Positions 1 through 64,000 of a DNA stretch of 64,000 nt are shown in pieces. Under the pieces are notes generated by a model. It was given only the letters and a program-made list of their open reading frames with translations. It ran no database searches and was not told where the DNA came from. The number at the start of each line of letters is the position of its first letter. Position 1 is the stretch's first letter. The stretch is from Leucoraja erinacea (Eukaryota), in NCBI RefSeq assembly GCF_028641065.1, contig NC_073393.1, positions 20,088,001-20,152,000 of the forward strand, read 5' to 3'. Position numbers and translations under genes: made by a program.

Positions 1-892
1 ATTATTGCGTAATCCTCACTCGCGTACCGATGCGTGCAAAGAAGCAGTTTCTCGCCTATCTTTAATATCACGCATTGGAAACAACGTAATGGAAACACAA
101 TATGTGCTTTCTAATTGTAGCTGTTACAACACAAATCGTATGATCGATGTTATAGGTCAATAGCATTGGCGCATTTGAAATGTATTCGTTCAGCGCACGG
201 TAAAAATTGTCATTGCAAAGCTCCTAATGATGTACATAAACATTTGAACATGTTTAATGGATGCGTTAGGTTTGTCCGATGGAGTATGAACGCTGAAGAA
301 GTTCCTATTTGAATGCGGGATATAACTCAGCAACGCGTGTCTTAAACTTTCCGAATATGCAGTGGCATTTTGTTTTATCATGTGTAAAGTCAGAAATACG
401 CGATAACAAAATTGGTCCATAAGAAACTGAAGATCCTGGTCCCAACCCGAAAAGTCCATCATTTACCTTCCACCGGTGTTGCCTGAAACGCCGTCCACCA
501 GAAGTTTGTCTCCCTTTTTTTCGTGCAGCAAAATTGATGTCTGTTTTTGTTTTATATATGTTTAACAAAGTATGTGTGTCCGTCCATGATCATTACTGTC
601 ATCCCTATTATCCATTGAGCTTGAAATGACGGTATTTTTTTCCTTTAGATATCCCTTTTTCTTGCATATCCATGTGCCTAACTAAAAGTTTCTTAAACAC
701 TATTATTACACTTTATTTGGCTTCACCACCACAACAGCAGCGTTCCAGCTACCCACCGCCCACTCTGTAAAACAATTGCCCGAAAAATGTCCAATAAACT
801 TTGCTCTTCTCCCATAAACCCCGCTCGTCTGACATTTCCAACCCTTGAAATAGGTCCTCACTCTCTACCCTATTTATGCTTCTTATACTTTC

Positions 893-3800
893 ATATAACC
901 ATATAACCATATAACAATTACAGCACGGAAACAGGCCATCCTGGCCCTAAAAGTCCGTGCCGAACAACTTTTTTCCCCCTTAGTCCCACCTGCCTGCACT
1001 CATACCATAACCCTCCATTCCTTTCTCATCCATATGCCTATCTAATTTATTTTTAAATGATACCAATGAACCTGCCTCCACCACTTCCACTGGAAGCTCA
1101 TTCCACACCGCTACCACTCTCTGAGTAAAGAAGTTCCCCCTCATATTACCCCTAAACTTCTGTCCCTTAATTCTAAAGTCATGTCCTCTTGTTTGAATCT
1201 TCCCTATTCTCAAAGGGAAAAGCTTGTCCACATCAACTCTGTCTATCCCTCTCATCATTTTAAAGACTTCTATCAAGTCCCCCCTTTACCTTCTGCGCTC
1301 CAGAGAATAAAGACCTAACTTATTCAACCTATCTCTGTAACTTAGTTGTTGAAACCCAGGCAACATTCTAGTAAATCTCCTCTGTACTCTCTCTATTTTG
1401 TTGACATCCTTCCTATAATTGGGCGACCAAAATTGTACACCATACTCCAGATTTGGTCTCACCAATGCCTTGTACAATTTTAACATTACATCCCAGCTTC
1501 TATACTCAATGCTCTGATTTATAAAGGCTAGCATACCAAAAGCTTTCTTTACCACCCTATCTATATGAGATTCCACCTTCAAGGAACTATGCACGGTTAT
1601 TCCCAGATCCCTCTGTTCAACTGTATTCTTCAATTCCCTACCATTTACCATGTACGTCCTATTTTGATTTGTCCTGCCAAGGTGTATCACCTCACATTTA
1701 TCAGCATTAAACTACATCTGCCATCTTTCAGCCCATTTTTCCAAATGGCCTAAATCACTCTGTAGACTTTGGAAATCCTCTTCATTATCCACAACACCCC
1801 CTATCTTGGTATCATCTGCATACTTACTAATCCAATTTACCACACCTTCATCCAGATCATTGATGTACATGACAAACAACAAAGGACCCAACACAGATCC
1901 CTGAGGCACCCCACTAGTCACCTGCCTCCAACCCGATAAACAGCCATCCACCATTGCCCTCTGGCTTCTCCCATTCAGCCACTGTTGAATCCATCTTGCT
2001 ATTCCTGCATTTATACCCAACAGTTGAACCTTCTTAACCAACCTTCCATGAGGAACCTTGTCAAAGGCCTTACTAAAGTCCATATAGACAACATCCACTG
2101 CTTTACCCTCATCAATTTCCCTAGTAACCTCTTCAAAAAATTCAAGAAGATTAGTCAAACATGACCTTCCAAGCACAAATCCATGTTGACTGTTCCTAAT
2201 CAGACCCTGTTTATCTAGATGCTTATATATATTATCTCTAAGTATCTTTTCCATTAATTTGCCCACCACTGAAGTCAAACAAACAGGTCTATAATTGCTA
2301 GGTTTACTCTTAGAACCCTTTTAAAACAATGGAACAACATGCGCAGTACGCCAATCCTCGGGGACTATTCCCGTTTCTAATGACATTTGAAATATTTCTG
2401 TCATAGCCCCGTCTATTTCTACACTAACTTCCCTCAATGTCCTAGGGAATATCCTGTCAGGACCTGGAGACTTATCCACTTTTATATTTTTCAAAAGTGT
2501 CAGTACTTCTTTTACTTTGAACCTCATAGTATCCATAGCTACTTTACTAGTTTCCATTACCTCACATAATTCAATATCATTCTCCTTGGTGAATACCGAA
2601 GAAAATAAATTGTTCAATATCTCCCCCATTTCTTTTGGCTCTGCAGATAACTGTCCACTCTGTCTCTCCAATGGACCAATTTTATCCCTCGTTATCGTTT
2701 TGCTATTAATATAGCTGTAGAAACCCTTTGGATTTACTTTCACCTTACTTGCCAAAGCAACCTCATATCTTCTTTTAGCTTTTCTAATTTATTTCTTAAG
2801 ATTCTTTTTACATTCCTTATACTCCTCAAGCACCTCATTTACTTCATGCTGCCTATAATTATTGTAGATCTCCCTCTTTTTCCGAACAAGATGTCCAATT
2901 TCCCTTGAAAACCATGGCTCTTTCCAATTTTTACTGTTTCCTTTCAACCGAACAGGAACATAAAGATTCTGTACTCTTAAAATTTCCCTTTTAAATGTCC
3001 TCCATTTCTCTTCTACATCTTTCCCATAAAACAAAATGTCCCAGTTCACTCCTTTTAAATTATCTCGCATCTCATCAAAGTTAGCCTTTCTCCAATCAAA
3101 AATCTCAACCCTAGGTCCAGTTCTGACCCTCTCCATAATTATATTGAAACTAATGGTATTGTGATCACTGGACCCGAAGTTCTCCCCAACGCATACCTCC
3201 GCCACCTGTCCCATCTCATTTCCTAACAGGAGGTCCAGCACTGCCCCTCCTCTAGTATGTACCTCTATGTATTGCTGCGAAAAAACTATCCTGCACACAT
3301 TTTACAAACTCCAACCCATCCAGCCCATTTACAGAATGTGTTTCCCAGTCTATGTGTGGAAAGTTGAAATCTCCCACAATCACTACCTTGTGCTTACTAC
3401 TAATATCTGCTATCTCCTTACATATTTGCTCTTCCAATTCTCGTTCCCTGTTTGGCGGTCTATAATACACCCCTATAAGTGTTGCTACACCTTTCCCACT
3501 TCTCAATTCCACCCAAATAGCCTTCCTAGATGAGCCCTCCAATCTATCCTGCCAAAGCACTGCTGTAATATCTTCCCTGACTAGCAATACAACACCTCCA
3601 CCTCTTGCCCCTCCAATTCTATCACATCTGAAGCAACGAAATCCTGGAATATTTAGTTTCCAATCACAGCCCTCCTGCAACCACGTTTCACTGATCGCCA
3701 CAACATCATACTTCCAGGTGTCTATCCAGACTCTAAGCTCATCCACTTTTCTTACAATGCTCCTAGCATTAAAATATGCACATTTAAGAAACCCCCCGTC

Positions 3801-4035
3801 TCTTATTCTCTGTTTATTTCCTTTTTTTTCTTTCTCCTCTTGTGTCCGAGTGCTTCCCTTTTCTGCTTCCTGCCTCCCATTCTGTCTACTAGCTTTCGCT
3901 ATTTGAGTCCCTCGCCCCAACCAATTTAGTTTAAAGTCTCCCCAGCAGCCTTTGCAAATTTCCCCGCTAGGATATTGGTCCCCCTCGGGTTCAAGTGCAA
4001 TCCATCCTTTCTGTACAGGTCCCACCTTCCCCAAA
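893..4035 (-). mobile_element. CR1-clade LINE, 5'-truncated, near-complete ORF2 (APE endonuclease + RT) broken by a few frameshifts/stops
   Basis: ORF track: endonuclease motifs (YFNARS, AISETWL, YYRPP, GDFN) at 3252-4076; RT motifs ([25 protein letters not shown]) at 1712-2278; CR1 C-terminal FFTQRVV..WN; short tandem tail (ccatataa)n at about 893-915. Confidence 0.95.
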
Positions 4036-4659
4036 TATACTATACTTCTGTTAGATCTTCCCTCAACCTTTGACATTCCAGAGAAAACAAGCCAAGTTTG
4101 TCCAATCTCTCCTTATATCTAATTCCCTCTAATCCGGCAACATTCAGATAAATTAGACAAAGTGCTGGAGTAACTCAGCTGGTCAGTCAGCTTCTTTTCT
4201 TTAGACTGAGTTCTGACCCGAAATGTCACCCATCCTTTCTCTCCAGAGATGTTGCCTGGCCCGCTAAATTACTCCAGCACGTTTTGTCTGTTTTAGGTTT
4301 AAATCAGCATGTGCAGTTTCTTTCCAAGCTTTAAGACAGACCTCTTCTGCACGCGTCCACATCCTTCCGGTAATGGGGTGACCATAGCTGCACACATTAT
4401 ATCAAAACTCCATTCGTCTCTGAGAATCTATTCTTTATTTGTGCACCATGCCTTTGTGAGACCTTTTCTATTAGTAATGACATACTTTCGGTTTGTGCTG
4501 ACCAGTTAAGAGGCAGTAGTAACTCCTCATCCGATAGGTCTATTTAAACAATAGACAATAGACAATAGGTGCAGGAGTAGGCCATTCGGCCCTTCGAGTT
4601 AACACCGCCATTCAGTGTGATCATGGCTGATCATGTTGATCATTTTAATTTGGAAGTAA

Positions 4660-4925
4660 AGCGCGGAAACATGGTCTTCGCCAACCGAGTCCGCAGCCAT
4701 TCCCGTACACGAACACGAACACACTAGGGACAATTTACAATGATACCAAGCCAATTAACGTACATTAATTTACAATGACATCAAGCAAATTAACCCGGCG
4801 ATCCCGGAGAAAATCCACGCACGGGGAGAACGTACAACCCCAGTACAGACAGCACCCGTAGTCAGGATCGAACCCGGATCCCTGGTGCTGTAAGGCAGAA
4901 ACACAACTGTTGCGCCACCGTCCCG
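4660..4925 (-). mobile_element. V-SINE (HE1-like, tRNA-derived) copy
   Basis: Minus strand reads GGTGGCGCAA..GGGTTCGATCC (pol III A/B-box-like) followed by core TTGTACGTTCTCCCCGTG. Confidence 0.75.
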
Positions 4926-6141
4926 CCCTATTAATGTCAACCTCATGGATCAGTAGAACACTGAGTGAAATACGAACAGATCCATTTAACGTGACGGAAA
5001 ACCACAAATCACAGTCATACAGCAAGAAATCAAACCCTTCGTCCAAACTAATACATGCGCACCAAGATGTCCCATCTACCTGTCCGCGTTTGTCCTTTAT
5101 CCCTCCAAACCATGCACATGTAAGCGTGTATTTTAAATGCTCATAGTATCTGCCTCTTACCGCTCAGATCACCGTACACAATCCTTCCTCGGACATTAAG
5201 CCATGTTATTAAACCCCAACGTTTCAACAGAAGAAAAATCTTCGATAATTAACTTATCGATGTCTATCATGACCTTACATGCTTCTATCGTGTCAACTAT
5301 CTGGGAAAGCACGCCAATACAATTGCCCCTTCAACCTCAACGGGCGGCATAGTGCCGGAACGGGAATAGTTGGTGTCTCACAGCGCCGGAGACCCCAGTT
5401 CGACCACCTCCCATATCCCAAAGTCTCGGGGGTCTGCACATTTATTGGCCTCTGTAAAAAAAAAAGCCTCGTATGTAGAGAGTGTTTGCGTTTTGGGATT
5501 GCACAGAACGAGTGTGGGCTGCTGAACGATGGTGGGATTGGACTCGGCGTGCCGAATGAGCCTGTTTCCACCTCCATCTGTAAAACTAAAACTAGATCTG
5601 TGTGCAGACGTTATTCCAGTGGCCTTTCCAGGATCAATCAATTTCAGTCTTCAGTGGTTACTCCCATAACACCAGGACTGTGAATGTTAACAGGAGAATG
5701 CATACTATTCGGTGCCAAATGAAAATCCACGGAGTGGGAACGAACATTTGCCTCAAACAGCTGATCTTTGAAGAATATTTATTGTCTGCTGAGAGGAAGT
5801 AGCATGGGAGCCGAGGGAGCAAAACATTATTCCTCAGCAGTGCTCTATCGAGAGTCTTTGCCGCCGAAACAGCTGCCGGGGCTCCTTGCATTAGCGATTC
5901 CAAGGCAGAGGAGTCGATAACTGAACTCCTTCCACTCTGAATCAATAATGTGCAGAGATATAAGAAAGCAGAAAATAATGATCAAGAGCGAGTAAGTTTA
6001 GAAATTTCGCCTCGATGAATGGGCGAGAGGAAGTTTCAAATGCCCTCTCGAACTATGAACTGGATCCTTCAAAATGAAGAGCAAGAGAAAAATACTGAAG
6101 GACGAAAGTAGTTTAGGCCAACTTAATCCAGACGAAATGTG

Positions 6142-6352
6142 TAAGGAGGAACTACAGATCCTGGATTAAACCGAAGTTACACACACAATGCTGGAGTAAC
6201 GAAGCGGGACAGGCAGCATGTTTGGAGAAAAGGAATGGGTGGCGTTTCGGGTCTAGTCTGAAGAAGAGACTCGACCCAAAATGTCACCCATTCCTTCTCT
6301 CCAGAAATGCTACCTGTCCCCCTGAGTTACTCCAGCATTTTATGGCTATCTT
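6142..6352. repeat. Penelope-related short repeat, two copies in inverted orientation
   Basis: TGCTGGAGTAAC..GTTTCGGGTC is mirrored by GACCCAAAATGTCACCC..GTTACTCCAGCA; the same unit flanks the GIY-YIG fragment at 27513-27640. Confidence 0.75.
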
Positions 6353-6364
6353 CACCTAGAAGAA

Positions 6365-6456
6365 GGTTCACAAAAAAGCTGGAGAAACTCAGCGGGTGCA
6401 GCAGCATCTGAGCGAAGGAAAAAGGCAACGTTTCGGGCCGAAACCCTTCTTCAGAC
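6365..6456 (-). mobile_element. 92-bp Penelope-related insertion with minimal hammerhead motif and 15-bp flanking direct repeat
   Basis: CTTCACCTAGAAGAA at 6350-6364 and 6457-6471; minus strand CTGAAGA-AGGGTTTCGGCCC-GAAAC-GTT. Confidence 0.75.
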
Positions 6457-6854
6457 CTTCACCTAGAAGAATATAGTTTCTTATTTTCCCCTCTTCGCTT
6501 GTGTCGTCTACCACAAGACCAGTCCTCCGTCACCTTTGCTACGCCTCCCCTTATATACCTTCAGCTTAATACGTTCAGAGAGTGTCCTGTTGGCGAGTCA
6601 TCGACAAGCATCACACCCTTCGCGCCCAATCAGGAGGTTGGTTTATATTCAACTGACATTTCCTGCTAAAATAGGTCACTTGGGCACAAATCCATTTTCC
6701 TCTGCAACTCACTTCCTTCGGTGGTTTAACTGCAGCAAGTTGGACGCTCAACATGAGAGCACGTCGTATCACGAACAAGACCTGACCTTTAGGGAACTGC
6801 TATCTCCAACGAAACAACGCCACAGTTTCTGGATAGACCTGATTCTGTTCTACA

Positions 6855-6900
6855 ATGTTAATCTATTTGTACCTTTGCGCGCTGTGGATTTTTTATGAAG
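6855..6900 (+). CDS. Ig receptor exon 1: signal peptide [15 protein letters not shown]
   Basis: Hydrophobic 46-nt leader exon, donor AAG|GTATT, 121-bp phase-1 intron as in Ig/TCR V genes. Confidence 0.8.
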
Positions 6901-9900
6901 GTATTCTTCCTAATACTTCAGCGTCGGGTTGGCCCGTTGATCATCCATGTAACTACATACGATTAAACTATTTATTGTATCTACATTATATTTCATCGCA
7001 ACATTTGTTTCTGTTTGACAGTGGCTCCAGCGACAATATCCCAGATCCCTAAAGCTAGCACGGTGATGGTGGGAACAGATATCACATTCGAATGCGTTAC
7101 CAGCGAGGTGCCGAACAAAGCAAGTCTGATTGTAAATTGGTGGAAACTTGGTGATGAAGGGCTATTACAACCAAGTTCCCATGGCAGAAAACAGGTTATT
7201 CCGTTGGAAAACGTAAGGAGTTTGCTCAAAATCTTTGATGTCCGTGTCGCCGACTCTGGGATATACTACTGTAATGTAGTTCAGCAAACAGATGAGATTG
7301 TGAAAGGAACCGGATCCAGGCTTGAGGTGCACGGTGAGAGGACTGCAGTGCGGTACATAAGTCAAACGAGCAGAATTAGTTCATTCCGCCCATCGACTCC
7401 GTTTCGGGGTTCCTGTTGAGCAAGGGCTACTCCGTAAAATGTCAATGGGCCAGGTCAACCTATCTTTAAATAATGTCAACAGTTCATCTCTATGTACTTC
7501 TTACAACATTTGAATAAGGAAAATGTTGCTATTTCTACCACTATGTTTGTAACGTCGGTCTGCCGTTGGTTGCTTAGATCATTCAGTTAGTGAACGGTAG
7601 ACGATAAGAACGCCTTTATATATATATATATTGTTGGTATATATATAATTGTACGATTCACGTAGCACAAGAGGAATCTGAAGGCCAACGGGCGGTGTTC
7701 GGTAGCAAAATGCCTTGTGATAATCTAGCACATAAAGTATCCCAGAAATCTATGGGAATATTGCTTGTATACCTCAAGGTAACTTACTGAGAATTGTTTA
7801 ATGTTACATCGAATAACTAGAGTGCGTAGAGTAAGGCTAACTACCAGCGAACAGAAAAGCGGAATGAGTTGCTGGTGAAGTGCTATTCTCTGTGTAGACT
7901 TAATCAGGCTAACAACCCGGTCGAATTGGTTTGATTTGAACAATGTAACATTAAAATCATCCAAATTATAGGCGAATTGTAGCTTGTTGGTTAAAAAAAA
8001 ATTCTTGATTACAAATAACCGGGGAGCCCGTCAGTATTCACCTGTCCAGTCTAATTTGAAGGACTAGATTCTAAACTGGACTGAAATGGTAATTCAGATA
8101 ATCATTTTTCTTCTTTCTCGCGTCCCACAGCTTCTCCAGAACCTGTCAGCCTTTCCACCAAAGCGCCGGAAACAAACTCGTCCAATCTCGTCCTCGTGTG
8201 CAAGACAGGAGAGTTTTACCCGGAGTCTCTCACCTTCATTTGGTATAAAAACGACACCAACATTGAGACTGGTATCAGCACTAGTAAAATCCTGAACTCA
8301 AACGGAACTTATGCAGCGTCCAGCAGCTTGCAAACATTGCAGCCGTCCGGCAGTAGCGCTTTGTACACCTGTCTGGTAACCCACCGCACACTTCAGAGTC
8401 CAGCTATGGCTATTTACGTTGATGCCAGTTTTAATCCGGGTAAGATGCTGGCGATGTTTCATGTGCTGACAATAGAGGACGCAATAAACAGCTTCACATT
8501 ATTTTCATTCCTATTGCTATGGGCATGTGAATTTTGTAGAATATCCACCAAAGATAGTCGTTCTGCGCCTGTTTCCAAAAATAAGATAAATGCCAATAAA
8601 ATCAATGACAAATGTGAATTACGTAAAAATGTCATCATAGAAACATAGAAACATAGAAAACAGGTGCAGGAGGAGGCCATTCGGCCCTTCGAGCCAGCAC
8701 CGCCATTCAATGTGATCATGACTGATCGCCCCCTATCAAAAACCCGTGTCTGCCTTCTCCCCATATCCCTTCACTCCACTAGCCCCTAGAGCTCTATCTA
8801 ACTCTCTCTTAAATCCATCCAGTAATTTGGCCTCCATTGCCCCCTGTGGAAGGGAATTCCATAAATTCACAACTCCCTGAGTGAAAAAGTTTTTTCTCAC
8901 CTCAGTCTTAAATGACCTCCCCTTTATTCTAACACTGTGGCCCCTGGTTCTGGACTCGCCCAACATTGGGAACATTTTTTCCTGCATCTAGCTTGTCCAG
9001 TCCTTTTATAATTTTATATGTTTCTATAAAATTTATTATATGTTTCTATAAAATCATCAATTCTATGATGCCGCACAGTGTGTTGCTGGTAGAGCTTCCG
9101 CCTCCCAGTTACAATCTGAAGACCCGAAGTGTCACCCATTCCTTCTCTCCAGAGATGTTGCCTGCCCCGCTGAGTTACTCCAGCATTTTCGTGCCTACCT
9201 GCCAGCTACAGTAGCCCGGGTTGAGTCAGTCTACATGACCAAATTAACCCACTTAGTGGAATTTGCGTTTTCCCTATAAATGCACGAGTTTGTTCCTAGA
9301 ACTCCCGTGGCCTCCGTGTCCCAAAGATGTGCCCGTTGGACGATTAATTTCTCTGTACATGTCTCCTGGTCTATAGGTTTGTATTGTAACCGGAAACAGG
9401 GGGAGTTAACGACAACATGGAGAGAGTAAACTGGGTTTGGTGGGAATGGGTGCATGGTGATGGATCCGGAAAAGATGAGCCGCAGGGTCTATTTCTAAAC
9501 TAGTTCACTCTATTAACTTGTTGGCCTGAAAAAGAGAGAGGCAAATACATATAAATCAATTTCTTCCCTCAATGAACTGTCTTCCGTGTTAAAACACTGC
9601 GGATTTGGGTCAGATCTTAAATCCGTTGTTACTTAGTGCGAGATATGGTCAGAAATTGGTATATATATTTTGTAAATCAAAAACGTCATTACCGTTGACT
9701 CAAATAAATTATAAAGATAATTGCTTGTTCGCATACTGAGCTCGAGTTGTATAGTGGTTCCAGCGAAATAAATATGAATAAAGTGAAACAATATTCATAA
9801 ATGTAATATTTTAAATGGCGAAGGATAACAGTTTGCGTCCGTGATTTTGTTGTGCATAGTCGGAAAGTGCACATCACACCACAAAAAAACGAGCTTATAA

Positions 9901-12900
9901 AATTTGTTGCATAAGCTGCGTACAACATCAATGATAATTATTCCAAAGATGATTAATGCTGATGATTATTCTCGTAGCCAAAGAAAAACCACAGCTGTTC
10001 CTCGTGATTTTTGGATGCACATTGAGCGTATTGGTTTGCCTTACCGTCATAGTTCTCAGTCGGAGAAAATGCCAATTCCGTAAACAGGAAGGTAAGGAAG
10101 ATTCAGTGTAATTTCCTTCGGGTTCGTTTAAAGAATAGAGGGAAACAGCGGGCGGCACGGTGGCACAGCTTTAGAGTTGCTGCTGTACAGTGCCAGAGAC
10201 CCGGGTGCGATCTTGACTATGGGTTGTGTCTGTACGGAGTTTGTACATTCTCCTAGTGACTTGCGTGCATTTACTCCGGGAGCTCCGGTTTCCCCCACAC
10301 TCCAAAGACGTACAGGTTTGTAGTCTAATCGCCTTAGTATAATTGTAAATTGTCCCTGGAGTGTGTAGGATAGTGTTAGTTTGCGGGTTTGCACTGTATT
10401 ACTAGTGTATCTGTTTCTGCACTGTATTACTAGTGTAAACTAAACTAAGTTGGGGAAAAACGAAGGCCAACGTTACATCTGTCATAATTACTCAATTAAT
10501 CGATTAGTGGATACCCACGTAGAGAGTGTTTAATATTGTTTTATTTATTACAATTGTTAAACTAAGTCAGGTTAAATTCAAATCTTACAGATGTCATGTT
10601 TCTTTTATTTTAAACCCACGACTCCCAAGGGGTTACGGCAGTAGATATTTCGCAGTATATGTTCACAATCGTATTATGGTGATAATGTAGTTTGAGAACG
10701 CTCTTCAAATACCTTCCCTCCGTGGATTTTACGTCATAACTGCTTCCGAGGACAGTTCGCTGCAACTTTTGTACTCTTCCTACTGAACTCTTGCAAATTG
10801 GATTGGAAGATTGGATTGGATACATATAAATGACCTGGATATAAATGCAGATTGGTTGTTGAGTAGGTTTATTGACGACGCCAACATTGAAGGAAATGCT
10901 GACAGTGAGGAAAGCAGTCAGATGATATAGCGGGATATGGACCAGTTGCATAAACCGGCGAAGAAATGACAGATGGGGATTAACCAGTGCAAAAATTAAA
11001 ATGTACTTCGGGGGTTGAATGTAAGGGGAAAGTATACAGTTTATGGCAAGACACTTAACATTGATGTGCAGGGGTATCTTAGAGTCCATCTTCATTGCTC
11101 ACTGGACGCAGCAACACAGGTAGATGGGGTGGTAAAGAAGGCGAATAGTATGCTTACCTTCAGTATTAGCGGCGCTTAATACAAGTCAATACGTCATTAT
11201 GCAGCTACATAGAAACATAGAAACATAGAAATTAGGTGCAGGAGTATGCCATTCGGCCCTTCGAGCCTGCACCGCCATTCAATATGATCATGGCTGATCA
11301 TCCAACTCAGTATCCCGTACCTGCCTTCTCTCCATACCCCCTGATCCCCTTAGCCACAAGGGCCACATCTAACTCCCTCTTAAATATAGCCAATGAACTG
11401 GCCTCAACTACCCTCTGTGGCAGAGAGTTCCAGAGATTCACCACACTCTGTGTGAATCTCGGGAAAAAAGTTCTTCTCATCTCAGTTTTAAAGGATTTCC
11501 CCCTTATCCTTAAGCTGTGGCCCCTTGTCCTGGACTTCCCTAACATCGGGAACAATCTTCCTGCATCTAGCCTGTCCAACCCCTTAAGAATTTTGTAAGT
11601 TTCTATAAGATCCCCTCTCAATCTCCTAAATTCTAGAGAGTATAAACCAAGTCTATCCGGTCTTTCTTCATAAGACAGTCCTGACTTTGGTCATGCCGTA
11701 TTTTAGTATCGCATGGAGATGGGAAATGTTCTTAGTTACGAGTTCAAATATGGGCCCGTGTTTCGATTTCTACTACAATTGCATGTCTTCTTCTAAACTT
11801 CAGTTAGCACTCAACTGCTTAAAAAGCTACATTATTTCTGGGGGGTGGGCGTTTAATGGGGATGTGCGGGCAACGTTTTTACGCAGAGAGTAGTGGGGGC
11901 CTGGAACACATTGGCAAATGTCCTGGCAACATCTTCGTAAATATCTCTGCACCCTTTCCAACTGCAATAATCCTTTTAAAACTAATAAAATACCATATGA
12001 AGGAAATGCATGCCCATTCGAAAAGATGGACTGCTTCAAAAATCTACACAATTCTTTAGAAAGTCATCAGGTGCTTACGAACAAGACCTGATTCTGCAAT
12101 TCTGTTCGCCCAATACTTGTCACAGTTATTCCAAATCTAATGTCAACAAGCTAACGCCCAATTGTTGCAACATTAACCTGATCACGTTTTTACGCCTTCG
12201 AATACAACAGGAGAAGCATTTCCCTACCAACATTCATCAATATAATCTTTCGTAACGATTTTAGTATTCATTTGAGCGATTGAAATATGTGAAACAAACA
12301 CGGAGCCAAATGCGGTTTTCTCCTGAACCGCGAATGGAATATTCCTTCTTCCTACTGTTTTGCGAACCATTTGGGCGACTCTACGCGGTTGTGAGCTAAC
12401 TACAAAATCCGTTGATTTTATAGATCATTAAGGAGGAGGTTGAATATACGCCAGTACACCATCGTAAATGGCGCAAAAGATAAGAACGAAAGTGGTGTGA
12501 ATAACCTCTAGATATCCACTTGAAACAATGACCAATGATGCAGCAGGACAAATAAATAATTGGATGAGCTGGAGACTACATTAACCTGAACCACACGAAC
12601 TGCCATCTGTTAATAAAAATGTCAATGTGGCAATTCTGACAACTTCAAATTAAAGCGGATCATTATTTCTTGCTCATTGCACACGCGCGTGTGTGTGTGG
12701 CTCTGTGTGTGTGTGCTCGCTTGTGTGTGCGTGTGTATTAGAGTGTGTGTACGTGTGTGTGTGTGTTTGTGTGTGTTTGTGCGTGTGTGTGCGTGCGTGT
12801 GTATGTGCGTGCGTGTGTACGCGTGCGCGTGTGTATACGTGCGTGTGTAAACGTATATNNNNNNNNNNNNNNNNNNNNNNNNNNNNNNNNNNNNNNNNNN

Positions 12901-13556
12901 NNNNNNNNNNNNNNNNNNNNNNNNNNNNNNNNNNNNNNNNNNNNNNNNNNNNNNNNNNNNNNNNNNNNNNNNNNNNNNNNNNNNNNNNNNNNNNNGTCTG
13001 TTTAGGTGGTTTGGGTTTTTCATGAGCATGGGTTTGTAAGAAGGTTTATGCCCGGTTTTCTCTCTGGGTGTGAGCGTGCTGAGCCTGCGCTTTTGCGCGT
13101 ATTTGTTCAGTACTGCAAGTCTGGTCTGAAAGCTTGCAGCTAAATGTTATTTGACAAATCATTAATTAATTAACATAATCTAGTTTAAAGGTCATCAACT
13201 TAATTAATGTTGTGGAATTATAAAACATTTCGGAACATGACGGTATACACTAACTATTTTAAATACCAATTATTTGTTTTGATTCCGAACACATCGGAGG
13301 CAACGGACAAGATGGCAATACAGTGATAAATTAACAAGCAATGTTGAAGCTTTGCCTAAACATGATATTTCCGGAGTCTTCTTGTAAACATGACGCAGAG
13401 CCGTTGAAAATCATGAATAAAACGTTTAGCAGAATATTTCTGTAACTAAGAAGGCGGGAAAGTCATGTATAGCTGAATTGTCATGAGAATAAGAGTTCCG
13501 ATATTGATTTGTTTTACCTGTTAGAGTACGCCACTGTGCAGATATGCCGAATCTGA
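6855..13556 (+). CDS. Non-rearranging VJ-C1 Ig-superfamily type I membrane receptor (SIRP-like / antigen-receptor-like), about 270 aa, gene span
   Basis: Exons 6855-6900, 7022-7333, 8131-8439, 9978-10091, 13525-13556; all introns GT-AG and phase 1; open frame of 813 nt. Last exon tentative. Confidence 0.8.
7022..7333 (+). CDS. Ig receptor exon 2: V-set domain with joined J-like G strand
   Basis: ..[29 protein letters not shown]; acceptor tttgacag, donor CACG|gtgag. Confidence 0.92.
8131..8439 (+). CDS. Ig receptor exon 3: C1-set domain
   Basis: [36 protein letters not shown]; acceptor cccacag, donor CCGG|gtaag. Confidence 0.92.
8636..9030 (-). mobile_element. CR1 LINE 3' fragment
   Basis: [20 protein letters not shown]; (catagaaa)n tail. 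Confidence 0.85.
9978..10091 (+). CDS. Ig receptor exon 4: transmembrane
   Basis: [38 protein letters not shown]; acceptor ctcgtag, donor GAAG|gtaag; not in the ORF track. Confidence 0.85.
10150..10448 (+). mobile_element. V-SINE (HE1-like) copy
   Basis: GGCACGGTGGCACAG..CCGGGTGCGATC head, GTACGGAGTTTGTACATTCTCC core, (taaac)n tail. Confidence 0.8.
11208..11685 (-). mobile_element. Young CR1 3' fragment nested in an older + strand CR1 remnant (about 10790-11910)
   Basis: ORF 11307-11621 [17 protein letters not shown]..; (catagaaa)n tail. Confidence 0.85.
12424..12483 (+). CDS. Candidate cytoplasmic exon with ITIM consensus ([19 protein letters not shown])
   Basis: Acceptor ttttatag; VEYTPV fits VxYxxV; phase 0, so it needs an unidentified linking exon. 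Confidence 0.35.
   Translation: MIKEEVEYTPVHHRKWRKR
12684..12856. repeat. (TG)n/(TGCG)n microsatellite next to assembly gap 12859-12995
   Basis: Direct reading. Confidence 0.95.
13525..13556 (+). CDS. Candidate terminal cytoplasmic exon ([10 protein letters not shown])
   Basis: Acceptor ttttacctgttag, phase 1 in frame with the TM exon; AATAAA at 13711. Confidence 0.55.
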
Positions 13557-13799
13557 CTGCTGTTGGGACTTGCACAAGAAAGGAGTGCACAAACATTTTT
13601 ACCGTTAAATATTTTAGAAAGTGTGTTTCTGGCTGATGTTGAAATAAGAAATATTAGCTGGAGCAGAAATATGGGAATATTCGGTCCATCTGTGAAGGAA
13701 TATAGTTCGAAATAAAGATTTGTTGGGCAGATGAAACTTGACTGAGAGAATACTTTTGTCGTGAAACACTGATGTAAAACATTAAATGCCATGTATCGA

Positions 13800-14080
13800 A
13801 AATGAGGAAAACGGCCGAGATGAGGAAAACATTTTTCACACAGAGAGTGGCGAATCTCTGGAATTATCAGCCACAGAAGGTAGTTGAGGCCAGTTCATTG
13901 GCTATATTTAAGAGGGAGCTAGATGTGGCCCTTGTGGCTAAAGGGGTCAGGGGGTATAGAGAGAAGGCAGGTACAGGATACTGAGTTGGATGATCAGCCA
14001 TGATCATATTGAATGGCGGTGCAGGCTCGAAGGGCCGAATGGCCTACTCCTGCACCTATTTTCTATGTTTCTATGTTTCT
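13800..14080 (+). mobile_element. CR1 LINE 3' fragment
   Basis: FFTQRVANLWN; (tttctatg)n tail. Confidence 0.85.
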
Positions 14081-17000
14081 CCCCGAAATGTTGTTTGTAC
14101 TGGACGTCTCGCCCATTCCTCTCTCAGATTTCAGTTACTCCCTGGAACACAGACGGCATCCTAAGACACTGACAACTTCCTGACGCACATCATCTCCTTC
14201 CATCTGAAACTCATTCAATTTAACTCGTCTGCTAAAGAGAATGCATAAGTCCTCTTGTCCGGTCATTTTACATTTAGGTTTGGGTTTATTATTGTCACAG
14301 GTACAATGAAAAACATGGTCTTGCATGCTATCCAAGCCTATCAGATATATCATACATACATAATCAGTTCAAACTCAAGTACAATAGATACACCAAAGGG
14401 GAAATAGACATAGTGTTCTCATTTCTAACCATTGCAGCGCATATACTCCTTAGACAAAGTCCAATGTCCACAATGGGGTGTGTGGCGGCAGTGGTGAATC
14501 GTAGTGGTGTTGATGTGTGAATCGAATGTAACTTATGGAAGGAGCGTTCAGATGCTCACATTTCTCCTGAGTCAGGTGGTTTCCGCTGTGAAACTTTTTG
14601 TACCTTCTGCTGATAGTACCTTCTGTCAATGGTATCGTCTGCAAACGTGAAGACGTAATTTGAGCCGAATTTAGCTATACAATCGTGTGTAAAGAAAGTA
14701 TAGTAGGGGACTGAGAATGCAATATTTCGAGCCACCAGTGTTGATTGTTATTGTGGAGGAGATGCTGTCACTCATTTCTGTCTGTGGGTCAGTACATTGA
14801 GGATCCAATGATAGAGGCGGAAGCTGATTCCTCGCTCCATCCGATGCCTCCAATTAAAAAAAATCTCCTACCCGTGTATGCATGTTCCACAGGCCTGCTT
14901 AGTTTCTATTCGGTGTCACCTCCTCTAGTATCTTTGCTTGTGTCCCTCTCCCCTCGCCCGCCCACCTTCGACTCTAGGGGGTGCCACCCGCAGCCGACCT
15001 CGAGAGACCTGTTTTGATGCTGTAATTCTGAACTACATCGCCTCTGCCGTGACATTTGAGGGGCAGTAGCTATTTATGGTAATGATTCCAGGGATGAGGG
15101 ACTTTAGTTCTGTGGATAGATTGTAGAAGCTAAAAGAAGTTTCCCATAGAACTGAAAAGATACCTTGGGGATTTGATCGTGGGATGTTAAATCACGAGCA
15201 CATTAGAGTGAAAGTGGAGTGAGGAAAACAGTTTCTAGAAAATGATAACTATGGGGCATAGAATGAAGGTGATGGGCAGAACCAAAACAAAACAAATCAA
15301 AAATGGTAGTTAGACAAAAATGCTGGAGAAACTCAGCGGGTGGAGGCAGGTTCCATGGACTACCCGCTGTTTTCCTGGTGTCACCCTGAAGATTAAATTA
15401 ACATCAACATTAGATATACATAACTTCTTAAATCTTACCTTCTTGTTTACGGAATTTCCAATGAACGAAATGGCTGGAGATGGGAAAAAGCAACTTGCTT
15501 GAAACTGCATGGCTCGAAAGAACTGGAGCGAGTACTTTGAACATGGCGCCAAAACATGGCGCCTCTTGCAATCGATCTCAGTATATTTCTGTACAATTGC
15601 TAATCGGGGATCCGGGGTATTGCAATGCTCCAGTGGAGTCTTTATAATTTCTCCCTGTTGGCACTTCGCTCATGTGTCAGTAAAATCTCCATTGAATCAT
15701 TCACTCTTGAACCATTTGGCCGAACCAGACCACGCCGACCTTCGGCCAACCACTTTCTAAATACCTACGCAAGGGGAACTCTACAGAGGCCAACTAATAT
15801 ACAAATCGGCACGTATTTGGGATGTGGGAGGGAAAAAAACTGGAGCACGTGGAGAAAACGCGCAATCTCCGCACACGGCATACCAGGTCAGGATTGAACC
15901 CTGGCCTCTGGCGATGTGAGGCCATGTTTTATTAGTACATAGGTAGTCCATATGTACTGAAACAGAACAATGAAATTCTTACGTGCGGCAGCATAAAAGG
16001 TTTGTAAACACAGTACTGAATGGATAATATAATAAACAAATAGAAGGATTGAACTGGGTCTCTGGCATTGTGGAGCAATCGCTCTACAACTGCACATGGA
16101 GTTCAGGCGAGAAAATCAAGAAATCAAAAAATTCACAGAAAAATTGGATATTCCGTCCTCCTTGTCAGGAGTACCAACCTTTCTGACAAACAATTGGAGA
16201 AATGTTGGCAGTTACTTGTGGAAATACGGTTCCGTGCATCGATTTGTACTTTAATCTCAATTTTACTTTTACATTTCCGTTAGCACTCAGCTGCTTTAAA
16301 AACTAATTATTTCTAGGGGATATTTTAGTGGAGACGTGCGGGGCACGTTTTTACACAGCGTGGCGGGGGCCTGGAATGCACCTGCCATGGGTGGTGGTGG
16401 AGGAAGATGCCATCATGGCGTTCAAGATGCTTCTGGATAGGCAATAGAGCGATATTGATTATCTCAGTTTAAATTGACATATTATTAGGCACAAACATAG
16501 TGGGCCGAGAGGGGCATTTCGTGTGCTATGCTGTTCTATGCCCAATGTTTTTTCTTGACCAAAAATTTGTTGAGAATGTTTTAATTGTGATGGGCAGTTT
16601 TGTTAGCTTGTGTAGGAAGTTGCTGACTGCTTGATGGATTTTTGTTAGCTTGATGGCATCACACCAGCTCAATATCATAGATTCCTGTCAATTCACGCTG
16701 AAAGGCATCGAAAATTAGAAGTTCTCGCTTCACAAGACCACCTGATCCTTATGAGAGCTTACTTGGGCGAGAAATCTAATCATAAAACTTATCAACTTTA
16801 TTCGATGTCATTTCTGTTTTTTTAAAGAAGATCTTGTGACGGGATGTGAAAGGAATAATAATGCTGTTACTTTTTCATGCTGTGAAACAACATGGACTTC
16901 AGAGGAAATGTATTTAACATGGCGGCGAGCACATAATACGTGGCATATCATCGCCACCTACTGGTCATATAGTGTTCGATAGTTGACCGCACAGTAATCA

Positions 17001-17169
17001 TTCACCTTTAGTTATACGAGTCAATTAGTTAATCCCGGCTCAAATCTCCCCGCAACCCACTAAGAAAACACCCCGTCGGCTTCTGCAGTCTATCGGCAGA
17101 ACTAAAATCCACCATCCTTGGAATCATTTCAGTAAATCTCTTCCGCACTTTACACCTTCCATATTTAAC

Positions 17170-18030
17170 ACCAATTTAGATCCTCGGTCCCGTAGTATTT
17201 CTGGGAGATTGTTTGTGTCTTCCTAACCAAAGTACTTGTTTAACTGGTCTGCCATTTCCTTGTTTCCCATTATAAATTCACCTGTATCTGAATGTAAGGG
17301 ACCGACATTTGTCTTCACTAATCTTTTCCTCTTCACATATCTAAAGCTGTTCCCCGCAAGCTGTCTTTCATGCTCTATCTTTCCCCTCTTAATTAACCCC
17401 TTTCTCTTCCTCTGTTGAATTCTAAATTTCTCCCAGTCCTCTGGTTTGCTGCTTCCTCTGGCTCTGTTTCTGATGGAACTGTGACACTCCATCTAAATGC
17501 AGAATTCCACCATATTATTTTCACTGTTGCCCAAGGGGCTTTCCATAGCAATATTGCTAACTAATCCTTCCTCATTACACGATACCCAGTCTATGATGGC
17601 ATGCCCTCTAGTTGGTTCCTATATATATATATATTGGCTTAGAAAACAATCCCATATACACTCCAGGAAATACTCTTCAGTATTGTTACCAATATGGTTA
17701 GTCCAATCTACATGTAGATTAAAGTCACCCAAGATAACTACTGTACCTTTGCCACACACATCTCTAATTTCCTGTTTGATACTATCCCCAACCTCACTAC
17801 TGCTGTTTGGTGGTCTGTACACAACTCCAACAAGTGTTTTCTGCTCTTGGTTATTTTGCAGTTCTGCCGATACAGATTCTACCGCATCCAAAGTGTCTCT
17901 CCTTACTATTGCATTAATCTCCTCTTTAACCAGCAATGCCCCCCCCCCCCCCCCCTCTCTCTCTCTCTCTCTCTTCCTTTCTGTCTATCTTTCCTGAATA
18001 TTGAATACACCTGCATATTGAGCTCCCAGA
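17170..18030 (-). mobile_element. CR1 endonuclease-region fragment
   Basis: GVVYRPPNS, ILGDFNLH in ORF 17619-17936. Confidence 0.85.
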
Positions 18031-20489
18031 CACCACAGGGGGAAGCATTAACCAGATAACTAGGTTAATACCAGATAACTAACTCAATAGTCTGCCCCAG
18101 TGATAAAGAGACAGAGAGATCATGATAGGGGAGAGAGGTGTCAGGGATAGCCCAAGTGAATTTAAGGGCAAGGTGGAAATTAGTGGCAAAGTTAATGAAA
18201 TCATGATTTCTGCACGGGTGCAAGAAGCAACCCTGATCAATGTAGTCTTCAATGTAGTAGAGAGTTTGGGGATGGTGTCAACGTACGTTTGGAACAAAGA
18301 CTGATGTAATCGACAAAAAGGCAGGCATGCCAGTGCCCATGAAGAAACTTGAAGAAATTGAGAGGAGTTCCCACAGGTAATGTCAAGGGTGCAGTCAGTA
18401 TGGGAGTATTCAGATTAATATGTCTTCTATGTATCTGTACACCTGGTGGGTATTGCCCCTGATCAGCATGCACCATACCGTTGTAGCTTTTAGTGATTTT
18501 GGAATATAGATCAAATCCCCATGCATCACCCTGCTGTGTGCAACAGAAGGGGATGGAGGTGACATCACCCTATTTTAATGCTTCCATCACATCAGTCTGT
18601 TGTCAGACCACAGGAATAGGGAGCCTGGTGCACCCAGTCATCGGAACGCGATTATGCATTGTGGGGAGCCAATTTCCAGTAAATGCATTATTTTACTTTT
18701 TAATATGTTTGACATAGGTTGGTCAGCTAACCTTGTGGAATAGACCAACCCGCTCAGTAATCCCTGGATAGGAAATCCATGACAGTTAACTAAATTCTGC
18801 TCAATGGTACAAATAGATACTGGCATTCAGAGTTTATCAGCACTAATCAAAACCAATAAATAAAAGGAGTTTGCTCGGATATGCACAGAGATTTTGGGGA
18901 GTTCTGTGCAGGATATCCCTTTTAATTTCTTCATGTTCTAGTTTAGTAGCCTGATATGTGAGCTGCTGGCACTGATCACCAGCAACAAAACTCCTTGTAC
19001 CGGATTTGCTATAATCTTAGCCATTCACTTCACCACATCCACACCATGGGTACAAGCTGTGGGGGTCAGACTGAACGTATAAAGCAAAAACAGAGGCATC
19101 TGCGAGTGGAATGCTTGAACTGGAGAGATTATCTGTTTATTTCAATATGTATACTAAGTGGCAGTGAAGATTATAAAACAACAAGTAAAGCTTATTTCTT
19201 TAAAAAAAACCACCAAGGATAACATTTCAATTCAATGAGACAGCTCCAAGTTCCTCTCCCTGAAGTGTCGTTGCTCCTCCTCCTCTTACACCATGGCTGA
19301 TGGAAGTTTATCACAGCGAACCAAATTATTGGCAGAAAATGCACAGGGCCACTGATACAACATAGGGTAGGGCAAGGCAATAAGGGAGTGCTCACCACTC
19401 AGAGCTAACATTGAGACACCACAGTGCAGATAAAGAAAGCCATTTCCACGAGAGGGATTTGGTGAGGACACTGGGTGACAGGACAGCAAGTAGAGAATAT
19501 AGGATGGGGGAGGCTGAGAGGAAGGGACCCCTCCCAACATAGAAAAGCAAAGACGCCCCAATGCAGAGCACATGTGAAAAAGCAGAAGGGTTAAAAATCC
19601 CATCCCAGCACTCAAAGGCCTTGACAGTGACAGGGAGACACCCAGTATTGAGAAAGAGCGAAGGGGTAAGATTAGACAAAAAAAAAATAGGAGGAAGACG
19701 ATGGAGAATGTGGGTACACGACCTAGTACAGAGTCATCAGTACAGAAGAAAGAAGTGGCCACAAAGCAGTGAGAGGTTTGGACACAAGGCTGAAACGTCT
19801 GATCTTTCATATGCAAAGAAGATGGATCAGCTGGGGAGAAATACAATACCAACCTTCTGGCTGTTGTGTCATTCATGGTTTGGGATCCACCCTGGAGCTG
19901 AAGCAGAGTAATGTCTTACAACACCAATTTTACAAATGTATCTGCAGTGATCTAAAAGCACTTTGCTTGTTTCCCCATGCAAAACTAGCAAAGAAAATAA
20001 GCAGGAGACACAAGCACCTGTGGGAAGAAGGGAACAATGCAGCTTCTCAACGGACGCTGCCACAGGAAGCATATGAACAAATGGGGTTGCCCGGGATTTA
20101 CAAGTAACAGAGTAGCACAGCAAACCTATACCATATTTGAGACTCAAGAAACTGCAGATGTTGGAATCTTGAACAAAACACAAAATGCTGGAAGGACTTT
20201 GCAGGTCAGGCAGCATTCAGGAAGGGAATGGACAATGTTTTGGCTCTTCAGACTCTGATGCAGGGACCCAACCTAAAACGTTGGTTGTCCATTTCCTCCA
20301 CAGATGCTGCTGACCTGTCGAGATCCCCCAGCACTTTTCTACATTACTTACACGACACGTTCCACCAGTCAGTCGATTCAAGAAATGTAGCCACCAGACT
20401 GGATAAAACATACAATTTTCTTCTGACTCCCCTCCTGGGCTGGATGTGAAATTATGTGAAGTGTCACCATGGACTCTGCAGCTGTTAAG

Positions 20490-20775
20490 TTTAGAGATAG
20501 TGTGTAGAAACAGGTCCTTCGTCCCACCAAATCCATGCTGACCCATTCACACAAGTTCTATGATATCCCAGTTTTGCATTCAACATACTAGGGGCAATTT
20601 ACAGAAGCCAATTAACCTACAAACCTGCACTACTTTGGAATGTGGGAGGAAACCAGAACACACTGCGAAAACCACAGTCCCAGGAAGAATGTACAAACTG
20701 TGTACAGGCAGCACCCTTGGTCAGGATCAAACCCAGGTCTCTGACTCTAAGACAGTAATTCTACCGCTGCGTCAT
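20490..20775 (-). mobile_element. V-SINE copy
   Basis: Reverse complement of the core at 10150 (TTTGGAATGTGGGAGGAAACCAG). Confidence 0.7.
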
Positions 20776-21675
20776 TGTATGAACTGAAATGAAGGGCAGT
20801 CTGCCACTGCATCGGTTTACTTGACTGGAGGACAAGATGTCTCCCCACACAGAAGCTCTTGCCCCCATTCAGAAAACCAGTTACTCCAAATACAGTGAAT
20901 CATTGCACATGACTGGCAACCAGGTGGCCCATTCATGACCAACCAATCATGAATCCATGGGGCATTTGAGCTGGTGAAATACCAATACAAATAGAGAATC
21001 AATATGTTTCTGTCCTGCCCATTTATAATGATTGTTATCGCACGAGACTCACTATATTCGAACCACTCATTAAACATAACCTCACTTCAATTATGAAACA
21101 AAAATTGTTCATTTTGTTTTGCGTTGAATGATTAAAATCAGCACTTCAGTGATCTGTTTCTATGGCCCAGTGTGAACCAATGAGACTGCTGACCTTTTGC
21201 AAACCACAATTACCAGCACTGGAATTGCACAACTTGCTCAAGAAATTAATACTAGAGGAGGATACGATGGCCAAACTGGATGGGGCCACACTGTGATCCT
21301 TGTGTTGGATGAGTGTGTGGCAGCATATGAAGAATCTGCCACTAGGTGGCAATCACACACCAAGCAGACAGAATGTGGAGCTGAGTTTTACTCTCACATG
21401 GGGGGGAAAGTGTGAGGAGCATGCAGCATGAGCAGCAGGTACCAAATGTCATCATTACCACACAGCTTGTGATTCATGGGATATTAAGACAAGACAAGAG
21501 GCCCACTGTAAAGGAGCTCAGTGCCAGGAACATATGAAGAATTTACTGTTTTTTTCACTAGCCCTGGGCTTGCAGGGAGCTAAGTAATTGTCTGATCAGA
21601 TTTAAGCAATGTCTCTCCGTTGCAGTATGGCCAAAGGAATGAGCCTTAAAACATTTGCACTAATAATAAACCTCT

Positions 21676-21715
21676 TCAGAAGATCTTCCCTTTCTTCTTG
21701 TTCTTTTCCATTGTT
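21676..21715 (-). CDS. SEPT7: Septin exon 13 (last coding)
   Basis: [13 protein letters not shown]. Confidence 0.93.
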
Positions 21716-24700
21716 CTGGGAAGGATGGAAAAAGAAAAAGTTAATTCACTCAAACAAAGCACACACAATATGCAGAACAAGAGGAACCGTCCATGGAGGG
21801 CAGTGACATGCAGTAGCATGCAAGTTTTCATCCCTCATCTCATGCTCACTGTCTCCACTCTCCTTTCATGTACCCATGTACCATCTCCCTCATACCTGCA
21901 GCTAGCTGTACACGCTCCCTTATTTACACCACCTCTCACAGCCACCTTTGTCACACTCTTCCCTCATTTTCTCAGCCCACACCCGAGAGCAGGTCTCCCC
22001 ATTGCTATACAATGCCCATTCACACTCAACGTTTCCCCCACACAAATCTCCTCATGCACTCCCTCAAGTACAATTACCACTAACTTTGAAGCATCCAGTT
22101 TCTGCTGTTCCAACAAGCGTTGCTCTGCCTCCCATGCTACTTTCTCTTCCTCAAACTGCTTCCTCTTCTCCTCCAACTCCTTGTATTGAGCCTCCAGGTT
22201 TTTCTTCATCTGTTCATGTCGGCGCTGCAGCTACAGGGGCATGGAGACAGAGAAGGGAGGAGGAGAGGGAGGGAGGGTGGGGGTAGCAAGGAAGGAGGTG
22301 GCAGTAAAGGGAAAGTGAGAGCAGAAGGAGGGGAAGCCAGGGAAGGGAGAAGGGGAAGGTAGTGGAGTAGGAGTGAAGAGGGAGGGAGTGGCAACAGGAA
22401 AGGAAGAAGAGCGCCTTTAGTTTCTATAACACTCTGAAATAGCTGAGTACATCACAGTCATGCTCCCTGGGTAATGTCCAATTCAAACCAACCACTCTCT
22501 TTCAGTACAGATGTGTCCAGGTAGGGACAGAATTACATATTCTGGATCAAGCAGAGGACACCAAGATGGATGGGTTACAAAACACCAGAATGCCATTAGT
22601 TGCAGTCAAAGGCTACAGAGAGAGGAAGGTGCAGAAAGCGTACGGAAGGGTCAATGGAGATGTGGGGTGGGAATGGTGGGTAGAAAAGCTTACTTCATTC
22701 TCAGAGTCCTTCAATTTCTGTTTCTTCTCCTTGACCTTCATCTCAAACACTTGTTCCATCTCAGTCTCCATTTTCTTCATCTTCGCCACATGCTCTCGAC
22801 GCTCTTCCTCCATCTCAGCGAGAGGGCTCCTGCATTAATAAAAGTCAATTACCTTCTTGCACTTTAACTGTGCCTCAATTTGTTCTGGGCAGGCAGTGAG
22901 CATGACTAGGCCTATCGTCCGCCAAACAAACCCAAGATTGAACAGCAGGCTCCGTGACCATTTACTGAAGTACCTTCCACAAGGAAGTCGCACGCAAGCT
23001 GGCACAGGAAGTTTCACAAAAAAAGGATGCGCTCTCCAGTTTCTCCTTTTAACTATCCTTAATGCTAGTACAGCAAGGTCAACACCTGCATCCTGTTCAT
23101 AGAATAATAAAGAAATATTCAGCACAGAAACAAGATGTTTTGACCGACTTTGCCTGTGATGCCTAAGCACTCTAAACGCATTTCCCTGCCTCAAGACCTC
23201 AACCATTGTGTCAGGGCCCGAACAGTCTGCTTCAGGGAGTATCAACGACCTGCCCAGTGGCACTCACCCGTCATTGCAAAGTGCTTTGAGCGCTGATCTT
23301 GGCTCACCTCAAAGCCAGCCTCCCTCCCACACTGGACCCCCATTAGTTTGCCTACAGGTCTACAGAGGACGCCATATCTGCGGCCCTACACTCTGCCCTG
23401 ACCCACATGGACAACAACTACTTCTACATCAGGTTGTTGTTCATCGACTACAGCTCCGCCTTTAACACTGTCATCCCTGCCAGCTTGATCACCAAACTCA
23501 GCGGACTTGGCATCACCACCTCCCTCTGCAATTGGACACTGGATTTCCTCACCAACAGACCACAGTCTGTTAGGATCAACAACCTCACCTCCTCCACTCT
23601 AACACAGAACACTGGCGTGCTACAGGGCTGTGTGCTCAGCCCTCTCCTCTACTCCCTCATTATCCATGACTGCGTCCCTAAGTATGGCTCCAACTCCATC
23701 ATAAAATTTGCTGATGACACCACGGTGGTAGGACTGATCAGTGACAACAACGAATCAGCCTATAGGGAGGAGGTCCAGAACCTGGCAGCATGATGTGCCA
23801 ACAATAACCTCGTCCTCAACTCAAAGAAGACAAAGGAAATCATTGTTGACTTCAGGAAGACCAGAGGTGGCAGGCATACCCCCATCCACATAAACGGGAC
23901 TGAGGTGGAGCGCGTCTCCAACTACAAATTCCTCGGGGTACACAGAGGATCTGTCCTGGTCCCTCAATACCACCAAATTGATCAAAAAGGCGCAGCAACG
24001 CCTTTACTTTCTGAGGAGGCTCAAGAAAGCTCACCTGTCCCCCCCCAGATCCTGTCCAACTTCTACCCCTGTTCCATCGAAAGCATCCTGACCACCTGCT
24101 TCATGGTATAGTACAGCAGCTGCACCGCAGCTGACAGGAAGGCACTGCAACGGGTAGTGAAAACCGCTCAGCACATCATCGATGCCCCACTCCCGGCCAT
24201 GGATGCCCTCCACCGAAAACGGTGTCTGAGACGGGCCGGGAAAATCATCAAGGACCCCTCTCACCCTAACCATGGACTGTTTGCCCTCCTCCCATCAGGG
24301 AGGCGGTACAGGAGCCTCAGGTCTCGCACAAGCAGGCTGAGGAACAGCTTTTCCAACAACACCATTACACTGCTGAACTCAGAGTCCCGTCGCTAGCTTT
24401 AGACTCTCCCATTTGTATACAGTTATAATTCATCCACAATCCACACATTGTTAACCAGTATTTTTTATTTTTATTGTATGCTTATTTTGTATTTTTACTT
24501 CTACTATCTTGCACTATGACTATGACCAGACGCTAAACTGCATTTCGTTGTACCTATACTCGTATTTGTGCAATGACAATAAAGTTGAATTGAATTGAAT
24601 TGAATTATGCCCCTATTGCTTTATGCCAATTCTTCAATTTTATGTAACACGAGATGGCATTGGAGAGTTCCAGGTATTGGCCTCCCCACCATTGAAGAGA

Positions 24701-27700
24701 TCTACAAGAAGCAATGCCTCAAGAAGGCAGCATAATCAAAAACCACCCCATCTTGACCATGCACTCTTCTCACTGCTGACGTGGAAAGAAGTTCCAGGTG
24801 CCTGAAAATTGGTACCTCCAAGTTCAAAAAGTGTTTTTTCCCTATTAATCATCAGGTTCTTGAAACACCTTGCACAACCCTAACTACAACCCTAACTCAA
24901 CACCAATTCATGAGGGGCTTTGTACTATGGTTGCTCTATGCCATATGTGTTTTTGCACTGTCATGGCCTGTTTTACTTAGAAAAACTAATAATTTATTTA
25001 TTTATTTGTTATTGTTGTTATGTCCTATCCATGGTTGTTGGATTCAGAACTGGCTTACTGATAGAAGATACTGGGTTGAGGTGTAAAGATATATTGTTCT
25101 GGCTGTAGGTCCCTGACCAGTAGAGTTCCGCAGGGATGTGTGTCGGGACATCTGTTGTTTGTAATGTGAACAATTTTGATGTACATGCAAATGGGTTGGT
25201 TAGTAAGTATGCTACAAAGCATACTATCCCTAATCAGCCCTTGCCAATCCAAATGGCTGTATAACCTATCCCTCAGAATACTCTCCAGTAACTTTCCAAC
25301 TACAGATGTTAAGCTCACCACCCTATAGTTCCCAGCATTTTCCCTGCAGCCTTTCTTGAAAAGAGGCACAACATTTGCCACCCCCTCCAGTCTTCCAGCA
25401 CCTCTCCTGAATTTAAGGACTACTCGTAAATTTCAACCAGGGCACCTGCAATTTCCTCTCTGGTTTCACACAATATCCTAGGATATATCTGATCAGTCAA
25501 TGGACAGGGGTCTTGATTCTTGATTAGTAAGCTTCAAGTACACAGCTCAAGTACACAGCTCAACATCTCCATACAGCTCAATGTGCTGCAGCGCAAATCT
25601 GATGTTTGGTTACTGCTCATCTCATTAATCGGCATGTGGATAAATTTATGGTGGGTTTGTTTTGCAAGCTAACTGGGCAACAGGCAGCATATTTTCCATG
25701 GAGCTCACCTGGTGAGGCGGCCTTTCGTCTTACTGGCGTCAACTCCATTGCCCGTCACAGCTGCCAGCTTTCGACTTCGATAGTTTTCGTAGTGGATATT
25801 GTTGGTAATCTCCTTCAGATCCTGCATATGTGTCCTGCAATAAAAGCATGACTAGGACGCGAGTTGAAGCTTCCTTGCAGATCACAAGTATAACTCAACA
25901 CTAAGCTTGTGTCAAACCCAGGAGGCACAGTTTATTCCCCAATAGCTAAAACCACCCACCAACACACAGAATAATGCCACAGAGAAATGGGCCCTGTCAG
26001 CCCACCTTGTCTATGTCTACCATGATGCCTCCTATGCCACTTACCTGGATTAGGCCTGTTTCTCTCAATTCCTTTCCTATCTAACTATCTGTTTAAACAT
26101 CTTTAAACGTGGTAACTGCCTCCAGCTCCTTTGGCAGCTCGTTCCAGTTATTCATCACCCTATGTGGAAAAAAAGACAGACCTCCAAATTTCTCCACTCT
26201 CACCCCAAATTTACTTCTAGGCTCTCCTACCTAGTAAAAAGACAATCTACACTACTTATGCCCCTCATAATCTCATAAATCTCTTAAGGCCACCCCTCAG
26301 CCTATCTCTCTTGTACAGGTCACCTCTGACACAGTAGAGATCTCAATGATCGAAAAACCTGAACTCCTGCTCCCAGCACCAGGTTCTCAACAAACATTCA
26401 GCCGTCTTATCTTCCTATTCGTACCCTCACTAACCATATACAATATCCCAAGATTGTGATGTAGCTCATTCCCAGGTCAACTACACCATTTGTGGATGGC
26501 AAAAACATTTTCCCTGATTGCCAACAACCCTGGAATATAGCTCAGAAACTGAGATTCTTTTGTCTTATATAAAAAGACTAATTGCCTCCAAGGATGGCGT
26601 TTATCAGCACTCTCAAATGAACATTGGATTTTCACTAAAGAGAAAATGAAATACAGTGAAAGAATAATGTGTCATTAATTACAGTTACGGAGCACGTCAC
26701 ACTGTGCTGCAATAACACAATGATTCAATGATTCATTCTCATTGTCTGATGAACTTTACCTGATCAGCATGTTGCGCAAAATGGAGAAATCACAATGGTC
26801 TCCATTTTCAACTGTAAAAGATTGAGAAAAAAGTAAATCAATTTTCATCCTCATCATACAGACATAGGTACTCATCCTACTCTAACAAGGCTGACCCGCT
26901 TATTAGCATCAATATTTCCCTTTTTGTTATGTAATAAACAATAGTCTGTATTTGTGCTTTTGGCACTGATAAACAGGATGCAGTGCTACGGGATTNNNNN
27001 NNNNNNNNNNNNNNNNNNNNNNNNNNNNNNNNNNNNNNNNNNNNNNNNNNNNNNNNNNNNNNNNNNNNNNNNNNNNNNNNNNNNNNNNNNNNNNNNNNNN
27101 NNNNNNNNNNNNNNNNNNNNNNNNNNNNNNNNNNNNNNNNNNNNNNNNNNNNNNNNNNNNNNNNNNNNNNNNNNNNNNNNNNNNNNNNNNNNNNNNNNNN
27201 NNNNNNNNNNNNNNNNNNNNNGATCTAACACTGATAAAGCCAATTATTTGCTGATTTGTGTAAAAGCTGTAGAATGTTAAATCTATGAACATGGCAAACA
27301 TCTGTGGGGAGAAGTTCCAGGATCCAAACACAGTGTTCAACACCTTCCAAGCTTTGTTTGTCCAATTTATTTCTTAATAATATTCCAAAACAAATCAAGC
27401 CGCCTCAACTGTAAAATTATCAAGTTAATTGCAAAATGCTTTCCATCAATTTGTTGCTGTTTCACTGATCAACTGAGATTAAACTGAATGGTCAAACTAG
27501 ATTGAAGGGTTCAAGAAGGAACTGCAGATGCTGGAAAATCAAAGGTACACAAAAATGCTGGAGAAACTCAGCGGGTGCAGCAGCATCTATGGAGCGAAGG
27601 AAATAGATGACGTTTCGGGCCGAAACCCTTCTTCAGACTGATAGGGGGTGGGGGGGGGGGAGAAGGAAGGAAAAAGGGGAGGAGGTGGAGCCCGAGGGCG

Positions 27701-30700
27701 GAGGGGATGGGAGGAGACAGCTCAAGGGTTAAGGGAGGGGAGGAGAGCAAGGGCTAGCAAAATTGGGTGAATTCAATGTTCATGCCCGCCGGCCGCAGGT
27801 TACCCAGGCAGAATATGAGGTGCTGTTCGTCCAATTTCCGGTGTTGCTCACTCTGGCAATGGAGGAGACCCAGGACAGAGAGGTCGGATTGGGAATGGGA
27901 GGGGGAGTTGAAGTGCTGAGCCACCCGGAGTTCAGGTAGGTTCTTGCGGACCGAGCGGAGGTGTTCGGCGAAACGATCGCCCAACCTCTGCTTAGTCTCA
28001 CCGTTGTAAATCAGCTGGCATCTAGAGCAGCGGATGCAGTAGATGAGGTTGGAGGAGATACAGGTGAACCTTTGTCGCACCTGGAACGACTGCTTGGGTC
28101 CTTGAATGGAGTCGAGGGGGGAGGGAAAGGGACAGGTGTTGCATTTCTTGCGGTTGCAACGGAAAGTGCCCGGGGAGGGGGTGGTATGGAAGGGAAGGGA
28201 AGAATTGACAAGGGAGTTGCGCGGAGGGACCGAGTGGTGGGGTCACGTTGGAGGTGGCGAAAATGGCGGAGGATGATTTGTTGTATTTGCCGGCTGGTGG
28301 GGTGAAAGGTGAGGACTAGGGGGACTCTGCCCTTGTTGCGTGTGCGGGGATGGGGAGAGAGAGCAGTGTTGCGGGGTATGGAAGAGACCCTGGTGCGAGC
28401 CTCATCTATGGTGGAGGGAAATCCCCGTTCCCTGAAGAGCGAGGACATTGCTTTGTTCACCTGTGCACTGGTTTAAGGTCGAAAGCCTAGGTAAATAGTC
28501 AGATCCATGCAGTCTTTAACACTGAAAAGTTTAAAAATCTCACATGCACAATCAAAGCTCAACAGAACTTTTACCTTCCGCCACTCCCCATGGATACTGC
28601 CGACCTCTGACCTTTTTCCCACTGACCTCAAAGACAAGGTTGCTTCCAACAACTGCCAGGGGTACACAATCCTTCGGAGAGAAGAAATTATCATGAACTT
28701 TCATATCTATCCAGGTAAGCTCCCGCGGCGGCTTGGAGCTCCCGAAGTCGATCCCTAACCAGGGACCGCAAGCTCCACGATGTTAAAGTCCGCAAGGCTC
28801 CCCCGGTTGGAGCTCCCAAAGTCGGTCTCCAGCCGAGGTCGCCAACTCCACGATGTTAGGCCGCAGTGTGGACGGAGATACGATACGGAAAGTAAATCAC
28901 AACTCCGTCGAGGTAAGAGATTAAAGAAAAGTTCCCCACCCTCCACATATAACAAGCTAAAGAACACTAAAACATACATTTAACACATACTAAAAAAAAA
29001 CAAAGAAGGGACGAGACAGACAGTTGGCGAGTTGGCCGTTGCGCCAAATCTATGAACCCATCCATCTACATCAGTGGTCAGCAACCTACGGCCCAATGGC
29101 CGGATCTGGCCCGTAACCTGCAATCATCCGCCCCGCTCATCAAGTATTCTGCCATTCAATCTTGGCTGATCTATTTTTCTCTCAACCCCATTCTCCTGCC
29201 TTCCCATAACCCCTGGCACCCTTACTAATCAGGAATTTGTCAATCTCTAAAGGGCACTGAATGGACAGAAAGACAAGTAAGTATTTACCTTAAATTTCTT
29301 CACCAATTTATTATCATCTTCATCTTCTGTATTTGGGAATTCATAAATCTTAATCTTCTGTTCTTTGATTTCCTTCATAATCTGTGGAGAAAGGAAAATT
29401 CACAAGAATAGCAAAAACACTGACGGTTTGTGTCTCAATCCATGCTTATCAATACTAATGCTAATTTTATAAAGAGTCAAGGCAAAACATAATTCCCCCA
29501 CTCATCACATTGGTCTGAATCACCATCTGACAAGAAAATGCTCTTGATATGATTTGACAAGAATAACATTGAAACAGATAGACACAAAAAGCCGGTGTAA
29601 TTCAGCAGGCCAGGTAGCATCTCTGGAGAAAATAGATAGGTGACGGTTCAGGTCAGGACACTTCTTCAGGCTACCTGAAGGGAGCAGGGATTAGAAGCAA
29701 GAAAAGACCAGGACAAATCAGGGCCGACAACACATGACCTTAGGCAGGGTGGTTCTCTGATAGGCCAACTGTTGGCTAGGGTTAACTGACTTTTAATGGA
29801 GGAAGGGGGTCAAGGAGGGGAGAAGGGGTGCTTGTACGGTACCTAAAATTAGAGAATTGAACATTCATACTGCTGGGTTGTATGTTACCCAAACGAAAGA
29901 TGAGGGGCTGTTCCTCCAACTTGCGATGACCCTGGTTACAGCGACCTCCCAGGGGGAAACCCTGGTAATACAATGTCTACCCCCCGGAACAGACCCCGGT
30001 TACACAGTGACCACCCATAGGAACAGACCCTGGATATACAGTGACCACTGGTTACACTGTGACTTTCCCTCGGACACACCCCGATTACACGATGGCATCT
30101 AATACTGTTACATCATCGGGCATTGCTTTACCTGTTTCTTGAACTGGTAGCACTCCTCAGTTGTGAGGGTGTCCGCTTTAGCAATAAGTGGAATGATGTT
30201 CACTTTCTCATGTAAACGCTTCATAAATTCAATATCCAGAGGCTTCAGCCTGCAAGAGAGTGGGAGAATCTAACTGAGAGCTGCAATAGGAACTGTTGCG
30301 TTAAGGAAGCAGTGAACATCATTCTTCCCCCCCGTGGCTGCTCACATTCAACGTTCCTCTAATATATTCCACCCTTCGCACCAACGATGGCTCTCTGACT
30401 AAATGTTTATTTCACCTCTGTGCAGGTGCAGTGTCTCAGAATGGGGTGCAAGAGGACACATGGACCAGAGCTCAGGTTGGCGAGTGGAGGGAGCGCTTGT
30501 GGCACATGTGAAAGTGTGCAACCTAGACAGTGGCTGAGCAGAAGTGGGAATGGGAACAGGAGGCCCAGCTGTGGGCGGACGAGGCCGGGAGTAGGGCTCA
30601 GCTGTGGATACACGAGGCTGGGAGTGGGGCCTAGCTGCAAACAAAGCAAGGGGAGGAGGGAGACCCATCTGTGGATGGAACGAGGATGGGGGGTGGGGTC

Positions 30701-33700
30701 CAGCTGTGTAGACAGAATATTGTGTTCAATTCTGGATACATTTTCTGGATGTGAAGATTTATGAGAGTATACAGTAAAGATTACTGAAATGATACCTGGA
30801 AGGCGATCCTAGAATGGTATTTAAAATTACGACAGCTGTAGATGAAGGCAGGATAGCTTTCATTGGAGGACAGGTAAAGAACTTGATATGACTGAATAAA
30901 GAGACAGAAGGATATTCACTTCCAAGCAGTAATTGGTGAGTGTCTGGAATTTATTCTGGAGAGGAGGGGGATTTAAATGTAACATTCGTATGGAGCTGAA
31001 TAAACATTTGAAAGGAAGGAATGTGCAGGGTTCTGGGGAGTTGTCGGGGGAGTGCAACCGGCTGGATTGGTGACTGGGATACTTTGACGATCTATTGCTT
31101 ATGGGCCTGTCCCACATAGGCGACTTTTTAGACGACCGCGGGAGACTTTGTTCACGGGTGGTTGCCGGGGAGTCGCCTTCATGGTTGTGAGGAGTTCCCA
31201 CATTTTGGCAACTAGCTGCGGCCTCATTATGGTCGGCGAGAATTTTTCAACATGTTGAAAAATTAGCGGCATCCAGAATGAAGTCGCCATGGGGATTAGC
31301 GAGAATTCTCGAGCCGTAGGTGGGTCGCCAGGAGGTCTTAAGGTTCTCAGAGGTTCTCGAGGTTGGAGCCGATGCTGATTGGTGAATTTAATTGGCTCAT
31401 TGGGGAAAAAAGGTAAGCAGTAGTTTTCAGAACCAAGGAACTAACCGGTAATGTTAAATGTCCGCCGAACTTCACAGCCGTGTATCTCTGGCTTCTTAAA
31501 AATTGTCTCTACTCCTTCTCCCTCCTTCTCCCCCCCCCCCCCCCCCCCCCCCCTTTGAAAGGACTTACCATACACTGTGCTTTAGCTCTCTTAATTACAG
31601 CGCCAACCTTCCCGTTCATCGCGGTGTGTGTCTGTATCACCTTGGCTTTGCAGCACCGTGGGAATTTTTTAGACAACATTCCCTCACTTGCCCTGACCCC
31701 ATGCAACTCTCATGCAAATCTCACCCGTGTCCTGAGGGTGCAATAAAGTACAGGCAGCAGTGCACTCGCGTATCTGCTATCTGTCGCCGGTTCACTCGTG
31801 ACTCAGAGTTCAGGAATTCCTCAAATCTGCTGTCGATATAATTTACAACTGGCTGCCAACTGCAAGGAAACCAGAAAGATTACAAATCAATAATAGACAC
31901 CATCAGCACTTTGGGTGCTTTCTTACACTTGCATGTTTTCCTTTACTTTAGAGATACAGTGTGGAAACTAGCAAACATCACCTATAGTTAATGCTGAGTG
32001 ATGCTCTACCTAGAGCTTTTCAGCGTACTATATCCAGATCCAGAGGATCTCTGGCGTTGTAAGGCAGCAACTCTATCACTGCGCCACTGTATTTTTTTCT
32101 TTAAAAATCTGACAACTTTCCAAGATGGCAGTTACAATTATAAGATACAAGAGACAGAGTAAGTAAAATCTGAAACTACCAATTACTGTTGTCCACCGCA
32201 TCTCCAAATCCTGGGGTATCGACAATAGTCAGTGTAAGCTGTACTCCTCCTTCTTTAATTTGAACCTTTGCGTGTTCAACCTGGAAACAAACAGATAAAC
32301 TGCATTCAGGCCACTGAATACCATGTCTAAAGCTAACACACATTTGCAGTGAAAGTGGAAAGAGCAGGGGTATGAGCAAATTTTAAGAACAAAAAAAAGG
32401 CAGGCAATCATTCAATGGTACTTTGTCACGTGTACCCAAGTACAGTGAAATTTTTTTTTGCATACCGTTCAGTGACAATCCTGCTAGACATTAGGCACAA
32501 TATAATAAAAGCTCTAGGTAGAGCATCACCCAGCATTCTGAAAACTACTGCTTACCTTTTTTCCCCAATGAGCCAATTAAATTCACCAATCACCATGCAC
32601 AATATAATAAATATAAGAGTGTAACACGGTGGACCATACTGAATCTGTACACAACAGTTGCCACATTTTATGTGCCATCTTCGTGGAACTCCAAGTGCTT
32701 CATGGGAGTCGGCATGCACTTGATGGTTCCAACTCAGCATACGGTTCTACACAAGTAGACAAATGCCCAAAATATTAACCAGACATATTCACTAAAGCTC
32801 AAATAAGTCAGGATCTAGTGAGCCTGGACCACAGATAAGAGCAGGGTGTTCAGGAATCCCAAAAGCCACCAGGAATAGCAGAAAGCTTCCAACACACATA
32901 CACACCAAATAAAGTACTCCACAAGCAACAAACACATGAAGAAACAATCACACAAATTATACTATTGAACAATGTGGAGCTGTATCTGTCAACATGAATT
33001 CTAATCCTCATGTCATCAGTCCATCACAGACAAGGAAACTGCTTGCTGATTATCACAAATTGCTAGCCATCAGCTGATGACGCAAGACTTCACATTGATA
33101 TGGACTAGGGAAAAGTAGGGGAAACACCAAGGACCAGTGATGTAGTGAAGACAGGAGAACCATCACTGCTCAAGATGCACAAATTGTGAAAAATAAAGCT
33201 ATTTCACTTGGTGTGCAGCAAGTGGTGAGAGAATTAGCTGGGGATGACCAAACTTCACCAATCCACCATCTCCAGGTGTATGTGCTCATAACAGTACCAA
33301 GAGTAACCACTGCACAGCATTGTGGAGACAAACTCCCATCTTCGCACCCTGGATAACCTCTACTTGTGACAAATGGGCTCGACAAATGCGTTAAAATAGA
33401 CACATTTAGAATACACCTTGCAACTAATGAAACACTATACATCATCAGGCATAGAAAATTGTACTATGTCACAAACTCTACCATAATCTCTATCTCTCCC
33501 CCCCCCCTCACCCAACTATTTTCAAGTTTAATGGACATCAATTGTTGTGAATAAACATCTCCTGCAGCACACAATGGATGAAGAAGCTCACAGCCAACCA
33601 GCAAATCGCCTGCACAGTTTAAGAAAATTAAGGATGATAAGCAACATCTATGAAAACAGAAATAACTTTTCACCGCCTGAGGTTTTCCAACATTTTGTAC

Positions 33701-34448
33701 TTTTATTTAAGATTTCCAGAATCTGCAAATTTTTAATTACCTGTACAGTTTTCTTGATCCTAAGTGACGGACCAGGATATTCCTTGGAGTACAGGTCTGA
33801 CAGGAAGAGTGAATTGATTAATGTTGATTTGCCAAGGCCTGATTCACCTGAAGGGGAAAAAAAACAGTACAGATAAATCTCAACCAGGCATCATAGGGTT
33901 AGATGTGGACACCCAACACAGGTCACCTTGGATGTGGGTCATGCAATGGGTCTTTTCCAAACAGCCAGTCAACTGGATGCTGCAGTAGTTCACTAGTACA
34001 ACCTTCTCATTGTAGCATGAATTTTGCCTACTCTGTACATCACAAACAATAAATGGAACACAGCATGTGAAATAATTCATACCTAGCCAAAGCAATTGCT
34101 GGCATATAATCCAAAACTCCTTGTGGGACAGGCAGCATCACTGGAGAGAAGGAATGGTGATATTTCAGGTTGAGACCCTTCTTTAGACGAACGTCTGAAG
34201 ACTGAGATGATAGAAGAGGGAGAGATGGTGGACACAGTCTACATGGATTTTAGTAAGGCATTTGATAAAGTGTCCCATGGTAGGATGATCCAGATTAAGA
34301 TATGTGGGATTATCAGTGATTTGGCCATAAGGATTCATAACTGATTTATTGATGGAAGACAGTGTCGAGGTGGAAACATGATATTTAGGCTGGATGTCTG
34401 TAACCAGTGGAGTTCGGCAGAGATTTGTGCTGCAAACTCTGTGGTTTG

Positions 34449-34484
<36 letters not shown>

Positions 34485-37400
34485 TACTTGGATGTAACTG
34501 TAGATGGGTTGGTTGGTTGGTTGGTTGGTAAATTTGCAAATTACTCCAAGATTGCTGGAGTAATTGCGAGGAAGGCTGTCAAAGTACAGTGGGATCTAGA
34601 TCAGCTCAGAAACAATGGGCAGAAAATACCTGGATTAGAGGGTATTCACTACAAGGAGTGATTGGACAGACTTGGATTGTATTATCTGGAACACCAGAGG
34701 TTAAGGAGAGACCTGATAGAAGTACAGATCCACCACCGATTTTCCAGCACAATGTCAGCCTCAGAAGTTGGCTATAGGAAGTGATTTTCCGGCTGCAGCT
34801 GGGCTGGAGTCCAGAGGCCCCAACCGCAGGGAGAAAATTTGTCCTGCTGATCGCAAGTCCGGCCATGAAAGCCATTTATGGGAACAGATTGCCCGGTCCG
34901 GAGTTCCAGAGCCCTGGCTGCATAATGAAAATTCGACAGACTGATCGGATGTCCAGCCACGAAAGTCCCGATGAGGTCAAGATGGACCACCTCGCCCATC
35001 CTAAGAACCATATTTTCAGGGAGGGACTTCCGGGGGGGGATTTAAAGTGCAATCTCATAATTGTTTCCATATTAAAGAAGGTGCCGGACCATCAGTTGCT
35101 GGAAAATTGATTATGCATCTGTATATAAAACAGAAGTATATAAAGGCAGAGATAGGGTAGATTGTCAAAACCTTTTTTCCCCAGAATGGAAATATCAAAT
35201 ACTAGAGACCATAGATGTATGGTGAGAGGGGTAAAGTTTAAAGAAGATTTACAGAGGGTGATGAGTGCCTAGAACGCAATGCTAGGTGTGGTGCGACAGG
35301 GAGATACAATATTGGTGTTTAAAGAGACTTTGAATTGGCACATGGATACGCAAGGAATGGAGAGATATGGATTATACATAGGCAGGTAAGAGTGTACATT
35401 TGCATCACGTTCCGCACAAACGTTGTGGGCCGAAGAACCTATTCCTGGATTGTTCTATGATCTACAAGCGTCATCCTGATTAATTGAGTAAAAAATGTTA
35501 TTTAGATGGGTTTGACACATTGTAGGTTGATTTTAATGTACAGGGCGGCAAGGAGGCATAGCAGTAGAGTTGCTGCCTTACAGCACCAGATACCCCCGTT
35601 TGATCCTGATTACGGGTACTGTCTGCACGGAGTTTGCGTGTTCTCCCCGTAACCTGCAGTGTGTTCTCCGGGATCTCCGGTTTCCACTCACACTCCAAAG
35701 ACATACAGGTTTGTAGGATCATTGGCTTGGTATAATGGTATATTGTCCCTAGTGAGTGTAGGATAGCATTAATGAGCACAAATGGCAGTTGGACAGCAGT
35801 ATTAAGCGTCACAAACAGCAAAGCTGAGGGACACATCTCGCAGGCAAGATTGTGGAGAGGGATGTCTGGCAGAAATATCCCATTCTGTTGCAGTCCTCAT
35901 AAAAGTACTCCAACTTTAATATTGGAAAAGAAGTTCCAGGATTTCCACCCAAAGATAATACACAAACAGTGATATTGTTCCAAGTCAGGACAGTGCGTGA
36001 CTAGGAGATGAATCTGCAGGTACTGATGCCCCATGAAGCTTGCTGCCCATGTCGTTCTTGATGTTCATAAGGTCATAAGGCATAGGAGTGGAATAAGGAC
36101 ATCAGGCCCATCGTGTCTACTCCGCCATTCAATCATGGCTGATCTATCTCTCCCTCCTAATCCCATTCTCCTGCCTTCTCCCCATAACCTCTGACACCTG
36201 TGCTAACATGTTGCGGTCACAGTTCTGAGAGCTGCTGTGAGAATAACCCATTGCGATCTCAGTGCATTTTGCGTCTGGTGCACACCAGAGCCACTGTGCA
36301 TTACAAGTGCCGAGAGTGAATGTTTAGCTTGGTCGGTAGGCACTAATCAAGTCGGCTGCTTTGTCCTGAATGTTCATGAACTTCTTGGTAATTGTTGGCA
36401 CTAAACTCATCCAGGCAAGCAGAGGGTATTCAATCATGTACCTTATATTTGGTGGAAGAGCCTGGGGGCATCAGGTGTTAAATCACTCCCCATAGGATAC
36501 CCAGCACGTAGCAATGGTATTTATGTGGCTGAGCCAGATGAGGTTCTGCTTTTTGGCTACATTCAAGAAGATGTATGTGATGGGTGACTTGACAAAAGGC
36601 AATGCTACTGAATATCAAGGTTACTTTGGATGGAATCTCTCTTTAGGAGATGGCCAGTGCCTTGCACTTCAGTGGCACAAATGTTACTTTTTATTTCACT
36701 GCTCATGCTATAAAGTGGTCCATCTTTGTGGCATGCTGATAATGGACTGCTTAATCTGCGGCAGAGCTGCATGTGGATTTAAACATTGTGCAATCATCGG
36801 CAAATATCTCAACTCTTGACATAATGATAGAAGAAAGGGTAATTGATGAGGCAGTTAAGGATGGTTAGGACCAGAATAGTACATTGAAGTAGTTCAGGAA
36901 TTATATTATGGGGCTGGGGCATCTGATCTCCGACAACTAGAATCATTTTCTTTTATACAAAAGTTAACCCCAATCACCGGAGTGTTTTCCCTTTGTTGCC
37001 AATAATCTGTTTCATCAGGGGTCATTATTGCTATAGATAGACATAAAAAGCTGGAGTAACTCAGCAGAACAGGCAGCATCTCTGGAGAGAAGGAATGGAT
37101 GACGTTTCAGGTCGAGACCCTTCTTCATTATTGCTATATTTGCTCAAAAACGGCCTTGATGTCAAAGGCAGTCACTCTCATCAGTGGAACTCAGCTCTTC
37201 AATCCATCTTTGGACCAAATTTGCAATAAAATCTCCAGCACAAGTGGTCTGCCAAAACCCAAGCAGGGCTTCAATGAAGTACCACGTGACAGATGTATTG
37301 ACAAGTTTCCATCACTGGGCAAAGTTAGTTAGATTAGATTTGTCGTTCCTTTGCAAAGATATACCTGTGCAAATTTCTAAATTATTGGGTACAGGTACAG

Positions 37401-40400
37401 GCTAACATTGTACCTGTACCATAATAACTTACTGGAAGTGCGGTGATTTCAAGAGTTCATGTCTTCAGTACAATAACAAGGATGTTGTGTCAACCCATAA
37501 CTGTTTTGTCTCCAACCCTCTCTCATGGTGTAGAGGTTCTTACTATAGCTGGGCTCATCCAAGCAAGTAGAGTGCACTGAAATTTCTGAATTGTTCCTTG
37601 TGAATGGATGAAAGACTTCAGTGAGCCAATGAACAATTCACCTGCCAAAGAATAATCTTTGATCTGGTTTTCTAGCCGCAATGTTCATGGGGTTATCCAT
37701 TTTCGATTCTTGTCAATAATGACTCCAGGATGTAGATGGTGAATAAGGGAACAATGATTAAAAATACCATGTGAAAGCAAGGTGGCTATACCTAGTTTTA
37801 CTTACCCACAACCATCAGCGTGAACTCAAAACCTCGTTTCACTGACTTCCTGTACACCTGGTTTGGGAGGTTTGCGAATCCCACATATCCTTCCAAGGAA
37901 CGGGCATACTGAAAGGAAAAGGATGTAAGAGTTACAGCCATCTCATTTTCCCAGATCCCAGTCATTCCCACTCTGCTTCTCTCTGACCCTCTGCCATGTA
38001 TGTTCTCTGCTTCCCATGTTTCTTGAATATGTAAGATCTGCCAGATGACTAAATGTTCCCACGTTTATACCGTACAAAATTATAATTACAATACAAAAAA
38101 GAGTTTTTAGGATAGGAGTTCACAGATGATGATAAAGGAGATACAGTTTTATGGTGTGACTCTAAGTAAGGGGGTTTGGGCAGATTTCCATAGCTTAGGG
38201 CATTGTCACCAGTTGAAAAATCATTCAATTGTGGAGTGACAAAAGGTGCAGGTGCACAATGCACACAGGACAAGAATGACAATTGTGAGGGTGCGAAGAA
38301 GAACCAAGAGAGCAGTTGAGCCATAAAGAAATCTGAAAACAAGACTAAGAATTTTTAAACTGTCTGACTGATCTTCAACATATAGCTCCAGCTAGCTGAT
38401 GAACAACAAATGCTGTGCCTACACAGGAGATAAAATCCAAAATACCGAATTTTGGAAATCTGAAATACAGGCTGGAGTGGCTGACGATCTGTCTGAGTGA
38501 GACTATTTTAGAATTATTTCTCAATTATTTCATTTTCAGCCACTGCTGGACTCTGCATCTAATTTCTAACAAACTGTCTCCTCTGTCCTCATACATATCC
38601 CTCTGTTTACACCTCTTTCAAATAGAGTAGCTAAGATTAAGATGCAGTCACTGCCAACAGCATCCCTGCACTGCAACAAAATGTTATTGGATTCTCTTGG
38701 TCATACACATGCCCTGTTTTCTCCCACTCTCTACAACGCAGAACATTTATTTCCTATATTTTCCAGTTCCTACCAAAAAAAGAGCTAAATTCAGCAAAGA
38801 ATTCGACATGGTTCCACGTGGTAGATTGCTCTGGAAGGTTAGATTGCTTGGGATCTAAGGAGCGATAGCTGAATGAATAGAAAATTGGTTTCATGGAAGG
38901 CAGCAGAGGTTAATGGTAGAAGGTTGCTTCTCGAACTGATGGCCTGTGAATGTTGTGTGCCTCAGGGTTCTATACTGGACCCATTACTGTTTGTCATCTA
39001 TGTAAATGCTTTGGATGAGAACGGACATGGCAAGATTAGCAAGTTTGCAGACGATATAAATGTGGGTGGTATTGCTGATAGTGAAGATGTTTGTCAAAAA
39101 TTGCAGCAGGATCTTGATCAGTTGGGAAGGTGAGCTAAGGAATGATTGGTGGGATTAAATACAGAGAAATGTGAGGTGTTGCTTTTTGGAAAGTCTAACA
39201 TAAGCAGGACTCTGGTGAGAGTTGTAGGCACAGTGAATGGTGTAGCTCTGGTGAGTGTTGTAGCGCAGACAGATCTAGGAGTGCAAGATACATAGTTCCT
39301 TGAAGATGCCATCTCAAGTAGATAGGGTGGTCAAAAAGGCATTTGGCACATTGGCCTTCATCAGTCAGAATATTGAAGATAGAAGTTGAGAGGTCATGTT
39401 GTAGTTATATGGCGATACTGATTCTGGATGATCAGCCATGACCATATTGAATGGTGGTGTGGGCTCGAAGGGTCGAATGGCCTACTACCTGCACCTATTT
39501 TCTACGTTTCTATACAAGACGTTGGTGAGGCTGCATTTAGGGTATCGAGTTCAGTTCTGGGCACCATGTTACAGCGAAGATGTCTAGTTGGAAAGAGTAC
39601 AGAGAAGATTTACGAGGATGTCACCAGGACTCAAGGCCTGAGCTATTGGGAGAAGTTGAGCAGGCTGGGACTCTATTCCATGCAGTGCAGGAGGATGAGG
39701 GGTGATCTCATTGATGTGTATGAATTCATGAGAGGAATAGATCTGATAGATGCACAACGTTTCTTGTCCAGAGTAGGGAAATGAAGAACCAGAGGACGTA
39801 GGTTTAAGTTGAAGAGGGAAATATTTAATAGGAATCTGAGGGGTAACTTTTTCACACAAAGTGTGGTGTGTGTATAGAACGAGCTGCCAGAGGAGGTAGT
39901 TGAGGCAAGTACTATTGCAACGTTTAAGAAACATTTAGACAGGTACATTGACAGGACAGGTATTGAGGGCTATAGGCCAAACGGTGAGACCAGTGCAGAT
40001 AGAACATGTTGGTCAGTGTGGGCAAGTTATCAATTACCTTTCTTCTATCATAAGGTCAGAGGTGGACATGTGCACTAATGAATTATCGATGATAGATGCC
40101 ATTTGCAACCATGACTACATACAGCAAGACGTAAACCCACCTCATTCCGAAACAAGTTATGAAATACCATTGGCACAACAATAACGCCATGCAATGACCC
40201 ATCTCCAACAAGAGAGTCTTAATTATCTACGTCACTGCCTTACTCATCTCTCCTCCGGTTCCTCGCACCTTCACCCCTCCATCACTCCTGAACCGCGACC
40301 GCCATTCAACACTCAACCATGCACCCCACTGCCAGACCTTCCCCAGCAGCTCTTCTCCACCTCACATCCTCATCCTTCCCGCACCTAGATATCGACTCCA

Positions 40401-42113
40401 AACCATCTGCGTTGACCCTCTACCATTGATTGCCACCATCATCTGAACAGAACACTCAGCTTCAGTTTCCCCAACCACTACCCACGTTTCAGCCCCCACC
40501 ACCTTCTCCCACCATGATATTCCAGAAGACACCTTCATACCATTCGTCCTCACCCAAGTTCGTACTAGCTGACCTCATAATTCCTTAATTCCCATCCCCA
40601 CCTGCCTCCACTAAACCACCCCATCTGCCCTCTCTCCCTCGATCTCCACTGGGTCCCCTTCATCCCATCCAACCAGCCCACCCTCATCCACCTCCTCTCG
40701 CCACTGGGCCCTCCTCACTCTCCACCCATCCGGTCACCCACTCCTTCCACTCAGACCCCTATATCCACTACCTTCACATAGCACCTCACCCTTGTACCTG
40801 CCAGCTTGCCTCATAAATCCCCCATTCCTATCCCAACATTTTGCCTCCCCTATACCACCCCTACCTTTCCTTTGTCCTGACCTCCTACCCATCTTCTCCA
40901 CACAACCTAGCCTTCTCTCTTTCTCCCTCCACCCAAACCCCCTCATCCTCCCCCAAACAGCTTATTTCCTGACCCTCCCCTCACTGCTTCATCCCACTTT
41001 TTCCCTAATCCCAACTCCCTCTCACTCAACCTGAACCCCTCACATGACTTCTCCCTCACTACCCAACCTACTAACGCTCTCCCTCCACCTAACCCCATCA
41101 CCCTCCACCCAATGTCTTTGTTCTTCTTCCTCAACTTAACCTATCTTATCTCCGTCCACCCAACCTCCTCTCCCCGCTTCCTCTAATCCAGCCACCTTCA
41201 CTGTCTCCTTCCATCCAGCCTTCACCCACTCCTTCCCACCATCCATCCATCCATCACCCTCGACCTAATGCACACATCCCAATTCACCTCCTTCCACTCA
41301 CCTCACCCTCAACCTGCCCAAACCCCAACACCCTCTCCCCTCCACCTTCTCTCTTTACCCGACCCACCTCACCCACTTCCTCCACCCGACTGACTTCACC
41401 TTCTCCATCCATCTAACCACATTCCACTTTTATTCCACAGGAAGCCCTTCACCCAACCTCCTCTCCTCCTACTCCCAATGTCTACTTCCACACTCCCCTT
41501 GGCCATATCCTTCCCCTTCACATGCCCCCTCATCCTCTAAACCCACTTGACACCCACGCTCAACCGACTCCTATTCCACCCGATTTCCCTCATCCACCAC
41601 CCGTCCCACCCTCTCATCCATTCCCTCCACCCGAACCCTCACCCCATTCCCCCCACCCGATGCCCCGCACACACTCCCTCGATCTGACCGCCCTCAACTT
41701 CCACCCTCTCCTCGACGTTCTCCCTCCACGACCTCGCTTCCCCACTTCTACCTAACCCCCACCCGACCTCCACTTCCATCCCCCTGGTCTCTCAACCCTA
41801 CCTCAACCCTTTCCTTCACCGGAAGCCCCCTACGACCCCCACCCCCCCCCCCTTCCCCATCCCCCTATGAAACCCCCTTCCCCCCCCCCCCCCCCCCCCA
41901 TCTCCCCCTCCCTTCTCCAACCGGATCTTCATCCCACCTCTCTCTCCACCCTCCACCCCACCACTCTCCCTCCCCCGACCCCCTTCACCATCCGACCCTC
42001 CACCAGACCATCCACCCCCCCACCAGACCATCCACCCCCCTCTACTCAACCCGATCCCTTCTCCCTCCACTCACCGGCAGGCCGCAGACGGCCGTCTCCG
42101 GTCGCTCAATCAT
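21676..42113 (-). CDS. SEPT7: Septin-7-like (SEPT7 group), complete 13 exons, 430 aa, gene span
   Basis: Spliced ORF of 1293 nt with [13 protein letters not shown]1 GESGLGKS, G3 DTPG, G4 AKAD, GRQYPWG, coiled coil, end KNKKKGKIF*. Confidence 0.93.
22085..22230 (-). CDS. SEPT7: Septin exon 12
   Basis: [48 protein letters not shown]. Confidence 0.95.
22694..22829 (-). CDS. SEPT7: Septin exon 11
   Basis: [45 protein letters not shown]. Confidence 0.95.
23205..24606 (+). mobile_element. Rex1/Babar-type LINE, 5'-truncated
   Basis: [38 protein letters not shown]; C-terminal [10 protein letters not shown]; ends AATGACAATAAAG(TTGAA)n. Confidence 0.9.
25020..25497. mobile_element. CR1 RT-region fragments on both strands
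   Basis: [26 protein letters not shown] on the - strand. Confidence 0.75.
25709..25834 (-). CDS. SEPT7: Septin exon 10
   Basis: [41 protein letters not shown]. Confidence 0.95.
26760..26811 (-). CDS. SEPT7: Septin exon 9
   Basis: [18 protein letters not shown]. Confidence 0.95.
27513..28447 (-). mobile_element. Penelope-like element 3' part (GIY-YIG endonuclease + terminal repeat with hammerhead core)
   Basis: [41 protein letters not shown]; PLVLTFHP linker; CTGAAGA..GAAACGTC at 27636-27609. Confidence 0.9.
28575..28671 (-). CDS. SEPT7: Septin exon 8
   Basis: [32 protein letters not shown]. Confidence 0.95.
28715..29040 (-). repeat. GC-rich dispersed repeat related to 43500-44480
   Basis: Shares ACATCGTGGAGCT/GTTGG motifs and the TTTAATCTCTT segment with 43780-43950. 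Confidence 0.6.
29072..29135 (+). mobile_element. hAT (Charlie-like) MITE terminus fragment
   Basis: CAGTGGTCAGCAACCTACGGCCC..GGCCGGATCTGGCCCG. Confidence 0.5.
29289..29381 (-). CDS. SEPT7: Septin exon 7
   Basis: [31 protein letters not shown]. Confidence 0.93.
29575..29930 (-). mobile_element. Degenerate Penelope-like 3' fragment
   Basis: [27 protein letters not shown] in ORF 29782-29973. Confidence 0.75.
29928..30090. repeat. Degenerate minisatellite, about 35-bp unit (ACCCTGGTTACACAGTGACC)
   Basis: 5-6 imperfect copies read directly. Confidence 0.7.
30132..30249 (-). CDS. SEPT7: Septin exon 6
   Basis: [39 protein letters not shown]. Confidence 0.95.
31102..31670 (+). mobile_element. 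Probable non-autonomous DNA transposon fragment (GGGCCTGTCCCAC terminus)
   Basis: Terminus resembles GCCCCTGTCCCACT at 60319; CpG-rich interior; no right terminus found. Confidence 0.45.
31725..31859 (-). CDS. SEPT7: Septin exon 5
   Basis: [46 protein letters not shown]. Confidence 0.95.
32180..32280 (-). CDS. SEPT7: Septin exon 4
   Basis: [33 protein letters not shown]. Confidence 0.95.
33741..33847 (-). CDS. SEPT7: Septin exon 3 (P-loop)
   Basis: [36 protein letters not shown]. Confidence 0.95.
34200..35460 (+). mobile_element. Degenerate CR1 fragment interrupted by a MITE
   Basis: TACATGGATTTTAGTAAGGCATTTGATAAAGTG ([11 protein letters not shown]) and CR1 3' region. Confidence 0.75.
34725..35121. 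mobile_element. Tc1/mariner(pogo)-type MITE, 397 bp
   Basis: TA|CAGATCCACCACCGATTTTCCAGCAC ... GTTGCTGGAAAATTGATTATGCATCTG|TA: imperfect TIRs with TA duplication. Confidence 0.7.
35545..35772 (+). mobile_element. V-SINE copy
   Basis: Same head/core as 10150. Confidence 0.75.
37806..37908 (-). CDS. SEPT7: Septin exon 2
   Basis: [35 protein letters not shown]. Confidence 0.95.
38795..40028 (+). mobile_element. CR1 RT to 3' end, degenerate
   Basis: [20 protein letters not shown]; RRMRGDLI. Confidence 0.85.
40250..42070. repeat. Low-complexity C-rich tract (G-rich on the septin sense strand) at the start of intron 1
   Basis: Extreme C over G skew with many C-runs. Confidence 0.85.
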
Positions 42114-42480
42114 GACCGGTGGAAGTGATGGGGCCCGGAGCTGCGACGACAGACGGATTGGCTGCAGCCGGCGCGGCCTCTGTCTCCGGGGCTCGGGATC
42201 CTGCTCGTGCGCGCGCTCCGCCGCCTACACCACACCCGGCGCGCCCCCGCGCCAGCTGATGTCTCGCGTTCCCAAAACCAAAGCACAAAACTAAACACCC
42301 GCCTGCGCGTCCACCCTGCCAGTGCGCGTGCGCGCTGCTCTACCCCGCCCCTTGGCTCCAGCCAGGACCCACCATCATCCCATTGGCTCACAAACCTGCG
42401 CCACGCCTCTCCTGACATCAGCAAGGCAGCGTGCTCATGATTGGCTGAAGCCCCCCCCGCCCCTCGCTCGGGCAGCAGCA
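42070..42480 (-). promoter_or_regulatory. CpG-island promoter of the septin gene
   Basis: Dense CpG; three ATTGG (CCAAT on - strand) at about 42157, 42382 and 42440; GC boxes CCCCGCCCC at about 42343 and 42455. Confidence 0.8.
42075..42113 (-). CDS. SEPT7: Septin exon 1 ([13 protein letters not shown])
   Basis: ATG in CpG island, donor CCG|gtgagt, phase 0. Confidence 0.8.
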
Positions 42481-42544
42481 AAGATCTTATAGCCAAAGAT
42501 CTTATAGCGAAGCAAGATCTTTGCTTATAGCTATAAGATCTTTG
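42479..42544. mobile_element. 66-bp palindromic micro-MITE (hAT-type)
   Basis: 15-bp TIR CAAAGATCTTATAGC/GCTATAAGATCTTTG; 8-bp TSD GGCAGCAG at 42471-42478 and 42545-42552. Confidence 0.75.
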
Positions 42545-43078
42545 GGCAGCAGTGCCGTCACTGTCGAGTGTCCCCTCTCGCAGTTGCACAGAAACATTTA
42601 ATAGGTGCGGGAGTAGACCATTCTGCCCTTCGAGCCAGCACCGCCATTCAATATGATCATCATGGCTGATCGAAATTTGTACCCGCACCGCCATGGTATT
42701 ATGCAATATGTATCACTAGGACCCTGCCAGAAGCCAGGCTCCAGTAACCGGATGTGTCTGGAACTCAGGGTGTGGGCAGTTAGAGAGAGAGGCCTGGGCT
42801 TACACGAGGCTGTTGCAGTTGCTGCTGTTATTGTACAGATTAAAGGTATACTCTGTTTACGTCGGTACGAGCCTTATTACAAGCATAACTCGACAATCCC
42901 CTATCCCTAACGGCTAAATCGATGTCTCTTGAAAACATCCAATTATGAATTGGCCTCCACTGCCTTCTGTGGCAGAGAATTCCACAGATTCACAACTCTG
43001 GGTGAAAACGTTTTTCCTCATCTCAGTCCTAAACAAAGATCCTCTAGCTCCTCTAGTATCTTTGGTCCTAAATGGCCT

Positions 43079-43500
43079 TGTAGTGGCACCTAGTAATATC
43101 AAACCCTCACGATTGGCTGGTGTGGGAACTTTTTCGCGAGTTTTTCTGTTAACCGTTCATTCTAGCGTCACGCGAATAGAATAGGCATCGTTTATATTTG
43201 GCTAGCTCGACTCGGGTGACAACTTTATTCTCGTTTTAAAATAAAGAAATTTGTTCACCCTACCATCTCGACTCGCCAAACTGGTGACCCCGCTAGTCCG
43301 ATCGGAATTCAGTCTCTCGAAATGCAAGCCGCCACCATCCCCGATGCCAGCAAAATGCTGTGGGCCTCAAACTGCCCGTTTTTCTGGGCCGAACAGCCTC
43401 AGGTGTGGTTTGCCCACATAGAGGCCCAGTTCCACCTTCAGAATATCGTGGTCGACGACAGCCGCTATTTTTACGTCATTGGGGCACTCAACCAAGAGGT
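43079..43500 (+). mobile_element. Gypsy-type LTR retrotransposon remnant: LTR, tRNA-Trp PBS, gag start
   Basis: TGTAGTGG..AATAAA..CA; PBS TGGTGACCCCG at 43282-43292; FWAEQPQVWFAHIEAQF gag motif. Confidence 0.75.
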
Positions 43501-44480
43501 GTGCTCGAATGCTGGCCTGGTGTCTTTGACATCATGGGACTATGGTCTGCAGAGCTTCTAGCCGCGGGCGTGGTGTGGATTTACCATCCTGGGATCCCTC
43601 ACTCGGGATTGCCGGAGTAGAGCTCCGGCCGACGGCCTGCGGTCTATAACATCCTGAAGCCGCGGACTACAGTAGGAAAGTGCCGATTCGGGACCTCCAA
43701 GCCGCGGAGTGTGTTTCACCGTTCTGACATCGGAGTTTAGATTATTCAGACGAGAGGGTTTTTATATGGCTTTTAGCTGCGTATATGTGGGGGGCGGAGG
43801 GGAAACTTTTAAATCTCTTCTCTGTACGGGGAGCCCGACCTTTTCCCTGTCGGGTCTCCGTTGTCGTTGGGGCCTTGCACCATGGAGCGGCCTCCAACCG
43901 GAACCACCTGGGGGCTGCAGACTTACCATCGTGGAGCTGGCCGGCTTCGGAGCGTGGACAGCTGTGGTGGCGCGTGGCTGCGACCCAACTCCGGAGCTCG
44001 GAGGCTCCAGCCGCAGCTCCGGTAGACGGTGACATTGGGAGCTCACGGGTCCCTGGTGGGAGGCCGCTTTTTTGAGCTCCCACAACGGCAGCTTCTCCCG
44101 CCCAAGTTGCGGGGTTGAAAATGACCTGGAGCGGAGCCTTAGATCGCCCGGCGTGGCTTTAATGGCCACAGGACTTGCCATCCCCTTCCAGGGCTCCAAC
44201 ATTAAGACCCGAAGCGGGGCCTTACATCGCCCCGCGCGGGACTTGCCATCGCCCGCCGGGTGCTTTAACAATGGGAGAAGAATGGAACACGGGAGAGACA
44301 AGACTTTGCCTTCCATCGCAGTGAGGAGGAGATTCACTGTGATGGGTGTTTGTGTAAATTGAGTTGGTTGTGTGTCTTGGTTCTTTTCTTGTTGTATGAC
44401 TGCAGAAACCAAATTTTGTTTGAAGTTCATTTGAGGTTCAAATGACAATAAATAAATTGAATAATTGTAAATTGTATAAT
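43500..44480 (+). mobile_element. GC-rich non-autonomous retroposon candidate with Rex1-like 3' tail
   Basis: Ends AAATGACAATAAATAAATTGAA..; no RT ORF. Confidence 0.55.
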
Positions 44481-44980
44481 TGTACTTTTTCACACAGAGA
44501 GTTGTTAGTGTGGAATTCTCTGCCTCGGGGCAGGGGAGGTCGGTTCTCGGGATACTTTCAAGAGAGAGCTAGATCGGGCTCTTGAAGATAGCAGAATCGG
44601 GATATGGGGAGAAGGCTGGAAAGGGGTACTGATCGTGCTGGCTTGAAGCGCCGAATAGCCTACTCGTGCACTTAACCATTTAACCATATAACAATTACAG
44701 CACGGAAACAGGCCATCTCGACCCTTCTAGTCCGTGCCGAACACATAATCTCCCCTAGTCCCATATACCTGCGCTCAGACCATAACCCTCCATTCCCTTC
44801 CCATCCATATAACTATCCAATTTAACTATGCACTTATTGTCTATTGTCTGTAATTTCCCAACGTTTGTACTCAATACTCTGCCCAATGAAGACAAGCATG
44901 TCAATTCAATATGATCATAGTTGATCATCCAAAATCAGTACTCGTTCCGGCTTTTTCCCCATATCCCTTGGTTCCATTAG
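44480..44980. mobile_element. Cluster of short CR1 3'-end fragments on both strands
   Basis: 44678-44825 closely matches the LINE end at 900-1050. Confidence 0.75.
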
Positions 44981-46028
44981 ATTTTAGGTGACATCTGCTA
45001 GTTTTGTAACAATGCTAACGTTCAGAGTAATTGAACACATCATATTTATAAATGACACTGATAAATCTGATTGTTGCCAACAGTGCATCATTTAATATTC
45101 AATCAAAAAAAACGGAACTAAAACCATCATGGGGTTACACTTATCGTTCACAAATTTTCTTAACCAGAAGCAGTGTTAGTAATTCTTCAGTAGTTCAGAT
45201 TGAAGTTACTGGAGTAGCTTCTTTATTCTCCAAACTTTAATCCAGAGGAAAGCATAAGGTAGACAGGATGAAAATTGAATTTTGGATTGCGAGGAAAGGA
45301 AGATAAAAAAAATCAAGGTCCATTGGGGATTTAGAGTAATGAGAAGACATCACCAGGCAAACAAAAGAAAGCCTCAAGATCATGCATAAAGCAATAAGGA
45401 AATGCAATATCATTACTATTGGAAAAGCAATATTTTGACTGGTATTCGGAACCTCAAGGTCATGTACAGGGACCACGCAGCGATGCTGGAAGGAGCCCAA
45501 TCCATTTTTTTAATTCTCTCCAATACTGCCCCAACCACAGATTTTACCATTCGCCTTCAAATCAGCAAAAATTTCCAACTGGGAATTAACTGGCCAGCCC
45601 ACACATTGTTTGGGATGCGAGTGGAAACAGGTGAGTCCGGTAGAAACAGGTGAACCCGGTGGAACCCATGCATTTACAAGGACAGCCGTGCAAACAATCA
45701 AATCTGGATATCAGCATTGCCTGCCTGGGTTGCACTAGGGACTTAGGATTTTTTGATATTGCACCATATTGGGCTTTTTCATTCTTTTTAGTCCACCCCC
45801 ATGGATGGAACCCATGTTTCCTTCCCTCACACCTTGGCTTCTGAGTCTTTTTTGATGTAATATTATAAATATAAAATCATTTATCAAAATGTAAAGCAAA
45901 ATAGATTCAAAAACAAGAACACAATATTGTTAAATAGCAAGGCAAACAAACATTTTTTGTCTAACAAGAACTATATATCAGTTACATTTCCTGTAAAATA
46001 ACATCTATTGTCTTTTAACATGGACTTC

Positions 46029-46123
46029 TCAATCTAGTCCAAACTCAATGTCCTCAATGTTGATACGTCCTAGTTCCAAATTTGCTAATTCTTCTTGAAT
46101 CTGTTGATCCTTTGGGCCAGGTT
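46029..46123 (-). CDS. DNAAF1: DNAAF1 last coding exon
   Basis: [31 protein letters not shown]; acceptor ctttttag. Confidence 0.8.
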
Positions 46124-49100
46124 CTAAAAAGATGAATAAAAATAAAATGATGAATGAGATTTCCATCTTAGATATCTACACTGCAAGATCAGATTCACAT
46201 CAGATCAGGAAATAGATGGCAAATACCTGAATAATTTGTTTCTTTACATACCATCCTTGTTTACATTTGTACAATTCTATCTACATATGATGTGCTATGG
46301 TTTACAATAAAGGCTGTGAAGCAAGCTGGTGAGAATGATTGCAGCTTAATTAAGTTACATTTAAAATTGATACTTTCTGACTATAAACAGTACAATACAA
46401 GAATATGTTTTCAGCCCACAATGTAGTGCTGAACATGAATCCAAGTTAAACTAATCACCTCAGCCTGCATGTTATCGATATCCTTTCATTTCTTGCATAT
46501 CCATGCATCTATGGAAGATGTGACCTGATGTGCAGAAAGCCATGCTGGCGGTCCCTAATTTCCACATTCTGTTCCATATGGTAGTAAATCCTATCCTGAT
46601 GAATCCGCCAACAGCTTCCCTACCACTGATGTGAGGCTCACCAGCCTATAATTTCCAGGACAATGTCTACTTCCCTCCTTATACAAAGGAATAGCACATT
46701 GGCCAGTCCTCCGGGAACTTGCTTGTGGTTAGTGAAGAGACAAAGATCTTCATCAATGCACTTGCAATCTCCTCTTTTGGCTCTTTATCTAACCAAGATA
46801 GATACCACAAGGACAGAGAGATGTATCCACTTAATGATCTGTAAGAGCCCCAATATCACCTCCTTCTATATCTCAAACTGCCGTAGTATATTAGTATAAC
46901 CCACCCTGATCTTCCTGCCTCCATGTCCTACACCTCTGACTCCAAGCATGAATTCTCTCCTTTATAGTTGAGCAGTTCTACCTTCTCTCTGATTACCTTC
47001 TTGGTTTTTAATGCATGTATAAAAACCCTTAGGATTTTGTTTAGTACGACTTCTCAGTGACATTTCATAGTCCCCCTATTAACTATTGACAATATGGACT
47101 TCTCCAACTTCAAGTGACCCTTGCTTTCTTTCTCTCTACATCCCTCCCCATCCTAGCTCTCCAACCAGTCAGTCCTCCTGATTAAATATTTATCTTTGTA
47201 TGCTTCGTTGTCAACTTCACCTAGCTAATGATACGATACGATATGATACGATACAATAGAACTTTATTTATCCCAGGAGGAAAATTGGTCTGCCAAATCA
47301 TAACAATGATCTATTCTACATTTTCCTTGATTTACGTCCCCTTTGATGTCTCATTTTCACACCTTACCCTTCCATGTCTCCCTCTTTCCTGACTCTCAGT
47401 CTGAGGAAGGATCTGGCCCCGAAACGTCACCCATCCCTTCTATCCAGAGATGCTGACCATCCTGCTGAATTACTCCAGCATATCTTACATAGAAAATATT
47501 CTGATGGGATGCATCTCAAGCTGGTAAGGCAACTGCTCAGATTTTGAAGACTTCAATCTGCAGAATGGAAAACACGGCCCAGTCCATCACAGGCTCTTCC
47601 CTTCCTTCCATCTGATCTAACTTCACAGCATTGAACATCAAGGCGGCTTGCAATGTCGTCAAGCATGCTTGTCACCCTGGCCGTTTGCCTTCTCTTCTGG
47701 GAGAAGATACAGGAACTTCAAAGCTTAGTCATCCAGATTTAAGATTAACTATTCCCCCCTCTGCTTTCCAACTCCTGAACCAAACACCTCTTTCCCACCC
47801 CATTCTCAGAAGTACTGCCACAGCCATTTACTCATAATTTTACCTTATTAGGCTATTCCAATGTGTTTTTATGTTCTTCTGCCTTACTCAGATTTTGCTC
47901 CACAATCTTGCACCATTCTGCTATTTGCACTCATCATTGTATTTATTTGTTACATGTGTTATTATTGTATGTATACTGATTACACTGTGAGCTTCATGTT
48001 ATCGATGAATTTCACTGCACGCTGATGTTTATGACAATAAACAAATATAAGCATATTCTGTTAGGAACCAATAACCAAATAATCCGCCTTTGTGTTTTAA
48101 TAAGTAATTATCACAAACTAGAGTGGAATAGTGAGTAGAGCTGCTGTCTCAATCCTGACCATGAGTACTGTCTGTGTAACATTTCCACGTTCTCCCTCTG
48201 ACTGTGTAGTTTCGTCTGACGTCCCAAAGATGTGCAGATTGCTAGGTTAAATGACCACTAGAAAATGATTATTGCATACAGCTGACTGATAAAATCAGTG
48301 GGTTGATGGGAATGTGGGGAAAATAAAAGGGGATAAGCACATAATTTGGGTAAATGAGTAGCTGCTGATTGGTACAGACACAGCCTGCCAAAGGGACTGT
48401 TTCTATTCTAAGATCTCAAGAAATGAAGGCCTACGCTGTCTTTCAGAGAAATCATGTCAATTCCATTTCTTAGTTTATCTCCGTTACATTTTCTCTTTCA
48501 CACACCCGACACCTTCCCTCTGGTTCCCCAGACACCCACATCACCCCGGTAAAATCCACATGAACAAGGAGATAATGTGCAAACTCATGTGGGACTCATC
48601 AACAGAGGTTTGGACTGAACCCAGGTTGCTCAACACCGAGACAGCAACACTACCAGCTGTGCTCTTGACACCAATCTGAGTACTCCTGGAATAGGCGAAT
48701 AAATTAAGAGATAACAGGAACCTCAGGTCATGCTTGCCCAATGAAACGTCGGTGGGACCTCGCTCGGAAGGTTCATCGGTCAGTGGGGTCTCGTCCAAAG
48801 GCTCGTCGGGGTCCACTTAAAGGCTTATCGGTCGCAGAACCAGTAACCCGTGCGAAGGCTCGTCACGGGCCGCCCAAAGACTCGTTGGTCAACGTAAACG
48901 GTAACCCACCCGAAGGCTCGTCGAATGACGGGACCAGGGAACTCACCTGAAGGATTGTCAGCCAGTATGACCTGCCTGAAGGCTCGTTGGTGGATGGGAC
49001 CGGAAACCGACTCGAAGGCTCATCAGGCGGCGGGACTGGGAACCCTTCCTGAAGGCTCGTTGGACGGCGGGACAATAGACAATAGACAATAGGTGCAGGA

Positions 49101-52100
49101 GTAGGCCACTTGGCCCTTCAAGCCAGCACCGCCATTCAATGTGATCATGTCTGATCATTCCCAATCAGTACCCCGTTCCTGCCTTCTCCCCATATCCCCG
49201 GACTCCGCTATTTTTAAGAGCCCTATCTAGCTCTCTCTTGAAAGCATCCAGAGAACCTGCCTCCACCGCCTTTTCAGGCAGAGAATTCCACAGACTCCAT
49301 ACAGACTCACCACGTCCGAAGTAACCACGGACTAGTAACCCGCCCGAAGGCTCATCGAAGGGTGTAACTGGGAGTGAGCTGGAGACGCCGGACATGAGGA
49401 GCAATGGTCGGTAGGAGTGTGAACCGGGGTGATGCCTCCAGTTCCTTCAAGGTCGGCTGCAGGAGGCACCCCAGGACTCAAGGCGAGGAGAGAAGAGAGG
49501 AGACGTCGGTTCACGGGAACTGTTCCAGTACATCGAACATGCTACCTGACTGGACTTTGGACTTTGAATAATGGTGCTAGAAATGGTGGTGCCAGCATGT
49601 GTTGCATACGCAAAGAGAATTTCACTGTTTCACTGTGCAGTGGCATATGAGACAAATAAAGCACCATTGAACTATTGAAAGGAGGTGGTACATATTTTGT
49701 TTTCCATGCTATACAGGAAACCACCTTGTGAGCAATGAATAGTGTTGCAAACTTAAAGAAGCAGAAGTTCCAAAGAGAACAATAGCTCTTTCTTGACCCT
49801 CTAAATTACCATATAAGCCACAACATAGTGCAACATGAAGCAATTGTGAATATAAATGCATCGCATCTAGCATTGACCTAGCATTTTGCCACATATAAGA
49901 CCTGGTCAACATACAAATATTTGCGTGCTCTAGCCTAAATTGTCCAAAAGACCGTTTGGGACTCATTTGGATTATCTCCCAGTTTCAAACCTCCCTGCCT
50001 TAACCCATAGGCTATCATACAGCAAAAGTCCATTTACAGATGTAATCTATATCTCAGCTGCTGGTGCCTCTTCACTGAGGCTCTTCTCTACCATTAGTAG
50101 CAGCGGGGAATAAAGAAATGGCAGACACATTTACTTTTTTTTTTGCATCAGGCTTCATCAGCAACATGACAGAAATTCAATAGAGTCAGGGACGGAAGTT
50201 AGTAGAGTGGCTATTACTAAGGAGAAGGTGCTTGGGAAACTGAAATGTCTGAAGGTGAATAAGTCACTTGGACCAAATGGACTACAACTCATGGTTCTGA
50301 AAATAGTAACTTGGAGATTGTGGAGGCATTAGTATTGATCTTTCAAGAATCACTAGTCAGAAGTGGTCACAGTGAGTGGGCACAACCTCAAAATAAAAGG
50401 ATGTACCATGAGAAAAGTAATTGAGGAGGAATTTCTTTAGACAAAGGGTGGTTAATCTGCGGAATTCACTGCCACAGATGGCTGTGGAGGCCAAGTCACC
50501 AGACATTTTCAATGCCGAGATTGACAGGTTCTTGATTAGTATAGGTGCCGAAGGTTATGGGGGAAGGCAAGGGAATGGGATTGAGAGGGAAGATAGATCA
50601 GCCATGATTGAATGGTGGAAAAGACTCAATTGGCCGAATGGCCTAATTTGCTCCTATGACACATGAACATGAGTTTATGAGTTCTTATTGCTTTAAAGTT
50701 CAGGGTTATTTCCCATTGTCACTTCTCAATGCTTATTTCACCCAGTTATTTACTGGTACCAATTCTCAGTGCTTCTTTTCCTCTGATTTGCCATATCTCT
50801 GCCGTTCTTACCCCCACGCCATACCAGTTTTCTGCACTTCTTCCCTGGGCTATTTCCCAATGATAATTCTCAGTATTTTTCCATAGGTTAATCCCTGGCT
50901 CCAATTCTCATTGGTTCACATTTATTTCCTATTATCAGCAAGTGATTTCACCCTGGGATAATTTACCAACATTGGCTCTCATCAATTTTACCTTGTATTG
51001 ATGGTGTAATTTTCTTGATGTTCTCCATAAAAAGCTGGTTGGAGATTTCCTCAATCAGCAGCTTCTTAGGCTTATCACCCTCATCTTCATCGGATAGGGT
51101 GTTTACCTTCATCAAAAAACTGTTATTCATTTCAGTTGTGCCTTTCTCAGGATTTCCTTCACTAATTAACAAGCTTCCTAATTCGCTGAGATTCTGTTGT
51201 ATTGCAGGCTTTAGATCCAAAGCTCCTTTTGGTGTCTCCTGGCCGGACGGACTGATAGACTTTTTTTCCTTTGCAGAACTTTCCCCATTAGGTTGCTCAC
51301 TTATCTCCTCTATTAGGGTTTGTACTCCATCTTCCAAGATAAAATTATTGTAATCACATCTAGAAGCAAGTACTTCAATCTTTGCATGATGATTTGTCTG
51401 AAAGAAGAATAGAATATTTTATATTTTTGAGTTGTACTTCTGAGAATATAATTACCTCCGAGATATCATCCGCTTAACAGGTTCAGAGATCTCCTTCATG
51501 GTGTTTTAAAAAGGACAGTCCTTCAATCTAATTTTAGATTATAATCATCAGCCATTTGATAAACTACACTCAACCTACTCATGAGAATAGTACTAATAAT
51601 TCTATTGGAAAACTGGAGAGAAATTATCTTTGGCAATTTAGTTAAAACCTGCGGCCAGCATGCATTCAGAAGAGGTTCCAATGTGTTGTCTGCTCCTCTG
51701 AAGACAATAGGAATAATTCAAGGGTGGACTGCACGAACAGGAAGAGAGCTTGTGGAACGGTGGAACTATAAAGGTGCAAATCAGCTCAGTTTGGAAGGAA
51801 GTGGGAAGGCAGGGAAAAATCTAAGAGTGCAAGAAGTAAAATTACTATAAAACTGCAGATATGAAAAAATTTGGTTGGAAGTCTGCTACGCAGATTAAAG
51901 ACTAGTTTAACAATTCATCTACTTTCCTTTTGTATGTAAAAATAAGTAAAAAAATAGATGAACTGTGAACCCCAGTGCCTGGATAATAAACTGAGCAAAT
52001 TAAGTGCAATTCTTCTTCTAACCTCTTTATTCTTTATCATACTAAATTCTGCCCAATTGCCCAAAGATCCAGTGGGTTGACTAACAATATAAAAGTCAAG

Positions 52101-55100
52101 GCCAAATACAGTTGGAAAGTAACTGGAAGTGAACAAAACACAGTGGATTACCTCGTCACTTAAACTCTGTTCAGCCTGTGATAGGTCACTCATATCTACA
52201 TCTTCCAGATCAGGTAAATCCTGCAAAGCAGCACAAAGTTGAAACTATTGTCTGTGAAGTTATTTATAACAAACAACTAGATATAAATCTCGATACGTGC
52301 AAATAATTGATTAAATATTCTTCAAGGATAACCAACTTTTAAGTACAAGCAATAATCACAAGAGATATGAAGAAGTTAAATCTATAATTAAATCTATCAA
52401 CATAAATATCCATTACGAGTAAATCGGTTTTGTTTTTTTAATTAAAGGCTTGATAAAATGTGATGCACATCATTGGACTTTGTCCTCTTATCTGCTTTCT
52501 GCAATATGAAAACCTTATCACAGCTAGGGTTATAACACAGGCAAAATAAATAATGTAATACCATTGTGGTATTACTGTCAAAGTGAGATTGGAAATGGGG
52601 AGGCAAAAGAGTTGCATACACAAATCTTTTCATGGCTAAAAAAATAAATAAAAAAATTCTCAGCTACCAGCAATACAAAAAGAAAGAGGTTTTGCTGAAC
52701 ATTTATATATTTAGTTAAGGCTCAGGTGCAACCAATTCCATTCCAGCAGAAGGCTGTTAATACCTTAGAAAGCCTCAATGAACCTTTTCTTGAAGCATGA
52801 TGTGGAGAGGATTCAGTTAAGTGAACAAACCAAGGAAGCAGGGATTGCCCTTTATGCAGCACAGATTTAATCAATATGATTGATCATTGGGCACGGTTTT
52901 GATTGGGTATACAAAATTTTTTTTTTCCACTGGCAAAAGGAGCTTAGAAACTGATTAAAAGGTAAAAACAAAACAAACAGTATGGGATGGCATAATTATT
53001 TTACAGCTACTCTATTCTAGAATAGTGCCACCTGTAAAACTGACGAAAAACATATTCAATAGGAACCATCAAAAGGGAGTGAGATAGACTGACATCTCTG
53101 CAAAGTTGACTTACCAGGAAAAAGCATGCGAGATTGATTAGTTCTTTCAAAGAAAGGACCACCTTCAAAGTGGTGGCACAGCCATCAGGAGTCATATGGA
53201 CTCCTGAGATCTGAAGTTGATAAATTCAGACCATTTATTTTCAACTCACATCAATGTAAAGATGTTGTTCCCCTTCCAAGTAGATGGTCTCCATGGTATC
53301 TGTCTGATCCAGTTCTGTCACTAGTACCACCTGAGCTGTCAGTGACTTTGATGGCGTATCTAACCAGTCAGAAAGACAAACTGAGCCAGAGCATTTCAAA
53401 CAGATCCACCACAATGATAAATCAACAGGGTAAAAGTACTTCAGTTCACCTTTTCAAAAATGTCCTTTCTACCTGGGCAGCCAGTAATAAAAATCATTAA
53501 CACATTTGTTTCTGAAGCACATACATGCTCTAGTCGAAAATTAGCTGTGGTTACTAAAGATGAAATGATGGTGACAATAATAATAGAATATTATGCCTCA
53601 GGTCTGAAATTCCAGGAAACGTCTTGTTAGCAGCTGCCAGTCACCTCTGTATTCTCCATGATCAGAGAGAAATCACAGCAATGTTTTCATTACAAGGTTG
53701 CAAGTTAAATGGAATCTGAGGATGTTTGAGACATCTGACAAACAAGGTTTCCCCATGATGACAAAAGGACACAAGAAGGTGTGTTTCGGCCATCTTTAAG
53801 TAAGAGACACTGAAGGGATAAAACTGCAGGCAAAGGGCACCAAAAAGGAAAGTCACAAATTTTACCCTTGGATATTTAAAAAGTAGATTTTGATCCCCAT
53901 AGAGATTAAAGTCCATTCACAACAGTTAATCCCGTAACAGCTCACTCCCCTGCCACAATTTCTAGCTAAAACTCCAGATGGGATTGGGATTAGTTTTGGA
54001 AATTACAGCAAATAGTGGATTGGATTATAGTGATAGGTTTGGTCTACTGAACTTTCTTGGGAAAATTCTGATCTTTGGAAATTAACCCAATGATTCCAGA
54101 GTTCACGTGCAAGACAATGGGAGCTCCTCGTGTTGCATCTGCTTTGGATGTGCTAGTGCATCACAGAATCAGATGCTACAGCGCAGAGTATACACTTGGG
54201 CTTCAAAAGTAGGAAAAGCCATCTATATTCAGGGTGCCTCATCAAGAACACCAACTGCAAAATAAAGCACTTTGGTCCAACATTTCCTCACTAATAACTC
54301 AACGTATTAGGGATATAACATAAATTAGCATATCGAAACATGCCCTTAATAAATTGAAGCACAAAATGCATAGCTGATAATTCCAGCTAAGATGCAGTTT
54401 CAGAAAAAAGCTTTACTGGTCTGATATGATGAGTGACATCCCCTGGCCTTTCGCTTGTGTCCTCTGGAATTAGTGATGAGCATTCTTTTATAAATACCCC
54501 TTTATATTCCTGTAAGTCAAACAATAATGCTGCCTTGATTTTCACTGTTTTCAATTTTTCTGCAAGTTTCAATGATATAATTAATGCACACTAACCTGCA
54601 GCATCACTAAAGGCAGTGCTCTGCAATTGGTCAGAGATACCAAGTGAAGACGAGGTGATCCTTTCCTCTGACTGCATAAGTTCAGCCTCACTTGCTCCCT
54701 CTGAATTGAAAGGCTGCTTTCTCTGGTCTGCCATTAGCAAACCTGATCCTCCCTGCTGGTTCTTGGTGGCAAACTCTGAATTTTCCCGTTCTGTCTTTTG
54801 TTGCCAGTATGCTGGAATTTCCTCCTGGATTGTTAATACATTATGCACAAACTTATCAATCTTTTGTTGGGTCTCTGCATCTGAGGAATATGGTATTGTG
54901 CCAGGCACAATCTCTGCAGAAGAATTTTCACCTAGAGATAAAATAAGGAGGATTACACCACAACAAAATATAAATACATTTCAGGACACAAAGTGCCAGA
55001 GTCATTTAGCAGGTTATGCAGCAATTTTGGTGAACACGGACCCTTCTACGGACTTAAAAATAGTCTCGACCCAAAATGTCATTTTTCCATGATCTCCAGA

Positions 55101-58100
55101 GATGCTGCCTGACCTGCTGATTTACTCCAGCACCTTGTCTATTTGTAAACCAGCATCTGCAGTTCCTTGTGTCCCAATAAATACATTTCATCACTTCTTC
55201 AAAACACAACTTTACATCCAACCCAGTTTTGTGTCGTCTTGCACAATATTGCAACGAAATTTGTTTTTTCAAACATAGCTTTAAAATTGTTAATGGCTAA
55301 TGTACTAAACAGGGGTGAGGCCAACTTTGATAGTATTAGACACGAACTCACAAACCTTGATTGGAGTAGGTCGTTTGTGGGCAAAGTGACATCTGGAAAG
55401 TGGGATTATTTTAAGTGTGAAAGAGACAGTTCAAGGTATGCATGTTCTTGTTAGAGTGAAGGACAAGACAGGCAGGATTGAGGAACCATGGATAATAAAA
55501 GAAAGAAGGAGGCATTGGGACATGATCTTACCCAGCCTGGATCAACTGTACCCCTGGAGGAGTATAGGGGATTGAGGAACATGCTTGAGAAGGAAAGCAG
55601 GAGGGTGAAAAGGGGCAGGATATAACTAACAAATAAGATTATGGAAAATCAAAAGAAGATTTTCAAATCCAAATATTGTAAGTATATTAAAGGGAAAAAT
55701 GACCATGAAAGAATAGGGTCCCTCAGAAATTAAAGATGCCGTTTATGTGTGGAGCTTCATGAGATGATCAAGGTACTCAATAAATATTTCTTCTGTTTTT
55801 TTACTGAGGAAAAAGACATGAAGCCAAGGATACAGGAAAATCAGTGACAACGTCTTCTATTACAATCTAGAACAAACTGGATATCATAAAACATATTGGT
55901 AAATAAATCTCCTGGACTGATCAGATATATCAAAATAAACTGAGGGAGACTAGAGGAGAAATTTCAGGAGCTCTGGCTCAGATGTATGAATTATCATTAG
56001 ACAAGTGCTACATGGTTTTGAGAGCCTGAGCTATATAGGGAGAGGTTGGACATGGTGTGATAATATTATTGAAGTGCAGAGAACTAAGGGAAGTGGAAGT
56101 AGTAAGACAGGTACAATAACAACATTTAAAAGACATTTGGACAAATACATGGCTAGGAAAGATTTAGAAGGATATTGGCCAAATCGTGATATACGGCTAG
56201 CTTAGATGGTGCATCTTGGTCATCAAGGACAAGTTGGACCAAAAGGCCTATCTCCATGCTGTTTGACTCTATCTGGAACCATAGGTCACAGTAAAAGACT
56301 AAGGATGTCCAATGTGGCTCCAATCAGATTAGGAACATGGAGACATTCATTTGCAGAACTATTTGTGGGTGTGTTTTGCAAATTAGGTTCATGGAGAAGG
56401 AATGCTCACTGTGAATTTGAGTCTGACATCCGCACATTGCACTCATAACCCAATTCATGCTGCTCCTCAGAAGAATTAGTTGCACAAAACAGATTAATGG
56501 TTTAGGTCTGTGAAGTGTGCAGAATGTGCAGCTCATTTAAAGATTTCAAGCAACAGCTCAGCTTCTACCTTTTGCTTCCATTTCTTGCAGCCTACGTTTC
56601 TCCTCAGCCTTCTTTTTGATCGCTGTCAAGGCATCAATACTTTCCTGAATTTTCCTCCGTTCACTTGTTTCCCATTGTTCCCTCTCTTCCTTCTCAGCAG
56701 TCCATCCGCCTCGAGCCCAGGCCTCTGCACATGCCCTGCAAGAGAATACATGTAGATTGGTTAGGATGTATGTACTTCTACAATCAAACGTGAATATTTT
56801 GGGCCATTACGTTGTTTCCATTTATAACTATATCTTTCTATGTAAAGGGCAATGGAATTTCTCAAAGTTAATGCCCAAATATTGCACCGCAGACTTCTGT
56901 TTGTGGAACAGTACTTGTGTTTAAATGTTTATTAAATCTGCAGTTTATTGCCCAGCACCAGGTGAAATGGTTGTAGCAAACATTTTTTCTGTTCACTAAT
57001 TTTATTCAGGGAATGGAATGGCTGTCCTGCACAGTTTGGAGCAATGGGCCAAACACACTCTTGCCTCAGAGCAAATATACATTGATGATGGTGCCAACAT
57101 TCAATGAACAAAATTGAACAACTCATGCAATGTTTCCAGTTTACAATGAACAATGTTTCCAGTTTACATTATAGCATTAAAAGTTTGAATTTTATTTTGA
57201 ATTATTTACATGGTTTGTTAAAACCTGAACATAATCGGTCCCACATTGAAGAATTTGAATATTACAATCTAGTTTTATATTATGAAACTGAAAGCAACAT
57301 TAGCATTTAGCCAATGACATGGCACACAAGCACTGTGTAAACATGACAGATATCCCCACCAATGCTGCACATTAGTGGAATTCAATAAATAGTACAAAAT
57401 AGCAAATATGATTTTGTAAATGTCCAACTGAAAACTAAAATTAAGTGACTTTTCCCAATGACCATATATTTAATATTCTTTGAATCAGAAACCAACTGAT
57501 CAGTTAAATGCTAAATATTGGTCAACAAAATAGCAAACGATCGAAACTGGCCCTTGTAACTTAATTTTTATTGCAGCTACACACCAAAATGACCATTTCC
57601 TGCAATAGATTTCTACTTCATTTTAAACTTCTTTTAACTTTCTTCAACACGTTCTTCCATAGGATGTGTTGAAGGACGTGTTTAAGAAAGTTAAAAGAAG
57701 TTCAAAGTGAAGTCGAAATCTATTGCTGGAAATGCTCATTTCGGTGTGTAGCTACAATAAAAATTAAGTTACAAGGGCCAGTTTCGATCCTGAGAATGAA
57801 CAAAGCTGCACAAGTGCCAAGTGTGCTTCAGCACTTGAGAAGTAGGCATTTTGACTTCCTGTTAGCCTGCTCAAGGAGCAACACTTTTAATTGAAAATTC
57901 ATTCTGGGAAAGATCTCAGGGGATGAATAGGTTTAACTTTAGTCCACTCAAGTACTGCTCGGTTACGTACCTGTCTTTTGGAAAAACTGGACGGTCATCC
58001 AGGTATGTTAGCTGCTTCAGGCGCACAGTCAACTCCTTCCTGTAGTTAGAGATTTTCCTGATGACTTCATTTCCCATCAGGTTCAACACACGCTGTGTAA

Positions 58101-61100
58101 AAAAAGTGAAAAACAGGCTCTGCAGAAGGTGTCTGGCAGCACATTGTTCTACAACATAGTGAAAATGACGAATGTGGTTCTTTTTACCTGGCTGGTGTGT
58201 TGATTGGTCTCTCTCGTATTTTTTTCCTGTCTTTTCCTATCTGAAATTTCCTCTGCCCTATTTCTATCTTCATCTACTTGTATGAAATATAGTTTGTTAA
58301 ACTCCCTTCTTCCTCTCCCATTTCTACTTTGCCTTATTCCTATTCTAAATTCAGTATTTTGAAGAAAATGAGAAAATAGGGGGCCATAGTCCCCCAGGTC
58401 AGCCCCAATATTCATTACGATCGAGGCTGATCTCCCCCAAGCCTCATCTCCTCTTCTGTACCAATTCTTCATAGGACGGTTGTTCCATCCTCCAATTAGC
58501 CGAGTGAATCCATTTTGGACTGCCTCCAGTGCAAATACAAATCTCTTTTGAACTGCCTCTAATGTTACCACAACTGTTCTATTCTTTACAATGCTCATAA
58601 AAACTTAAATGTATGACCAAGCTTTTGATTACCTGTCCTAAATACCATTGTGTGGCTTGGTGTCACGTTTTGTCCCACTTAATAACTCCTTTAACTTGAG
58701 TAATACATTTCCAACACAATGGCTATTCATTGCTGTACCAGTAATATCCGAGTGTTTTTGTTTCTAAATAACTCCAAATACTTCCCTCCTTTATATTTTT
58801 CATCATCTCTTTTGCTGCGAGACAATAGGAAGCAGCTTGGCATGGAGTAAAAAATGTTAAATAAACCACAAGTAAACAGACATCAAGCTGAAAGCAGTTG
58901 CATCAGCTGAACATAAGTAGGTTATGGAAATTTAAAAAACCTGTAGAAATTAGGAACTGCAGCTGCTGAAATCCTGAGTAAAACATAAAGCGTTAGAGTA
59001 ACTTAGCAGGTCAGGCAACATCAGATAGATGATGTTTCGTGTCAGGACACTTCAAAATAAAACTAAGGATGCTAAAATAGAAATTCTGGAAATTGCAGTC
59101 AGCACCTGAATAATTCACGCAGTGAAACTAGTGTCATTTTGGCCGTTTTGCCAATTAAGGTCCTTGGCTCGAACATAGTTATTTTTTGTCATCTTTACTC
59201 CAATCACACAGTATGAGCTATGTGATCATTTGTTACTGTTTAGCAAAAGAGGGCGGATATCATTGGCTGTAAAGTGATCAACTAAATATCGAGAAGTTGT
59301 TGTCAACCACTTGTCAACTTTTTAGTTTTCAACGTCTGATTAATTAGACACTGGAAATGGGTGTCAGAATCTTCTCATGTCCCAACGATTATATCTAGTT
59401 CTTATATCAGCCTCCCAAACACACTTCCAAAAGTAGCTTTGGGACATTCCCCAAATCTGAACATGCTCACACTAAGCTCAAGTTTTACTAACCTATTCTT
59501 TGGTTTGAGGAGTCTTTTGTTCTAACAGTCTAAGCACGATTAAAATCCCGGATCCAGAGTTATTTTTTTATTATTCCTCTTACACAGGAGATACTACTCA
59601 TTTATTTCACACCTTCCTATTGCTATGGTCAATTATGTGGAAATGTAAAAGTGCTTCCTCAATGGTGAAAAAAAACTTCAGCCATACAGCTTAGATTTGA
59701 ATTCTGGGCTACACTTTACATTTTAAATACATTTAAATAAGTTTTCATTTGTACATAGGAAATAGACAGGAAAGCCACTTACTAGGTTAGGCATCATCTC
59801 GAAGACAGTGATAATATTAGGGTCCTCGAGCTTATTGTATGAAAGGTCAAGGACACTTAGGCTAGGGCACTGCTTCAGGTGTTCAACGTCCTGCACCTTA
59901 CACAACTGGTTGTGAGCCATCTGCAATGTATTGAGTACTGGCAGGCAAGCTTAAATAAAAACAAAAGAGGTTACATGTGAAACATAACAGAGGAGGTTAC
60001 ATGTGAAAAGATGCAACATGATAGGTATGATGCTGGGCCCTTTTGTGGACTCATTCTCCACACTAAACCATTCTAGATTGAAGACACCATTTCACCACCA
60101 AGGCCAGAGAACAGACAGGCTGCCTGCTCTTTCCCTCTAAACAGCACTTTAAATGTATTGAAATGGGCCAAATAATCAGGAGGTCGGGTGTCTGCAGCAG
60201 TAGAAAGAGGCAAAGCAATTTGCAGAGTACTTTCAATGTTGGTGGGGCAAAGGGACGCATTAGAGGTGGAGCAGAGGAAACAATAGGCAATGGTTAAGGT
60301 TCAGTTCCATTTAGTTATGCCCCTGTCCCACTTAGGAAACCTGAACGGAAACCTCTGCAGACTTTGCCCCCACCCAAGGTTTCCGTTCACGTTTCCTAAG
60401 TTCCCATTATAGTCACATGTACTGAAGTACAGTGAAAAGCTTTTGTTGTGTGCTTACCAGTCAGCAGAAAGGCAATACATGATTACAATCAATCCACTAA
60501 CAGTGTATAGATACATGATAAGGGAATAACGTTTAGTGCAAGGTAAAGCCAGCAAAGTCCGATCAAGGATAGTCCGAGCATCATCAAAGAGGTAGATGTT
60601 AGTTCAGCACTGCTCTCTGGTTGTGGGTAATTCAGTGGATGAATGTTCAAAAAAAAAAAATGAAAACAAGGCCATGAAAGAACTTAATTAAGGATGGGGA
60701 TTTTACTATTTTAGAAAGAATTGGAGGTTTTTAAACGATTGTAGATAATGGCAATATGAGCTGCTGAGGCAGGCTCGGATGGATGATGGTATTTGGTGGA
60801 AATAAACTATCTTTATGTTATTGGGTTGGAATCTTTATTCAGGGTTAAATAGAATGCTGAGGTTGGAAATACCTGATTCAGTCTGGTTTAAGAAACAGCA
60901 ACTGGATCAGTGACTATAATATAAAGCCCACAGTCCCTGCAATGCTTTACTGGAGTAAAGTGCAGTTCTCTGGAAGGCATTGTTTCACCATATTTAAAGT
61001 ATATCTGGATGAGGCCCTGAATCTTCTTGACATAGAAGATTCGAGATTATGGACTGATAAATGGGATTTATACAAATGGGCAGTCATACAGCAAAGAAAC

Positions 61101-62054
61101 TGGCCCTTCAGCCCCTCCTGTTCCCACCAACCATCGACCACCCATTTATATTAATTCTACATTAATCCCATTTTTATTCCCTCCACATTTTCATCAACTC
61201 ACCCCCAGATTCTACCACTTAATTGCTCACTGCAACAATTTACAGCAGCCAATTAACCTACCAGCCAACACAGTTTTGGGGTGTGGGAGGGAACTGGGGC
61301 ACTGCACAGTCATATGGACTTGTTTCTCTGATGTATGATTTTATGGCTGTCAAATATGAAACCCAGTGCCATCAATATAATGTGGAATCTGGCATATTTA
61401 ATGACTGCCAACAAGGGCAAGGTGTATGTAAGATTGAGGAAGACAGTTGGTTCAAGAATTGATCGAGGTGCTGTAACAGTGCAGGAGTTGGTAACAAGCC
61501 ATGGTTGGTCATTTTCTGGCTACATCTACAATGATGAGAGAATGTCCAAATGAAGAACATATTCAGAGAACAGGATCAGTGGTTGGGTTAAGTGGTCAAC
61601 TAGAGAAAATGCAACAGTCACACTGGACATCGCATAGCTAAATTTGATTGGAGCTGCTTTGAAACCTTGATTCTGCTAGTTCCAGTTTCATGCAAAACTT
61701 TCATTTTCTTCCCTGGCCATAGAGTACCATTCCGTTCAATGGGTAATAAAACATAAACATGTCAGTAAAGAGAAGAAAGCCAATAACTCCATATTGCAAT
61801 AATGTCTTAAGTTTAAGAATAGCTCCACTCACAAAGGTTCACAATGGTCTTTATGTAGTTGTTGCTGAGGTTCAACGAATCCAGTTTCTGAAGAGGCTCC
61901 AGGTTCTCTATTTTATGAATGAGGTTTTGATGTAGGAAGAGGCAGCGCAGCTCTGTCTGAGCTTCCAAGTTCCCTATTTTTGACAGGCCATTACACTCCA
62001 GCCACAGGCATCTCAGCCCAGTGTATTCCTCCAGGTTCTCAATGCAGGAGAAAC
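46029..62054 (-). CDS. DNAAF1: Dynein axonemal assembly factor 1 (LRRC50), last 9 coding exons; 5' exons outside window
   Basis: LRRs [18 protein letters not shown], LRRcap [31 protein letters not shown]-terminal EDIEFGLD*; phases consistent. Confidence 0.93.
47085..47482 (+). mobile_element. Penelope-like 3' remnant with hammerhead core
   Basis: CTGAGGA-AGGATCTGGCCCC-GAAAC-GTC at 47401-47428. Confidence 0.65.
48720..49680 (+). repeat. GC-rich element with internal GAAGGCTCGT..GGGAC tandem units, interrupted by a CR1 3' fragment (49071-49300, - strand)
   Basis: About 9 imperfect units; ends GAATTTCACTGT..GACAAATAAAGCACCATTGAACTATTGAA. Confidence 0.6.
50100..50672 (+). mobile_element. CR1 fragments
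   Basis: [18 protein letters not shown]. Confidence 0.75.
50992..51397 (-). CDS. DNAAF1: DNAAF1 penultimate coding exon
   Basis: [27 protein letters not shown]; donor CAAG|gtaaaa, phase 1. Confidence 0.8.
52152..52220 (-). CDS. DNAAF1: DNAAF1 exon
   Basis: [23 protein letters not shown]. Confidence 0.88.
53250..53359 (-). CDS. DNAAF1: DNAAF1 exon
   Basis: [37 protein letters not shown]; donor gtgagt. Confidence 0.8.
54596..54931 (-). CDS. DNAAF1: DNAAF1 exon (low-complexity region)
   Basis: [26 protein letters not shown]; phase 1/1, good splice sites. Confidence 0.85.
55290..56270 (+). mobile_element. Old degenerate CR1 ORF2 fragments
   Basis: [12 protein letters not shown]; AAATCTCCTGGACTGATCAGAT (KSPGPD-like); FKRHLDKYM. 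Confidence 0.65.
56569..56735 (-). CDS. DNAAF1: DNAAF1 coiled-coil exon
   Basis: [37 protein letters not shown]. Confidence 0.95.
57539..57789. repeat. Long inverted repeat (about 120-bp arms, about 10-bp loop)
   Basis: Hand alignment of the arms shows about 10 mismatches and no indels. Confidence 0.92.
57971..58092 (-). CDS. DNAAF1: DNAAF1 LRRcap exon
   Basis: [40 protein letters not shown]. Confidence 0.95.
59783..59949 (-). CDS. DNAAF1: DNAAF1 LRR exon
   Basis: [35 protein letters not shown]. Confidence 0.95.
60319..60401. repeat. Short hairpin MITE remnant
   Basis: ACTTAGGAAACCTGAACGGAAACCT / AGGTTTCCGTTCACGTTTCCTAAGT (25-bp arms, 1 mismatch). Confidence 0.8.
61833..62054 (-). CDS. 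DNAAF1: DNAAF1 LRR exon
   Basis: [74 protein letters not shown]. Confidence 0.95.
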
Positions 62055-63529
62055 CTACATAAGGAAAAGCAGTCAGTGCTCATCAAATACAAACACCTGA
62101 TCTGAATGGCAACAAAGCCTGCAACTTAAAGCTAAATTATATGCAGTATACTCACATCTCTATAGCACCGGAACTTGGCATCCAGCAGCTCACGTTAACT
62201 AATTACTCCATTTACACTGGAGAAAAATTTACCCCGCCACAAAATGAAATGAATATTTTCATTTTTTAGCCTGAAAACCTGCAGCTTCCAAACAACTTTA
62301 GCTTCCAAAAAGAAAACCAAATCTATAATGTGATTAACAGAAGTGCTTTAATAATTTACAAACAAATAGGAAAATATAAAAATACCTATGCTGGGCTGGT
62401 GAAATCAGCCCTTTGAACATAGCCTCGAGAATGCATTCCTTTTGCAAGTTTGCTGTTTTCAGCTGGTGCTTCTATTCAGTTGAAAAATAACATCATTGGA
62501 AAATAACATCATAAATATTTCACCAATGATATTTGTAATTGTGAACAAACTTTCCAACATGAAGGTTCCTATTATTGTTTTCTCTCACAAAGTCATATAC
62601 CACGGAAAAAAGCTCTTCAGCACAACTCGTCCATGCCAACCAAAATGCCCGTGCCATTTGCCTGCTTTTGGCCCATACCCTTCAATACCTTTCCTGTCCA
62701 TGTACCCCTTCTGCTGATGTGTCCCCCCAAAAGATGGACCCAAGATCTCAATGCCATTCTGAGTGCTCATTCTCCACACTGAGTAGTCATGGGCCAGAGA
62801 TTCCTAGGAGTTGGCAGGGGTGGAGCCTCATTTCAAGGAAGCTTTAAATACATCCTTGCTGGTAGATTTTTCCCATAATGGAACTCTGAATACAACATCT
62901 GTATCTGGAATCTGATATTGATCGTGTGAATGATGTGGCCTGCTAAGAGAAACAAGGCCCGCAGTTCAGAGGACGTTGGCTTGATAGAGGATGCCGATTT
63001 CGTTCGCCTAGTTTTCCAGTGAATTTGGAAGATTTAGGGGTGCTGCTTTGGTGGTATTTTACAAGTCCTTAGAAATATCTGCTGTACGCAGTCCCAGTTC
63101 CCAGAAGCAAACATGTGAACAAGGATTACTACTGCCTGATCAATCATGTGATGGGTGTTCAAATACCCCTTTTCCTCAGTTGACCCAAGGCTATGATGGA
63201 ACATTCAAGAGAATGGTGAATCTCATCATCTATATCTGTCTTTGACTCGTAGTACCTTGCAAGATTACGGAAGTGGTTCCATTTTCCAAGTTGGTAGAGG
63301 ACCTAAATGTAAGCTCCATCCAATCATATGCTTCAGTGAATGAGTCCACAATAACTTGACACTTGGCACTGAGTCTGTACAAATGTATGTGCCTTCTGTA
63401 AACTACAGCTCAATTCGGAGTTATAGAAAATCTTGATTCTGTAGTGTACCCACCATAGATTGAACAGCGTAACCAAGTGTTACCTTTCTTATACTTAAAA
63501 CCTTCTAGTTCATTACAAGTAGCACAGAA

Positions 63530-63740
63530 TCAGTTTGTACTTCCCCGCTGAGAGCCAGGCCCAACACCGCTGGCTGGACAATTGCTGCTGTTGCTCCTCT
63601 TCCCTGACCAGTCCTCTGCCACAACAGTATCCAAAAGGGTATACCTGTTGTCAAGGGGAATGGCCCCAGGTGAGTCCTGTACTTTCTGCCTACTACCTTT
63701 CCTGTGATCACCCATCTACTTCCTGTAACTGCCCCTGACT
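63530..63740 (-). mobile_element. CR1 ORF1 fragment
   Basis: SPGAIPLDNRYTLLDTV motif typical of CR1 ORF1. Confidence 0.55.
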
Positions 63741-64000
63741 TCCAACATCCAGCAGGAGGAGCATTGCACTATCCACCTGCCATTACCAGGACACCAAAAA
63801 GGTAGAAAGAATTACCCAGAAATATACACCGCACATTAACCTGCTATTTCTTTTTTTTCCTCAGCTCTCTCACTGGCGCCTCTTCAGCCAAAGCAACAGT
63901 ACTGCACTTTCCCTCAGAGCATTTCACCTCAGCCTCTCTCCCAACACGGCCGCTCTGCCAAACTCTCCCTACTTTTTTATTCCCTGCTATGTCTTTTCTC

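Follow-up and report, generated by a model that had tools for sequence, protein, structure and literature searches.

A short-tailed member of a SIRP-like V-C1 receptor family of cartilaginous fishes in the genome of the little skate

Is a receptor gene whose variable domain carries its joining strand in the germline a relic of the first antigen receptors, or one member of a larger receptor family? This question is raised by a locus of the little skate (Leucoraja erinacea). In the window, which is the stretch of 64,000 nucleotides analysed here, a first-pass annotation had placed a gene at 6855-13556, described it as a non-rearranging receptor made of a V exon with a J-like G strand, a C1-set exon and a transmembrane (TM) exon, and read it as a probable inhibitory receptor resembling a proto-antigen receptor. 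It turned out that the described architecture is right. The gene is a short-tailed member of a large SIRP-like family of sharks, rays and chimaeras, and not a unique relic of a first antigen receptor.

Structure of the gene

The locus is an intact, spliced gene of five exons, all on the forward (+) strand, which supply a leader, a VJ-type V domain, a C1 domain, a TM segment and a terminal stretch that meets a stop codon straight away. Exon 1 (6729-6900; contig piece 6729-6898) comprises the 5' UTR and the leader, which runs from the ATG at 6855 through 15 codons and the first base of a split codon to the exon end at 6900, where a GT follows; its translation equals the N-terminus of the RefSeq protein. 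Intron 1 (6901-7021) has the 121 nt and the phase 1 that had been claimed for it, and both leader exon and intron lie where they had been put. The single V exon (7022-7333; contig piece 7020-7332) matches Pfam V-set at 3.7e-9 and already contains the germline-joined J-like G strand, KGTGSRLEV. The next exon (8131-8439; contig piece 8130-8438) encodes the constant domain and a short stalk, includes YTCLVTH, and matches Pfam C1-set at 1.9e-13 versus 7.6e-4 for C2-set_2. The TM exon (9978-10091) holds the end of the stalk, a helix and the juxtamembrane RRKCQF; there is no basic or other charged residue in its hydrophobic stretch, so the predicted lack of pairing charges is borne out. All introns are GT-AG and all are in phase 1. 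The terminal exon (12424-12603; contig piece 12422-12603) finishes the codon for D, adds H and reaches the stop TAA at 12429-12431, and the remainder is 3' UTR with an AATAAA polyadenylation signal at 12551.

Besides its translation, the TM exon is supported by an AF2 model with a helix at residues 226-260 and by the assembled contig from public run X4 (depth 24.9). This contig differs from the window at 10018 and 10025, 42 and 49 letters from one end of the piece, and these differences put the start of the contig piece at 9977; letters 183-295 of the contig (113 nt) would otherwise be unassigned.

Rearrangement is not needed, since the G strand is already part of the V exon, which is spliced directly to the C1 exon, with the TM exon following. 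In agreement with the first-pass annotation, no candidate for a heptamer-spacer-nonamer recombination signal sequence (RSS) was present on either strand of 6700-8500.

The encoded product is a type I membrane glycoprotein of 262 residues, identical letter for letter to RefSeq XP_055504728.1 of L. erinacea. That record is labelled "H-2 class II beta chain-like", which is a mislabel. The model was searched exon by exon, and the RefSeq record equal to the model was used where a full-length protein was required.

The window as a whole holds one V and one C1 exon only: neither a further Ig gene nor a partner chain, nor any other conserved gene, lies in the 64 kb, and Rfam gave no match at the gathering score on 5500-14500. 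We found no evidence that links this piece of the genome to the MHC or to an antigen-receptor complex. A high-copy repeat element occupies part of intron 3 (8636-9200, + strand; summed contig depth in millions). A second copy lies in intron 4 (11208-11680, + strand), of which 11208-11299 forms a direct repeat with the first, and an inverted copy is present at 13992-14080.

Transcripts and the cytoplasmic tail

The contig from run X4 is 1,087 nt long and joins leader, V, C1 and TM exons and the exon at 12424, with borders exactly as predicted; it stops about 50 nt past an AATAAA. A second assembled transcript, a separately recorded Logan contig of 1,024 nt, encodes a 232-residue product with the same C-terminus. 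All three skate sequences, from the X4 contig, the Logan transcript and RefSeq, finish with ...RKQEDH-stop. Since the exon at 12424 reads D-H-stop, the tail has about 13 residues and no ITIM: the pattern [SIVL]xYxx[IVL] is absent from the expressed product, and the tail is free of tyrosine. The frame used here aligns with the tails of Heterodontus and Pristis. VEYTPV at 12439 was considered as an ITIM relic and rejected, as both in-frame stops precede it and its frame is a different one.

The visible transcript thus ends in the exon from 12424 to about 12603, and not at 13556 as first annotated. An assembly gap (N) in a GT-rich microsatellite is found at 12859-12995, about 256 nt beyond the transcript end at 12603; being downstream of it, the gap breaks no reading frame of the supported model. 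If the proposed last exon at 13525 were used, the gap would be intronic.

Relatives of the gene and their tails

For the family, three search routes were followed, and all the V-C1 relatives found come from sharks, rays or Callorhinchus. Their automatic names vary widely, such as SIRP-alpha-like, Ig-lambda-like, NCR3LG1-like and tapasin-related-like. When the V exon was used for an exhaustive HMMER search, the one match below 1e-30 was the gene itself. The GxG of the G strand (G111, G113) is invariant in the alignment of 33 family members. No bony-vertebrate SIRP was among the matches of the sequence searches, word-index searches yielding cartilaginous-fish relatives and unrelated Ig proteins only, and our literature search found no paper describing a chondrichthyan V-C1-TM family. 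The idea of a poorly described chondrichthyan family therefore stands as regards its range, but a single relic it is not, since there are many paralogues.

In the family tree the skate gene falls in an orthogroup with support 100/99, which has seven rows (Pristis, Heptranchias, Mustelus, Scyliorhinus, two of Heterodontus, and the skate). A TM segment could be parsed in four members besides the skate; all four have an uncharged TM and a tail without an ITIM match, and the isoform tails read from the orthogroup are also motif-free. This orthogroup sits nested among paralogues with ITIM-bearing tails that have a SIRP-alpha-like double tyrosine motif. Some paralogues have such long double-tyrosine tails and others an arginine in the membrane segment, while the skate orthogroup has neither. 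The inhibitory tails read TYAxL[D/E]L, then about 15 residues, then TEYAx[LIV]Q; in human SIRP-alpha the corresponding parts are ITYADLNL, 16 residues and TEYASIQT, and it also has FSEYASVQVPRK. Outside the V-C1 family, the double-tyrosine pattern was met in one turtle receptor only, among 247,000 residues of proteins.

Similarity to SIRPs and other V-C families

SIRPs are the textbook VJ-C1 relatives of antigen receptors. With them the skate gene and its family share a non-rearranging V domain with a J-like G strand, a C1-set domain, a single TM segment and a paired-receptor layout of inhibitory long-tailed, basic-membrane-residue and tail-less forms. The double tyrosine motif of the inhibitory paralogues agrees closely with the SIRP-alpha BTAM in sequence and in spacing, and the very short tail and uncharged membrane segment of the skate gene are those of SIRP-gamma. 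Against PDB, the family profile scored 117.7 bits with SIRP-alpha and 104.6 bits with SIRP-gamma across V and C1, the SIRP-alpha alignment covering profile positions 23-215 and chain positions 2-205. There are also differences. SIRPs are V-C1-C1 proteins (PMC12975943), whereas the skate gene (in the window, the contig and the RefSeq protein) and its family have one C1 domain, and the tail of SIRP-gamma, which does not bind DAP12, has 4 residues (PMC12975943) against about 13 in the skate. Because the ectodomain profile fits Ig lambda and UrIg2 about equally, the link to SIRPs leans mainly on the paralogue tails, and these SIRP-alpha-like tails could be convergent.

Ig light and TCR chains are two-domain V(J)-C1 chains too, but the skate gene lacks an RSS, a separate J segment and an interchain cysteine, none of the last being present in the stalk, and the charged TM residues of TCR chains are missing from its TM segment. 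In the PDB, the family profile has its best single-stretch match in Ig lambda V-C (78.8 bits), and the C1 exon has its best single-domain match in the human Ig lambda constant domain (33.8 bits). For both, UrIg2 comes second, with 55 bits for the profile. UrIg and UrIg2 are non-rearranging antibody-like shark genes (PMC12227049, PMC10751288) and are, like the skate gene, VJ-C1 genes of cartilaginous fishes. However, UrIg2 has V-C1-C2-C3, disulfide-linked dimers and an Fc-like part, whereas the skate gene has a single C domain followed by TM, and its relatives bear ITIM tails.

B7-H6, other B7 proteins and butyrophilins resemble the gene in their V plus C ectodomain, single TM segment and phase-1 exon layout, and they gave the best superposition of the predicted two-domain shape (rmsd 2.7-4.5 over 185-199 residues for B7-H6, PD-L2 and butyrophilin). 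The rmsd to SIRP-gamma or TCR chains is about 11, in a prediction whose interdomain angle is unreliable. They differ from the skate gene in its invariant GxG J-like strand, its clear C1-set call and the receptor-type tails of its paralogues. In the protein Atlas its neighbours are mixed V-C1 proteins. PRARPs were reportedly introduced in a 2019 study, cited in PMC10751288 and PMC11599192, as IgSF genes of VJ type that do not rearrange and encode a C domain, a TM segment and an ITIM, and are said to come from chicken and other bony vertebrates. By this description they would share with the skate gene the non-rearranging VJ-type V, the C domain and the TM segment, and differ in their bony-vertebrate origin.

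Competing explanations

The inhibitory reading depends on a terminal exon at 13525-13556 (+ strand), to which the TM exon would be spliced so that a tyrosine recruits SHP phosphatases. The piece is phase-1 compatible, is preceded by a polypyrimidine tract and AG, and gives 10 residues and then a stop. Its EYA.VQ is the distal tyrosine motif of the family and of SIRP-alpha, and it is the sole match to EY[AT].[VIL][QK] in six frames of the window. Besides, the Amblyraja RefSeq orthologue, which ends ...QEVIPNLM, apparently uses a terminal exon at the same place, as its IPNL resembles MPNL at 13545-13556. However, VIPNLM matches only in a different frame and without the tyrosine, and the exon at 12424, with its stop after DH, is the one used in the skate contig, in the Logan transcript and by RefSeq. 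An ITIM needs I, V, L or S at position -2, while a direct joint would read Q-E-E-Y-A-T-V, with E at that position. No ITIM occurs in any orthologue, including the full-length ones from sharks and rays. Neither tblastn with 14 family proteins 3' of the TM exon nor an HMM of the paralogue tails run on all stop-free fragments of the window found a remnant of an inhibitory tail above noise. We consider an inhibitory receptor quite unlikely; the piece at 13525-13556, which is in neither skate contig nor in the RefSeq model, could serve the little skate as an alternative terminal exon or be a fossil. A decaying copy, transcribed yet non-functional, would account for a skate branch three times longer than that of Pristis (0.42 versus 0.14), and for a stop four codons ahead of an in-frame TGA that aligns with the stops of Heterodontus (EHGSGS-stop) and Pristis (DHERKS-stop). 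But the frame is intact, 15 of 15 invariant and 15 of 15 nearly invariant family residues are kept, splice sites are canonical and the mRNA is spliced. Orthologues are kept in at least 7 other elasmobranch species, that of Amblyraja having at least 90% protein identity, as it falls in the same 90% cluster. Decay is thus highly improbable.

Among the readings that turn on the ectodomain, a ligand of B7 or butyrophilin type (B7-H6-like, for example) would offer its V domain to receptors of other cells, with no need for a signalling tail; short motif-free tails are frequent among ligands. NCBI names several members NCR3LG1-like, CD276-like or butyrophilin-like, an NCR3LG1 cluster is among the nearest in the Atlas, and the AF2 model gives Z 15.3 on B7-H6 (193 residues), 14.8 on PD-L2 and 13.8-14.3 on butyrophilin, although all V-C families score nearly alike, with Z values no more than about 2 apart, and neither Foldseek nor VIA-align discriminates. 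The invariant GxG bulge argues the other way, as it marks the joined-VJ set of CD79, NITR, SIRP, CD8, NKp30 and PRARP, though several CD28-family members also retain it (PMC11599192). Pfam prefers C1-set over the CD80-like C2-set by ten orders of magnitude, and the nesting among paralogues with SIRP-alpha-like tails and membrane arginines is a receptor signature, so that a ligand of this type is unlikely. Ig light chains are the best Foldseek matches, and together with the Ig lambda match of the profile and the V-C1-TM architecture with its J-like strand they would suit one chain of a non-rearranging heterodimer similar to TCR, Ig or PRARP, signalling via its partner. This reading is quite unlikely, with a stalk free of cysteine, a TM free of charge, no partner gene in the window and family members that resemble classic single-chain paired receptors. 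A germline-joined Ig light-chain or TCR gene, as known from cartilaginous fishes, would fit the RefSeq name "immunoglobulin lambda-1 light chain-like" of several relatives and the human lambda constant region at the top of the C1 exon matches. It is effectively refuted already by the TM exon and cytoplasmic tail, by the lack of an RSS, by nearest relatives that are ITIM- or arginine-bearing receptors, and by a V exon only weakly like solved V domains (E 1e-4 or weaker; about 1e-4 for shark VNAR and 5e-4 for TCR alpha). It is also conceivable, though very unlikely, that the single-C1 V-C1-TM family is the ancestral form of the SIRP lineage, branching near the stem of the rearranging antigen-receptor chains, with the tail-less orthogroup as its most conserved member, retained perhaps for pairing with a second chain or for a self ligand that is itself conserved. 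In that case it would offer a living example of what a V-C1 receptor chain was like before RAG.

Discussion

The explanation that we prefer, with a probability of roughly 60%, is that the skate gene is a SIRP-gamma-like, non-signalling member of a paired-receptor family. The protein would stand on the leukocyte surface and bind a ligand via its V domain. Its cytoplasmic part has about 13 residues without a tyrosine, and its membrane segment lacks a charge for an adaptor of DAP12 or FcR-gamma type, so the protein would probably not signal on its own. Like SIRP-gamma, it may serve in adhesion or as a one-way signalling partner for the ligand-bearing cell; otherwise it might compete with the inhibitory and activating paralogues and so tune them. 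Palmitoylation of the juxtamembrane cysteine, which is conserved, is possible.

As one member of a multigene paired-receptor family, the gene had been overrated as a proto-antigen receptor: that reading is no better supported here than for SIRPs generally, and the skate gene alone does not bear on the origin of antigen receptors. What it reveals is misleading naming in RefSeq, where MHC class II beta-like, Ig lambda, B7-H6 ligand, tapasin-related and SIRP-alpha-like entries are one family. The tail-less orthogroup is common to sharks and rays, so it did not arise recently by accident, and this speaks for a conserved role without intrinsic signalling. In conclusion, the non-rearranging V-C1 receptors of cartilaginous fishes are a large set, in which inhibitory, arginine-bearing and tail-less forms occur, and this family would place the origin of the SIRP-type paired-receptor system as early as the base of the jawed vertebrates.

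Gene structure and transcript of the skate receptor

Four exons of the skate gene lie within 6855-10091 on the plus strand, with GT-AG borders and phase 1 throughout: a leader exon (6855-6900), a V exon (7022-7333), a C1 exon (8131-8439) and a TM exon (9978-10091). As the first-pass annotation had described, the leader is followed by a phase-1 intron of 121 nt, and the V exon (Pfam V-set, 3.7e-9) includes a J-like G strand. Its 3' end encodes YYC, then ten residues, then KGTGSRLEV, a GxG J-like strand that is germline-encoded within the V exon, which is spliced straight to C1. The proposed C1-set assignment is supported by Pfam (1.9e-13, against 7.6e-4 for the CD80-like C2-set). Scanning both strands of 6700-8500 gave no heptamer-spacer-nonamer signal (RSS), and the TM segment contains no charged residue, both in agreement with the same reading of the sequence, which is correct on these points. 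Besides, the product has three N-glycosylation sequons.

To follow the transcript, contigs of four public runs were placed on 6700-12650. Three of the four runs are genomic, since their contigs continue through the introns. In the remaining run (X4), a contig of 1,087 nt aligns as 6729-6898, 7020-7332, 8130-8438 and 12422-12603, and the 1-2-base offsets of these pieces are alignment ambiguity at the AG and at the G of split codons. Letters 183-295 of this contig (113 nt) belong to no listed piece. A contig of equal depth shows differences 42 and 49 letters from a piece end, at 10018 and 10025, which puts a piece start at 9977, so the unlisted piece is the TM exon. Therefore the mRNA consists of leader, V, C1, TM and a terminal exon starting at 12424, and the spliced transcript expected to join V, C1 and TM does exist. 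The terminal exon is entered in phase 1 and reads GAT CAT TAA (D-H-stop), leaving a cytoplasmic tail of 13 residues without tyrosine. AATAAA is present at 12551, and the contig ends about 50 nt further. At 12859-12995, 256 nt past the contig end, the assembly has a gap within a GT-rich microsatellite, and the reading frames of the supported model all stay clear of it; a second gap (26996-27221) is outside the gene.

The model was searched exon by exon. With the V exon, an exhaustive HMMER search returned 248 proteins at E <= 0.001, only one of which, the gene's own product, was below 1e-30. Among the single-domain matches of 220-450 residues, which we examined further, all those that have a V-C1 layout come from sharks, rays or Callorhinchus. 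A search with a V-C1 relative returned P0162 (XP_055504728.1, Leucoraja erinacea, 262 residues), which agrees with the five-exon model at every residue, down to the C-terminal ...RKQEDH. The gene is thus already predicted in RefSeq, where its automatic name, “H-2 class II beta chain-like”, is wrong. P0194, a 232-residue product from a 1,024-nt Logan contig, has the same C-terminus as P0162. At V64 and F71 of the assembly (7214-7215, 7234), all four runs (two organisms) instead encode D and L, and so do P0194 and the Amblyraja radiata orthologue P0193, indicating that the reference individual carries derived V-domain alleles. The difference at 7161 of the V exon is silent.

The last exon of the first-pass model, 13525-13556, was missing from every skate transcript and model examined. 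The pattern EY[AT].[VIL][QK], which in the V-C1 family and in SIRP-alpha is the distal tyrosine motif, matches exactly once in all six frames of the whole window, at this exon; searches with paralogue tails gave nothing above noise downstream of the TM exon. P0193 (XP_032892404.1), in the same 90% cluster as the skate protein, ends ...QEVIPNLM and not ...QEDH, and the IPNL of this ending is similar to MPNL, which 13545-13556 encodes in a frame other than that first proposed. Given the single motif match and the Amblyraja IPNL, skates may use two alternative terminal exons, one of them in this region.

Around the gene, a very abundant repeat element occurs in three copies, in the two large introns (8636-9200 and 11208-11680) and downstream (13835-14080, inverted). 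These copies start with CATAGAAA repeats, and the summed contig depth is in millions. LINE remains on the minus strand (1286-4076) contain RVT_1 (4e-25) and Exo_endo_phos (9e-13) reading frames, and among ten other long ORFs of the window we found no conserved protein-coding gene besides the skate gene and the LINE. Upstream of the transcript, at a distance of about 400 nt, is an 87-nt inverted repeat (6173-6353) whose arms are 82% complementary and separated by 7 nt; no part of 5500-14500 matched Rfam at gathering score.

The V-C1 family of cartilaginous fishes

The V-C1 receptors of cartilaginous fishes are a paired-receptor family. Within a species, the members found lie on one chromosome-sized contig, and their tails are long with several tyrosine motifs, short and motif-free, or, in a conserved subgroup, basic and cysteine-rich after a WWIYLCG membrane segment; other members carry arginine in the membrane segment. 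Their automatic names include SIRP-alpha-like, Ig lambda-like, NCR3LG1-like, tapasin-related-like, CD276-like and butyrophilin-like. Our search found no paper on this family, most subscription journals being outside the search.

A maximum-likelihood tree was built from 51 members, omitting P0025, P0086, P0151, P0152, P0180 and P0192 (fusions, duplicates or fragments). The skate protein pairs with that of Pristis (100/100), within a 100/99 group that also contains Heptranchias, Mustelus, Scyliorhinus and two Heterodontus proteins. Orthologues of the skate gene include Pristis XP_051884567.1, Heterodontus XP_067906082.1 and Scyliorhinus XP_038662043.1. Of the six other members, four could be parsed: their membrane segments are uncharged and their tails contain no ITIM match. 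In P0157 and P0159 no TM was detected by the tail parser. The isoform tails examined, from Scyliorhinus and Heterodontus, are motif-free too. Since the group falls among paralogues with ITIMs, its short tail is a derived state; it is also old, because sharks and rays have it in common. Identity to the skate protein is 46-64% for V, the less conserved domain, against 56-71% for C1, and the tail shows hardly any conservation past a juxtamembrane basic-Cys-Gln stretch. Four codons after the skate stop, an in-frame TGA aligns with the ends of the Heterodontus (EHGSGS-stop) and Pristis (DHERKS-stop) tails, therefore the terminal-exon frame in use is the ancestral one. VEYTPV, encoded by the terminal exon in another frame, was accordingly rejected as an ITIM relic; it belongs to the 3' UTR.

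A second conserved orthogroup of sharks and rays was observed in the tree (100/100; P0079, P0108, P0166, P0167, P0174 and P0176-P0179), with the WWIYLCG membrane segment and a very basic cysteine-rich tail, CVRCSEP ... KKHRKR, without tyrosine motifs. Also, the best matches of the skate V exon include turtle, viper and frog proteins (P0004, P0015, P0018, P0042, P0049, P0067) with 3-6 tandem VJ-type V domains and ITIM tails, which may be tetrapod relatives of the skate V domain.

Resemblance to known receptors and possible function

When the family profile was compared with solved structures over V and C1, SIRP-alpha and SIRP-gamma reached totals of 117.7 and 104.6 bits, the Ig lambda chain 78.8 bits in one stretch, and UrIg2 55 bits; with matches spread in this way, the ectodomain alone is not decisive. 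An AF2 model of good quality (mean pLDDT 85) matched light chains in Foldseek, and VIA-align placed all V-C families within about 2 Z units, the two-domain shape being nearest to B7-H6, PD-L2 and butyrophilin. These likenesses could speak for a germline-joined Ig gene or for a B7-type ligand, neither of which we favour, for the paralogue tails tip the balance towards SIRP. They read TYAxL[D/E]L, about 15 residues often with GKPK, then N-TEYAx[LIV]Q, a double tyrosine motif like that of human SIRP-alpha (ITYADLNL-PKGKKPAPQAAEPNNH-TEYASIQT, ending in FSEYASVQVPRK). SIRPs have two C1 domains (PMC12975943), whereas the skate gene has one, and no bony-vertebrate SIRP was among the matches of our sequence searches. 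The family thus appears SIRP-like, mainly on the ground of its tails, and may belong to the SIRPs. That SIRPs are VJ-C1 relatives of antigen receptors is already recognised. SIRP is listed among the joined-VJ genes (PMC11599192), and VJ-C1 genes have been discussed as remnants of antigen-receptor precursors (PMC10751288).

The spliced mRNA of the skate gene encodes a type I membrane protein that has a V-C1 ectodomain and an uncharged membrane helix. A dying gene copy is not favoured as its explanation: in an alignment of 33 family members with 15 invariant positions, including both cysteine pairs, both core tryptophans and GxG, the skate protein retains 15 of 15. Nor do we favour a rare ITIM-like isoform, a canonical ITIM being found at 13525-13556 in neither the first-proposed nor the Amblyraja-like frame, or one chain of a heterodimer. 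The preferred comparison is with SIRP-gamma, whose tail is 4 residues long; it does not bind DAP12 and has an adhesion or decoy role (PMC12975943). By this analogy, the skate receptor would bind a ligand through its V domain and probably would not signal autonomously. It could compete with the inhibitory and arginine-bearing paralogues for a shared ligand, or could send a signal into the ligand-bearing cell.
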